This document shows, piece by piece, positions 1 through 64,000 of a stretch of DNA of 64,000 nucleotides. A program made the translations under genes and the position numbers. This DNA comes from Octopus vulgaris (Eukaryota). The notes under the pieces are model-generated. The model ran no database searches and was not told where the DNA came from. It saw only the letters and a program-made list of their open reading frames with translations. The stretch spans positions 46,872,001 through 46,936,000 of the forward strand of contig OX597833.1 in assembly GCA_951406725.2 (NCBI GenBank). Reading direction: 5' to 3'. How positions within the stretch are numbered: the first letter of the stretch is position 1; every line of letters begins with the position of its first letter.

Positions 1-478
1 AGTGATTTGAACCAGCAAGTGTTAATGTATGTGATAAATACACCTGGTCGTTCTCAGTTGAATCTAGTTTATTGTCATTGACAATGAAGTGTGTGACTTT
101 TTAAATGACAGGTAATTATTGCACATAATAATTAAGATACCTTTCTTGTCCTTCGCCTTTGTTCTCAACTTTTCAAACCATTATAGTGCTATGAGATGGA
201 AAATTGTTACAAGGCTGAGAGGTTTGGTCCCACAATTAAAACACTCACTTCACTAAGCTGCTGTTTAGCCCTAGCTCAACTCTCATCTGGGACACTATGG
301 CTGATCAGAGTTATTCCTGCTGTGAATATCTTGCATAGACTATCTTGCCTATCTTGCATTTTTTGTAAGAACCTGAGCATCTAATGCAATGGTCCTCAAT
401 CAGGTTCCATATGACTCTTAGGGTCATATACAAGATTTTGCTGTTATAAAATAATGTGCAATAAATTGGTTACACTTC

Positions 479-653
479 TAGGCATAGGAGTGGCTGTGTG
501 GTAAGTAGCTTGCTTATGAACCACATGGTTCCAGGTTCAGTCCCACTGTGTGACACCTTGGGCAAGTGTCTTCTACTATAGCCTCGGGCCAACCAAAGCC
601 TTGTGAGTGGATTTGGTGGACGGAAACTGAAAGAAGCCCGTCATATATATGTG

Positions 654-702
<49 letters not shown>

Positions 703-775
703 GTGTGTGTATATGTTTGTGTATCTGTGTTTGTCCCCCCAACATCGCTTGACAACCGATGCTGGTGTGTTTACA
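479..775 (+). mobile_element. SINE family A, 3'-truncated
   Basis: tRNA-like head (TGGCTGTGTGG A-box-like, GGTTCAGTCCC B-box-like), central (TA)n/(TG)n tract; same sequence in about 25 copies in the window. Confidence 0.9.
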
Positions 776-777
776 AA

Positions 778-898
778 TAGAGACTCGGACATTGCTTAGA
801 AAATATTTTTCACTTTTAACCTCGTATATAATACGCACTAGGGATTTTGACCTTTAAATTTTGGGGAAAAAATGCGGATTATACGCGAGGATTTATGG
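778..898. mobile_element. Right end of a Tc2/pogo-like DNA transposon or MITE
   Basis: Ends TATACGCGAGGATTTATGG then TA; reverse complement CCATAAATCCTCGCGTATA resembles Tc2-type TIRs; internal CCTCGTATATAAT subterminal repeat. Confidence 0.5.
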
Positions 899-1702
899 TA
901 CACAGCATTTGAAACTGGAACGATGTGATTGAAAAAATGAACCTGTTAACCACATCGCTGAGCTAGGATTACGATCATGATGGTGATGATGACAACAGTG
1001 ATAAAACATTCCTCCACATCTTGGGGTAGTGAGGAATGTTGGGGGTGGAAGTGAATGGGACCTTTCTAGTATCTCATAACCTAGATATATTTCTTTTCAC
1101 AATTAAAGGAATAGAAGAAAAACAAAAGAAGGAGGAAGGGGGTGCCTGGGCATTAATCAAGCCGCATTGAGGAGATTAATATAATAAACACTAAACTGAT
1201 AGAGACTACTACAAACAGGTTTCCATGTTGTTTAGTTTGGTAGATTTAAATATACACCACAGCTGAGAGAAAAAAAAAATTACTTTCTATAGCAATTCTA
1301 TAGCAATCAATTTAATTTTCTTTTTTTTTTTTTGCTTTTTTGTTTTTTGCCATTTTTATTAGTGTCTAAAAATTAGTTGAAATCCAAGCATTTTTTCCCT
1401 CACACCTACATAAACGTACTGAAAAAGAAGAAATCAAAATAAAAGTAATTAATAATAATAATAAAACAAAACAGGATGACACTGATAAATTCTATGTACA
1501 GATTACATGTTTCTTAGTACAGGACGTAAAGGGAAATATAAAACCTTCAAGATGAATGAGTTCACTATAAAAGTACGCATGGTTCTTATGTGGTTATATA
1601 AGAAAGAATCCAGGTGCTTTAGTCATTCATCTCAGTCTCCACGGACAAACAATGAATGGCTTCTGTCTTCTATTCTATTCTTACTGATGTTAGTCAGTCC
1701 AA

Positions 1703-2100
1703 TGTGGAAGCGCAATGGCCCAGTGGTTAGGGCAGCGGACTCGCGGTCATAGGATCGCGGTTTCGAATCCCAGACCGGGTGTTGTGAGTGTTTATTGAGA
1801 AAACACCTTAAAGCTCCACGAGGCTCCGGCAGGGATGGTGGTGATCCCTGCCGTACTCTTTCACCACAACTTTCTCTCACTCTTACTTCCTGTTTCTGTT
1901 GTACCTGTATTTCAAGGGGCCGGCCTTGTCACTCTCTGTGTAACACTGAATATCCCCGAGAACTACGTTAAGGGTGCACGTGTCTGTGGAGTGCTCAGCC
2001 ACTTACACGTTAATTTCACGAGCAGGCTGTTCCGTTGATTCGGATCAACCGGAACCCTCATCGTCGTAACCGATGGAGTGCTAGAAAGAAAGATAGAAAA
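1703..2100 (+). mobile_element. SINE family C (tRNA-derived head), full length
   Basis: TGGCCCAGTGG and GGTTTCGAATCCC boxes; 11-bp TSD AGTCAGTCCAA at 1692-1702 and 2101-2111; near-identical copy at 15621-16008. Confidence 0.92.
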
Positions 2101-2275
2101 AGTCAGTCCAACACGGCCATGCTGGAGCATTGCCTTAAATCGACCCCAAGTATTCTTTTCTTTTTTTTTTTTTTTCTTGAAGTCCAGTACTTGATTTATC
2201 AACAACTTTTCGCCAAACTGCTAAGTTACAAGGACATAATCAAACCAACACCAGTTATCGAATGGTAGGGGAACT

Positions 2276-2506
2276 GGTGGAAAGCTGGCAGAAACGTTAG
2301 CATGCCGGGCGAAATGCTTAACGGTATTTTGTCTGCAATTACGTTGTGAGTTCAAATTCCGCCGAGGTCAACTTTGCCTTTCATCCTTTCGGGGTTGATA
2401 AATTAAGTACCAGTTACGCAGTGGGGTCGATGTAATCGACTTAATACCTATGTCTGTCCTTGTTTGCCCCCTCTGTGTTTAGCCCCTTGTGGGTAATAAA
2501 GAAATA
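2276..2506 (+). mobile_element. SINE family B (tRNA-like head, Meta/Sauria-like central motif)
   Basis: GAGTTCAAATTCC B-box, GCCTTTCATCCTTTCGGGGTYGATAAA motif, AAGAAATA tail; imperfect TSD GGTA(A)GGGGAAC. Confidence 0.9.
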
Positions 2507-4346
2507 GGTAAGGGGAACAACCCAAAGATGTGCGCACACACACACACACACACTGAACAACCTTTCACACAATTTCCTTCAATGAACTTCAGTTGTTGAT
2601 TACCCTGGGGCAATAGGAAAAGACACTTACTCAAGGTGGAGCTCCTTGGAACTGAACCTGAAGCTACATGCTTACAAAATACACTTCTTAACTGCACAGC
2701 CATGTCTGCACACACACACACACATATATATATATATTAATATATATATATTCGGTTGTATAATGTAAATATATATATTAATATATATAAATATATATAT
2801 TAATGTGTATAATGTAAATATATTTGGTTGTTCATTTTTACATCCAAAATTCTATGCTAGCATGGGTTAGACAAATGTATATTATACACTCACAACAGGT
2901 TTCAGTACAGTTTCTGCCCACCAAATTTTTTTGATAGGTTTTAGTTAGTCTAAGGCTAAGGTAGAAAAATACTTGCCCCAAAATGCTGTGCAGAAAGATT
3001 AAACAAGGAAAACTACGTAAGACATGATCAAAACTTCTTAACCAGATAACTATGTCTGTTCTGAGTTATTTATGTATTTAATTTTGCTTTTAGTGAGCAT
3101 AAGATGTATGTATAAAAAGGACAAAAGTATAGAAGTTAATGTTATGTGGATAGTCAATAGTTGCATAACAGGAATGGTGGTCAGTGTGGTATTTTAAATA
3201 GTTCAACTGACCTAGTATAAACACTTCAAGTGCTCTTGTACAAAAATCAAAAGACTTTGGTTTATGGAGAGAAGTGGACAGATTTTTATGAAAAAAACAC
3301 TAGTTAACCAAGTAATGTCATAGTTTTTTTTCAAAGAACTATACACTTTCTGCTGAGTATAAAACAGCATGACTGTCAACTAGAATTGTTTATTCACAAA
3401 ACTAGTAATTGTGCTATGAAATTCTTACATTCTCTCAATTTCCTGTAATTCAGACTGCCCCATGGTCTCAACAAACAAAATGGAAAAGGTATTTCCCTGG
3501 AGAATGGTAAGGGAGATGTGCTGAATGGAGATGCACTGCATTTCAAAGAATGCTTGGTTATTCTTCTTAACAAGGCTTAAGATTTTTGTCAAATTGTTTG
3601 TGATGAAGTTAGCCCTAGTCGGGGCCAGGTGAGGCATGGATTGTGCAGACCTACAGAATTCTCAGTAGTTCTATTTAGAACAAACTCCACCTTAAGATAT
3701 ACAATGTAGAAAGTGTAAGTTTTAAACTTGGCTTCAACAGGCTTTAGAATACACCAAAAGTTTTCTCTTTTAAATCAATTTTTGTGAACCTATGGATAAA
3801 TCAAAAATTCATGTTAATGGCTTGTTAACATCATGGTATTAGATGCAATAGGAAGTGAGGTGATCCACACACTACTAAAAGAATATGAGGATAATAGAAG
3901 GAACACACAAAACCTCCAGCTCAGCACTTGGAGAGGTAAGTGAATACCAGCCAGTACCACAAGTTGCTGGATTGATGATTCTGTAAAGATGCTTTAAGTA
4001 TGCTTCAAGCCATACATTCAGGTGGATATCAACATCAACTTTATTACTATTATTATTACTGTGTTATATTGTGCCTTACACTAGCAAACATCTGAAAAGG
4101 TGGGAGCATTAACTATTTTGCTTCTTGGGGAATGAATGCATTCTCATGACCAAAAGGTCCTTGTGAGTGAAACTAAGTGTTGAAGGAAAATGTACAGAAG
4201 CCCACTGGATGGATTATACAAGTAATTCAATGCTATAGCACCATCACACACACACACACACACACACATGCATGCAAACACACACATGCATGCAAACACA
4301 CACACACACACTGTCAAACTGATTCTGCCCAAGGATTACATTAAGG

Positions 4347-4756
4347 TGGCGAGCTGGCAGAATCGTTAGCACGCCAGGCAAAATGCTTAGCAGTATTTCG
4401 TCTGCCGCTATGTTCTGAGTTCAAATTCTGCCTTTGAAATTGAACTCACGTCGACTTTGCCTTTCATCCTTTCGGGGTCGATTAAATAAGTACCAGTTAC
4501 ACACTGGGGTCGATATAATCAACTTAATCCGTTTGTCCTTGTTTGTCCTCTCTGTGTTTAGCCCCTTGTGGGTAGTAAAGAAATAGGTATTTCGTCTCCC
4601 GATACGTTCCGAGTTCAAATTCCGCCGAGGTCGACTTTGCCTTTCATCCTTTCGGGGTCGATTAAATTAAGTACCAGTTATATTAATCGACTTAATCCAT
4701 TTGTCTGTCCTTGTTTGTCCTCTCTGTGTTTAGCCCCTTGTGGGTAGTAAAGAAAT
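4347..4756 (+). mobile_element. SINE family B, tandem dimeric body
   Basis: Body repeated with junction AAGAAATA|GGTATTTCGTCT near 4586; 15-bp TSD AGGATTACATTAAGG at 4332-4346 and 4757-4771. Confidence 0.9.
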
Positions 4757-5477
4757 AGGATTACATTAAGGGTTGAGGTGTCTACGAAATACTCAACCAT
4801 TTATGTGCCGAATCAATGAGCAAGTAATTCAATTGACTGGACAACTCAATACTCACTGTCAAAACTAATGGAGATCCTTTTATTTAAATTTGTATAACAG
4901 AACCAATTACTCGACTTTTATATGATAAAAAGCCATCCATCAACAAGCAATCAGCTCTATTGATGACATTACCAAAATAATCCTGATGGATTCCCATCAA
5001 TAACATATTTTTCTCTTTTTGTGATTAAAGCTATAATTGAAAACCAATTCTGAATGCTTCACCAATATCTCTCTAAACACAAGAGTAGTTTTCTTTGCTT
5101 TGGTAATTTTTATTTTATTTTATTTTTATTATTATTATTATTATTTATTTATTTTTTTTCAAAGAAATTCTGATACAAACTTCACCCTGGCCCTACCAAT
5201 ATCATTTCGGATTGCTAAAACACTTGACTTCTATTTAGATGGACGGCCACTCACACTGCCACCTCACTAACAGTCACCTGTCTAAGTACCAGCCTTAGCT
5301 TGGCACTGCCTTATCTTCAGCAATCTGATGGCAGGGAAACCAGCCAGTAGCTTACTGTGCCAATTACCACTGCTAGTCAATAAATTACTCATGTAGAAAA
5401 ACCAAAAAAAAAAACACTACTGCACTAAATTTGGTCAGTTACATACTGAAATACATACGTGCAGTGATAAACTGGCA

Positions 5478-6230
5478 CATTTAAAAAAATTTGTATAAAC
5501 TATGCCAACTTACAATCTTCTCATTGGTTATTTCCATAAAAGGTAGCTTCTAGAACTAGAACTAGAAACACATAAAGGAAACACAGACTGTGAACTGAGA
5601 GTTCCTCTATGTGGTTGTTTTACTTTCTAAAAATAGCAACCAAATTTTCCTTAAATCAAACCCACGCTGTCTCAGAGAAGAACACGTTGGATAATATGGT
5701 CCTGGACTTCCTGTGAATAAGAATAAGACAGAAAGGTCATGGTTGGAATGCCTTTGATCAAGCAGGGCTGACTTGGGGTTAAACAACCAAGCCAGTAAAG
5801 GAACCTCTACAAGGTTGCTATCTCTGCTAGAAATAGCAACCAAATATGCTGACCCATTTAAAAATTTTTGTATAAACTATGCCAACTTTCAATCTTCTCA
5901 TTGGTTATTTCCATAAAAGGTAGCTTCTAGCACTAGAAACAGGAACACATAAAGGAAATACAGATTAGACTGTGAACTGAGGGTTCCTCTATGTGGTTGT
6001 TTTACTTTCTAAAAATAGCAACCAAATTTTCCTTAAATAAAACCCATGCTGTCTTAGAGAAGAACACGTTGGATAATATGGTCCTGGACTTCCTGTGAAT
6101 AAGAATAAGACAGAAAGGTCATGGTTGGAATACCTTTGATCAAGCAGGGCTGACTTGGGGTTAAACAACCAAGCCAGTAAAGGAACCCCTACATGGTTGC
6201 TATCTCTGCTAAAAATAACAACCAAATATG
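5478..6230. repeat. Tandem duplication of about 380 bp (5478-5847 / 5856-6230) including an old dispersed repeat
   Basis: Two nearly identical units readable directly; they also give near-identical ORF translations at 5607-5843 and 5989-6225. Confidence 0.92.
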
Positions 6231-7453
6231 TCTCAAATCACACCCTATTATTTTTAAAAAGTAGAGGAGGGTATAATGAAAAGACATTGGTCATAAAATG
6301 TTTTTACTGTTCTGCCCCATAAAAATCCTTCAAAAAGAAGTTGGTTTTTTTTTTGGGTTTTTTTTTAAAGAAAATGGCCCTAGTCTTTATGTTTAGCTTA
6401 TTTTTCATTTGTGAAAATCTCAAATGGCTAAAATTAGTAATCATATTGTTAAAAAAGCTTAGTCATACATCTGATATCACTTTAATTTCAGTCTTGTCCC
6501 AGTGAGATGGGCATATTTTCCTAGTCTTGATCTTATTCAAAATAATCACTGCTATATTTATGTGAAAATGTTTGTTCAACTACAACAAGGTGTATGTAAA
6601 TGTTATATTAAACAGGTTATTTAAACCAGCTTTGCTTTTGAAATTGTCAAGCTAACTTATCAAGGGAAAGCTATTTTTGTTCGGCAATAATCACACACAT
6701 ACATACATATGCACACCATTACATGCACACACACAGACATTCCCAAACACATTCATCATTCATACAAACACAAAGAAACAATTCTCAAAATAAATTGAAA
6801 CACAGTAACAATCTTAAACACAATATTGTTTGGGGTTTTCTTTCTCTTCTTTTTTTTTTGTGGGGGGGCTATTTTTTTCTTTTTTCTTTTCATATCCTTG
6901 AGAACTTTGAAGCAACTCTTTTGGAAAAATTTTTAGGATCATAAAAATTTGATGACATCTATTTATTTCAGTACATTAGGAAAGTGCCTTTTACTGTAGC
7001 CCTGGGCTAACCAAAGCCTTGTGGGTGGGTTTTGACAGAGAGAAATTAAAATACCAAGCATGTATGTATTTACCATTGTCAATAGTCTATCAGGTGTGAG
7101 AGAGATGGTTCAGCAATTTCATGCTAAACAACCTGCACAGGTGACTTGTTTGTAGAGATCAGATGTTTGTGTTGCACATACGTCCACTCCTTCTATCAAA
7201 TCAACATTGCCTGTACAGGTGCACAGTGTGTCAAAGGTCAAAGTGACTGAGATGAAGAGTTTTGCTCAAGAACACAACACACCGTCTGGTTTGGGAATTG
7301 AACCCAGGATCTCGTTACAATAATGAGTGAAAAACTCTAACCACTAGACCATGCACTCATGTGTGTGTGTATGTGTGTGTGTGATGCCTGTTGCTTAGGG
7401 AGTGCACTGGACAGCAATATGCCCTCAATGGTGCACACTCAGATTAACAGTGA

Positions 7454-7846
7454 TAGGCGCAGGAGTGGCTGTGTGGTAAGTAGCTTGTTTACCAACCACA
7501 TGGTTCCGGGTTCAGTCCCACTGCGTGACACTTTGGGCAAGTGTCTTCTACTATAGCCTCAGGCCGACCAAAGCCTTGTGAGTGGATTTGGTAGACGGAA
7601 ACTGAAAGAAGCCCGTCGTATATATGATATGTATATATATATATATGTGTCTGTTTTTGTCCCCCCAACATTACTTGACAACCGATGCTGGTGTGTTTAT
7701 GTCCCAGTAACTTAGCGGTTCGGCAAAGAGACCGATAGAATAAGTACTAGGCTTACAAAGAATAAGTCCTGGGGTCGATTTGCTCGACTAAAGGCAGTGC
7801 TCCAGCATGGCCACAGTCAAAGGACTGAAACAAGTAAAAGAGTAAA
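7454..7846 (+). mobile_element. SINE family A, full length
   Basis: Head TAGGCGCAGGAGTGGCTGTGTGG through tail GACTGAAACAAGTAAAAGAGTAAA. Confidence 0.93.
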
Positions 7847-8186
7847 TGTCTGCGTATGTGTCCTTTATACAAATCCACAATTTTTCAGTTAGAGGGCTCG
7901 CACTTTCTATGGTCATTCAAAACCGTCCAAGGGTGGTCGTGCACATCTTTACATTTCCCCAGTCACCCCGCAAAGCCATTAAAAAATCAATAGAAGTGAC
8001 TTTTTTGTGAATTTTCTATCCAAAACCCAATCAAAATGCCCGAAACCTGATACGCCAATTGAATGCCAGCTAGCTGTATGTGATTGGTCGGTGATTTGGA
8101 CAGTACTCATGTGTATGTGCGCACGCACGCAGCTGTATATGCATGCACTAGCAGTATGACCCTGCGTTGCTGGGTCATAGTGCTAG
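7847..8186 (+). mobile_element. Non-autonomous Helitron-like element (3' end clear, 5' end uncertain)
   Basis: Hairpin TATGACCC-TGCGTTGCT-GGGTCATA followed by CTAG|T at 8183-8187. Confidence 0.65.
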
Positions 8187-8330
8187 TACATAATAAAGCA
8201 TTAAGGAAATCCAGCTCTGTTTTATTTTCTTGTGAAGTACTATTCAAGAGTAATGTCTTCAGCAGTGCCATAATGACCTGAGTAACAGAATAAGACTATT
8301 CTTATATGAGGCCCAGTCTTTATTGCCAAC

Positions 8331-8388
8331 GGATATTTGTCCTCAAGATGAGGACAAATATCCATCGAATGTAAATAATGTAAACAAT
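8331..8388. mobile_element. Fold-back remnant of the Penelope-like repeat seen at 63830-64000
   Basis: Perfect 15-bp IR GGATATTTGTCCTCA-AGA-TGAGGACAAATATCC, continuing ATCGAATGTAAATAATGTA; matches the reverse complement of 63858-63895. Confidence 0.75.
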
Positions 8389-9666
8389 GATCTGGTGCTT
8401 TGATTTTATTCTGTAAGTATATTATGCAAACAGTATATACAGGTAAATACTAATAACCCATTTGTAAATCATATGTAGTAATTACTAAAATACTGAGTAG
8501 TCTGAAATGGGAGCTTACATGATACATCCAGCCTGGGTCTATTATCAATAGAAATGGCAGTGGGGCAACTGACATTTTATATCTGACCTGGGCCCATTAC
8601 TAGCTTTGTATAGGTACACTAGTAACCACACTGCATCTCTTTAGTCACTGCAACAGTACTGAAAACCAGCAGCAACCATTAAACAGCTAATGCTGTATCT
8701 CTTGCCACAAGAACTATACTTAGTAAAATCCTACTAATATTCTAGTAACTATGACCAATTAACAAGCATCACTAAATCTTTTCAGACAATACTGATACTA
8801 AGATACCATTGCATAACAGTATCTCTCTTTAGTATCAGCAATGTGATAAGAAGATATCACAAGTTCATTAGTAATTGCAAATATTGAACGGTCAACACTA
8901 TAACTCTTCAGTCACAACAATTGTATTAATTCTTTTGTTACCATATTTCTGCTAAAATAAACTCGCTTTGTTATAATTAATTTTGAAAATAATACAGAAC
9001 TGAGTGAAACAGCTTTGTCATAATTAAGCTAACATTTGCAACATAAATTAACATGAAATTTTGATGTAAAGTTTTAATTAAGAGAATTTTAGAACGAGAT
9101 GCTTGTAATTACAGAACCAGGGGACAGTCTCAGGCGGGTTAAGATGCTACAGTTTGACTAGTAACAAAAACCACTACCAAACAGTCAACACTATACATCT
9201 TCAGTCACAATAATTACACTAACATGCTACAGGTTCAATAGTCACTACAGCCGCCGAACAGTCACCTACCTCTTTAGGTGCAACAACTGTACTAAGACAA
9301 CAGCAAGTTCATTACTAACTGCAACTACTTTAAATAAGAAACACTCTGTCATTGGGTATTGTTGTAGCCAGCTTTTAATTCAAACATGTTCACGTCAGTT
9401 TGAGTTGTCAAAGCTGGACTCTATTGTGTTTATTAACAAATATCATTTGCCAGAAAAGCATTTTATTTTTTTACTTTTTTTCACTAACGATGACTCATTA
9501 AAGTATGTAAGCAACCTCTCATTATTACAACAGGTTTGAAGTATTGTATGGTCAGCCAAAGTGGTAAGCTAGTAGACTACAAGCTCAAAACTTCCAAATA
9601 GAAGACAACTATAGGTATATTGTGATCTGTTTCTGAGGCTTCAATACTAAAGGTTACCTTGGTGTG

Positions 9667-9940
9667 AGAAACAAATTATAGGTGAAACTTTTAGTACATT
9701 TACTGATGGAAGAGACTTGTTACCTGTCTCAAAAATAATTTTGTAGCTCATTCACTCAGAGAAAACTTCTAGGAAATTTACTGATGAGAGAGATTTGTTG
9801 CCCTTCTCAAAAATAATTTTGTAGCTCATTCACTCAGAGAAACAAAATATTACTGAAACTTCTGGGAAATTTACTGATAAAGGAGACTTGTTACCTGTCC
9901 CAAAGAAAGTTTGTAGTTCATTCATTCCACAATACAAAAT
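9667..9940. repeat. Three-unit minisatellite (about 78-93 bp period)
   Basis: Repeated AAACTT..ATTTACTGAT..GAGACTTGTTACCTGTCTCAAAAATAATTTTGTAGCTCATTCA. Confidence 0.85.
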
Positions 9941-10452
9941 CTATAAAGTTTTGTTTAAGGATAAGTTAAATTTTTTTGTAGATTGTTCGGTAGTTATTTC
10001 CAAAGCCAATGATCTCTAATGCAATCTCCTTTTCATCACAGTAAATAAGAAATTATGTGGGGAAAAATAAACAAACAAGATTCTTTTCCATGCCTGCATG
10101 GATCTTATGAAACTTATTAAGGTAGGTTTTCTACAGCTGGGTGCCTTTCCTGTTGCTAACCCTCACCTGTTTCCAAAACGAGGTAATATTTCTCCTTGGA
10201 CAGACATTTATTCATTGAAGATGAATGGAAGTGAGTGCGTGACAGTGGCAATCATTCACAAGTATCACACAAAATCAAAACAGGGAGACACAAACAGCCA
10301 CTCAGACACACACACACACATGCAAAAAAGCATCATCATCATCATTTAACATCCACTTTTCCATGCTTGCATAAATCGGACAAAATCTGCTGAGGCAGAT
10401 TTTCTACAGCTTGATGCTCTTCCTGTCGCTAACCTTCACCTGTTTCCAAGCG

Positions 10453-10599
10453 AGTAGCTTGCTTACCAACCACATGGTTCCGGGTTCAGTCCCACTGCAT
10501 GGCACCTTGGGCAAGTGTCTTCTACTATAGCCTCGGGCCAACCAAAGCCTTGTGAGTGGATTTGGTAGACGGAAACTGAAAGAAGCCCGTCGTATGTAT

Positions 10600-10656
<57 letters not shown>

Positions 10657-10873
10657 GGGGTGTGTTTGTGTGTCTGTGTTTGTCCCCCTAGCATTGCTTG
10701 ACAACCGATGCTGGTGTGTTTATGTCCCCGTTACTTAGCGGTTCGGCAAAAGAGACCGATAGAATAAGTACTGGGCTTACAAAAGAATTAGTCCTGGGGT
10801 CGAGTTGCTCGATTAAAGGCGGTGCTCCAGCATGGGCGCAGTCAAATGACTGAAACAAGTAAAAGAGAGAGAG
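10453..10873 (+). mobile_element. SINE family A
   Basis: Matches family A consensus, 5' slightly truncated, (TA)n core. Confidence 0.9.
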
Positions 10874-11611
10874 ATTAAATTTTGATGAGCTAAAATGGTT
10901 TAAAATCTCTTACACTAAAATATAAGAAAAGATGATATTTGGACATTAAAAAGACAGAGAGCTGGCAGAGTTGTTAGCATGCTGGGCAAAATGTTTTGTC
11001 TTTATGTTCTGAGTTCAAATTCTTCCAAGGTTGACTTTGCCTTTTATTCTTTCGGGGTTGATAAAATAAGTACCAGTTGAGCACTGGGATTGATGCAATC
11101 AATTAGCCCCCTCTATACTCAAACATTTTCAATGCTGTATTCATTCATGGATCTAAATGCTGACACATGCCCATAGAAAGATGCTGGGGTTTAGTGTCAT
11201 CCCCCCACCATCACCACTTGTTTTATGATCTTTTACCAACTGGACTAACTCAATAACCTCAGTGGTGGTGGCCGTGGTAGTAGTGGTGGTTCTCTGTAAA
11301 ATAATCAACTATTTAATCCTTTGTACCAGCAGTATAATAAATATATCAACAAATGTGAGAAAAATAATCTTACAATAGGCTTGAGGGAGAGAGAGAGAAA
11401 GAGAGAAAGAGATAGAGAGCGAGTGTATGTGAAAAAGAAAATATGTGTGTACATATGAGAGAGAGTGGGAGTGAGTACAAAAGTGAGTAGAGGGATGGAT
11501 GAGTGAGTGGGTGGGAGTACAAGAGTGAGTGTGAGTGAGAGAGAGAGAAAATGTCTTTCAGCTCAGCTCTATGCTGTTTTTTTTTTTCTTCAACAAGGAA
11601 GCAAAGCTAAC

Positions 11612-12035
11612 AAGTTAAGTTAAGTTAATTTTTTGGCTCAAAAAGCAAGGCCATGTAGGGGGACATGGAGTTATGTACAGGGAGGGTGTTCATGCAAAGA
11701 GTTCAGGCCATTTGTGGTCAAGGGAGACTTTGAACCGAGCGGTCGTCGGCATCTTCACTAACTCGTCTGGCAGCTTATTCCACGGATCCGCAACCCGGAT
11801 GGAGAGAAAGCCCCTCTCCTTCGATTGAGATGAAATCGTCGCAGATAGAGCTTTTCGGAGTGACCCCACAGCCGACACTCTGGAGCAGGAGTGAAGAACA
11901 GCTCTTTTGAGAGGTTACACTTTCCGCTTATGATATTGTGAGCAAGAATGAGATCACCACAGCGGCGGCGTTTTTCTAGAGAATAAAGGTTGAGCGTCTT
12001 CAGCCTTTCTTCATAAGACAAATGCTTGAGACCAA
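11612..12035 (-). mobile_element. CR1-clade LINE 3' fragment (ORF2 C-terminus, frameshifted)
   Basis: SYEERLKTLNLYSLEKRRRCGDLI...GHSEKL...SIRVADPWNKLPDELV...FKVSLD typical of the CR1 ORF2 end; (TAACT)n tail at 11612-11626. Confidence 0.9.
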
Positions 12036-12239
12036 GAAGAGGAGAGCTCTAAATGTGATTACAACTGAGTTGCTAGAAATATCAGTCAAATCGCTCTCAA
12101 AGCATTTGGGGATGCACTGAATAGTGAAGTCTACTAGCCAAAAAAAAAAAAGAGACAGAGTGCTCACAGTTTGAATGCTTTTGATCATAAGTATTTTCAA
12201 TCAGGGCTGACCTGGGGCTAAACAACAACAATAATTGAT

Positions 12240-12640
12240 TTACTCCTTTACTTTTACTTGTTTCAGCCATTTGACTGTGGCCATGCTGGAGCACTGCCTT
12301 TATAGTCGAGCAAATCGACCCTAGAGTTTATACTTTGTAAGCCTAATACTTATTCTATCGGCCTCTTTTGCCGAACCGCTAAGTTACAGGGATGTAAATA
12401 CACCAGCATCGGTTGTCAAGCGATGCTGGGGGGGGGGGGGACAAACAGACACACAAACATATACACACACATACATATATATATATATACACACACATAT
12501 ATATATACACATATATATACACACACACACACACATATATATACACATATATATATACAAACACACGCATACACACGCACATATATATATACACACACAC
12601 ACACATATATATACACACACACACATATATATATACATAC
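12240..12640 (-). mobile_element. SINE family A 3' half plus expanded (TA/CA)n
   Basis: Reverse complement of family A tail region. Confidence 0.88.
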
Positions 12641-13622
12641 ACAATAAAAATATATTATACAATAAAAAGCATTGTTTTCTAAAAGCTGGTTGTTGTATCT
12701 AAAATAAAATAGCATTGCTTTCTAAAAGCTGAAGTGATGTAGTTTCAAATCAAATCCTTTTTTTTATTATTTTACAAAATCATTATTAATAAAAGAAATC
12801 TAGAGTGGCAAACTGGCAGAATCATTACTGCACTGGACAAAAAGCTTTGGACCATTTCCTTTAGCTTTCCCCATTCTGAGTTCAAATCCAGCCAAGGTTA
12901 ACTTTACCTTTCATTTTTTTTTTTTTCAGGGTTGATAAAATATCAGTTTCCAAAACCTAAATGGGTATTGTTTTAAACTAAATCCTTTTTTACTAATTAT
13001 TAATTAATTAATAATCATTATTAATAAAAGAAGTCTTGGGCAGTAAGCTAACAAAATCATTGCTGTACCAGACAAAATGCTTAGCAACATTTTTTCTAGC
13101 TTTTCACATTCCAAGTTCAAATGCTGGTTAACTTTGCCTTTCATTCTTACAGGGTTAATAAAATAAGTACCAGTTGAGCACTGGAGCCAATGTAATTGAA
13201 CTGGGCCCCTCCTCAATAAATCTTTAGTGCCCTTAGTAGAAAGCATGATTAGTAAAGGAAATCATTAATTCTGCTTCTGTACTATATTTGTACCAGCATT
13301 CTTAGACTTGCTGATATTTCTCAGCACTAATGATTATGATCTGCAAACTTGGTCCATATTAATTCTTGTGAAATAGACAACTGATCCATAATGATTCTTG
13401 ACAACTTTTTCTTTCCTTTCATTTATTTGTCTATAACAAGCCTTGTTATTTTAGAAACGGAAAGTATATAACCTGACTGGAATGAAGATGGCATGTTCTG
13501 ATATTAACCCTTTTGATTGATATCAACCTGCTTGACAAATCTCCTGGTTCTATGATACAAATTTACCACTTCAAAGTGACCTAAATTTAAACTTTCCATC
13601 AAAATTTCTTGTTAATTTATTT

Positions 13623-14022
13623 GAGTGGCTGTGTAGTAAGTAGCTTGCTTACCAACCACATGGTTCTGGGTTCAGTCCCACTGCATGGCACCTTGGGCAA
13701 GTGTCTTCTGCTATAGCCTCGGGCCGACCAAAGCCTTGTGAGTGGATTTGGTAGACGGAAACTGAAAGAAGCCCGTCGTATATATGTATATATATATATA
13801 TATGCGTGTGTGTTTGTGTTCGTCTCCCTAGTATTGCTTGACAACCGATGCTGGTGTGTTTATGTCCCCCGTCACTTAGCGGTTCGGCCTAAAGAGACCG
13901 ATAGAATAAGTACTGGGCTTACAAAAGAATAGGTCCTGGGGTCGAGTTGTTCGATTAAAGGTGGTGCTCCAGCATGGCCGCAGTCAAATGACTGAAACAA
14001 GTCAAAGAGTAAAAGAGAGAGT
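13623..14022 (+). mobile_element. SINE family A
   Basis: Matches family A consensus. Confidence 0.92.
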
Positions 14023-14032
14023 ATCTGCTTAA

Positions 14033-14201
14033 CCATTTAGCATTCAGATTACTCTACCAAATGTAATGTTTATTTATTAACATTGTTTTAAATTAATTAT
14101 GCATTCTATTGTAGTTTCGAAATTTCAATGGTGTGATTGTTTATTTTTAGAATAACATTGTAAGGTAGGTGTGAGAGACAACTGGATCTGGGCAGTTTGA
14201 A

Positions 14202-14232
<31 letters not shown>

Positions 14233-14643
14233 GTTTAACGTCCGTTCTCCATGCTAGCATGGGTTGGACGGTTCGACCGGGGAACTGGGAAGCCAGAAGG
14301 CTGCACCAGGCTCCGGTCTTATCTGGCAATGTTTCTACAGCTGGATGCCCTTCCTAACGCCAACCACTCCGTGAGTATAGTGGGTGCTTTTTACGTGCCA
14401 CCTGCACAGGTGCCAGGCGAGGCTGGCAACGGCCATGGTCGGATTGGTGTATTTTATGTGCCACCGGCACGGAAGCCAGTCAAGGCGGCGCTGGCATCGG
14501 CCACGAGTCGGATAGTGCTTTTTACGTACCACCAGACCAGGGATCCTGGCTGGTTCAATTCGATTTCGATTTCGCTTGCCCCAATATGTCTTGAAACTAG
14601 TAAAATATTTGGGCTGCATTTGGCCAGTTTAAATGCTAAAGGG
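14033..14643. mobile_element. piggyBac-like MITE (family F) interrupted by SINE D
   Basis: TTAA-CCATTTAGCATT ... AATGCTAAAGGG-TTGA; body matches 59377-59597. Confidence 0.75.
14202..14575 (-). mobile_element. SINE family D ((GAT)n tail, internal 67-bp repeat)
   Basis: (CAT)n-CGTTTAACGTCC...CTGGATGCCCTTCCTAACGCCAACC; about 3 internal units. Confidence 0.88.
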
Positions 14644-14839
14644 TTGATAATGGAAAAGTTATTTTATTAAATTCCAAATTATTTTCAAAATTGAAACAAA
14701 GGCAATTTATTTCTACAGAAATATTGTAATGAAGGCATTAAAGAATTCTGATTTTGATCATGTTACTTAAAAAATGAATCAGCATTATTTTTCACAAAAC
14801 TCAAGTGGAAACATTTTCAATAAAATCTTCCAATTCCTC

Positions 14840-15294
14840 TCTCTCTATCTCTCTCATTACTCTTTTACTTGTTTCAGTCATTTGACTGTGGCCATGCTGG
14901 AGCACCGCCTTTAGTTGAGGAAATTGACCCCAGGACTTATTCTTTGTAAGCCTAGTACTTATTCTATCGGTCTCTTTTTGCCGAACCGCAAAGTTGCAGG
15001 GATGTAAACACACCAGCACCAGTTGTCGAGCGATGTTGAGGGGACAAACACTGACACACAAACTTATATATATGAATAAATAAATAAATGGAGTTGAGGA
15101 ATTTTGTTAACATCTTCGTACAACTCCATTTATTTATTCATATATAACACACAAATTTCTGCACACGAACCCGGAGTTTCTACCTTTGGATAGGTCGCTT
15201 CAACCGTGTTTCTGACGTGAATTTGCTACCCTGGTATCGGTTCATCGAATTTTCCATGTTGACGGTAAACATAGGATAATTCATTCACCTATCG

Positions 15295-15357
<63 letters not shown>

Positions 15358-15376
15358 GAACGGCCTTCTTTCAGTA
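14840..15376 (-). mobile_element. SINE family A 3' half with a ~230-bp insert in its (TA)n tract
   Basis: Family A tail 14840-15062, insert 15067-15297, resumes at (TA)n and CGGCCTTCTTTCAGT. Confidence 0.85.
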
Positions 15377-15620
15377 AGATTGTGGTTTCAATTCCTGGAC
15401 CTGGCAACATGTGTTCTTGAGCAAAACACTTCATTTCATGCTGTTCCAGTCCACTCAGATGACAAATATTAGTAATCGTGCAACAGACCAGTGTCCCATC
15501 CAGGTGGGGAATATATAAGATGTGGAAACCAGGAAACTGGCCTTACAACAGGCTTCCTCCAGTTTTCATCAACCAAATCCACTCAAGGCTTTGGTTGACC
15601 TGAGGCTATTATAGTAGAAG

Positions 15621-16008
15621 GTGGAGGCGCAATGGCCCAGTGGTTAGGGCAGCGAACTCGCGGTCATAGGATCGCAGTTTTGATTCCCAGACCGGGCGTT
15701 GTGAGTGTTTATTGAGCGAAAACACCTAAAGCTCCACGAGGCTCCGGCAGGGGATGGTGGTGATCCCTGCTGTACTCTTTCACCACAACTTTCTCTCACT
15801 CTTACTTCCTGTTTCTGTTGTACCTGTATTTCAAAGGGCCAGCCTTGTCACTCTCTGTGTCACGCTGAATATCCCCGAGAACTACATTAAGGGTACACGT
15901 GTCTGTGGAGTGCTCAGCCACTTACACGTTAATTTCATGAGCAGGCTGTTCCGTTGATTCGGATCAACTGGAAACCTCATCGTCGTAACCGACGGAGTGC
16001 TTCCATCC
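15621..16008 (+). mobile_element. SINE family C, full length, inserted in an older family A-like head
   Basis: 10-bp TSD ATAGTAGAAG at 15611-15620 and 16009-16018. Confidence 0.92.
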
Positions 16009-16678
16009 ATAGTAGAAGACACTTCACCAAGGTGCCTTACAGTGGGACTGAACCCAGAACCATGAGGTCGGGAACAGGAAACTGGCCCTGTGTGTGTCTA
16101 TACATATGACTTGGGAATGAACTTAAAAAGACAAAAATATACATAACAGGCTTCTTTCAGTTTCCATCTACTAAATCCACTCACAAAGGCTTTGGTTGAC
16201 CTGAGGCTATTATAGTAGAAAACACTTGACCAAGGTGCCTTACGGTAGAACTGAACCTCAAACCATGTGGTTGGGAAACGAGGCAATGTGATTTAGATAA
16301 AACACCAATTCTAGTTTTTGGTAGATATTTAACAGCCTTACTGAAATAACCTTGAAATCTAATTTTGTAGTTTAAAGGTTAATGGAGCATGGAAGTCGTC
16401 AGAGACTCCCAATGGTTATGCTTTTTTATAGAGCTTCACATTACTGTGGTTTTAACTATGTAACTCGAATTTTATTAAATGTACAGAACATATGTTTCTT
16501 TGTACTTCTCTGACGGTTTTCAATTTGAATGAATAGAAGCTAAGACCGGGTAAGAAAGGTGCAAGTCATTGTCGTCGATTTTATTGGAGCACTGTCTTTC
16601 ATAGAATAATTTTTTTGCACAAAAGAAACCATTAATGCATATAACATAATCTCTATATATAATCTGAAATATAATAAT

Positions 16679-17055
16679 GAACCACATGGTTCTAGGTTCA
16701 GTCCCACTGCATGGCACTTTGGGCAAGTGTCTTCTACTATAGCCTCGGGCCGACCAAAGCCTTGAGAGTGGATTTGGTAGACGGAAACTGAAAGAAGCCC
16801 GTCGTATATATGTATATGTACATATATGTATGTGTGTGTATATGTTTGTGTGTCTGTGTTTGTCCCCCACCACATTGCTTGACAACCGATGCTGGTGTGT
16901 TTACGTCCCTGTAACTTAGCAGTTCAGCAAAAGAGACCAATAAAATAAGTACTAGGCTTACAAAAAATAAGTCCTGGGGTCGATTTGCTCGACTATAGGC
17001 GGTGCTCCAGCATGGCCACCGTCACATGACTGAAAAGAGTAAAAGTGTAAGAGTA
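16679..17055 (+). mobile_element. SINE family A (5'-truncated), followed by an older diverged copy at 17062-17390
   Basis: Matches consensus. Confidence 0.9.
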
Positions 17056-17446
17056 TAAAATGAGGTATGGCTGTATGGTAAGAAGTTTGCTTCCCAACCA
17101 CATGGTTCCAGGTTCAGTCCCACTGCACGGCAACTTGGGCAAGTGTCTTCTGCTATAGCTTCAGGGAGTGGGGGTGTTTGTGCCTTTGTGCTGGTGTTTG
17201 TCCCCACCACTGCTTGACAACCACTGTTGGTGCGTTCACGTCCCCATAACTTAGCAGTTCAGCAAAGGAGACTTGAAAAATTAAGTAAACACTGGGACCG
17301 ATTCATTCAATTAATAATTCTTCAAACGGGTGCCACAGCAGGGCTACAGCATGGCCACAGTCTAATGACTGAAACAAGTGAAAGATATTAGATAAGATTA
17401 TAAGACCAGCCGTAAGGATATGAACCAAATGAAATTTAGCTATTTC

Positions 17447-17845
17447 TAACTCTCTTTACTCTCTCTCTTTTACATGTTTTAGTCATTTGACTGTGGCCAT
17501 GCTGGAGCACCGCCTTTAGTCGAGCAAATCGACCCCGGGACTTATTCTTTGTAAGCCCACTACTTATTCTATTTGTCTCTTTTGCCGAACCGCTAAGTGC
17601 CGGGGACGTAAACACACCAACATCGGTTGTCAAGTAATGCTAGGGGGACAAACACAGACACACAAACACATACATATATACGACAGGCTTCTTTCAGTTT
17701 CCGTCTACCAAATCCACTCACAAGGCATTGGTCGGCCCGGGGCTATAGCAAAAGACACTTGCCCAAGATGCCACGCAGTGGGACTGAACCCAGAACCATG
17801 TGGTTGGTTAGCAAGCTACTTACCACACAGCCACTCCTGCGCCTA
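17447..17845 (-). mobile_element. SINE family A, full length
   Basis: Reverse complement of the full consensus. Confidence 0.92.
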
Positions 17846-18654
17846 ACTGGTCCAACAGCCATACAAAGTCTCACTTTTTCACTCGTCAGTTTTACAGCAG
17901 TGAATATGTGAACATAGATCCATGTCAAATCCTACCCTTAGAAAGAATGCAAATCTAAGGTTGTTAAAATACCCAAATGATTATTTCCCTGGCTATTTTT
18001 GTCCCTGGCATCTAGGACATTTGGGTACTGTGGTGTGCAGAATTTAATGTATTGTCTGAAATACACAAGGAAATACTCAAGATTGGGACCAAAGGCCTGG
18101 AAACTAATGGTTTGTTGTAAATATTCACACAGTCAATTCATTAGATTTTTCATTTTCACATCTCATACCTAGGAAGGTAATCTAAAAATAGACCAAGTTC
18201 ACACCAATAACTAGAATGTGTGAGAATGGAAAAGGTGAGAGAGAAAGGGAGGCAATGAAAGAGAGAGAGAGAAAAAGCAAGAGAGAGAGAGAAAGTGAGA
18301 GAAAGAGAGTTAAAGTGAAAGAGAAGGCATGTTAATGTGAAACAGAGAGAAGAAAGTTGAATAGGAGACATAAAAAAAAATATGTACACTTTACCTCTAC
18401 CTCTCTCTTTCTCAATACAAAAACTAGACAAACAACAAAAACTGTAAAATTGGTGTAGCAGACGGGGGTGGGAGCGTTGAAGGGTGGGGAGAACAACAAA
18501 ATGTGAACATGTTGCACATTAATAATGGTCAAGCTATAGAACTGGTTGGTCCAAAAATAGAAACTCATGTAGGAATTCTCAAAACATGTAGAAATGCATG
18601 CATGCATACCTACATGTTTTGAAAATTCTTTCATACATACATACATACATACAT

Positions 18655-18693
<39 letters not shown>

Positions 18694-18949
18694 GTCAGCC
18701 ACACAGATAAATTATATATACCGTGTTTCCCCAAAAATAAGACCTACTCCTAAAATAAGCCCTACCGTGATTTTTCAGGATGTTTTTAATATAAGCCCTA
18801 CCCCGAAAATAAGACCTAGTCAAAAATGCATCAGCTTGTTAGCAAGACCCTGTGGTGTTTGTTTGCAAAATAAACCAACTACCGCAGTTTGGCTAAAGTC
18901 TGTGTCAAGCGCACATGTACAGAGTCGACTCCATTGTCCCCCAGGCAAG

Positions 18950-20481
18950 ATGAGTGCAAAAAGAAAGAGTTATTCCACGGAGTACAAGAAGAGAATTGTA
19001 GAAAAGTCACATAGGAACTTACAGCTTTCTGTAAGGAGAATGTTGGATATCCGAATGGTTCATAAATGGCAAGTAGAGTACGATGATCTCAGCAGAGAGG
19101 TGGACGAGGGAAGTGCTAAGAACCACAAGTGTGGATCAGGTTGACAATCATTATTTTCAGAGCTGGAAGATACCAGCTCGGGATGGATTGTTGACAGAAC
19201 AAAGGCTTTGATTGTACACAGGGCTGATATTCAAGAATTTGCTCTTGCAAAGGCACCACAGTTGGCGGTGCTTCTACAATGGCGCTTAAGATGGTCCGGT
19301 CATGTGGCCCGGTGTCCAGAGGGTGAGCTGATTCGCAATGTCCTCCTCTCACCTCCATTTCCCAACTGGCGCAAATGCACGGGTGGGCAGCTGAAGACCT
19401 GGGCAACGACGATAAAGGAGGACCTCTCTGAACTCTCAGGTCCGCAAGGGGTCGGTCTGCACAGATGGAACCGCGAATGGCTCGCTATCTCCAGTGACCT
19501 CGCACAGGACCATCGAGTGTGGGCCACCATGGTTCGTGATGCTGTCAGGACCAGAGAAGAGGCCAGCTCAACCTGCCCTGGGTGGATGCCATCACAAGTA
19601 CAAGTACAAGTAAGTACAGTTGGATGTACCCCTAGAGATATTCAAAGCATCACTTCATTGGTTTGATTACTTACTTCGGTGATATGAGCTCTCTCTAAGA
19701 AGATCGACAACACTGGTCAAGCTGGTGGATGCTGAAGTGATTCAGCGTGCACTTTCATTCAAGTCCTTCGTTGATGGCATCGACTTTTCTAAATACAATC
19801 TCTCCAATATAATTGCTAGGGATGAGACTACAGTATTTATGGGCCAAGGATCTAAAATGACAATTAAACAAACAGGCACCTCGTCAATTTACGTTGCCTC
19901 AACAGGTTATGAAAGTGCAAGAGTTAGTTGTATTTTAGCAAAAGTCCCACCGCTTACCATCACAAAGGGTAAAAAAAAAAAGGAGAAAATGGAACAAGTT
20001 TCAGGCATTAATGTCCTTGAAATGGAAAAGGGTTGGTGCACACAAGGTGATATAAGAAAATGGGTTGATTTAACTATGCCACTTGTTTTATGTGGTTCTC
20101 AAAAAGGTATTTTAGTCTGGTATTTGGCCAGTACTCATCACGCAAAAGATATGAAAACCTTCCTTTCTGAAAGAAAAATTGACCACATAATTCCCAAGGG
20201 AATGACTTCATATCTACAAACATTTGATCTTGTAATAAACAAGCCCTTCAAAGATTATTTGCGGATGGAAGTGAATGAATATATTGAACATAGAATTGAG
20301 AGAAATCAACATGGAAACTTTGTCAAACCCAACCTCCAAGAATTGGGTGAAGAATTCATGGAATAAAATTAACTTCAGATGTGTTGCCAATGCACTACAT
20401 GCAGGGTACTTGGGCAAAAAGTGTTCATTTAAGGAAAGTTATATTGCCAAGCATGAGAGATTGGGGTTCATGATTCTATAG
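18950..20481 (+). pseudogene. pogo/CENP-B-like (DDE_1) transposase pseudogene
   Basis: MSAKRKSYSTEYKKRIV N-terminal HTH; FKASLHWF..LSLRRSTT Tc5-HTH motif; NIIARDET; IIPKGMTSYLQTFDLVINKPFKDYLR; stops, frameshifts and a LINE insertion. Confidence 0.88.
19266..19615 (+). mobile_element. RTE-clade LINE 3' fragment inserted in the transposase
   Basis: RLRWSGHVAR...GGQLKTW..TIKEDL..AQDHRVW; (CAAGTA)n tail; 8-bp TSD ACAGTTGG at 19258-19265 and 19616-19623. Confidence 0.92.
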
Positions 20482-20585
20482 GAAATGGATCTGCAAGAAA
20501 TTCAGTCTGACGTTCAGGGTTTGATTATTTATGACGAAGTTCCAAAAGAGTACTTGACTAAAAACAATAAGCAAATAAATAAGCT

Positions 20586-20745
20586 TTTGATAACTAAAAA
20601 CAATTTTTACTATTTTTTTGATAACTAAAAACAATTTTTACTATTTTTTTGATAACTAAAAATAATTTTTACTATTTTTTTTTCATAACTAAAAATAGTT
20701 TTTACTATTTTTTTTTTGATAACTTAAAACAATTTTTACAATTTT
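20586..20745. repeat. ~32-bp AT-rich minisatellite (about 5 units) inside the transposon
   Basis: TTTTGATAACTAAAAACAATTTTTACTATTT repeated. Confidence 0.85.
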
Positions 20746-21385
20746 TTTTCCTTTTACATGAGGACAATGAGACTGTCCTTTCTTGGATTTTTTTCAGCAA
20801 AACTATAAGACCTCTCCCGAAAATAAGCCCTAATGCATTTTTTTTGGATGCAAAATTAATATAAGACCGGGTCTTATTTTCAGGGAAACACAGTAGATAC
20901 ATGTAGATACATTCATATATACCTACCTACAAATATGCATGGATATATACAAAGGCAAGCATGAATGTGTCAATACATACAAGCAAGCATACATAGATGC
21001 ACTCATGCATGCAAATAAATGCATATGCAAATGCACAAACACAAACAAGAGTGCATATTCAAAATTCATTCAATACATATTTATACACATATACACTCAG
21101 CATACATACACACACACAATTCAATGCCAATGTGTGTATTGTATCTGTATGTACGTGTTTACAAACACACATACAAATAAACGTACATACACGCACATGC
21201 AACAAAATCATGTGGATTGCAACAATGCAAAAACAAACTACCAAGCTGAAGACAAACACACACAAGTACAAATGCCCCAAAAATGACTAATATGAAACAT
21301 TAAATGTCTTTTCCAGGTAGTGCTATTAAGTTACACATAGCCTAGGCCAATCCTGGATGAAACTTATCAAAGAGTGTGTGTGTGA

Positions 21386-21581
21386 CGCCATGATAGATCG
21401 TTAGCTCCTACATGCATTTTTTTCTCTCCTTGTTTTTTTCTATGTATCTTTCTGTCGTAGAGCGTAGGCTCGACACGTAAAAGACTTTTCTATTTCTATT
21501 CCTGAGCACCATACTAATACATCTGTTTGTTTGTACTCCATCTGCCTTCGTCTTTTGTTTATTTTCGTAAACCTTCCTGTT
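21386..21581 (+). mobile_element. Penelope-like short repeat family b with degenerate hammerhead fold (21447-21484)
   Basis: TCTTT-CTGTCGT-A-GAGC gtag GCTC-GACA-CGTA-AAAGA; 3' end abuts (TA)n; copies at 22030-22238 and 46545-46732. Confidence 0.7.
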
Positions 21582-21718
21582 ATATATATATATATAGTAG
21601 TATATAGTAGGCTATAGTAGAAGACACTTGCCCAAGCTGCCACGCAGTGGGACTGAACCCAGAACCATGTGGTTGGTAAGCAAGCTACTTACCACACTCC
21701 CACTCCTGCGCCTATATG

Positions 21719-21770
<52 letters not shown>

Positions 21771-21954
21771 TATATGTATATCTGTATCTATTGGATTGGA
21801 CTGCCCATGTTCAGTCCACAGCAAGAAGAAAGCCTCAACATGTTCTCTCTACCCAACCATGGTTTGATGTGGAAGTTACAAATTTGACATTGAGACCATA
21901 CTGGTTAAATATACTAGCTGGCCCCGTACCATCAAAGATGATGGCTAATTGTAG

Positions 21955-22005
<51 letters not shown>

Positions 22006-22029
22006 TATGTGTGTGTGTATATACATATA

Positions 22030-22321
22030 ATGGGAAGGTTTACGAAAATAAACAAAAGACGAAGGCAGGTGGAGTACAAACAAACAAATGTATTAGTATA
22101 GCGCTCAGGAATAGAAATAGTAAAAGTCTTTTATGTTTTGAGCCTACGCTCTTCGACAGAAAGATACACAGAAAAAAACAAGGGAGAGAAAAAAAGAGAG
22201 AAAAAAATGTGTGTAGGAGCTAACGATCTATCATGGCGTCCTGACTTCAGACAGTGGTCTGACGCGAGAGGGACAGTAGGGGAGATAACAGGATCAAGTG
22301 ACTTCCAATACGAAGGTGCCC

Positions 22322-22322
<1 letters not shown>
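22030..22322 (-). mobile_element. Penelope-like short repeat family b (longer copy) with degenerate hammerhead fold (22127-22164)
   Basis: Inverted copy of 21386-21581; minus strand TCTTT-CTGTCGA-A-GAGC gtag GCTC-AAAA-CATA-AAAGA; TA-rich tracts on both sides. Confidence 0.7.
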
Positions 22323-22385
<63 letters not shown>

Positions 22386-22591
22386 TAGATCAAATTAAAA
22401 TACTTGTCAATGTTATGTAGTGGTTGTCTTTTGAGATGTGACATCGATCATCATTTATTACTGAAAGATCGCTGGTTCACACATACGTTCACATACTTCC
22501 CTTGTACATGTACACACATACATTCACACAGACTTGAAACACTGATTTTTCTTTTCAGTGTTGAATGTTCACCATCCCACTTCCATTGCGC

Positions 22592-22629
<38 letters not shown>

Positions 22630-22767
22630 ATATACCTCCCTTTTACATACACACATATACTCACACAGAGTTGAAATGCTCCCACTATCAGTTTGCCATC
22701 ACCCCTTCCTTTCACATTTATATGTTGTGACGAAGAAAAACAAGAGTATTATTATAGTAGATATATA

Positions 22768-22969
22768 TAGGCGCAAGAGTGGCTGTGTGGTATAGGCACA
22801 GGAGTGGCTGTGTGGTAAGTAGCTTGCTTACGAACCACATGGTTTCGGGTTCAATCTCACTGCATGGCACCTTGGGCAAGTGTCTTCTACTATAGCCTTG
22901 GGCTGACCAAAGCCTTGTGAGTGAATTTGGTAGACGGAAATTGAAAGAAGCCCGTTGTACATGTGTGTG

Positions 22970-23010
<41 letters not shown>

Positions 23011-23250
23011 TGTGTGTGTGTATGTATGTATGTGTGTGTATATGTTTGTGTGTCTGTGTTTATCCCCCCAACAGCGCTTGACAAATGATGCTGGTGTGTT
23101 TACGTCCCAGTAACTTAGCAGTTCAGCAAAAGAGACTGATAGAATAAGTACTAGGCTTACAAAGAATAAGTCCTGGGGTCGATTTGCTTGACTAAAGGTG
23201 GTACTCCAGCATGGCCACAGTCAAATGACTGAAACAAGTAAAAGAGTAAT
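22768..23250 (+). mobile_element. SINE family A with duplicated 5' 24 bp
   Basis: TAGGCGCAAGAGTGGCTGTGTGG directly followed by TATAGGCACAGGAGTGGCTGTGTGG. Confidence 0.9.
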
Positions 23251-23275
23251 AGAATACATACATACATACAAATAG

Positions 23276-23317
<42 letters not shown>

Positions 23318-23861
23318 TTATATTTATTTATTCATACACGCATGCACACACATACTTATACATATACCCATATATACAGAAAGGAAAATAAAGAAACGAG
23401 AGGAGGTTGGTGGGGGAGTAAAACAACAATTAAGCTTATGAAAAGAAAGAAAAATGATAGATAGATCCAAGTTATTGATCCCAGTAATGCAACATAATAA
23501 AATATTCATCTACATCCTTCGCCACCACCAATTGATCAGCAAACCAACCAACCAACCAACCAACAGACCGGCCAACACACTATTGTACTGTGTATAGCTA
23601 CCTGAATTGGATCATTCAGAATCATAGAGTTCCTCTGAGAAGACAAAGTACATCTATGATTAGATACTGATTGATTATATAATTTCACTGACTATTAACC
23701 TCATCTTTAGAGATGAGACAGTGAATTGGCAGTCTTTAAAAGCACCAAATAGAATAGAGTGCTTTGTAGTTTTGGTTCCAGTTTTCTGCACTCTGAGGTC
23801 AAAATCCTCGCCCACCAAGGTCAAAGGTCAGAGGTCAACTTTGCCTTTCACCCTTTCAGAA

Positions 23862-23918
<57 letters not shown>

Positions 23919-24084
23919 TATCAGTCTATAGGGTGGTGAGTTGGTAGAATTGTTAGAGATTTCAGTGAGAGGTTTTGCATTATCTCTTCAACTTCTTTGT
24001 GTTTTGGGTTCAAATTACAAAAGCGGTGAGCTGGCAGAATCATCAGCACGTCTGACAGAAATACTTAGTGGTATTTCTTCTGGC

Positions 24085-24312
24085 GGCAAGCTGGCAGAAT
24101 CGCTAGCATGCCGGGCGAAATGCTTGGCGGTATTTCGCCCGTCGCTACGTTCTGAGTTCAAATTCCGCCGAGGTTGACTTTGCCTTTTATCCTTTCGGGG
24201 TCGATAAATTAAGTACCAGTTACACACTGGGGTCGATGTAATCGACTTAATCTGTTTGTCTGTCCTTGTTTGTCCCCTCTGTGTTTAGCCCCTTGTGGGT
24301 ATTAAAGAAATA
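24085..24312 (+). mobile_element. SINE family B inserted into an older family B copy (24023-24365)
   Basis: 15-bp TSD GGTATTTCTTCTGGC at 24070-24084 and 24313-24327. Confidence 0.9.
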
Positions 24313-25049
24313 GGTATTTCTTCTGGCTCTTTACATTTTAAGTTCAAATCCCACCAAGGTCAACAGTGGTAAGAATCTCTCAAAAGGGCTGAAGAGCAAA
24401 ATGTCTCCAGAGAAAAAAAACCCACTCAGGCAAGTGTTTCATTCAGCCCTTAATTTCTTATATATACTCTAAGGGGGCTGGGCTGCATCCCAGTCATGAC
24501 CCCTGGGTGCCCTTCTGCTGCCACTTTTTAGCCACTTGGATACTGGAGACATAGTCATGAAGATTTCAGTTAATTGCAACTCCTCTTTGTTCACCCAGCT
24601 TTTGAAACTTATACTTAAAACTAGCTTAAAAGCCACATTCAGTGTTGACTTTTAAACTAGCTCCTGCAGAGGGCTAATTGGGCCTGAAGCCCAAAACTAA
24701 AAAAAGCAACAACAATGAAGCATTTATAGGTACCCTACAAATATGGTATTTCTTTAAATTCAGTTTAAATGAAAAACTTGTAAATTCAGAACTGACTTCA
24801 CTTTTTTTTTTCTTTTTTTTTTTTTTACCATTCTCAGGATTGATGGAAATAGTAACAGCCAGGTTCCAAAATCAAGTTGATTAACTATATCCATTCCCCA
24901 GCAAAAATTCTTCCACAGCACTGCAGCTGAATGTTACTCAAAATACCTATGTAGGTCCCAGCTATTGAAAGTTACTGTACTTGATGGTTTATAAGGAGTC
25001 CTTGGTAGATTTAAGTTATATCTGAGTAGTAAATCAATAGAGAATGATT

Positions 25050-25408
25050 GAGTCACTTCATCCTGATGGGTGTGAAGGGTACCAGTGTCTGAGGTGGCTG
25101 TCCAAGCCAAGGGCCGTATAGAAGAACCAGAGGCATTTATCAAAGGGGAGAGTTGGCAGGGGATGAGGAAATGCAAGCCGGTCTTTGCATCTTTGACGTC
25201 TCATCTCTACCTCTTGATGTCTGTTATTTTCCCTCTGATCTGTTTCTTTGACGATGACATGCTACCACTTAGGGTGGACCTTGGCAATTGTCTCCCAAGT
25301 ATTTGGGTCAATGGAGCAGCAGAGGAGAGTGGCTTTCAGTTGGTTTCAGAAACAGAATTTAGGGGATCCACATGGTCTGGTGCCTGGAGACAACTCTACA
25401 AAGAGGAG
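25050..25408 (-). mobile_element. Old RTE-clade LINE 3' fragment
   Basis: Minus strand reads LLFVELSPGTRPCGSPKFCF*NQLKATLLCCSIDPNTWETIAKVHPKW*...MRRQRCK, matching the RTE C-terminal pattern LYGEL..G.R..G.PK.RFKD.LK..L...I....WE..A. Confidence 0.75.
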
Positions 25409-25413
25409 TATAA

Positions 25414-25635
25414 CCCTTTCGTTACCGTATTTATTTTGAGGTGCTCTGTGTTTCTTTCAATTATTTTAAATATAACAAAGAATTTAGTAAAAAAACTTAG
25501 TCATCATTAAGCTAGTGTTAGGAACATAAATTGTGACTAAGGTTTGGTGGAAGATTTTAATTCAAAACTTACGAAAACAGGACATTTGTACTACAGAGCT
25601 AGAGTCGGGTTTCAGCTGGGTTGGTAACGAAAGGG
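25414..25635. mobile_element. piggyBac-like MITE (family G)
   Basis: Perfect 13-bp TIR CCCTTTCGTTACC / GGTAACGAAAGGG with ATAA on both sides. Confidence 0.8.
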
Positions 25636-26832
25636 ATAAACTTATATAATGCATCTTGATTTTGGCAGACCTTTTTCTTTAATCACAGCTTGCTAACCCA
25701 AACTCTTATCAGGTGTTTGGAAGATAAAAGCTGATATCTGGAACATTCTTTTATAAGCAGACTGAGATGATTGGGCTAAACTGTTTGGGCACTGATCATT
25801 TGGCACAGCTGACTGGTAAGTTGATCAGTTTGAGCAACATACTTTTTGGGATTAGAGGTAAACTTATACACACTCACACAGAAACATACACAAACAGAGC
25901 ACACACTGTAAAGTGGTTGTCATTAGGAAGGGCATCCAGCCATAGAAACCAAGCCAAATCAGACTGGAACCTGTGCAGCTCTACAGCTTGCCAGCTTTCA
26001 TCAAACCATCCAACCCATGCCAGCATGGAAAACGAGTGTTAAAAGATGATGATAATTCAGTATAATCAACATAAATATTTTCCCCTCTCCTCCATACATC
26101 ACCATCATTTTAACGTCTATTTTCTATGCCGGCATGGGTTGGACACATAGAAAAATATGTAAACAGAATGGGAAGAGAGGAATGAAGAGGGATGTCAAAT
26201 AAGTCAGCATTGAATCAGTAATGCCAAATAAACAGTGCCAAAATAGCTGCACCAAAATGTCTCATACTCACTTCTGAGTTATAAAAAATAGTTTCATGAT
26301 CATAAATCACATCACTTAGTGTCTGGCTTACAAACTGCCAATCTTTTAGCTCTTGAAATAACGCTCCTCCTTATTTTATAGTCAACTTTCCATCTCTTCA
26401 CACGAAATGAATAATTAAAGAGCAAAGAGACAGACTACAGCAGGTTTCAAACACCAAAGTATATGAGATCCAAACTCATTACTGCAAATCAATTCAGACT
26501 TGACCTACCTATTTTTTTTGTTCTCCATTTAACTGGACCTCTATCTTTAATAGATGCTAATTAACGTCTTTTATATAGATGTTAATGATTGGAAAGCCAT
26601 TATTATTATTATTATTATTAGTGATTTCTTAATTAGGTTTAATGTTTTATAGCTATTATCTAAAATCATTGAGAGACATAAGGGAACCAATGAGAGCAAG
26701 GATTCAAAAATCAAGTTCTAGGTTACAGACTCAATAAATCTCTATGCTGTTGTTAGTATCTGACTTAGGTTCTTGTAATCAATAAGTGGAACAACGACGG
26801 TGGTAGTGGTGGTGGTGGTGGTGGTGGCAGTG

Positions 26833-27246
26833 GCGGCGAGCTGGCAGAACCGTTAGCACACCGGGCGAAATGCGTAGCCGTATTTCGTCTGCCGCTACGT
26901 TCTGAGTTCAAATTCTGCCGAGGTCGACTTTGCTTTTCATCCTTTCGGGGTCGATTAAATAAGTACCAGTTACGCACTGGGGTCGATATAATCGACTTAA
27001 TCCGTTTGTCTGTCCTTGTTTGTCCTCTCTGTGTTTAGCCCCTTGTGGGTAGTAAAGAAATAGGTATTTCGTCTGCCGCTACGTTCTGAGTTCAAATTCC
27101 GCCGAGGTCGACTTTGCCTTTCATCCTTTCGGGGTCGATTAAATAAGTACCAGTTACGCACTGGGGTCGATATGATCGGCTTAATCCCTTTGTTTGTCCT
27201 TGTTTGTCCTCTCTGTGTTTAGCCCTTTGTGGTTAGTAAAGAAATA
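26833..27246 (+). mobile_element. SINE family B tandem dimer
   Basis: Same AAGAAATA|GGTATTTCGTCT junction (near 27062) as the copy at 4347-4756. Confidence 0.9.
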
Positions 27247-27500
27247 GGTAGTAGTTGTGGTGGTGTGTGGTGGTGGTGGTGGTAGTGGTAGTGTATTGTA
27301 TATCAGGTTAAGAAGTTCACATTGCAACCATATGATTTCAGGTTCAGTTCCACAGCATGGCATCTTGGATAAGTGTCTTCTACTATATAGCACTAGACTG
27401 ACCAATGCCTTGTGAGATAATTTAAAAGGTGGGAAAGAAAGCCTAACATAAATATGTGTGTGCAAGTGTGCAATTGCATGTGTTTGTACATATGTGAACC

Positions 27501-27550
<50 letters not shown>

Positions 27551-27553
<3 letters not shown>

Positions 27554-28035
27554 TCATCATCGTTTAACGTCTGTTTTCTGTGCTAGCACAAGTTGGACGG
27601 TTCGACCGGGGTCTGGGAAGCCAGGAGGCTGCACCAGGCCCAGTCAGATCTGGCAGTGTTTCTACAGCTGGATGCCCTTCCTAATGCCAACCACTCCATG
27701 AGTGTAGTGGGTGCTTTTATGTGCCATATATATATATCACCATCATCATTTAACACCTGTTGTCCATGCTGGCATGGGTTGGACAGTTTGATCAAGGATG
27801 GTAAGCTGAGATGCTGCTCCAAATTTCAGTCTGATTTGGCCTGGTTTCTACAGCTGGATGCCCTTCCTAGTGCCAACCACTCCAGAAGTATAATAGGTAT
27901 GCCACCTACACAGCTGCCGATGTTGCATGTCACCAGTATCTGCCATGACTACAATTTCACTTGGCTTGATGGGTCTTCGTCTGAAGCACAGCATATTGCC
28001 AAAGGTCTTCGTCCTTTTTCATTGCCTCCATGTTG
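27551..28035 (-). mobile_element. Two adjacent SINE family D fragments
   Basis: (CAT)n tails and CTGGATGCCCTTCCTA motif twice. Confidence 0.8.
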
Positions 28036-28178
28036 GTGATAAGGATTCTGCCAGCTTGTCACCTTAATAATAATAATAATCCTTTCTACTAAAGGTACAA
28101 GGCCTGAAATTTCGGGTGAGGGGACTAATTATTTACATCAACTCCAGTGTTTCACTGGTACTTAATTTATCAACTCTG

Positions 28179-28446
28179 GAAGAAGAAGAAGAAGAAGAAG
28201 AAGAAGAAGAAGAAGAAGAAGAAGAAGAAGAAGGAGGAGGAGGAGGAAAAAGAAGAAGAAGAAGAAGAAGAGGGGGGAAGGAGGAGGAAGAAGAAAAAGA
28301 AGAATAGGGGGAAGGAGGAGGAAGAAGAAGAAGAGGGGGAAGGAGGAGGAAGAAGAAAAATAAGAAGAAGAGGGGGAAGGAGGAGGGAGGAGGAGGAAGA
28401 AGAAGAAGAGGGGGAAAGAAGAAGAAGAAGAAGAAGAAGAAGAAGA
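28179..28446. repeat. (GAA)n/(GGA)n purine microsatellite
   Basis: Direct reading. Confidence 0.95.
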
Positions 28447-28894
28447 GTACTAGCAGCAATAGTAGTAGACAAAAGCAATAATTGTACTAGTGTGGTAATA
28501 TTATTACTATTGATAATGGCAGTGGTGGTGGTGGTGGAGGTGGTGGCGGCAATGACAGTAGTTCTAATAGCTTTGGCTCCACATGTTTATTTATTCATAA
28601 CATACGCTATATTGATACTTAAGTATTTACCGATAGTAGTACTACTAAGTGGCGATGGTGTTGGTGTCAGTCAATAATTAATGTAATAGCATCAGGAAAA
28701 GTGTTTCAATCCTAATAAATAATGGTGTACCACCCTTTTTTTTGCTGAAATGTTGATTACTTTATGAAACAAGGTGGAATTTAATATGGTTGATTTAGTT
28801 TGCATCACTATTTTTCTGCTTTTTTTCTGTTCCTGTGCCGTAATGCACATTGGGTCTTCCATGAAAGGCTTCTACTCAGAAGCATATCAGTTTT

Positions 28895-29290
28895 TCTTGT
28901 CTTGTCTTGTCTTGTCTTGAGATAGCATTCACCCGGAGTGGGTTGAGCTAGCTTCATTCATCCTCAATGCTGCATCTCTCACAAACGCCAACCAGGCCTG
29001 GCGATTTGAGGCTAACGACCGCATGATCTCCAACCACTCCTTATTCCAGTGGCGAACGCTGTAAAATATGGGGGCCTAGGCTGGGTTCCAGATCAGCCTT
29101 AACTGTCATCAGCCAGGTTTTTCGTTGTCCACCACATCGCTTTCGCCAACCCTGAAGGGGAGCTGGGGCAATTGCTTCGTAGATGAATTCTCCTGGTTGA
29201 CAACGGAGGGCATGACCCAGCCAACACAGACGTCTCGTTAGGGTGACTTGTCGAAGGGAGGTGATTGCTAACCTACTATCCAATACTTCC
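28895..29290 (-). mobile_element. RTE-clade LINE 3' fragment
   Basis: RRLCWLGHALR...WRKRCGGQRKTWLMTVKADL; (CAAGA)n tail; related to the 19266-19615 family. Confidence 0.88.
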
Positions 29291-29803
29291 ACATTTCTGG
29301 GTAAGAAATATCAAAAAGTATTCCATCTAATAGTGGAGGTGCATTGCTTAGTGTTTAGGATGTTGAACTCGTGATCGTAAGATTATGGTTTCGATTCCTG
29401 GACTAGGCAATGTATTGCCCTTTTGAGCAAAACACTTCCATTTCACATTGCTACACTTCACTTAAATGGTAAAAATGAGTCATCCTGGGATAGAACAGCA
29501 TCTCATCCAGGGAAGACTATATACACCGCTAAGCATTTCGCCCAGCGTGCTAACGTTTCTGCCAGCTCGCCGGCAAACATTCTAGGTGCAAATCTGTGGT
29601 CCTTTGAGCCATATGGAAGCCTCCAGAGCATAAATACATCACAAATTTGACTGACAGAAAGAGTATAGTCATTTATGTTCACTCCAGTATTACTGTACTT
29701 AACTAGTATTTACCTGTGTATTATTTAATCACCCCCAGAAGGATGAAAGGTGAAAAACAACTGGTGTGATTTGAACTCAGAATATGAGACATAACTAAAT
29801 ACT

Positions 29804-30028
29804 TATTTCTTTATTACCCACAAGGGGCTAAACACAGAGAGGACAAACAGGGACAGACAAAGTGATTAAGTCGATTATATCGAACCCAATGGGTAACTGG
29901 TACTTATTTAATCGACCCCGGAAGGATGAAAGGCAAAGTCGGCCTCGGCGGAATTTGAACGCAGAACGTAGCGGCAGACGAAATACCGCTAAGCATTTCG
30001 CCCGGCGTGCTAACGTTTCTGCCAGCTT
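29804..30028 (-). mobile_element. SINE family B inserted into an older family B copy (about 29695-30090)
   Basis: TSD GAGACATAACTAAATACT at 29786-29803 and 30032-30049. Confidence 0.9.
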
Positions 30029-30221
30029 ATAGAGACATAACTAAATACTGACTGGTTGTCTGTCTGTCACTCTTTTGATTCTGTCAATCCTTGGCCCACT
30101 TTTAAAAAAAAAAAATTTTCATACAGAAATATTGCTGAACCCAAGACTGAAAAAATTGTTCTCATGCTTAATTCCCACCTAATTTTAAAAATCTGGGAAA
30201 GGGATAGCATATTATATACAT

Positions 30222-30448
30222 TAGCCCTTTAACATTAAGATTACTTTGTCAAATATATTGTTTATTTATTCACATTGTTTTGAATTAATCATGCATTATC
30301 TCATTACTGAGATTTCAATGATGTGATTTTTTTATTTTTAGAACGATTTAAGAAGATAGGCATGAGAGATCAAATCTGTCCAGTTTGAACATAAAACTGG
30401 TAGAATATTAATGCCTGATATGGCCAGATTTAAGTGTTAAAAAGTTAA
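30222..30448. mobile_element. MITE family F, diverged
   Basis: Body matches 59377-59597. Confidence 0.7.
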
Positions 30449-30603
30449 TAAAATATGGTACTTTCATCCTTTCTTTCTTTCTCACTCTATCACCCATGTT
30501 AAAAAAAAAATCTGGAGAAAAATGGTTAGCATACAGTTGGAAATAATCCAATGACTACTCTCTCTTTCCATACAAAATTGTGCCTCTATTTTAGTTCAGT
30601 TGC

Positions 30604-30816
30604 TCTACTCTTTTACTTGTTTCAGTCAGTTGACTGCGGCCATGCTGGAGCATCGCCTTTAGTCAAGCAAATCAACCCCAGGACTTATTCTTTGTAAGTC
30701 TAGTACTTATTCTATTGGTCTCTATTGCCGAACCGCTAAGTTACGGGGATGTAAACACACCAGCATCGGCTGTCAAGCGATGTTAGGGGGACAAACACAG
30801 ACACACAAACATATAT

Positions 30817-30863
<47 letters not shown>

Positions 30864-31195
30864 TACAACAGGCTTCTTTCAGTTTCTGTCTACCAAATCC
30901 ACTCACAAGGCTTTGGTCAGCCCGAGTCTATAATAGAAGACACTTGCCCAAGGTGCCATGCAGTGGGACTGAACCAGGAACCATGTGGACGTGGTTCGTA
31001 AGCAAATTACTTACCACACAGCCACTCCATATATATATGACAGGCTTCTTTCAGTTTCCGTCAACCAAATCCACTCACAAGGCTTTGGTCAGTGCGAGGC
31101 TATAGTAGAAGACACTTGCCCAAGGTGCCACGCAGTGGGCCTGAACCCGGAACCATGTGGTTGGTAAGCAAGCTAATTACCACACTCCTGCGCCT
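30604..31195 (-). mobile_element. SINE family A with tandemly duplicated head half
   Basis: Head region at 30868-31030 and again at 31040-31195. Confidence 0.9.
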
Positions 31196-32254
31196 GGTAA
31201 CTTATTTTAACAAATTCCAAGGCACCAAAACTTAACTTCACCACAACAGGTATTTCAACTAAAACTCAGTATGAATATATGGGAGGGAGTTCAAATCATC
31301 TGTTTTGAGTCCAATCAACAATAATTAAACTAATTAATTAATTAAACTAAAAGTTAGTTAAATCATAATTCCCTGTCCCATTTTGTGAGATTTTCATAGG
31401 CCCAAGGAATAGGCACTGTGCCAATTCTGCCCTATTTATAACTTAACTCTGGTGTATTTGTACAAAATATTTTGCTCCAGAAAACATATGCTAGGAAGAA
31501 GAAGAAAAATAAAATAAAAATTCTCCCTGTATCAGTCCTCTAAGAGTATATATATTCTCCTAAAACATGTGTACAGTTCTTTCCCATAACTGCATCAACC
31601 CAAGACCTCCTTTGCTATTTATTCTTGCCTACGTGCTTCTATGTGTTGCTATAATAACCCTACACCATCTCTTCAAAACCAAACAAAATCAACCGTATCA
31701 CTCTCAAGTTATCACACTCATCCTACGGGAGCTTTTGACACTTCCTCCCTAAAAAACATGTAAAAAAAAAAATTTTTAAATATACAAGTAAAATAAAAAA
31801 AAAACGAGCAAACAACAAAAAAAGTTTTATTAAAAGCCAATGAGAGAAGCTCTATAAAATCACACAAACATGCTAGAAACAGCAGTCAAATCTCTTTCAA
31901 ATCATATCCTACAAACTTACAAAAGCAAACAACAATCTGGATAATCTAGTCCTAGATACACTATGCCTGACAAGAAGAAAAAATATAGAGACAGACTGAC
32001 TACGTCCGGAACACTTTTGGTTTTAAATTTTGAATGAAGATTGACCTGGAGTTAAACAACTCTCTTAGAAAAATTTATTCATTCATATTGATCAAATTTG
32101 CTTTCCCCTAAAACAAAAACCAATTTTCACATGGGAAGCAGTGTAGACAATTGAATCAACATCAGTTAATTAATGGTAATTATTTTGTCAATGCCACTGG
32201 GAGTTTTAATCTACCATATACTTATGTATGTATGTTCGTATGATGTATACATTT

Positions 32255-32286
<32 letters not shown>

Positions 32287-32317
32287 ATGTATGTACGTAT
32301 GATGTATACATTATATA

Positions 32318-32523
32318 TACTCTCTTTTACTCTTTTACTTGTTTCAGTCATTTTGACTACGGCCATGCTGGAGCACCACCTTTAGTCGAGCAAATCGACC
32401 CCGGGACTTATTCTTTGTAAGACCAGTATTTATTCTATCGGTCTCTTTTGCTGAACCGCTAAGTGACAGGGACGTAAACACACCAGCATCGGTTGTCAAG
32501 CGATGTTGGGGGGACAAACACAG

Positions 32524-32569
<46 letters not shown>

Positions 32570-32697
32570 GACAGGCTTCTTTCAGTTTCCTTCTACCAAA
32601 TCCACTCACAAGGCATTGGTCGGCCCAGGGCTATAGCAGAAGACACTTGCCCAAGATGCCACGCAGTAGGACTGAACCCGGAACCATGTGGTTGGTT
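32318..32697 (-). mobile_element. SINE family A
   Basis: Matches consensus. Confidence 0.9.
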
Positions 32698-33355
32698 GAT
32701 AGATAGATATACCTATACATATGTATACATACACATATGTACAAAGATACACACACACACACACATTTACATATACCTGTGATGCTTCAGCATGACAAAA
32801 GCCTTTAGACTGGAATGCATAAAAAAATTATTTATATACGGAACATGTTAAGCCATGTCTGGCCCAAATATTCTACCTGTATTATGTTAAAACTGACCAG
32901 ATCTAACCTCTCACACCTACCTTACAATGTCATTCCAAAAACACACAAATACACCATTGAAATCATGAAGTTATCAGCTAACGTGACTAACTGAAGACAA
33001 TGTGAATAAATATGCAATACGTTTGACAAAGAAATCTGAATGCTAAACGTTTAGACTGAATGCTATAAAGTGGAGTTATATCGAAAACTATATTGTATAT
33101 ATTGGTAATTTATTTCTGTACATATAAATGATTAATCATACTATTGGTGTTGAATTTAATAAAGCTAGTGTAGTCTTTGATCTAAATACAATCTCCAGCT
33201 GGTTGAATCTGTTTGATCATGTCTCTCTCAACAGCTGAAAACTTAGCAATATCATAAGCACAGGTGTGGCTGTGTGGTAAGATGTTTGCTTCCTAACCAC
33301 ATGGTTCTGGGTTCAGTCCCACTGCATGACACCTTGGGCAAATCACAGATACACA

Positions 33356-33401
<46 letters not shown>

Positions 33402-33403
33402 AA

Positions 33404-33603
33404 GTTAATCCAAACAAGAAAGCACAAAAAAACACAACAACGCGAGGACGTGGAACAAATATAGTATTATTGGACACTCAGGAAAGAAGGAGGGTTTAAC
33501 GTTTCAAGCAGAGCTCTTCGTCGGAAACATAGGAGAAGGAAAGATCCAGAGAAGGGAAGACAGAGGAAAAAAAATCGCCAACGGTACACATGCAGTCACA
33601 TTT
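33404..33603 (-). mobile_element. Penelope-like short repeat family a
   Basis: Second copy at 48813-49030; abuts TA tract; next to SINE A head half 33605-33774. Confidence 0.75.
33494..33528 (-). ncRNA. Minimal type-I hammerhead ribozyme, U4C variant
   Basis: GUUU-CCGACGA-A-GAGC ucu GCUU-GAAA-CGUU-AAAC. Confidence 0.65.
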
Positions 33604-33975
33604 TATATACAACGGGCTTCTTACAGTTTCTGATTACCAAATCCACTCACAAGGCTTTGGTTGGCTTGAGGCTATAGTAGAAGACACTTGCCCAAGGTGC
33701 CATGTAGTAGGACTGAACCCGGAACCATGTGGTTGATAAGCAAGCTACTTACCACACAGCCACTCCTATGCCTACAAGTGTTTGAAATAACATAACTACA
33801 CTTGCAAATAAAAGGTCAGGTACTTTTGCATGTGTGATAATGTATTTCTGTATTTACATTCTGCTATGGAACCTGAGCTACTTTTACATGTGCCACCCTG
33901 TATAACCTTAGAAAAAAATATTTTTAAATAGAAAAAGAAAAACAAAAAAAAGGGTAGAGTTGACTTTGCCATTCA

Positions 33976-34137
33976 TAGGCGCAGGAGTGGCTGTGTGGTA
34001 AGTAGCTTGCTTACCAGCCACATGGTTCTGGGTTCAATCCCACTGCGTAGCATCTTGGGCAAGTGTCTTCTGCTATAGCCCCGGGCCGACCAATGCCTTG
34101 TGAGTGGATTTGGTAGACGGAAACTGAAAGAAGCCTG

Positions 34138-34175
<38 letters not shown>

Positions 34176-34384
34176 TTGTGTGTCTGTGTTTGTTCCCCTA
34201 GCATTGCTTGACAACCGATGCTGGTATGTTTACGTCCTCGTCACTTAGCGGTTCGGCAAAAGAGACCGATAGAATAAGTACTGGGCTTACAAAGAATAAG
34301 TCCCGGGGTCGATTTGCTCGACTAAAGGCGGTGCTCCAGCATGGCCACAGTCAAATGACTGAAACAAGTAAAAGAGTAAGAGTA
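33976..34384 (+). mobile_element. SINE family A, full length
   Basis: Matches consensus. Confidence 0.93.
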
Positions 34385-34639
34385 TCATTTGGTACGCCTT
34401 TTGATCCCACTGCCTTAAAACACACTGCTATTGTTAGCAGATCAAGGCTACCACAATGGTTTGTATAGAACTAGGTTTCCAAGAGCAGTGCAACTTTTTA
34501 CTTCCCTCAGTACAAGTCTCAGTATAAGCATCCATTTGCTCTCTCTCTCTCTATCAATTCTGCAAAATTGATTACAGCAAAAGATGTTTTTTCATCTAGG
34601 ATCTGAACAGTTACAATATTAAAAATTTTTTTTTGCCTT

Positions 34640-35306
<667 letters not shown>

Positions 35307-35767
35307 GTGTATCTTGTATGAGTGTTTATAAAATTATACATTTACATTCATACATGTGTGTGTCTTCTGCTAGTTCTTGCCAATGAACACAACATTATCT
35401 CATTTCTGCCCACACAGATTTTTGAGAGATGTATATATCTATATGAGACACACACACAAACACATACATGAAGACAAATACACATACATATAATTCTATA
35501 GGCTAAAGTTAGTCTGAAAGATTACACTCTGCCACCCACATCTTCTTTTCTTTTTCATTTATTTTTATGTTTTCATTTAAATTCCAACCCAATAACAGAT
35601 TACAAAAACTCATTCTATTTATCTCTCTCTCTCTCTCATCTTCAACACCGATTCACATAAACCAGACATGTTTTAGTTCTTCTAATTTAGACTTACATTC
35701 ATTTAATTATTTACTTATAAAGTTTCTTTGATTTTTCTCAATGTTTTATGATAACAATCCTCCAAAA

Positions 35768-36135
35768 TAGGCGATGCGGTGGCTATGTGGTAAAAAGCTT
35801 GCTTCCCAACCACATGGTTCTGGGTTCAGTCCCACTGCATAGCACCTTGAGCAAGTATCTTCTACTATAATCTTAGGCCAATCAAAGCCTGGTAAGTGGG
35901 TTTGGTAGATGGGATTTGAAAGATGCCTGTCATGTGTGTCTGTGTGTGTTTGTCACCCACCAGTACTTGACAACCTGCGTTGGTGTGTTTATGCCCCCAT
36001 AACATAGCAGTCCAGCAAAAGAGACTGATAGAATAAGTCCTAGATTTAAAAAAAATTCTGGGGTCATTTTTTACAACTAAAATTCTTCAAGGTAATGCCC
36101 CAGCATGGCCGCAGTCTAAGACTGAAACAAGTAAA

Positions 36136-36140
<5 letters not shown>
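35768..36140 (+). mobile_element. SINE family A, older diverged copy
   Basis: Recognisable head and tail with many substitutions. Confidence 0.8.
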
Positions 36141-36175
<35 letters not shown>

Positions 36176-36425
36176 TTGAGAAGACCCGGCAAGCCAAATG
36201 AGACCATAACCTCGTGGCCTATGCCAGGGGCATAACCAGCCCACTTATGATAACAATCCTTCCAAATAGGTGAAGGGGTGACTATGTGGTAAAAAGCTTG
36301 CTTTCCAACTACATGGTTCTGGGTTCAGTATCCCTGTGTGGCACCTTGGGCAAGTGTCTTCTACTATAACATTTGACCAGCAAAACTCTTGTGAGTGGAT
36401 TCGGTAGACAGAATCTAAAAGAAAA

Positions 36426-36654
36426 CGGCAAGCTGGCAGAATCGTTAGCACGCTGGGTGAAATGTTTAACGGTATTTCGTCTGCCGCTACGTTCTGAGTT
36501 CAAATTCTGCCAAGGTCAACTTTGCCTTTCATCCTTTCGGGGTCGATTCAATAAGTATCAGTTATGCACTGGGGTCGATGTAATCGACTTAGTCCATTTG
36601 GCTGTCCTTGTTTGTCCCCTTTATGTTTAGCCCCTTGTGGGCAATAAAGAAATA
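36426..36654 (+). mobile_element. SINE family B inside an older family A-like head
   Basis: Imperfect TSD AGAA(T/A)CTAAAAGAA. Confidence 0.85.
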
Positions 36655-37192
36655 AGAAACTAAAAGAAGACCAATATATATGTGTGCACATGTGCACCTG
36701 TGTAGTCACACGCAGATAGAAACCCTCTTGGTCTTCTTTACTCTTGACTCAGTCAAAGAACCTGAACACGACAGCTCGGTGGGTAGAGGGCATCACCAGC
36801 ACCCTAGTTCATATATTTTAGATGCATTATTTCTAAGCAGACAGGAGCAGCATGAAACTTTGTTTTATGTGGCACTACCCAGTCCAAGAATTGAAGCCAC
36901 AACCTTAATGATTGTAATACAAACATCGTAATCACCGGGCCACACTCTAACACATTGCATTTGTGACGGGTGAGAAATAGTTCTTTCATTCTTGGAATGG
37001 AAGTTACTCATTTCCCAAAATATGGTTAATACAAACTAAATGATGATGGGGAAAACTACTATGGAAGGAAAATGAAAACTGGTGATTGTTCCAAAGTCTC
37101 CAGATCAGCTCTGATAGAACAAACAAACCTTATAATCATGTAATCCAGTGGTTACTATCCAGGTTTGTTTTGTTTTTCCCCACCGGGGTGTA

Positions 37193-37540
37193 TTCTTTAC
37201 TCTTTTACTTGTTTCAGTCATTTGATTGCGGCCATGCTGGAGCACTGCTTTTAGTCAAGCAAATCGACCCCAGGACTTATTTTTTGTAAGCCTAGTACTT
37301 ATTCTATTGATCTCTTGGCTGAACCGCTAGGTTACAGGGACACAAACACACCAGCATCGGTTGTCAAGCGATGTTGGAGGACAAACACAGACACACAAGC
37401 ACACACACACACACATATATATACATATATATACGACGGGCTTCTTTCAGTTTCTGTCTACTATATCCACTCACAATGCTTTGGTCGGTCCGACCACATG
37501 GTTGGTAAGCAAGCTACTTACCACACAGCCACTCCTGCAC
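37193..37540 (-). mobile_element. SINE family A with internal deletion
   Basis: Matches consensus. Confidence 0.88.
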
Positions 37541-38320
37541 ATATTGTATATATTTTTAACTTACTTATCAAATGTGTCATCCCCCTTTTAAAAGGTAAAC
37601 GTGTGAATCAAATGAGATTTAGCAGCTATTTCTAGCACATCAAGAAACTACATATAGGCTCCCTTATTGGCTTAGTGGGTTACATAAATAATAGTAAGGT
37701 GGAATATGCTGGTTGTTATAAGACAGACATCAATAATAGTTACAGTGTTAGCAATATTTAATGCATGGCATATTTTAAAAGCAAACTAGAAATAAAATAT
37801 ACAATAGTGAGAAAAATAAACAATATTAGTCAATGACTTTTATTTAAAATTTTTTTTCTCTTTTTTTTTTCCAAGGTCAAGGGACAACATATAGATGAGA
37901 TCATCAACTCGTTTCAAACTAGAACACATTTTTATAAAATATATATGCCTCATGTTTGAAAATGTCAATACATTAATGTTTATAAACAAAACTTTTTAAC
38001 AAATAACTGTAGACAGTGTAGGGTTATTAGATCATTAATAACTTTAAAAAGTTCTTAGAAAATGAAATTTCAGGTCATGCGTTTAAATTGCAGTACAGTG
38101 TATGGAAGAGAGAACATGACAGTACAAATGAAATATAATATAATATAATATGTTTTACACAAGTGTTGTAGAACATATACAAGAAAGAAAACTCTTAAAC
38201 AGACTTAGAAATATCGGGTCATGCACCAAAACATTTGACTTTTTTTTTTATATTCCATTATTATTATTCACTTTGTTCATCATGTCTATTCATCGTCTTA
38301 TTTATTTTATTCCATTTCAG

Positions 38321-38381
<61 letters not shown>

Positions 38382-39243
38382 ATATATAAATATTGTATTC
38401 GTCATTATATTTATTTTATTAAATTTCTGAAACAATATATATATATAAAACTGAGTTTGTGTGTGTTCCTTATGGATTTGAAAACAGAGGTGCCAATTTT
38501 GACATATGAGATACCAAAAGATTCAGTAATCTTTTGGCTACCAATTAAAGTATGACTTTGCACAACAACACTTTTTTTACTACAAAAATAACCTTGAAAA
38601 CAAGGTCAGTTTGCACAATTTTGAGGTCTTTAGCTAAGAGAGGCAACTCTACTTAAACAATCTTTGTCTTAGATAGAGCATAATAAGAAAAGGTTTGAAA
38701 TACATGTTGTTTTACCAGGGAATGAAGCTTCAAAGATATACTGTCAACTTTTACTATTATGGAGATGTACTAAGCAAGTGACTTCAGCTGAGATCGCATG
38801 CTGAAACAAAGACAATTACAGTGTGGAAGATATTTGTAAGCCATTCAAGAACACACAAAAACCATTAGTTTCACTTCAACATTTAATTTTCATTTGTGCC
38901 AAAATATTTTCGTCACTTTGAAACTGCAACCTGTTCACTGGCAAAACTTGGCACTGCAAGTTTATTACTATTATTTAGTAAATAATCTTCTAATGTGAAG
39001 TATGCTTGTCTGTGTTTTGTTTAGCCCAGAGTTGCCTCTGATGTAGCAGACCCATTGCATATGTTTTTCTTTCTTCCTGAACTACTGCAAATCTATGTCT
39101 TTCTTTTGATGACAGGGTGTGTTTTAGAAGAGATTTGGCTGCTATTTGTAGTAGCTCAAGTTACCACAGACATATCTGTGTGTGTGTGAGTGTGTGTGTT
39201 TTGTTGCGGTGAAAAAAGTATTTTTTCACAGAATATTTTGCAC

Positions 39244-39625
39244 ACCAACCACATGGTTCAGGATTCAGTCCCATTGCGTGGCACCTTGGGCAAGTGTCTT
39301 CTACTATAGCCTCAGGCCGACCACAGACTTTTGAGTGCCCATCATATATATGTATGTGTGTGTGTGTATATGTTTGTGTGTCTGTGTTTGAGAAGCCCAT
39401 CATATATATGTATGTGTGTCTGTGTTTGTCCCCCCCAACATCGCTTGACAACCGATGCTGGTATGTTTACGTACCCGTAACTTAGCGATTCAGCAAAAGA
39501 GATTGATAGAATAAGTACTAGGCTTACAAAGAATAAATCCTGGGATTGATTTGCTCGACTAAAGACAGTGCTCCAGCATGGCCACAGTGAAATGACCGAA
39601 ACAAGTAAAAGAGTAAAAAAGGTAA
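39244..39625 (+). mobile_element. SINE family A with small internal duplication
   Basis: Matches consensus. Confidence 0.88.
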
Positions 39626-40342
39626 AATAGTAATAACTTTTAAAGAAATCTGGACATCTTTCTTACTGCTAACCATTCAACTTCAAATTACAATTGTTGG
39701 CAGTCAAGTCGACTGAGATGTACATATAGGGTTATCGTATAGAGTGGACGTTCAATACGATGTTTTGAACTCATTATCTTGTGGTTGGTATTCCATTACC
39801 TTAAATTTGAAGCCATTCAGACTTTTAAACATTATTTTACTGAGTTTAGTCATTCAATTGTTACCATGATGGGGGTCACTTTCAAAAATTTAATTGGTCA
39901 TACTGACCTCAGTATGTTTTGCAATCTGGCCATTTATTTTATAGATCTCTGTTTGATGAACTGCTAACATTGAGACACAGTGGGACACAATACTCAATTT
40001 AACAACAAATGTAAACACACACACACAAATATTAGGGGCAAAAATGACTGTGTGGTTGAGAAGTTTACTTCCCAACCACATGGTTCTATGTTCAGTCCCT
40101 CTGCATGGTACCTTGGGCAAGTGTTTTCTACTATAGCCCTAGGCCAGCCACAGACTTGTGACTGAATTTGATAAACAGAAACTGCAGCGTTGTTCATCAG
40201 AAAATTACCAAAAAATAAGTTTATAAAGAAGGGTTATTTGCTTCATACTCCTCATGTGCCAATTCTGCCCATAAGAAAGGAACAAATAATACAATGTGGC
40301 TGTAGGTCATAACATGAACTTCTGACAATATATAAATATATA

Positions 40343-40690
40343 TCATCATCATCATCATTTAACGTCCTCTTTCCATGCTAGCATGGGCTGGACGATTTTG
40401 ACTGACGCCTGGCAAACCAGATGGCTGCACCAGGCTCCAATCTTGATTTGGCAGAGTTTCAACAGCTGGATGCCCTTCCTAATGCCAACCACTCCAAGAG
40501 TGTAGTGGGTGCTTTTCACGGGGGCCAGTCAGGCGTTACTGGCAACGACCTCGCTCAAATCCTTTAACACATGCCCCCAGCACAGGTGCCAGTAAGGCGA
40601 CTTTCGTAACGATCACGCTCAAATGGTGCCCTTTTATGTGCCACTGGCACGGAAGCCAGTTAGCAGCTCTGTCAATGATCACGCTCGTAT
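40343..40690 (-). mobile_element. SINE family D
   Basis: (CAT)n tail plus family motif. Confidence 0.85.
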
Positions 40691-40707
40691 GATATATATA
40701 TATATAT

Positions 40708-41498
40708 CAGAGGCATATATTCCAGGTGTGCTAGGTGTGCCATCGAAAATGGCAAATTCATTATAAATATTAACCTTGCTCATTAATTTAATCATAAATC
40801 ATAATGGAAAACTTTTGTTATACCACTGCTTGAAATTTGGCGGTGGATGTCCTGAAATAACACTGCAAACCTTACAGTGCATTGTATCATAACATGGTAC
40901 CAGGTGTATCATAGGATAATGGCAAAAAATCAATGGCAAAGGGTGTGCAACAGCTTTGACAGCACGGTTGCACGTTCATTTTTGTGGCGAGAAGTTGTAT
41001 GTTTAAATTAATTTACAATTTCTAAACTACAACTAATTTTTTTGACAATAATTTTTTTCTTACAATATCATCATATCACTTTGATCTTAATTTGTTTTCA
41101 AAACTAATAAATACACTTTTAGAAGAATTTAAAAAAAAATTAAGTCAAGTCGAATTCTGGGGCTGCTAGCGCACCAAACACTACAAGTTTGGGCAATATC
41201 AGCAGTTTGGTCGTTAGTCACTGAAAATAGTTCGATGTGAAAGGTTTTAAGTTGATATTTTTCTCAGTGAATTTTGTGATTTTCTGTGTGTGTGTGCTTA
41301 AGCACTTTATTTAAAATCTAATTAGTGTTGATCTTAAATGCTTTTACAGTTGCAGAAATATGTGCTTTTAATTTAATTTTCAGCGATTATATACTGATTA
41401 GTAACAAAATTATATGATGAAGTTATCGAACATTTTACGTCATCTTATGAACATTTTGTGGTGGCACACCCAATGACATCAACCTCCATACGCCACTT
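40708..41498. mobile_element. Possible hAT-like non-autonomous element
   Basis: Ends CAGAGGCATAT / ATACGCCACTT with subterminal GGTGTGCCA / TGGCACACC; no clear TSD. Confidence 0.4.
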
Positions 41499-41659
41499 CA
41501 AGGTGGAGGTGGTGGGTTTTTTTTTAGAAAGAGCAGAGTGTGTTGTTCAATGTTATCACGGAGTTAAAAAGTTTTTTTACTATTTTGTTACATGGACCTC
41601 CAAAAATCTTATATGGATCCTCAGGGACCATATAGACACCAGTTGAGAACCACTGGTAT

Positions 41660-42084
41660 CAAGGCCAGATTAGGACCCATTGAGGTCCTAAGCACTTAAA
41701 AGATTTTGGTGCCCCCATAAAAGATTATGTAATTGAAAATACAAACAATAACAAACCATAAAATAAATTTTTATTTTTCAAAATGAAACAAAACAGTAAG
41801 AGGGAAAATAATGTTTATTTTTGTATACTTCCACTTTATTTATATTTGAAAAGTTTCCTCCTACTTTTTTGAATTGCAAAATCTTTGATCAGATCCTCAA
41901 AATTAATCTTAGGTAACACATCTGCATCTATACTTAATATAGATAAAGGCATCCCGAAAATTATTTTAGCAAGTTTAAAGTGATTTCTTTTGTGCTGTAA
42001 ACCATCTACCATTTCCGTAGGGCCCCTTCCTTCCCTTGATGCCCTAAGCAGTGCTTATTCTGCTCAATGGTTAATCTAGTGCTG
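41660..42084. mobile_element. hAT-type MITE
   Basis: Perfect 8-bp TSD ACTGGTAT at 41652-41659 and 42085-42092; imperfect TIR CAAGGCCAGATTA / TAATCTAGTGCTG. Confidence 0.8.
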
Positions 42085-42380
42085 ACTGGTATATATGAAA
42101 TGATAGTATATTAATAAAGGCTAGTAAATTATGAAATGTTGACTTCAAATTTTGGCATAAGGCCAGCAATTTCAGTGGAGGGGATAATTCACTTATATTT
42201 TATCAACCTCGGAAGGATGATAGGCAAAGTCGACCTCAGTGGAATCTGAACTCAGAACGTAAGGACAGATGAAATGCCACTAAGTATTTTGCCTGGCATG
42301 CTAACAATTCTACCAGCTCGCTGCTTTCAGTAAATTATAAAATATTTGTTAATGTTTATAAATGTTAGTATATTTTGAAA

Positions 42381-43108
42381 TCTATATTTATAAAGCTGAA
42401 GTTGTCTGTGTGTGTGTAGCAGGTTTGGTAGCCTTCAACTAACACTATCTCCTCCGAGAAACTGCGGCGCAAGTTGACCAAAATTGAGAGTATGATAGAA
42501 GAAGGCTTGCTCTTCATTCCGTAGGAGATAAAATTCAAATTGGACCATGTTAACACCAAAACTTATTTACATCAAAAAGGCGCCTTATTTTCTATGAAAA
42601 TCCCTACTTTTTACGATTTTTTGCCTGCTGTGTCACCATTTTTCAGTGTATCTCAACCAGAGAAATGTTCACTTAAAGAGAAAAACAAGCTACATAATGC
42701 AAAATTCTTACTTTTCAAAAATTCCAATTCTAAAGGGTTGAAAAGATTTTTTTTGTGATGCCATTGGTTTTGAGCAAACGACAGATATTCCTGTACTTTT
42801 TCTTAATGAATACTGTTGCAGTGTTAACTTCTTAATAGATTTTCAGTGCAGTTCGAAACTTGAGCTTCATTTTGCTTTAAATCTATGGGTAATTTTTTCT
42901 CCATAATGTTAATAGAAGGAATATTAACCAACAATCGCAGTCGGCATTACACAATTGTAACACATTCAGAGCCAACTCGAGCATTGCCACACTATACTTT
43001 TATTCATAGATTGAAACTATGTCAAAACTTTGTTAACGCGACATCAAAGTCTGCCGTTTTAAGCGCAACTAAAAAACAAACCCGAGCAACGCTGGGCTAT
43101 ACTGCTAG
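42381..43108 (+). mobile_element. Non-autonomous Helitron, complete
   Basis: A|TC 5' end (TCTATATTTATAAAG), subterminal hairpin CCCGAGCAACGCTGGG, CTAG|T 3' end, no TSD. Confidence 0.88.
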
Positions 43109-43777
43109 TGTTAGTATATTACGAAGTCTGAATATATTATGAAATGTTAGTATGATGAAACTTTTAACAGATTTAGAATAGTGAAAAAATATATTTGGTA
43201 AAGAGATTCTAAAACATAATTTCAAGTACTTGATGACGGAGGTAACGTTTGTCAGACAGAGCAAGGGTGTGTTGTCAAACTTTGTTACTGAGTTGTTAAA
43301 GAAAATAAAATCAAAAGGAGAAAAACTATTTAAAATTGCAGTACAATGTATGGAAGGCAGTATGTCCGTACAGACAAGATGAAGTAACAATGCACACATA
43401 TACACACACACACCTTGCAAACAAATTTTTGACACCGTTATAATTATACCCCCCAATATATATACATGAGTAATAAAACTGACAGAGGTGAAAAAAAGGT
43501 ACAGAAAAATTTATGAGACATACAGGTAGCCTAGCTATACTTGTGTATAAAGTATATTATTTATTATTCATTCTATACACAGTGATTCAGAAGTTTCTTT
43601 AGTATTTAAATAATATACAAAATTCCTTTTAATTCTTCTTTATTTTCTTAGTCTTGCTTTTATGCATTTTTAATACAATTTTTACTGTTTTGTTGTGAAT
43701 ACACACACATATACTTTATTTGTGCATTAACAATGGTTTCATATGGGAAAAAAAGCCCACAATTTCCATGCAGTCCA

Positions 43778-43826
<49 letters not shown>

Positions 43827-43828
43827 TA

Positions 43829-44106
43829 TTGTGTCTGGGGAGAGTCATTTTTTTTTTATTTGTGCTTTATAATCAAACTCGTGAGTAAAATTTCCACTTA
43901 TTTCTTATTTTTATTTTCCTAAAATTTTCGTTGCGCAACAAAAATTTTAGGAAAATAAACATAAGAAATAAGTGGAAATTTTACCGGTGAGTGTGTTAAA
44001 TTATATGGCAAAAAAAAAGAGAAAATGACTCTGCCCAGACACAACAGAATATGCTTCAACACACGAACTCACATAAAGAATCTTGCAAACCAAATCCCAA
44101 AACAAA

Positions 44107-44110
<4 letters not shown>
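43829..44110. mobile_element. Fold-back element (about 107-bp inverted arms) between TA tracts, Penelope-like geometry
   Basis: TTGTGTCTGGGGAGAGTCATTTT...GTTGC|GCAAC...AAAATGACTCTGCCCAGACACAA. Confidence 0.7.
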
Positions 44111-44161
<51 letters not shown>

Positions 44162-44234
44162 TAAATCATAAATCCAAAAAAGAAGCACACTCTAAGTTAT
44201 CGACCAGTAGAGTATATAGATAAAGATAGAAGTG

Positions 44235-44499
44235 GCCGGTTTATGGGCACATAAAAAGCACCATTTGAGCGTGGCCGTTGCCAGTACCGCTTGACTGGCC
44301 TTCGTGCCGGTGGCACATAAAACACCCACTACATTCTCGGAGTGGTTGGCGTTAGGAAGGGCATCAAGCTGTAGAAACTCTGCCAGATCAGACTGGAGCC
44401 TGGTGCAGCCATCTGGTCCGCCAGTCCTCAGTCAAATCGTCCAACCCATGCTAGCATGGAAAGAGGACGTTAAACGATGATGATGATGATGATGATGAT
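44235..44499 (+). mobile_element. SINE family D
   Basis: GGTTGGCGTTAGGAAGGGCATC...GTTAAAC(GAT)n. Confidence 0.88.
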
Positions 44500-45171
44500 T
44501 AGAAAAATGTCATTATCAAAAGACGAGAATATTCATTGTTCTAAAAATGGTACGATATAGCAACAATAATCCTGTTCAGTTTTTTTGGTAAATCTGGTCC
44601 AAATGCCTGGTAGTATGAATGGTAGAGCAATAGACTAGGTATCCTAGAATCCCTGAGCTGTGACAGTGAATGGTAAGTTGGGCTTGGAAGAAGGTATGAA
44701 TGTGATAGGGGAGGTGAGTGATGGTTGTGGCTAACAGCTAATTTAACCATGTAATAACGATTAGAAAGCTTTAGAATCGGTTAATCAGTTATGGTTAAGC
44801 CAGTAATTCTCAATCATTTCTAACACAGCATGTATTATTCAAATAGAAACTAGTTTTGTGTGTTGGTTTTATCTATATATATAAAACTGAGAATGTCTGT
44901 CCGGAATGTCAGGGGCCAAAACATTTTCAACTTCTTGCCTAATGCAAATCCAGAGCAATCTCTTAGACTGTTTTGGTATTGCGCATCAAAAGTGAAACAA
45001 TATCATCTCTATTGTAATGTGATATAATAGTTTTACTATTATATTATTTCATTTTCAATAGTTTCATTCCTATTAGTTTCACTATGTGTATATATATTCA
45101 TGTTTGTATATATGTATATATTTATGTCTTTGTATATGTATGTGGATATATGTATACATGTGTCTATATAA

Positions 45172-45204
<33 letters not shown>

Positions 45205-45349
45205 CACACACACACATATTTTGTGGTGTGAACCCCCTAAAATATTATGTGGACCCTTGAGGGCTATATGGATCCTGGTTGAGAACCACTGTTCTAGACA
45301 GAATAGAAATTTTGATATTTCATAATATCTAGTCCAGCTATTTCATAAT

Positions 45350-45757
45350 CTGAGCCATATAGTAGAATTGGTTCTACTATATGGCTCAGAAACCTGGACG
45401 TTATCAAAGAAGCTTGAGAGGTGGTTGGATGGAACCTACACTCGCCTCCTTATGAGAGCTCAAAATCTCTCGTGGAAGCGCCATCCAACCAAAATGCAAA
45501 TATATGGGAAACTACCACCTGTGTCATCTCTTGTGAAAGGTAGGAGAGTCCAGTTTGCTGGACATTGTTGTAGAGCTGAAAACGAGGCAATTTCTACTCT
45601 TCTCCTCTGGAAACCATCTACTCGCAATACCAGATGTAATCTCCAGGGATACAGGCATCCAGCAACAGGACCTCCGTAATGCTATGATGGACCGTGAAGT
45701 CTGGCATGGCATGGTAAATTCCATTGTCTCGACCACGGGCGAACAATGATGATGATG
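45350..45757 (+). mobile_element. RTE-type LINE 3' fragment with 5' fold-back
   Basis: LLYGSETWTL..LDGTYTRLL..NLSW..FAGHCCR..MMDREVW; (GAT)n tail; 10-bp TSD ATTTCATAAT at 45340-45349 and 45758-45767. Confidence 0.9.
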
Positions 45758-46488
45758 ATTTCATAATTTCTGAAAGTTTAACTTTTTATCATTCAAACAG
45801 CCATATCAAGCATAAATATCCTGCGTTTTATATTCAAACCAGCCAGATACAACCTATCACAAAATATTTCCAGAGCTTTCTTCATAATGTTATCATTAAA
45901 TACTTTTTCACTCATCAACACTAATAATACTTATTGTTGATTACTTGATCACACTAAAAAATATCAGGTTACCTACCTATGTAGAATATGGTACGCCTAT
46001 AATTAATTAATAGTTGCATAGCACTAACATTATTGATAACATAAATTTATTGCAAATATACAAATGAGAAATTCGTTTCACTTAATTGTATTTCTATTGA
46101 TGCTGTCCTATCTTATATGGAACTAATCAATAAATTAGATCTGTGATTAATTCTTAGTTAAATACTTAATGTTATTGATGGCATAGTTTTGGTATTCAGG
46201 CCGATCACGACAAAGCATGATTGAATTAAATATATAGTAACAGATGTGCCTTCATATGTATGACTTGAAACACTCAGGCTTTATCAAATAAGTATTTTTG
46301 TTTTGTGGGTTCTTTTTTCTTTTTTTTTTTGCTTCTTTGTGGAATTATTACTAACCCTAGGTGAACAATAAAGTGTGTGTGTAAGCATGTGTGAGCTTGT
46401 ATGTATGTATGTACATGGCCACAATCTAATGACTGAAACGAGTAAATAGATATACATGTATACACGAATATATATGTGTATATAACTA

Positions 46489-46535
<47 letters not shown>

Positions 46536-46544
46536 ATGTGTATA

Positions 46545-46732
46545 GGGAGAGTTTATGAAAAAAACAAAAGAAGAAGACAGGTGGTGTAGAAAACAAACAG
46601 ATATACTAGTATAATACTCAGGAATTGAAAAAGTCTTTTACATTTCAAACCTATGCTCTTCCACAGAAAGGAACACAGAAAGAAACAAGGAGAGAAAAAA
46701 ATGTGTGTAGAGGCTACCGATCTATCATGGCG
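46545..46732 (-). mobile_element. Penelope-like short repeat family b, diverged; hammerhead-like fold at 46634-46671
   Basis: Minus strand CCTTT-CTGTGGA-A-GAGC atag GTTT-GAAA-TGTA-AAAGA; abuts a TA/TG tract. Confidence 0.65.
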
Positions 46733-46738
46733 AATACA

Positions 46739-47390
46739 CAGGGGTTTTGACAAAATGATGGAAACACCTAGCATCATAGCATCATAATTTTGAAACATCT
46801 ATAAAACCATTAAAAGCTTGTTTATTTTTATGTTTTTTGATTTATTATTAGTGTTGCTTAATATGTTTTGCAAAAATTGCTGTTTCTTTTCAGATATCAT
46901 CAGAAAAAGGTAAATTTAAATTCATTAAAATGACACATCTATCAGACTTTCAAAGAGGTCAAATTGTTGGTGCTCGTATGGCAGGCACTAGTGTAAAGAA
47001 AAACAGCTGAAATGTTTGGTGTATCAAGAAGTACTGTCTCGAAAGTAATGACAGCCTTTGAGAAAGAGAGAAAAACAAAACTCTGGAAGAAAACCAAAAC
47101 TTTCAGATAGGGACTGTTGAACTCTTACAGGAATTGTCAGAAAGGATCACAAAAGTACAGCTCCCAAATTTACTGAAGAGCTTAATGGCCAGCTCAAGAA
47201 CCTAGTTTCCACGAAAACTGTTCACCAGGAGCTGCACAAAGCCAGATTTCACAGGAGGGTTGCAATTAGAAAACCGCAATTTTCAAAAACAAATGTTGCA
47301 AAGCATTTAGAGTGGAGTAAAAACCTACAGAATTGGTCTCTAGAACAATGGAAGAATGTTATTTTCTTGGACATCCTTTACCTTATTTCT
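46739..47390 (+). mobile_element. Tc1-like transposon 5' remnant (left TIR plus frameshifted transposase from 46930)
   Basis: CAGGGGTTTTGACAAAATGATGGAAACACCT end; MTHLSDFQRGQIVGARMAG..GVSRSTVSKV..SGRKPKLS..VAIRKP..EQWKNVIF. Confidence 0.88.
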
Positions 47391-47537
47391 GAGCATAATG
47401 ATATCGTGGGGCAGTTAATGATGGAGGTATGTTGGATTGTTAGTAAGGCTGGTTTTGTATATGTGAAATAGTATTATAACACATCCTTTTGATACATATA
47501 TATATATACACACACATACATTTCATATATGTGTATA

Positions 47538-47802
47538 TCATCATCATTGTTTAATGTCCGTTTTCCATGCTAGCATGGGTTGGACGGTTTGACTGGGGTC
47601 TGGGAAGCCAGGAGGCTGCACCAGGCTCCAGTCTGATCTGGCAGTGTTTCTACAGCTGAATGCCCTTCCTAATGCCAACCACTCCGTGAGTGTAGTGGGT
47701 GCTTTTACATGCCACCGGCACAGGGCCAGAGGAGAATGGCAAACAACCACAATCAGTTGGTGCTTTTACATGTCACTGACACAGACGCCAGTCAGGCGGC
47801 GC
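47538..47802 (-). mobile_element. SINE family D
   Basis: Family motif and tail. Confidence 0.85.
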
Positions 47803-47896
47803 TATATATATATATATACACACACATACATTTCATATATATGTTTTGTTTCAAATTTGTGTGAATGTGTATAGAATAATATATCAGTTGAATAAT

Positions 47897-48562
47897 AAAG
47901 TTAAAACATGGTCTGGTTTTCATGCTTTTTTTTATGGTATTTTAACATTAAAAAAAAATATTTTGGAATGCTCATAAAGTTAAATTAGCACTTTCATACA
48001 TAGGGTAATCATCAGATTTCAAATGTGTTTAACTGACAGTCGAGTTCTTGACAAATTTAGTGCCTCTTAAAATGCGCCAACAATCTGAATTTTTAGAATA
48101 CCATTTTAACCAATCAGCATGCATCTCAAACATCACGGTTTGCAAGGCGTACCGATATTCCGTAACTTGTTTATGCTAGAGATATAAAGAGGAAAGATAA
48201 AAGAAAAACTGTTTATTAAAATGTTTTGAACGGATATAACAGCAATAATATAACAACCAGTTAATGATGAGGATAAAAAAATATCTCTAGCATATAAATA
48301 TAAACAAGTTACAGAATATCGGTACACCTGGAAAACCGCGGTTCTTAAGATGCATGCGGATTGGTCAAAAAGGTATTCTAAAAATTCAGTTTGTTGGAGC
48401 GTTCTAAGAGGTACTGAAGTTTATCAGGAACTCAACTGTCAGTTAAACACATCTGAAATCTGATAATTACGCCATGTATGAAAGTGCTAATTTAACTTTA
48501 TGAGCATTTATGTTAAAATACCATAATAAAAAACGTGAAAACCAGAACATGGTTTTAACTTT
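47897..48562. mobile_element. Long-TIR foldback MITE (arms about 47897-48185 and 48281-48562)
   Basis: Imperfect ~285-bp inverted arms, e.g. ATGCTCATAAAGTTAAATTAGCACTTTCATACAT matched perfectly on the opposite strand; ~95-bp spacer. Confidence 0.85.
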
Positions 48563-48765
48563 CTTTTACTCTTTTATTCGTTTCAGTCATTTGACTGTGG
48601 CCATGCTGGAGCACCGCCTTTAGTCGAGCAAATCGACCCCAGGACTTATTCTTTGTAAGCCTAGTACTTATTCTATCTCTTTTGCCAAACCGCTAAGTTA
48701 CAGGGACATAAACACACCAGCATCGGTTGTCAAGCGATGATGGGGAGACAAACACAGACACACAT

Positions 48766-48816
<51 letters not shown>

Positions 48817-49090
48817 ATCCAAACAAGAAAACACAGAAAAAAAGAGAGGAAAAAAACCACAGCAACGCAGGACGTGGAACAATTAAAGTATTATTGACGC
48901 TCAGGAAAGAAGGGAAGGAGGGTTTAACGTTTCGAGCGGAGCTCTTCGTCAGAAACAAGGAGAAGGAAAGATCCCAAGAAGGGAAGACAGAGGAAAAAAT
49001 ATTTGAGCTGGTGGTGCTCAAGAGATCACATATGATCATATATGTATATATGTGTATATATATATGATCATATGATCATATATGTATATA

Positions 49091-49140
<50 letters not shown>

Positions 49141-49295
49141 AATACGACGGGCTTCTTTCAGTTTCCATCTACCAAATCCACTCACAAAGCTTTGGTCGGC
49201 CCGAGGCTATAGTAGAAGACACTTGCCCAAAGTGCCATGCAGTGGGACTGAACCCAGAACCATGAGGTTCGTAAGCAAGCTACTTACTACAACAG
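48563..49295 (-). mobile_element. SINE family A carrying a Penelope-like insert in its (TA)n tract
   Basis: Tail half 48563-48775, insert 48813-49030, head half 49143-49295. Confidence 0.9.
48922..48956 (-). ncRNA. Minimal type-I hammerhead ribozyme with canonical core
   Basis: GUUU-CUGACGA-A-GAGC ucc GCUC-GAAA-CGUU-AAAC: stem I GUUU/AAAC, stem II GAGC/GCUC, palindromic AACGUU stem III, GUU cleavage triplet. Confidence 0.8.
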
Positions 49296-49519
49296 CAGAG
49301 TTCAAAGTTAATTTTTGCCAAGTAGCTTCACTCTGTGTGCTTTAGCTTCATTACTATGCCAACAATTCAAATACTTATTGATCAGATCTCATATATATCA
49401 CCATCGTTTAATGTCCATTTTCTAGCTGACAGGGGTTGGACAGTTTGACTAAGGTCTGGAAAGCCAGCGGCTGCACCAGGCTCTAATATGCATGCATGCA
49501 TGCACCCATCCATCCATCT

Positions 49520-49858
49520 AACTTTGGGCAGGTGTCTTCTACTATAGCCTCGGGCTGACCAAAGCCTTGTGAGTGGATTTGGTAGAGAGAAACTGAAAGA
49601 AGCCTGTCGTATATATATACATATATATATATATATAAGTATGTATGTATGTATGTACGTATGTATGTATGTCCCCCCAACATCACCTGACAACCGATTG
49701 TGGTGTGTTTACCTCCTCGTAACTTAGCGGTTCGGCAAAAGAAACCGATAGAATAAGTACTAGGCTTACAAAAAATAAGTCCTGGGGTCGATTTGCTCGA
49801 CTAAAGGCGATGCTCCAGCATGGCTAACAGTCAAATGACTGAAACAAGTAAAAGAGTA
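49520..49858 (+). mobile_element. SINE family A, 5'-truncated
   Basis: Matches consensus. Confidence 0.88.
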
Positions 49859-49977
49859 CATAATAAGTTAGGTAACCACTCGTCTAGAATAGAATGACTC
49901 TGAGACCATATTGTACACTAGATAATTATTAAGACGAGGAAGAAGAAGAACAAGAACAAAACTATCATGTGCCAATG

Positions 49978-50990
49978 ATTATCATCATCATCATCATCGT
50001 TTAACGTCCGTTTTCCGCGCTAGCACAGGTTGGACGGTTAGACCGGGGTCTGGGAAGCCAGGGGCTGCTCCAGGCTCCAGTCTGATCTGGCAGAGTTTCT
50101 ACGGCTGGATGCCCTTCCTAACGCCAACCACTCCGCGAGTGTAGTGGGTGCTTTTTACATGCCACCTGCACAGGTGCTGGGGGGGGGGGGTCCGGCATCG
50201 GCCACGATCGGTTGGAGCTTTTAACGTGCCACCGGCACGGAAGCCAGCCAAGGCGGCGCTGGCAACGTTCGGATGGTGCTTTTTATGTGCCACCAGCACA
50301 GAAGGCAGTCGGAGCGGTGATGGCATCGGCCACATTCGGATGGTGCTTTTTATGTGCCACCGGCACAGAAGCCAGTGGGAGCGGTGCTGGCATCGGCCAC
50401 ATTCGGATGGTGCTTTTTATGTGCCACCAGCACAGAAGCCAGTCGGAGTGGTGCCGGCATCGGCCACATTCGGATGGTGCTTTTTATGTGCCACCAGCAC
50501 AGAAGCCAGTCGGGGCGGTGCCGGCATCGGCAACGTTCGGATAGTGCTTTTTATGTGTCACTGGCACAGAAGCCAGTCGGGACGGTGCAGGCATCGGCCA
50601 CATTCGGATAGTGCTTTTTATGTGCCACCGGCACAGAAACCAGTCGGGGCGGTGCTGGCATCGGCCACATTCGGATAGTGCTTTTTATGTGTCACCGGCA
50701 CAGAAGCCAGTCGGGGCGGTGCTGGCATCGACCACATTCGGATAGTGCTTTTTATGTGCCACCGGCACAGAAGCCAGTCGGGGCGGTGCTGGCATCGGCC
50801 ACATTCGGATAGTGCTTTTTATGTGCCACCAGCACAGAAGCCAGTCGGGGCGGCGCTGGCATCGGCCACATTCGGATAGTACTTTTTATGTGCCACCGGC
50901 ACAGAAGCCAGTCGGGGCGGCGCTGGCATCGGCCACGTTCGGATAGTGCTTTTTATGTGCCACCGGCATCACAACTACTATTTCCATTGT
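49978..50990 (-). mobile_element. SINE family D with its internal 67-bp unit amplified to about 12 tandem copies
   Basis: GTGCTTTTTATGTG starts at 50276, 50343, 50410, 50477, 50544, 50611... (67-bp period). Confidence 0.92.
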
Positions 50991-51358
50991 GTTCTTGAAA
51001 ATTCGAATTTTATGGAAAATGGTAAAAGTTTATAATTTACAAATTGATTTTATCATCAGCTAAGCAGTTTTCAATGAATAACAACAACACTCAGCTTTAT
51101 AATTATATTTTTAAAGATATATTTATGTTAATCTACTTTAGTAATCATATGGCTTGTTTATAGTTTGATGTCGTTTTTTTTTCTTTTTAATATACCAGTT
51201 TAATCATAATCATAAACCTTAACTTGGACTTGTATACAAACAAGAAATTGAATTATTGATTGCCTATGCACTATTAATATAAAACAAAATAACAATGGTT
51301 GTTGGCGAACATAATCACTGACAAGTCATACATATTTATTTATATATATATATATATC

Positions 51359-51700
51359 TCATCATCATCATCATCATCATCGTTTAACGTCCGCTCTCCA
51401 TGCTAGCAGGGGTTGGACGGTCCGACCGGGGAACTGGGAAGCCAGAAGGCTGCACCAGGCTCCAGTCTGATCTGGCAGTGTTTCTACAGTTGGATGCCCT
51501 TCCTAACGCCAATATATATATATATATATGTGGAGGCGCAATGGTCTAGTGATTAGGGCAGCGGACTCACGGTCGCAGGATCGCGGTTTCGATTCCCAGA
51601 CCGGGCATTGTGAGTGTTTATTGAGCGAAAACACCTAAAAGCTCCACGAGGCTCCGGCAGAGGGTGGTCTTCCCTGCTGTACTCTTTCACCACTCTTTCT
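51359..51700. mobile_element. SINE D 3' fragment (minus, 51359-51512) next to a truncated SINE C (plus, 51530-51700)
   Basis: Family motifs. Confidence 0.85.
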
Positions 51701-51757
51701 TCTTATATATATCATTATCAAACACACATCATGTGTATATGTATACCTATATATATA

Positions 51758-52010
51758 GGTGGATTTGGTGGACGGAAACTGAAAGAAGACCGTTGTGTGT
51801 GTATATATATGTGTGTGTCTGTGTTTGTCCCCCCAACATCGCTTGACAACCAATACTGGTGTCTTTTTGCGTCCCCGTAACCTAGAGGTTTGGCAAAAAA
51901 GAACTGATAGAATAAGTACTTGGCTTACAAAGTCCTGGGGTCAATTTGCTCAACTAAAGGCAGTGCTCCAGCATGGCCGCAGTCAAATGACTGAAACAAG
52001 TAAAATATAT

Positions 52011-52063
<53 letters not shown>

Positions 52064-52215
52064 TTGTGTGTGTGTGTGTGTGTGTGTATTTAGGTGCAGA
52101 TGTAGTTGTGTGGTAAGAAGCTCATTTCCCAACCACATGGTTCCCAGGTTCAGTCCCACTGCATGGTGCCTTGTGCGAGCGTCTTCTACTATAGCCTCAG
52201 GCCAACCAAAGCCTT
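51758..52215 (+). mobile_element. SINE family A fragments
   Basis: 3' half 51758-52005 and head 52090-52215. Confidence 0.8.
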
Positions 52216-52611
52216 TCATCTTACGAAGTTTATCAGAATACCAGTCAAGTACTTAATAGAAACCATGTAATTGACTAACCTCTCTTAACAAAATTTCTTG
52301 CTTTAAACCCAGGTTAGGAATTGCTATTAATGTTGTTGTTGTTGTTTAGTGGAATGATTCTGTAGTTGCTCAGACTAACTTCAATTTCAGCTGACAAATT
52401 ACTTCAATTACTTTAGATGTCAATATTATGATTTAAAAACTGGTTGCTTGAACATAGCTACTAATGCTGCATTCCTAATTAAGACATCATCACCATCAAC
52501 AACATCATCATCCAGCACTGCAAGTGTAATTAATAGTTTGTGTTTGGGAAATAATATCTAGATGGTGTTTTAATTCCATTTGCTTTATATATATATATAT
52601 ATGTATATTGT

Positions 52612-53412
52612 CGTCGTCATCGTTAAATGTCTGCTTTCCATGCTGGCATAGGGTGGATGGTTTGACTGGGGACTGTGAGACAGAAGGCTGCACCAGGCTC
52701 AATCTGATCTGGTGGCACTGGCAACGATCTCACTCGAATGTTGTCTTTCACGTGCCAGTATAACCGAGACCTTTGGAGATATGCTGTGCTTGAGAAGACC
52801 CAACAAGCCAAGTGAGACCATAGTCTGTGGCCTATGCCAGTACTGCCTGATTGGCACTTGTGCCAGTGGATGTTAAAAGTACATCCGAGCGTGGCGTTTA
52901 ACCAGCCCACTTATGATTACTCGTCATTCATGGGACAATAAACTTTGCTTGCGAAGACTTATTGAGGCAAGTGAAATCAAATCAAAATCGCTGACGTTGG
53001 CCGATGACAGTACCACCTGATTCGCACTCGTGTCAGTGGAACATTGAGAGCACATCCAAGTGTGATCGTTACCAGAGCCATGCTTAGCTCCCATGCTAGT
53101 GGCATGTGAAAAGCACCATTCGAGCATGGTGGCATGTGAAAAACAATATTTGAGCGTGGTTGTTGCCAGTGCCACCAGACTGGCTCCCATGCAGGTAGCA
53201 CATAAAAACACCTTTTGAGCATGGTCATTGCCAGAACCACCTGACTAGCCCTCGTGCCGGTGGCACATAAAAGCACCCACTACACTCTCAGAGTGGATGA
53301 CATTAGGAAGGCATCCAGCTGAAGAAATTCTGCCAGGTCAGATTGGAGCCTGGTGCAGCCATCTGGTTCACCAGTCCTCAGTCAAACCATCAAACCCATG
53401 CCAGCATGGTGA
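52612..53412. mobile_element. Cluster of SINE family D pieces (minus 52612-52710; plus 52975-53412)
   Basis: Family motifs and diverged 67-bp units. Confidence 0.75.
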
Positions 53413-53657
53413 TAATTAGATATAACTCATTAAAATAATGAGTTGCACAAGGTGTCTTCTCAGTCCTTGTAAAGAAAAGATGCTAGATGGGTTGAAACAA
53501 TTGTAGTGATTAATAAAAATTCTTGTATCTTCCATTTTGTCTCCCTCATTATCCAAATACACAACAAACACTGTCAAAGTGAACGTGCTTTACCAGTAAG
53601 CTACCGGGTGTATACCTGTACACCATATGATTTATCATCTAATATATTTATATATAT

Positions 53658-53938
53658 ATTTACTCTTTTACTTGCTTCAGTCATTTGACTGCTGCCATGC
53701 TGGAGCACCACCTTTAGTCGAGCAAATTGACCCTAGGACTTATTCTTTGTAAGCCTAGCACTTATTCTATCGGTCTCTTTTGCCGAACTGCTAAGTTACA
53801 GGGACGTAAACACACCACTATCGGTTGTCAAGTGATGTAGAGGGGGGGGACAAACAGACACACAAACATATACACAAACATACATATATATATATATATA
53901 CTTATATACATATATACAATGGGCTTCTTTCAGTTTCC
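53658..53938 (-). mobile_element. SINE family A 3' half
   Basis: Matches consensus. Confidence 0.88.
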
Positions 53939-54271
53939 AAACAAAAATGTTGTTAATAGTGACTTCAAAGTTTTGGCCAGTTAAACTATCATCAACAATG
54001 GCTTAACAAGTTGAAACTGCCAAGTCACTGCCAACAACCTTCTTAGTTTAAGAAGAATAAATTTGTACTCTACAAAAGTATAGAGTAACCTATCAGATTA
54101 AAGCAAAACTGAACATAAAAACGAACATTAACATATATGTGACTGAAACAAATTAAAGATATACAGAGTTGTATTCGTCTAATAAGTGTGACTTGATCTG
54201 AGACATGGTGTTGAAACTGAAGCAGCTATATGATAGGACCAAACTATTTAAAAGAAACACCAAGCTGTTTC

Positions 54272-55033
54272 TATTTAAATTGGCCTTATCCAACCTAAAT
54301 ATTCTACCATTTAAACTGGCCTTATCCTAGCATTTAAACTGGTCTTATCCAACCTAAATATTCTACCATTTAAACTGACCTTATCCAACCATTATACAAT
54401 ATTATACACAAACTTATTCAAAATTTATATCAATGATAAATAGTCCTACCATCAAACTTGTGTATCGAAGGTAGCTGCCTGGGAGGAAGATATTTAGTAG
54501 GAGAAGACAATAGAGGCAGCTAATTATTATTTTCTTTCTTTTACAGGTTTCTAATGGAATTACAATAATAAAGCAAAAAATAAGAAAAGAAAAAGGAAGA
54601 AACAAAGTACTTCTCTCACATCACCCGCATGAAAGGAGATCCTTTGATTCAGAATAATCTGTATTATACTACTTCTTGCCACTAATGGCCTTAGCCACCA
54701 CCACCACCATCACCAAATATTCTACCATTTAAACTGGCCTTATCCTAGCATTTAAACTGGCCTTATCCAACCTAAATATTCTACCATTTAAACTGGCCTT
54801 ATCCAACCTAAATATTCTACCATTTAAACTGGCCTTAGCTAACCTAAATATTCTACCTGTTTTATGTTCAAACTGTTAAGATATGGCCTTTTATACATAC
54901 CCTATAATGACGTTTTAAAAATAAACAAATATATCATCATAAACTCACGGCTATCAGATAATGCATAACTAATTCAAAACAATGTGGATAGATAAGTATT
55001 AAATTCCACTGAGTAATCTGAATGCTAAAGGGC
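54272..55033. mobile_element. MITE family F with tandemly amplified left end and a 325-bp insert
   Basis: Repeated ATTTAAACTGGCCTTATCCAACCTAAATATTCTACC; ends GAATGCTAAAGGG. Confidence 0.75.
54390..54714. repeat. Direct duplicate of 57290-57605
   Basis: Near-identical sequence readable directly; near-identical ORF translations at 54414-54605 and 57314-57505. Confidence 0.92.
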
Positions 55034-55282
55034 TTCACATTTCACTTCACATTTTGTGTAATGATGAAGTTCCACCAATGACTAACAGCTAAAACTGGGA
55101 AGAACTACATGATCATTCAATCTACAAGGAACATCCTTCAAACCTCCCTCAAATCACATCCTACAATTTTCTTAAAGTAAGTACAAGATGAAGTAATCAA
55201 GGATATATTATGTCTAAGAAACAGGATGCAGTGGTGCAACAAAAATCCTAATGCCTCATGAAATAAATTTAATTTCAAAGTA

Positions 55283-55700
55283 AAGGAGTGGCTGTGTGGT
55301 AAGTAGCTTGCTTACAAACCACATGGTTCCAGGTTCAGTCCCACTGCGTGGCACTTTGGGCAAGTGTCTTCTACTATAGCCTCAGGTCAACTAAAGCCTT
55401 GTAAGTGGATTTGGTAGACGGAAACTGAAAGAAGCCTGTTGTATATATATATATATGTATATGTATATATGTATGTGTGTGTGTGTGTATGTGTGTGTGT
55501 CTGTGTTTGTTCCCGCAACATCGCTTGACAACTGATGCTGGTGTGTTTACGTCCCCGTAACTTAGCGGTTTGGCAAAAGAGATCGATAGAATAAGTACTA
55601 GGCTTACAAAGAATAAGTGCTGGGGTCTATTTGCCCGACTAAAGACGGTGCTCCAGCATGGCCACAGTCAAATGACTGAAACAAGTAAAAGAGTAAAAGA
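55283..55700 (+). mobile_element. SINE family A
   Basis: Matches consensus. Confidence 0.92.
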
Positions 55701-55798
55701 GCATTATGATATTAAATGGTTCTTCCATGGTGTTGTTGCTGAAATTACAATTTGCATTCATATAATTCCTCTTTCTTCAACAAGTTTAACAAGTTTAA

Positions 55799-56031
55799 CC
55801 TTTTTAATAACAACCTGCCTAAGACTGCTCCAGCTCTGTTATATAAACTCCCTGTTTTAAGGTTATCTAAATTAAAACTAAATTTAAACTTCCATCAGAA
55901 TTCCTTGTTAATTTATGTTCTAAACACCAATTTAATAATGACAAGGTTATTTTACTAAATGCTTCAGTTGTTTCTTCAAAATTAACTGAAACAAGGCAGT
56001 GTATATCAAGAGAAATTTGGTAATGAAAGGG
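55799..56031. mobile_element. MITE family G
   Basis: TTAA-CCTTTTT ... GGTAATGAAAGGG-TTAA. Confidence 0.7.
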
Positions 56032-56829
56032 TTAAAAACTGTTAAAAATCACATTAACATGTATATATGTGAGAGTATGTATGTTTGTGTCTCCTTGTCT
56101 TAAATTGAGTTGTTGTAAATAAATATCATTCATTCATTTCCAATAAACTGTGTAAACATGTCTGTTCACAGAGAAATATTATATTGTTTGGAAAGAGATA
56201 AAGGTTGTTGACAGGAAGGGCATCCAACCATAAGAAAATTTACCTTAACAAATTTCGTCTGACCTATGCAAGCATGTGAAGAAAACATTAAAACAATGAT
56301 GACCAATTTTCCTGACCTCTTTCCAATCTTCACAGTCTCACTCCAACAAGAATTACTACATTGATCAACTTGAGGTTACAGTAGAAGATAAGAAGACATT
56401 TGCTCAAGATACAATACTGTACTTTATAATTAAACTCAAACCTGCCACATAGTTGCAAAATGGATTTCTGAACCACACAGTTATGACCCTGCTTTTTTGG
56501 CCATGTGTAACATGCAGTTTAACTCTCCTTATTTGGTAACGAAAGAATTGAAGGTTCTGGTAATATGAAAAAGACTGACATGGGAATCATTTCAGTTCTT
56601 CGGTCCATCATCATCATCATCATCATAGCATTCAAGGTGAATCTACTTGAAAGTCAACAAGATTTGACTGCCGCAGTTCAGTGAAGTGGTTATGAGTCAG
56701 CGAAGAAAGACAAATACATACATGTGTGTGTATGTGTGTATGTGTGTATGTGTGTGTGAGTGTGCGTGTGCACGTGTGTGTGTATATAAATATATACACA
56801 AAAAAGCATACATATGCATAAATACATAT

Positions 56830-57283
56830 ACACACACACAAGTACACAGGCATACACATACATACACACATACTTACACACAAGTACATACACATATATA
56901 CATACATACATACACACACAAGTACACATGCATACACATACACACAAGTACATACACATATATAGATACATACATTCACACACAAGTACACATGCATACA
57001 CATACACACAAGTACATACACATATATAGATACATACATTCACACACAAGTACACATGCATACATATACTTACACACAAGTACATACACATATATACATA
57101 CATACACACACAAGTACACATGCATACACATACTTACACACAAGTACATACACATATATACATACATACACACACAAGTACACATGCATACACATACTTA
57201 CACACAAGTACATACACATATATACATACATACACACACAAGTACACATGCATACACATACTTACACACACACACATACATAC
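56830..57283. repeat. Higher-order CA/TA minisatellite (about 62-bp dimer of CACACAAGTACA units)
   Basis: Alternating CACACAAGTACACATGCATA and CACACAAGTACATACACATATA. Confidence 0.9.
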
Positions 57284-57778
57284 ATTAAACATTATACAAT
57301 ATTATACACAAACTTATTCAAAATTTATATCAATGATAAATAGTCCTACCATCAAACTTGTGTATCTAAGGTGGCTGCCTGGGAGGAAGATATTTAGTAG
57401 GAGAAGACAATAGAGGCGGCTAATTATTATTTTCTTTCTTTTACAGGTTTCTAATGGAATTACAATAATAAAGCAAAAAATAAGAAAAGAAAAAGGAAGA
57501 AACAAGGCACTTCTCTCACATCACCTGCATCAAAGGAGATCCTTTGATTCAGAATAATCTGTATTATACTACTTCTTGCCACTAATGGCCTTAGCCACCA
57601 CCACCCCTGCTCTGCTGCCACTACCACCACCATCACCAACAACAACAACTATCATAAATACCACAATCCACACCATCCACAGTAAGTGTTACCCCTGTAG
57701 ATAGTGCCCAACACCACCTCCACCAGCAGTAGTACCCATCATTATTCAAACCTCAACCATCATCACCAGTTAATCACC

Positions 57779-57810
<32 letters not shown>

Positions 57811-58672
57811 CTACTACTAAACTACTACTAGTACTACTACTACTACAACTACTACTACTAAATAACCAACCAACCAATCATCACCTTCACAAAGTCTTCA
57901 GTCAGAAAGCTGAAAGTGTGAGGAAGTCAAAAGGTTGTAACTATAAAACACTTGTGAGTAGGAGGGGGGTAATTGGTGAGGGTGATGGGAGGAGATAATT
58001 GGAATGATAGGTGGGAGAAGGCTACGGGAGGTGGGAGGGGGGCAATTGGTGTGGGAGATGAGAGGGGGAAAATTGGTGAGGGAGGAGGTGCGAGGAAGCA
58101 GTTGCTGAGAAGTTTACTTGTTCTGTACTACAGTCTTAAACCCAATACACAGAACGCATACAAAGAGCTCATACACGCAGCTGTAATCTTCCTAAACATG
58201 CCCTGTTCTTCTACCACATATTTATCATATCACTTAACATCAAGGACTATCATTGAACTGCACAACACAATCGTTATCACTCCCATCATCATCAACTACA
58301 ACAACAGAAAGGGGCCAGTAAAGGTAAGTATGAACAACTGCCAACTTTTGGAGCCAAAAACCTCTACAACAGTCACACAATCTGCCAGAAACAACCCTCA
58401 AATTTCCCTCAGATAACACCCTGGGATTTGAAATTCATAATGTAAAGAGTCAGAAGAGATATCAAAAGGCATTTTCTAATATTCTAACGATTCTGCCAAA
58501 TAATAACAGCAAGAACACTCAGAGAGCACAAACCTCCGTCAAGTCAACACCAATTTCTTTGACTAAAAAAAAAACCGCTAAGGCAGTGCTCCAGAATAAA
58601 ATAGAATAAAATAGAGAGTAGCCTTTAGTTCTGCAGCAAATGATCTCCCTGCTGTCAAAAGTATAACAAAAC

Positions 58673-58831
58673 CACTAGCGTAGCTAGAGTGTGTGCCACC
58701 CGGGGTGGCCCTTCCGTTTTCCACCCCAGATCCCACAAAAAACACATATTGCCTAGAGCAGACTCAAAAGTGCCGCCCCTTTAAAAGTGCTACCTGGGGG
58801 TGGACCACCCCTACTGCAAGCTATGGCAGTG
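58673..58831. mobile_element. Short hAT-like MITE
   Basis: TIR CACTAGCGTAGCT / AGCTATGGCAGTG; 8-bp flanks AACAAAAC / AACGAAAT (6/8 match). Confidence 0.6.
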
Positions 58832-59376
58832 AACGAAATGCACCCAGTCCATACTATGAATAAATCTGTTATGAAAACTGTACCAAATGCAGTAACAAAA
58901 ATTAGTCATTTTCTCTGTTGGTGTGTGTGGCAGATGATGAAGGACCTGCAACAATTGGCAAAGTACTTTGGGACCCATCCAACTATATATATATATCAAC
59001 ATGGAAAAAAAAAATGACATATGGTGATGATAGTGGTGGTTGGGAGTTGATGATACACAGAACTATATCCTGTTTGGAGATGAAGCATTAAAATCTGTAA
59101 GCAAATAAAACAAACCCATCACTTATCATTTTGCATTTCATACCAGATTTGTCATCATCATCGTCATCATCATCATCATCGTCATCACCTTTGATGTCAT
59201 GATTGTTTACCTTCAAACCATCACATACAGTCAATTTTTTTGTTGCCATGTTTTAAAACAACAGGTAACATAAATCACACAATTTACTATCAATTAATCT
59301 ATTAATAATTAATTTCCAAAATGATATGCGAAATGTCATGTGATTATATAACACTGATATCGTTTTGTTGTTTTAA

Positions 59377-59597
59377 CCCTTTGGTGTTCACATTATTCTT
59401 CCAAAATGAATGCTTTTCCATCCACATAGTTTTGAACTAATCATACATTATCTTGTAGCTATGAGATTTTGATGAGGTAGCTGTTAATTTTTCAAACGAT
59501 ATTGTAGGGTTGGTGTGAGAGACTAGATCTGGCCAGTTTGAACATAAAACAGGCAGAATACTTTTGGCCGGATATGGCCGGTTTAAATGCTAAAGGG
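59377..59597. mobile_element. piggyBac-like MITE family F, complete
   Basis: TTAA-CCCTTT ... AAAGGG-TTAA. Confidence 0.85.
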
Positions 59598-59711
59598 TTA
59601 AGTCCATCACAGACCATCATCAACATCATTACTATCACCATCAGCATCAAACTGATCAACATGGAGTCAATATATAGAAACCACAGCACCAGTGTTTCAA
59701 AATATTTCACA

Positions 59712-59869
59712 TAGGCGCAGGAGTGGTTGTGTGGTAAGTAGCTTGCTTTCGAACCACATGGTTCCGGGTTCAGTCCCACTGCATGGCACCTTGGGCAAGT
59801 GTCTTTTACTATAGCCTCAGGCCGATCAAAGCCTCGTGAGTGGATTTGGTAAACTGAAAGAAGCCCATC

Positions 59870-59901
<32 letters not shown>

Positions 59902-60288
59902 TCTGATTTTCAATTTTCAATTGACTGTAACCATAACTCGAATTATTACGAATTGGACAGCCATGAAACAATCGTAGTGTTTTACTCATTATCTTTCATT
60001 AAACTTTTAATACTTTTGATATATATTTAAAATAATATAAATTAATTAATTTTATGTATTGGCTTAAGTTTTTCATTGTTTGATTTGCCTAATAGTGGTT
60101 TTATCTCTAATTTAATATAATATATATATATGTATGTATGTATGTATGTGTGTGTATATGTTTGTGTGTCTGTGTTTGTCTCCCCCAACATCAGTTGACA
60201 ACCGATGCTGGTGTGTTTACGTCCCTGTAACTTAGCGGTTCGGCAAAAGAAACTGATAAAATAAGTACTAGGCTTACAAAGAATAAGC
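59712..60288 (+). mobile_element. SINE family A with a ~220-bp AT-rich insert (59899-60118) in its (TA)n tract
   Basis: Head half, TA tract, insert, TA tract, tail half. Confidence 0.88.
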
Positions 60289-60977
60289 AGCCAAATCTCC
60301 TCAAATCACATCCTCCCTTCTTAAAAAGGCAAAGAACACACTGGATAATGAAATATCCAGATACGCAATGTTTGGAGAAAGAATGTATGTATGTATGTAT
60401 TTATGTATGTATGTATTTATGTATGTATGTGTGTATATATTTGGATAATGTAGTCCCAGAAAAGTGAAAGCACATGGCTAAGAGGTCAGGGTGTAACACT
60501 CATAATCACAAGATTATGGTTTTGATTCCTGGACCAAGCAGTGAATGGTGTTCTTGAGCAAAGCACTTCATTTCATGTTGTTCCTGTTTGCTCATCTGTA
60601 AATGAGTTCCAGCAACCACTAAGAAGTTACCCTTGTGATGGACCAGTGACCTGTTCAGTGTTGAGGATGTTGGAATCTCAGTCAAGTAAGCTTCCTTTTT
60701 GAGTCATACCAACTTATAAGAGCTGGTTTCCTGGTTTCCGAGGCGTATATATCCACCACACCCACTTGAATGGGACACCGGTCCGTTGCAGGATTACTAA
60801 TTTTTTTGCCAGCTGCGTGGATTGGAGTAATGTGAAATGAAGTGTTTTGCTCAAGAACACAACACGTCGCCACACTCAGGAATTGAAACCACGATCTTAT
60901 GATCACGAGTCCAACAGCCTAACCACTAAGCTATGCACCTCCACATTTGTAATCTGTCATTTACACTTGATGGAAAC

Positions 60978-61325
60978 TGGGCATGGATTCACTGAAGCTC
61001 CGGCGTCTGGCGACGGACTTGGTAAACACCCACAAAGTTATCAACCACCTCACCAACAACAACACTGAACACCTTTTTGATCTCCATGTGTCTAACACAC
61101 GTGGACATGCCTACAAAGTCAGAAAACAACACAGCTCCCATGACTTTCGGAAACATTTTTTCACGCTCAGAGTTGCTGAAGCATGGAATAAACTGCCTGC
61201 GTCAGTTGTTGACTGCCATGACACTGCATCCTTTAAGGCCCTCATGCTTTCCGAAATCCGCCGAAACTACACCTGATTATATATACACTTTAGATGAGTT
61301 GTAGTGCACCTGAGCACTGTACACA

Positions 61326-61363
<38 letters not shown>
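60978..61363 (+). mobile_element. CR1-clade LINE 3' fragment
   Basis: SLKLRRLATDL..TRGHAYKV..FRKHFFTLRVAEAWNKLPASVV..FK; (ATT)n tail. Confidence 0.92.
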
Positions 61364-61444
61364 CCCAATGAAAGCAAGTATGTACAGAGTACACAGAATA
61401 AGAACCAAGAACAGAGAAAAATGAGAATCAAAAGAATTATAAAG

Positions 61445-61611
61445 AATAAGGGGTCCTTATGCACTACAGGAGTTGAGTTGACAAATTTTTGGAAGCATGG
61501 AACTTTTTAAGGATACAGTGTCCTGACAGTTAACAACAGATGCAGGTAATTTATTCCATGCTTTGACAATTCTGAGCAGGATAAAATATTTTCAGAAGTC
61601 ATGGGCACTGT
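61445..61611 (-). mobile_element. Second, older CR1 3' fragment, tail-to-tail with the first
   Basis: Minus strand reads SAHDF*KYFILLRIVKAWNKLPASVVNCQDTVSLKSSMLP. Confidence 0.8.
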
Positions 61612-61963
61612 ACTCTCTTTACTCTTTTACTTGTTTCAGTCATTTGATTGCGGCCATGCTGGAGCACCGCCTTTTTGTACTTATTCTATCGGTCTCTTTT
61701 TGCCGAACCGCTAAGTGACGGGGACGTAAACACACCAGCATCGGTTGTCAAGCAATGCTAGGGGGACAAACACAGACACACACACATATAAATATATATA
61801 CATATATACGACAGGCTTCTTTCAGTTTCCGTCTACCAAATCCACTCACAAGGCATTGGTTGGCCCGGGGCTATAGCAGAAGACACTTGCCCAAGATGCC
61901 ACGCAGTGGGACTGAACCCGCAACCGTGTGGTTGGTTAGCAAGCTACTTACCACACAGCCACT
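61612..61963 (-). mobile_element. SINE family A with internal deletion
   Basis: Matches consensus. Confidence 0.9.
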
Positions 61964-62707
61964 GTTACGCTTTTTCTGTTTTTTGTTTTTTTTTGAGTTT
62001 ATAAGCGTGTCCATCATCATTGTTTAACGTCCACTTTCTATACTGGCATAGGTTGGATGGTTTGACATGGAACTAGCTAGTAGGGAGCTGTGAAAACTCC
62101 AATTGTCATGGCATGGCATGGTTTCTATGGCTGGATGCCCTTCCTAATGCCAATCACTTAACAAAGTATGCTGGGTGCTTTTTATGTGGATGAAGAAAAG
62201 GGTTCATTACTATGGTGAGCAAAAAAAAATTACCTGTAATAAACCAATATGGAAGACCATGTATGGTCATTCAACCTGATAGAGATAGCAACCAAAACTT
62301 CCTCAAAGTGCACATTTGATAACGTAAACTTAAGAGATAAGATGGTCACAGCTGGAATCTCTTTAGTCATTGGTTTACTTGATTCCGGCTGATCTTGAGA
62401 TAAACAATACCAACAACAAATGCCTGAGATAGTTCAACATACTTATCCATGGGGGATTTATCTTATTCCCTTATCGCTATGGAAACTTAAAATAAGCAGC
62501 ATTATTGCAGATTCTTGGGATAACGGTAAAAGATTACCTCACTACAATTTCTCACAGCAAAATTGAAAACAGCAAATGCAAAAAGGAATAAAAGTGTACT
62601 TCCTGAAAAATCTAGCAATGTAGCAACTTGTAGTGATTTCGAATTCACAAATTACAAACCAGAAACCCAAAACCTAAATCCGTTTAGCCATTTCTACATT
62701 TGCAAAA

Positions 62708-62730
62708 AATAATAATAAGAAGAAGAAGAA

Positions 62731-62806
<76 letters not shown>

Positions 62807-62900
62807 AAGAAGAAGAAGAAGAAGAAGAAGAGGAAGAGGAAGAAGAAGAAGAAGAAGAAGAAGAAGAAGAAGAAGAAGAAGAAGAAGAAGAAAAAAAAAA
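62708..62900. repeat. (AAT)n/(GAA)n compound microsatellite
   Basis: Direct reading. Confidence 0.95.
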
Positions 62901-63251
62901 ATATAAAAAAAAAGAAGAAAAAACAACTACATTCAATTGGTTTAAGAAACCAGAAGCCGAAAAAGAAAAAAAAAGTTCTGCTTTATTACTTTATCTTAAA
63001 AATCAAATAGCCAAATCTCAGAACCTGATATCCTACGATGGAAGGCAGACATACATTGTATATCTTTATTAAAACAGACTTCTATGAAAAAAAATGTAGA
63101 AAGAGAAAATATCTTCGCTTTATCAGGTAGTGATTAACAGGTTTATCTCTTTATTTTATTTTCATTTATTTTTTTTCTTTTGCAGTGGAGGGGGTTGTGA
63201 ATAAAGTGCCGTAAGTACTATAGAATGAAGAGGTAAGCTTACTGTATTTAA

Positions 63252-63472
63252 CCCTTTAGTGTTTAATCCGGCCACATCCGGCCCAAAATATTCTACATGT
63301 TTTATATTTGAACTAGCCATATCTAACCTCTCACACCAAACCTACAGTGACATTCTAAAAATAAATATTCACATCATTGAAACCTCAAAGCTATAAGATA
63401 ATGCATGATTAATTCAAAACAATTTGAGTAAAAAAGCATTACACTGAACAGAGTAATCTGAACATTAAAGGG
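63252..63472. mobile_element. piggyBac-like MITE family F, complete
   Basis: TTAA-CCCTTTAGTGTT ... AACATTAAAGGG-TTAA. Confidence 0.85.
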
Positions 63473-63829
63473 TTAATGGTATAAAAGCTGTGCTGTTTTC
63501 CAAAAAATGTCACAAAAAAAAAATATCACTCTGAGTCCTATATGCAAAGTCACTTTAAATATTGATTTCAAATTTTGACACAAGGCCTGCAATTTCGTTG
63601 CTCAACTGGTTATTTTATCGACCTTGAAAGGATGAAAGGCAAAGTCGACTCCGAGTGCCATAAACCAGTAACTATTTTTGTGATCTCCCCCAAACATGTG
63701 CTTACTTTGCTTAATGGCTAATCCAGTACTGACCTTGGAGGGGAACTTTCTAGGTGCATACCATGGTCATTCATGAAGAGGGTCTTTACCCTTTTTTTTT
63801 TACCTGGTTAGGACTCTTTCATTAATATA

Positions 63830-64000
63830 GTTCTATATTTAAGAGACGAGGAATTATGTACATTATTTACATTTGACGGATATTTGTCCTCATCTTGTTT
63901 GTTGTTAACACAACATTTCGGCTGATATAACTTCCAGCCTTCATCAGGTGTCTTGAGGAAATTTCGAACCTGGGTTCTCATTCCTAAGGTATTTTTCAAT
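63830..64000 (-). mobile_element. Penelope-like repeat family c (runs off the window)
   Basis: Contains a hammerhead fold; its 3' part recurs as a fold-back at 8331-8388. Confidence 0.7.
63907..63952 (-). ncRNA. Minimal type-I hammerhead ribozyme
   Basis: GACAC-CUGAUGA-A-GGCUG(gaaguuauau)CAGCC-GAAA-UGUU-GUGUU; intact CUGAUGA/GAAA core; stem III looks like AACGUU with a CpG-type C>U change. Confidence 0.78.

Follow-up and report, generated by a model that had tools for sequence, protein, structure and literature searches.

Hammerhead ribozymes in Penelope-like elements (PLEs), their cleavage as dimers, solo truncated copies and a bias toward (TA)n targets are already published. A C-terminal endonuclease with a CCHH motif and a CX2-5CxxC linker marks the Neptune or Nematis PLEs, and the linker has been tied to microsatellite targeting (PMC8557442, in the portion drawn on here). 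The minimal hammerheads (min-HHR) of Cervera and De la Pena (2014, PMC4209133) are of type I, with a 4-bp stem I, an unpaired base before a stem II of 7-8 bp, a G10.1-C11.1 pair and a palindromic 15.2-16.2 segment, and most of their copies are single and truncated; the same paper, in its accessible part, reports a U3-A8 variant and not U4C, and states that in vivo evidence is absent. U4C is a known natural hammerhead variant whose activity is considerably lower in vitro and which retains viroid infectivity, as described in PMC3088659. The anole Poseidon element PAc is reported to nick AT-rich DNA, to start reverse transcription at a site internal to a tandem RNA, to carry a hammerhead in its pLTR and to use uncut RNA as its main template (PMC11167929). 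Animal non-LTR retrozymes are depicted, in the available text of PMC7229834 and bioRxiv 10.64898/2026.07.22.740005, as having a type-I hammerhead, kinship with pLTRs and a ~200-400-nt scale; each unit of their non-coding tandems contains a hammerhead (PMC7229834). The O. vulgaris repeat annotation (PMC13282606) lists active Penelope families, and its accessible text makes no mention of ribozymes.

The octopus element considered here is like the Neptune/Nematis PLEs, as portrayed in PMC8557442, in its single ORF (RT, then a C-terminal GIY-YIG with CCHH and a zinc-finger linker), its pLTR partial tandems, its hammerhead near the 3' end and its (TA)n targets; it is unlike them in having a ~2.5-3 kb CA-rich 3'UTR and a non-canonical core fixed in an active family. 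Its hammerhead has the min-HHR features listed above, save that stem II is 4 bp and the core carries C4 (families A, B and c2) or U6 (family D). The likeness to PAc extends to each of the properties named for that element; the PAc start site is, however, not homologous to its target, whereas the corresponding RT start site of the octopus element carries 6-8 nt matching (TA)n, and PAc has no read ends at the cut, whereas genomic ends of the octopus families pile up there. With retrozymes the element shares hammerhead type, pLTR kinship and scale, but the copy at issue is the solo truncated end of a coding element. Assignment to the animal non-LTR retrozymes was considered and rejected: the unit is ~5.9 kb and coding, and its short copies are solo truncations. 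The reading that we favor, with a probability of roughly 85%, is that the feature is the 5'-truncated 3' end of an autonomous PLE lodged in (TA)n, and that the hammerhead likely cuts a minority of its RNA templates in vivo.

The window copy and the element behind it

The window is the whole stretch of Octopus vulgaris DNA that was analysed, 64,000 nucleotides in length. Its minus strand from 48956 to 48922 reads GUUU CUGACGA A GAGC ucc GCUC GAAA CG U U AAAC. The hammerhead motif, a second copy, the end joined to TA and the nesting in a SINE, all pointed out by the first-pass annotation, are confirmed in the sequence of the window; the designation as a minimal type-I hammerhead and the position of its predicted cut are likewise upheld. 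The cut is placed by established hammerhead numbering. The features are as follows.

48922..48956, minus strand: minimal type-I hammerhead (from sequence, family variants and pair counts across families)
48956-48953 / 48925-48922, minus strand: hammerhead stem I
48952-48946, minus strand: hammerhead core, with U4 at 48951 (C in family A)
48945, minus strand: hammerhead bulged A
48944-48941 / 48937-48934, minus strand: hammerhead stem II
48933-48930, 48930-48927 and 48926, minus strand: hammerhead GAAA, palindromic ACGU and H17
Between 48926 and 48925, minus strand: predicted cleavage site GUU/AAAC, from hammerhead numbering
48813..49031, minus strand: 3' end (pLTR) of PLE family A, 5'-truncated, ~219-220 nt
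48774..48812, unstranded: (TA)n target tract, (TA)19.5, joined to the fixed 3' end GGATTAAC
49032..49144, unstranded: 5' junction, with short TGATC-like filler copies and the remaining half of the TA/TG tract
49146..49296, minus strand: host SINE, head half
~48770-48561, minus strand: host SINE, tail half
33404..33604, minus strand: second copy, of sister subfamily c2, with its 5' end 107 nt upstream of its own cut
33528-33494, minus strand: hammerhead of the second copy, U4C core, predicted cut 33498/33497
33612..33767, minus strand: SINE head upstream of the second copy

The 3' end of the window copy (...GGATTAAC, 48813) thus adjoins (TA)19.5, and its 5' end, at -106 from the predicted cut, falls within a family-A truncation hotspot (-101..-120); fillers like those at 49032..49144 are present in 3 of 28 hotspot copies. 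SINE head and tail flank the hammerhead-bearing repeat, all on the same strand. The second copy is 86% alike to the window copy over 169 nt and has the same terminus and TA run; its core is CCGACGA, and stem II is closed by a G-U pair. No host gene is evident among the ORFs of the 64-kb window. A second, unrelated minimal type-I hammerhead lies at 63951-63908 on the minus strand (ACAC CUGAUGA A GGCUG...CAGCC GAAA UG UU GUGU), and motifs like it in L013 and L082 suggest that it likely belongs to another PLE family. The window also holds tandem arrays at 50148-50968 (a 67-nt unit repeated 12.3 times), 26880-27250 (a 184-nt unit, twice) and 5478-6230 (a 382-nt unit, twice), as well as plus-strand segments at 19683-20366 and 60971-61276 that we take to be decayed coding fragments, resembling a DDE transposase and a LINE end.

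A genome search with the window repeat yields 1,818 first-look candidates, of which the 40 scored are 96-100% identical. The 30 copies compared have a common 3' end and differing 5' flanks, and several share additional upstream sequence. At least 1,152 copies carry the exact 25-nt terminus against none for a reversed-pattern control, so the recurrence of the terminus is not chance. The shared upstream sequence leads across ~2.5 kb of CA/TACA-rich DNA and reaches the end of a frame for a GIY-YIG endonuclease, ahead of which stands CSRSRCNTC, the CX2-5CxxC linker (CxxxxCxxC) found in Neptune and Nematis; the CCHH motif, whose two cysteines lie between GIY and YIG, is present as well (GLIYCIKC...YIG...EH...RH). 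Long loci are laid out as pLTR, 5'UTR, ORF, CA-rich 3'UTR and pLTR, followed by (TA)n, in a unit of ~5.9 kb. One of them, L065, has an open frame of 816 aa in a unit of 5,890 nt; L067-L071 have open frames of 1,008-1,009 aa (1,009 aa in L067). These open frames carry the RT motif YIDD, the linker and the CCHH GIY-YIG. Two hammerhead-bearing ends stand 5.1-6.2 kb apart, as a partial tandem with pseudo-LTRs, in 9 of 19 long loci examined. Pfam matches to RVT_1 (E=0.0016) and GIY-YIG (E=0.008) are both weaker than the curated cut-offs; 583 homologues are found at E<=1e-20, with PF00078 in most of the 120 listed, and the named homologues among the matches listed are from snails, a sea urchin and a coral. 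The protein of a sister family, B, which has the frames of 1,008-1,009 aa, is 89.7% identical to that of family A. Five copies of family B are 99.6-99.7% identical in DNA, which implies that it moved very recently.

By its motifs, on which the clade assignment is based, the element is an EN+ PLE of the Neptune/Nematis type; Neptune-like is presumably the likelier of the two labels. The Penelope-like terminus proposed in the first-pass annotation, and the linkage to RT and GIY-YIG frames for which it had suggested looking, are thus borne out by the longer copies, which run into an ORF with both. Its description of a short non-autonomous or retrozyme-like element is not: the piece belongs to a PLE with an ORF and a ~5.9 kb unit, of which it is the 3' pLTR end. 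The ~220-nt length is a truncation hotspot of this element and not its size, and the appearance of a 220-bp element is explained by the fact that both copies in the window (-106 and -107) fall in the large upstream hotspot. The 3'UTR of L065 and L067 (2.5-3 kb) consists largely of degenerate CA/TACA repeats, which hide the link to the ORF and may be mis-annotated as simple repeat.

The preference for (TA)n, put forward as a landing pad from the window alone, is a property of the family: (TA)4 lies within 20 nt of the 3' end in 88 of 90 family-A copies, compared with 7.3% of T positions in evenly spaced genomic DNA totalling 400 kb. One of the two exceptions is a tandem junction, and in family B 67 of 68 non-tandem ends adjoin TA. 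The TA tract is likely a pre-existing target, since TA is found on the 5' side as well in 51 of 75 short copies. The further proposal, that SINE microsatellites are preferred, does not hold. SINE cores account for 5 of 90 insertions versus 73 of 689 background TA-tract sides (Fisher p=0.19, 3' side only), and the SINE is an incidental carrier of its TA tract. Target-site duplications are unreadable inside microsatellites. In L012, C1:3973639-3974020 and C2:34148192-34148461, copies point toward one another across a single TA tract or form inverted or closely spaced tandem pairs.

Every 3' end has the form GGATTAAC(TT) + (TA)n. A tandem junction reads GGATTAAC TTTATATA CCGC, so that the element itself carries TTTATATA at this place, and in the family-A sample the sequence after the 3' end of an insertion is TATA (54) or TTTA (32). 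From this junction and these continuations we infer that 6-8 nt of the target pair with the RNA to prime synthesis. Internal-site target-primed reverse transcription, as for the anole element, is what we propose: the endonuclease would nick (TA)n, and the nicked DNA end would pair with the RNA's own UAUAUA and prime reverse transcription inside a read-through RNA. The cDNA would stop at the end of its template, which may be the 5' end made by the ribozyme (copies of <=110 nt) or, alternatively, a further 5' end of the RNA, which might be the pLTR start site (~220-nt copies, including the window copy), and its 5' end would be joined by microhomology after loss of 0-20 nt. Most templates would remain uncut, as expected of a weak U4C hammerhead needing help from a dimer or a protein.

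Core, stems and folding of the hammerhead

The complete core that had been reported is there in the window copy and is not a trait of its family, in which U4C is the rule. The core CCGACGA is found in 26 of the 30 best-matching family-A copies and CTGACGA in only one of the 30, the window's own; in the ordered sample of 90 family-A copies, 44 of 51 readable cores are CCGACGA and none is CTGACGA. Family B has the U4C core in 56 of 58, and c2 has CCGACGA in 16 of 25 readable cores and CTGACGA in 2. The canonical U4 of the window copy is most simply regarded as a C>T change at a CpG, private within family A. The 31-nt hammerhead block is identical between families A and B, amid flanks that are ~55-70% alike, which argues that the block is under selection. 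Stem I of family B has a U-U mismatch.

Homologous families in flanking DNA have the cores CTGAAGA, CTGACGA or CTGTNGA. Across 15 hand-picked, related sequences of these homologous families, 98.5% of 135 cells in stems I and II are paired; the outer pair of stem I changes on both sides (G-C 7, C-G 4, A-U 1), and it is the only one of 9 pairs to do so. Within families, variation is mostly CpG decay and says nothing useful about covariation. The check on core conservation and stem covariation that had been suggested therefore gives a conserved, almost fully paired block, and change on both sides of a pair at that single position. A structure-based scan of all loci finds other hammerhead families; it selects for pairing and was for that reason left out of the covariation evidence. 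The covariance-model check, also suggested, came out negative: Rfam gave no hammerhead match on the repeat, either at the gathering score or at E<=10.

Neither as a monomer nor as a dimer is the hammerhead favored by folding. ViennaRNA folds of the monomer have z scores of -0.98 and -0.42, the predicted fold is not a hammerhead, and the dimer drawn as a hammerhead has -7.3 kcal/mol versus a cofold minimum of -22.5 kcal/mol. This result agrees with reports that such motifs have a low activity, dependent on a dimer or a protein (PMC4209133, PMC11167929 and PMC6765202, in the parts drawn on). The first-pass suggestion that SINE-containing transcripts would cut themselves is not supported: the window copy is solo, with no partner hammerhead nearby, and its predicted fold is a different one.

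A homologous family, D, with the core CUGUNGA (A6U), a free N7 and stem I CUUU/AAAG, constitutes a second independent departure from the canonical core. Its loci are these.

L172:2273-2342, minus strand: family D
L076:694-763, plus strand: family D
L085:910-979, plus strand: family D
L170, L028 and L127: family D

Further motifs resembling type-I hammerheads, in which the palindromic loop of stem III is longer (CCGG, CGCG, CUCGGG), occur in L123, L068, L127 and L133, and one of them is seen 7 times.

Where copies begin

The positions at which truncated copies begin were scored relative to the predicted cut. The family-A sample is the first 90 in genome order among 1,152 exact 3'-anchor matches, and the family-B sample is 76 of the first 79 among 831 matches, 3 full-length copies already studied being left out; both are drawn from contigs C1-C2 and require an exact 3' anchor, which favors young copies. 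Two pile-ups of 5' ends emerge overall, one at 0..+21 and the other at about -100..-128. The 90 family-A starts are distributed as 13 at +22..+74, 13 at 0..+21, 4 at -1..-60, 13 at -61..-100, 28 at -101..-120 and 19 beyond (one row having been moved from -1 to +2, and two, L249 and L250, being doubtful). The rate in 0..+21 is 4-fold above that in the rest of +84..-60 (p=1.5e-4, or p=1.5e-3 when the range reaches to -100); of all 22-nt intervals the densest begins at +6, with 14 ends versus 13 from 0. For family B the interval was preset from A: 10 of 76 ends fall in 0..+20 (p=1e-7), with 2 more at +21, none in +22..+70, which is B's most TA-like stretch, and none in -21..-1. The remaining B starts are at -22..-32 (3), -116..-128 (5), -203..-264 (3) and beyond -400 (53). 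Copies that run through the cut are the majority, about 64 of 90 in A and 64 of 76 in B. The family-D sample comprises just 2 copies, which begin at -20 and -13, on the upstream side of the cut, and lend the pile-up no support.

Genome-wide, starts joined to TA and free of filler, scored by eye among the 100 matches listed, number 45 at the AAAC after the cut versus 8 at the AAAC within the core (p=2e-7). Minus-strand loci number 257 at about -15..+15 versus 61 at -8..-38, inside the ribozyme, the two counts resting on different anchors.

The accumulation of 5' ends at the predicted cut lends indirect support to ribozyme processing, and these ends likely record the in vivo cleavage of some templates. 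Going further, we lean slightly toward the view that the U4C hammerhead, whose core is fixed in PLE families that are actively moving, would cleave ~10-16% of templates in vivo and that the genome keeps a countable record of it. Against cleavage speak the lower in vitro activity of U4C, the U-U mismatch in stem I of family B, the predicted folds, the majority of copies that run through the cut, the spread of ends over 21 nt and the ends that lie inside the ribozyme. In the anole PLE, according to PMC11167929, no RNA-seq read ends were present at the cut, and insertion in vitro did not require cleavage. A different account of the same PLE, possible if somewhat doubtful, has a hammerhead that no longer cuts and is kept as a protein-binding or dimerizing RNA, the pile-up being due to RT drop-off at a bound protein or RNA structure with its edge at the cut site. 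The fixation of U4C in three subfamilies and of A6U in a fourth would fit, as would the identity of the 31-nt block in A and B, which bespeaks selection for something, and the spread of ends over 0..+21 without a single-base peak, most templates being copied through. The only stable helix, stem II, ends at -9 and is the more plausible place for RT to stall, yet -20..-1 is nearly empty (0 of 76 B ends and 1 of 90 A ends). Stem I is only 4 bp long and is mismatched in B, and the edge of the pile-up coincides with the scissile bond in both families. Two further points speak against this account: U4C retained enough activity for viroid infectivity (PMC3088659, as far as drawn on), and the free position in the A6U family is N7, as in active hammerheads.

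It is very improbable that the pile-up is a by-product of TA- or A/T-rich microhomology after the cut, or of alignment bias: AAAC or ATAC at 0..+3 does match a TA run, leaving junctions there ambiguous by 1-3 nt, and the A sample includes the one shifted row and the two doubtful ones, but family B keeps 7 ends in +3..+20 when the ambiguous positions 0..+2 are removed (p=6e-5), its AT-richest stretch (+22..+70) is devoid of ends, and starts at the in-core AAAC, the control, are 5-fold fewer. Also very improbable is a dedicated ~220-nt non-autonomous, retrozyme-like element, excised by the hammerhead and aimed at SINE microsatellites. It would account for two window copies of ~200-220 nt in SINE TA cores, for the start of 28 of 90 A copies in a 20-nt hotspot and for a long shared upstream extension being found in none of the 30 best c2 copies; the 220-nt sequence is nonetheless collinear with the end of ORF-bearing copies, and ends of the c2 type, too, are joined to this 5'UTR and ORF start (of 12 junction loci, 11 go on into the 5'UTR, and L111 into the ORF). 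The ends of the ~220-nt sequence, moreover, do not coincide with the ribozyme cut; the unit is not seen in short head-to-tail arrays, and SINE cores are not enriched.

On the favored reading, that of a coding PLE with a hammerhead that cuts some templates, the pile-up of 5' ends from the predicted cut, seen in family A and again in family B, is a sign, open to testing, that a non-canonical core cleaves in vivo, and the young family B supplies intact ORFs (99.6-99.7% alike) for a direct test. Should the U4C hammerhead indeed cleave ~10-16% of templates, PLE truncation maps could serve in any genome as a gauge of ribozyme activity, and weakening of the core (U4C, A6U) would be a means, favored by selection, of leaving most templates intact. 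In the main texts of the literature searched, we met with no account of 5' ends accumulating at the cut of a PLE hammerhead, nor of a U4C PLE core; Lunse et al., who reportedly describe hammerhead variants of PLEs, may list U4C.

The upstream hotspot may be the pLTR start site. Eight of nine tail-head-tail chimeras, scored by eye, jump templates there, short copies of the element's own start are present at 3 of 28 hotspot junctions, and a review (PMC6765202, in its relevant portion) places the start in the upstream pLTR. Full-length B copies, however, have 5' pLTRs that begin at -381 to beyond -1,400 and not at the hotspot (8 of 8 beyond -400 in the B sample), which weakens the start-site reading. 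The chimeric copies, of c2 type (L112-L114, L116-L120 and L122), consist of a tail, 230-350 nt of 5'UTR and ORF start, and a second tail from the -110 hotspot. Each has different breakpoints, and they likely arose by RT template jumps that generate short two-pLTR units, possible precursors of retrozymes.
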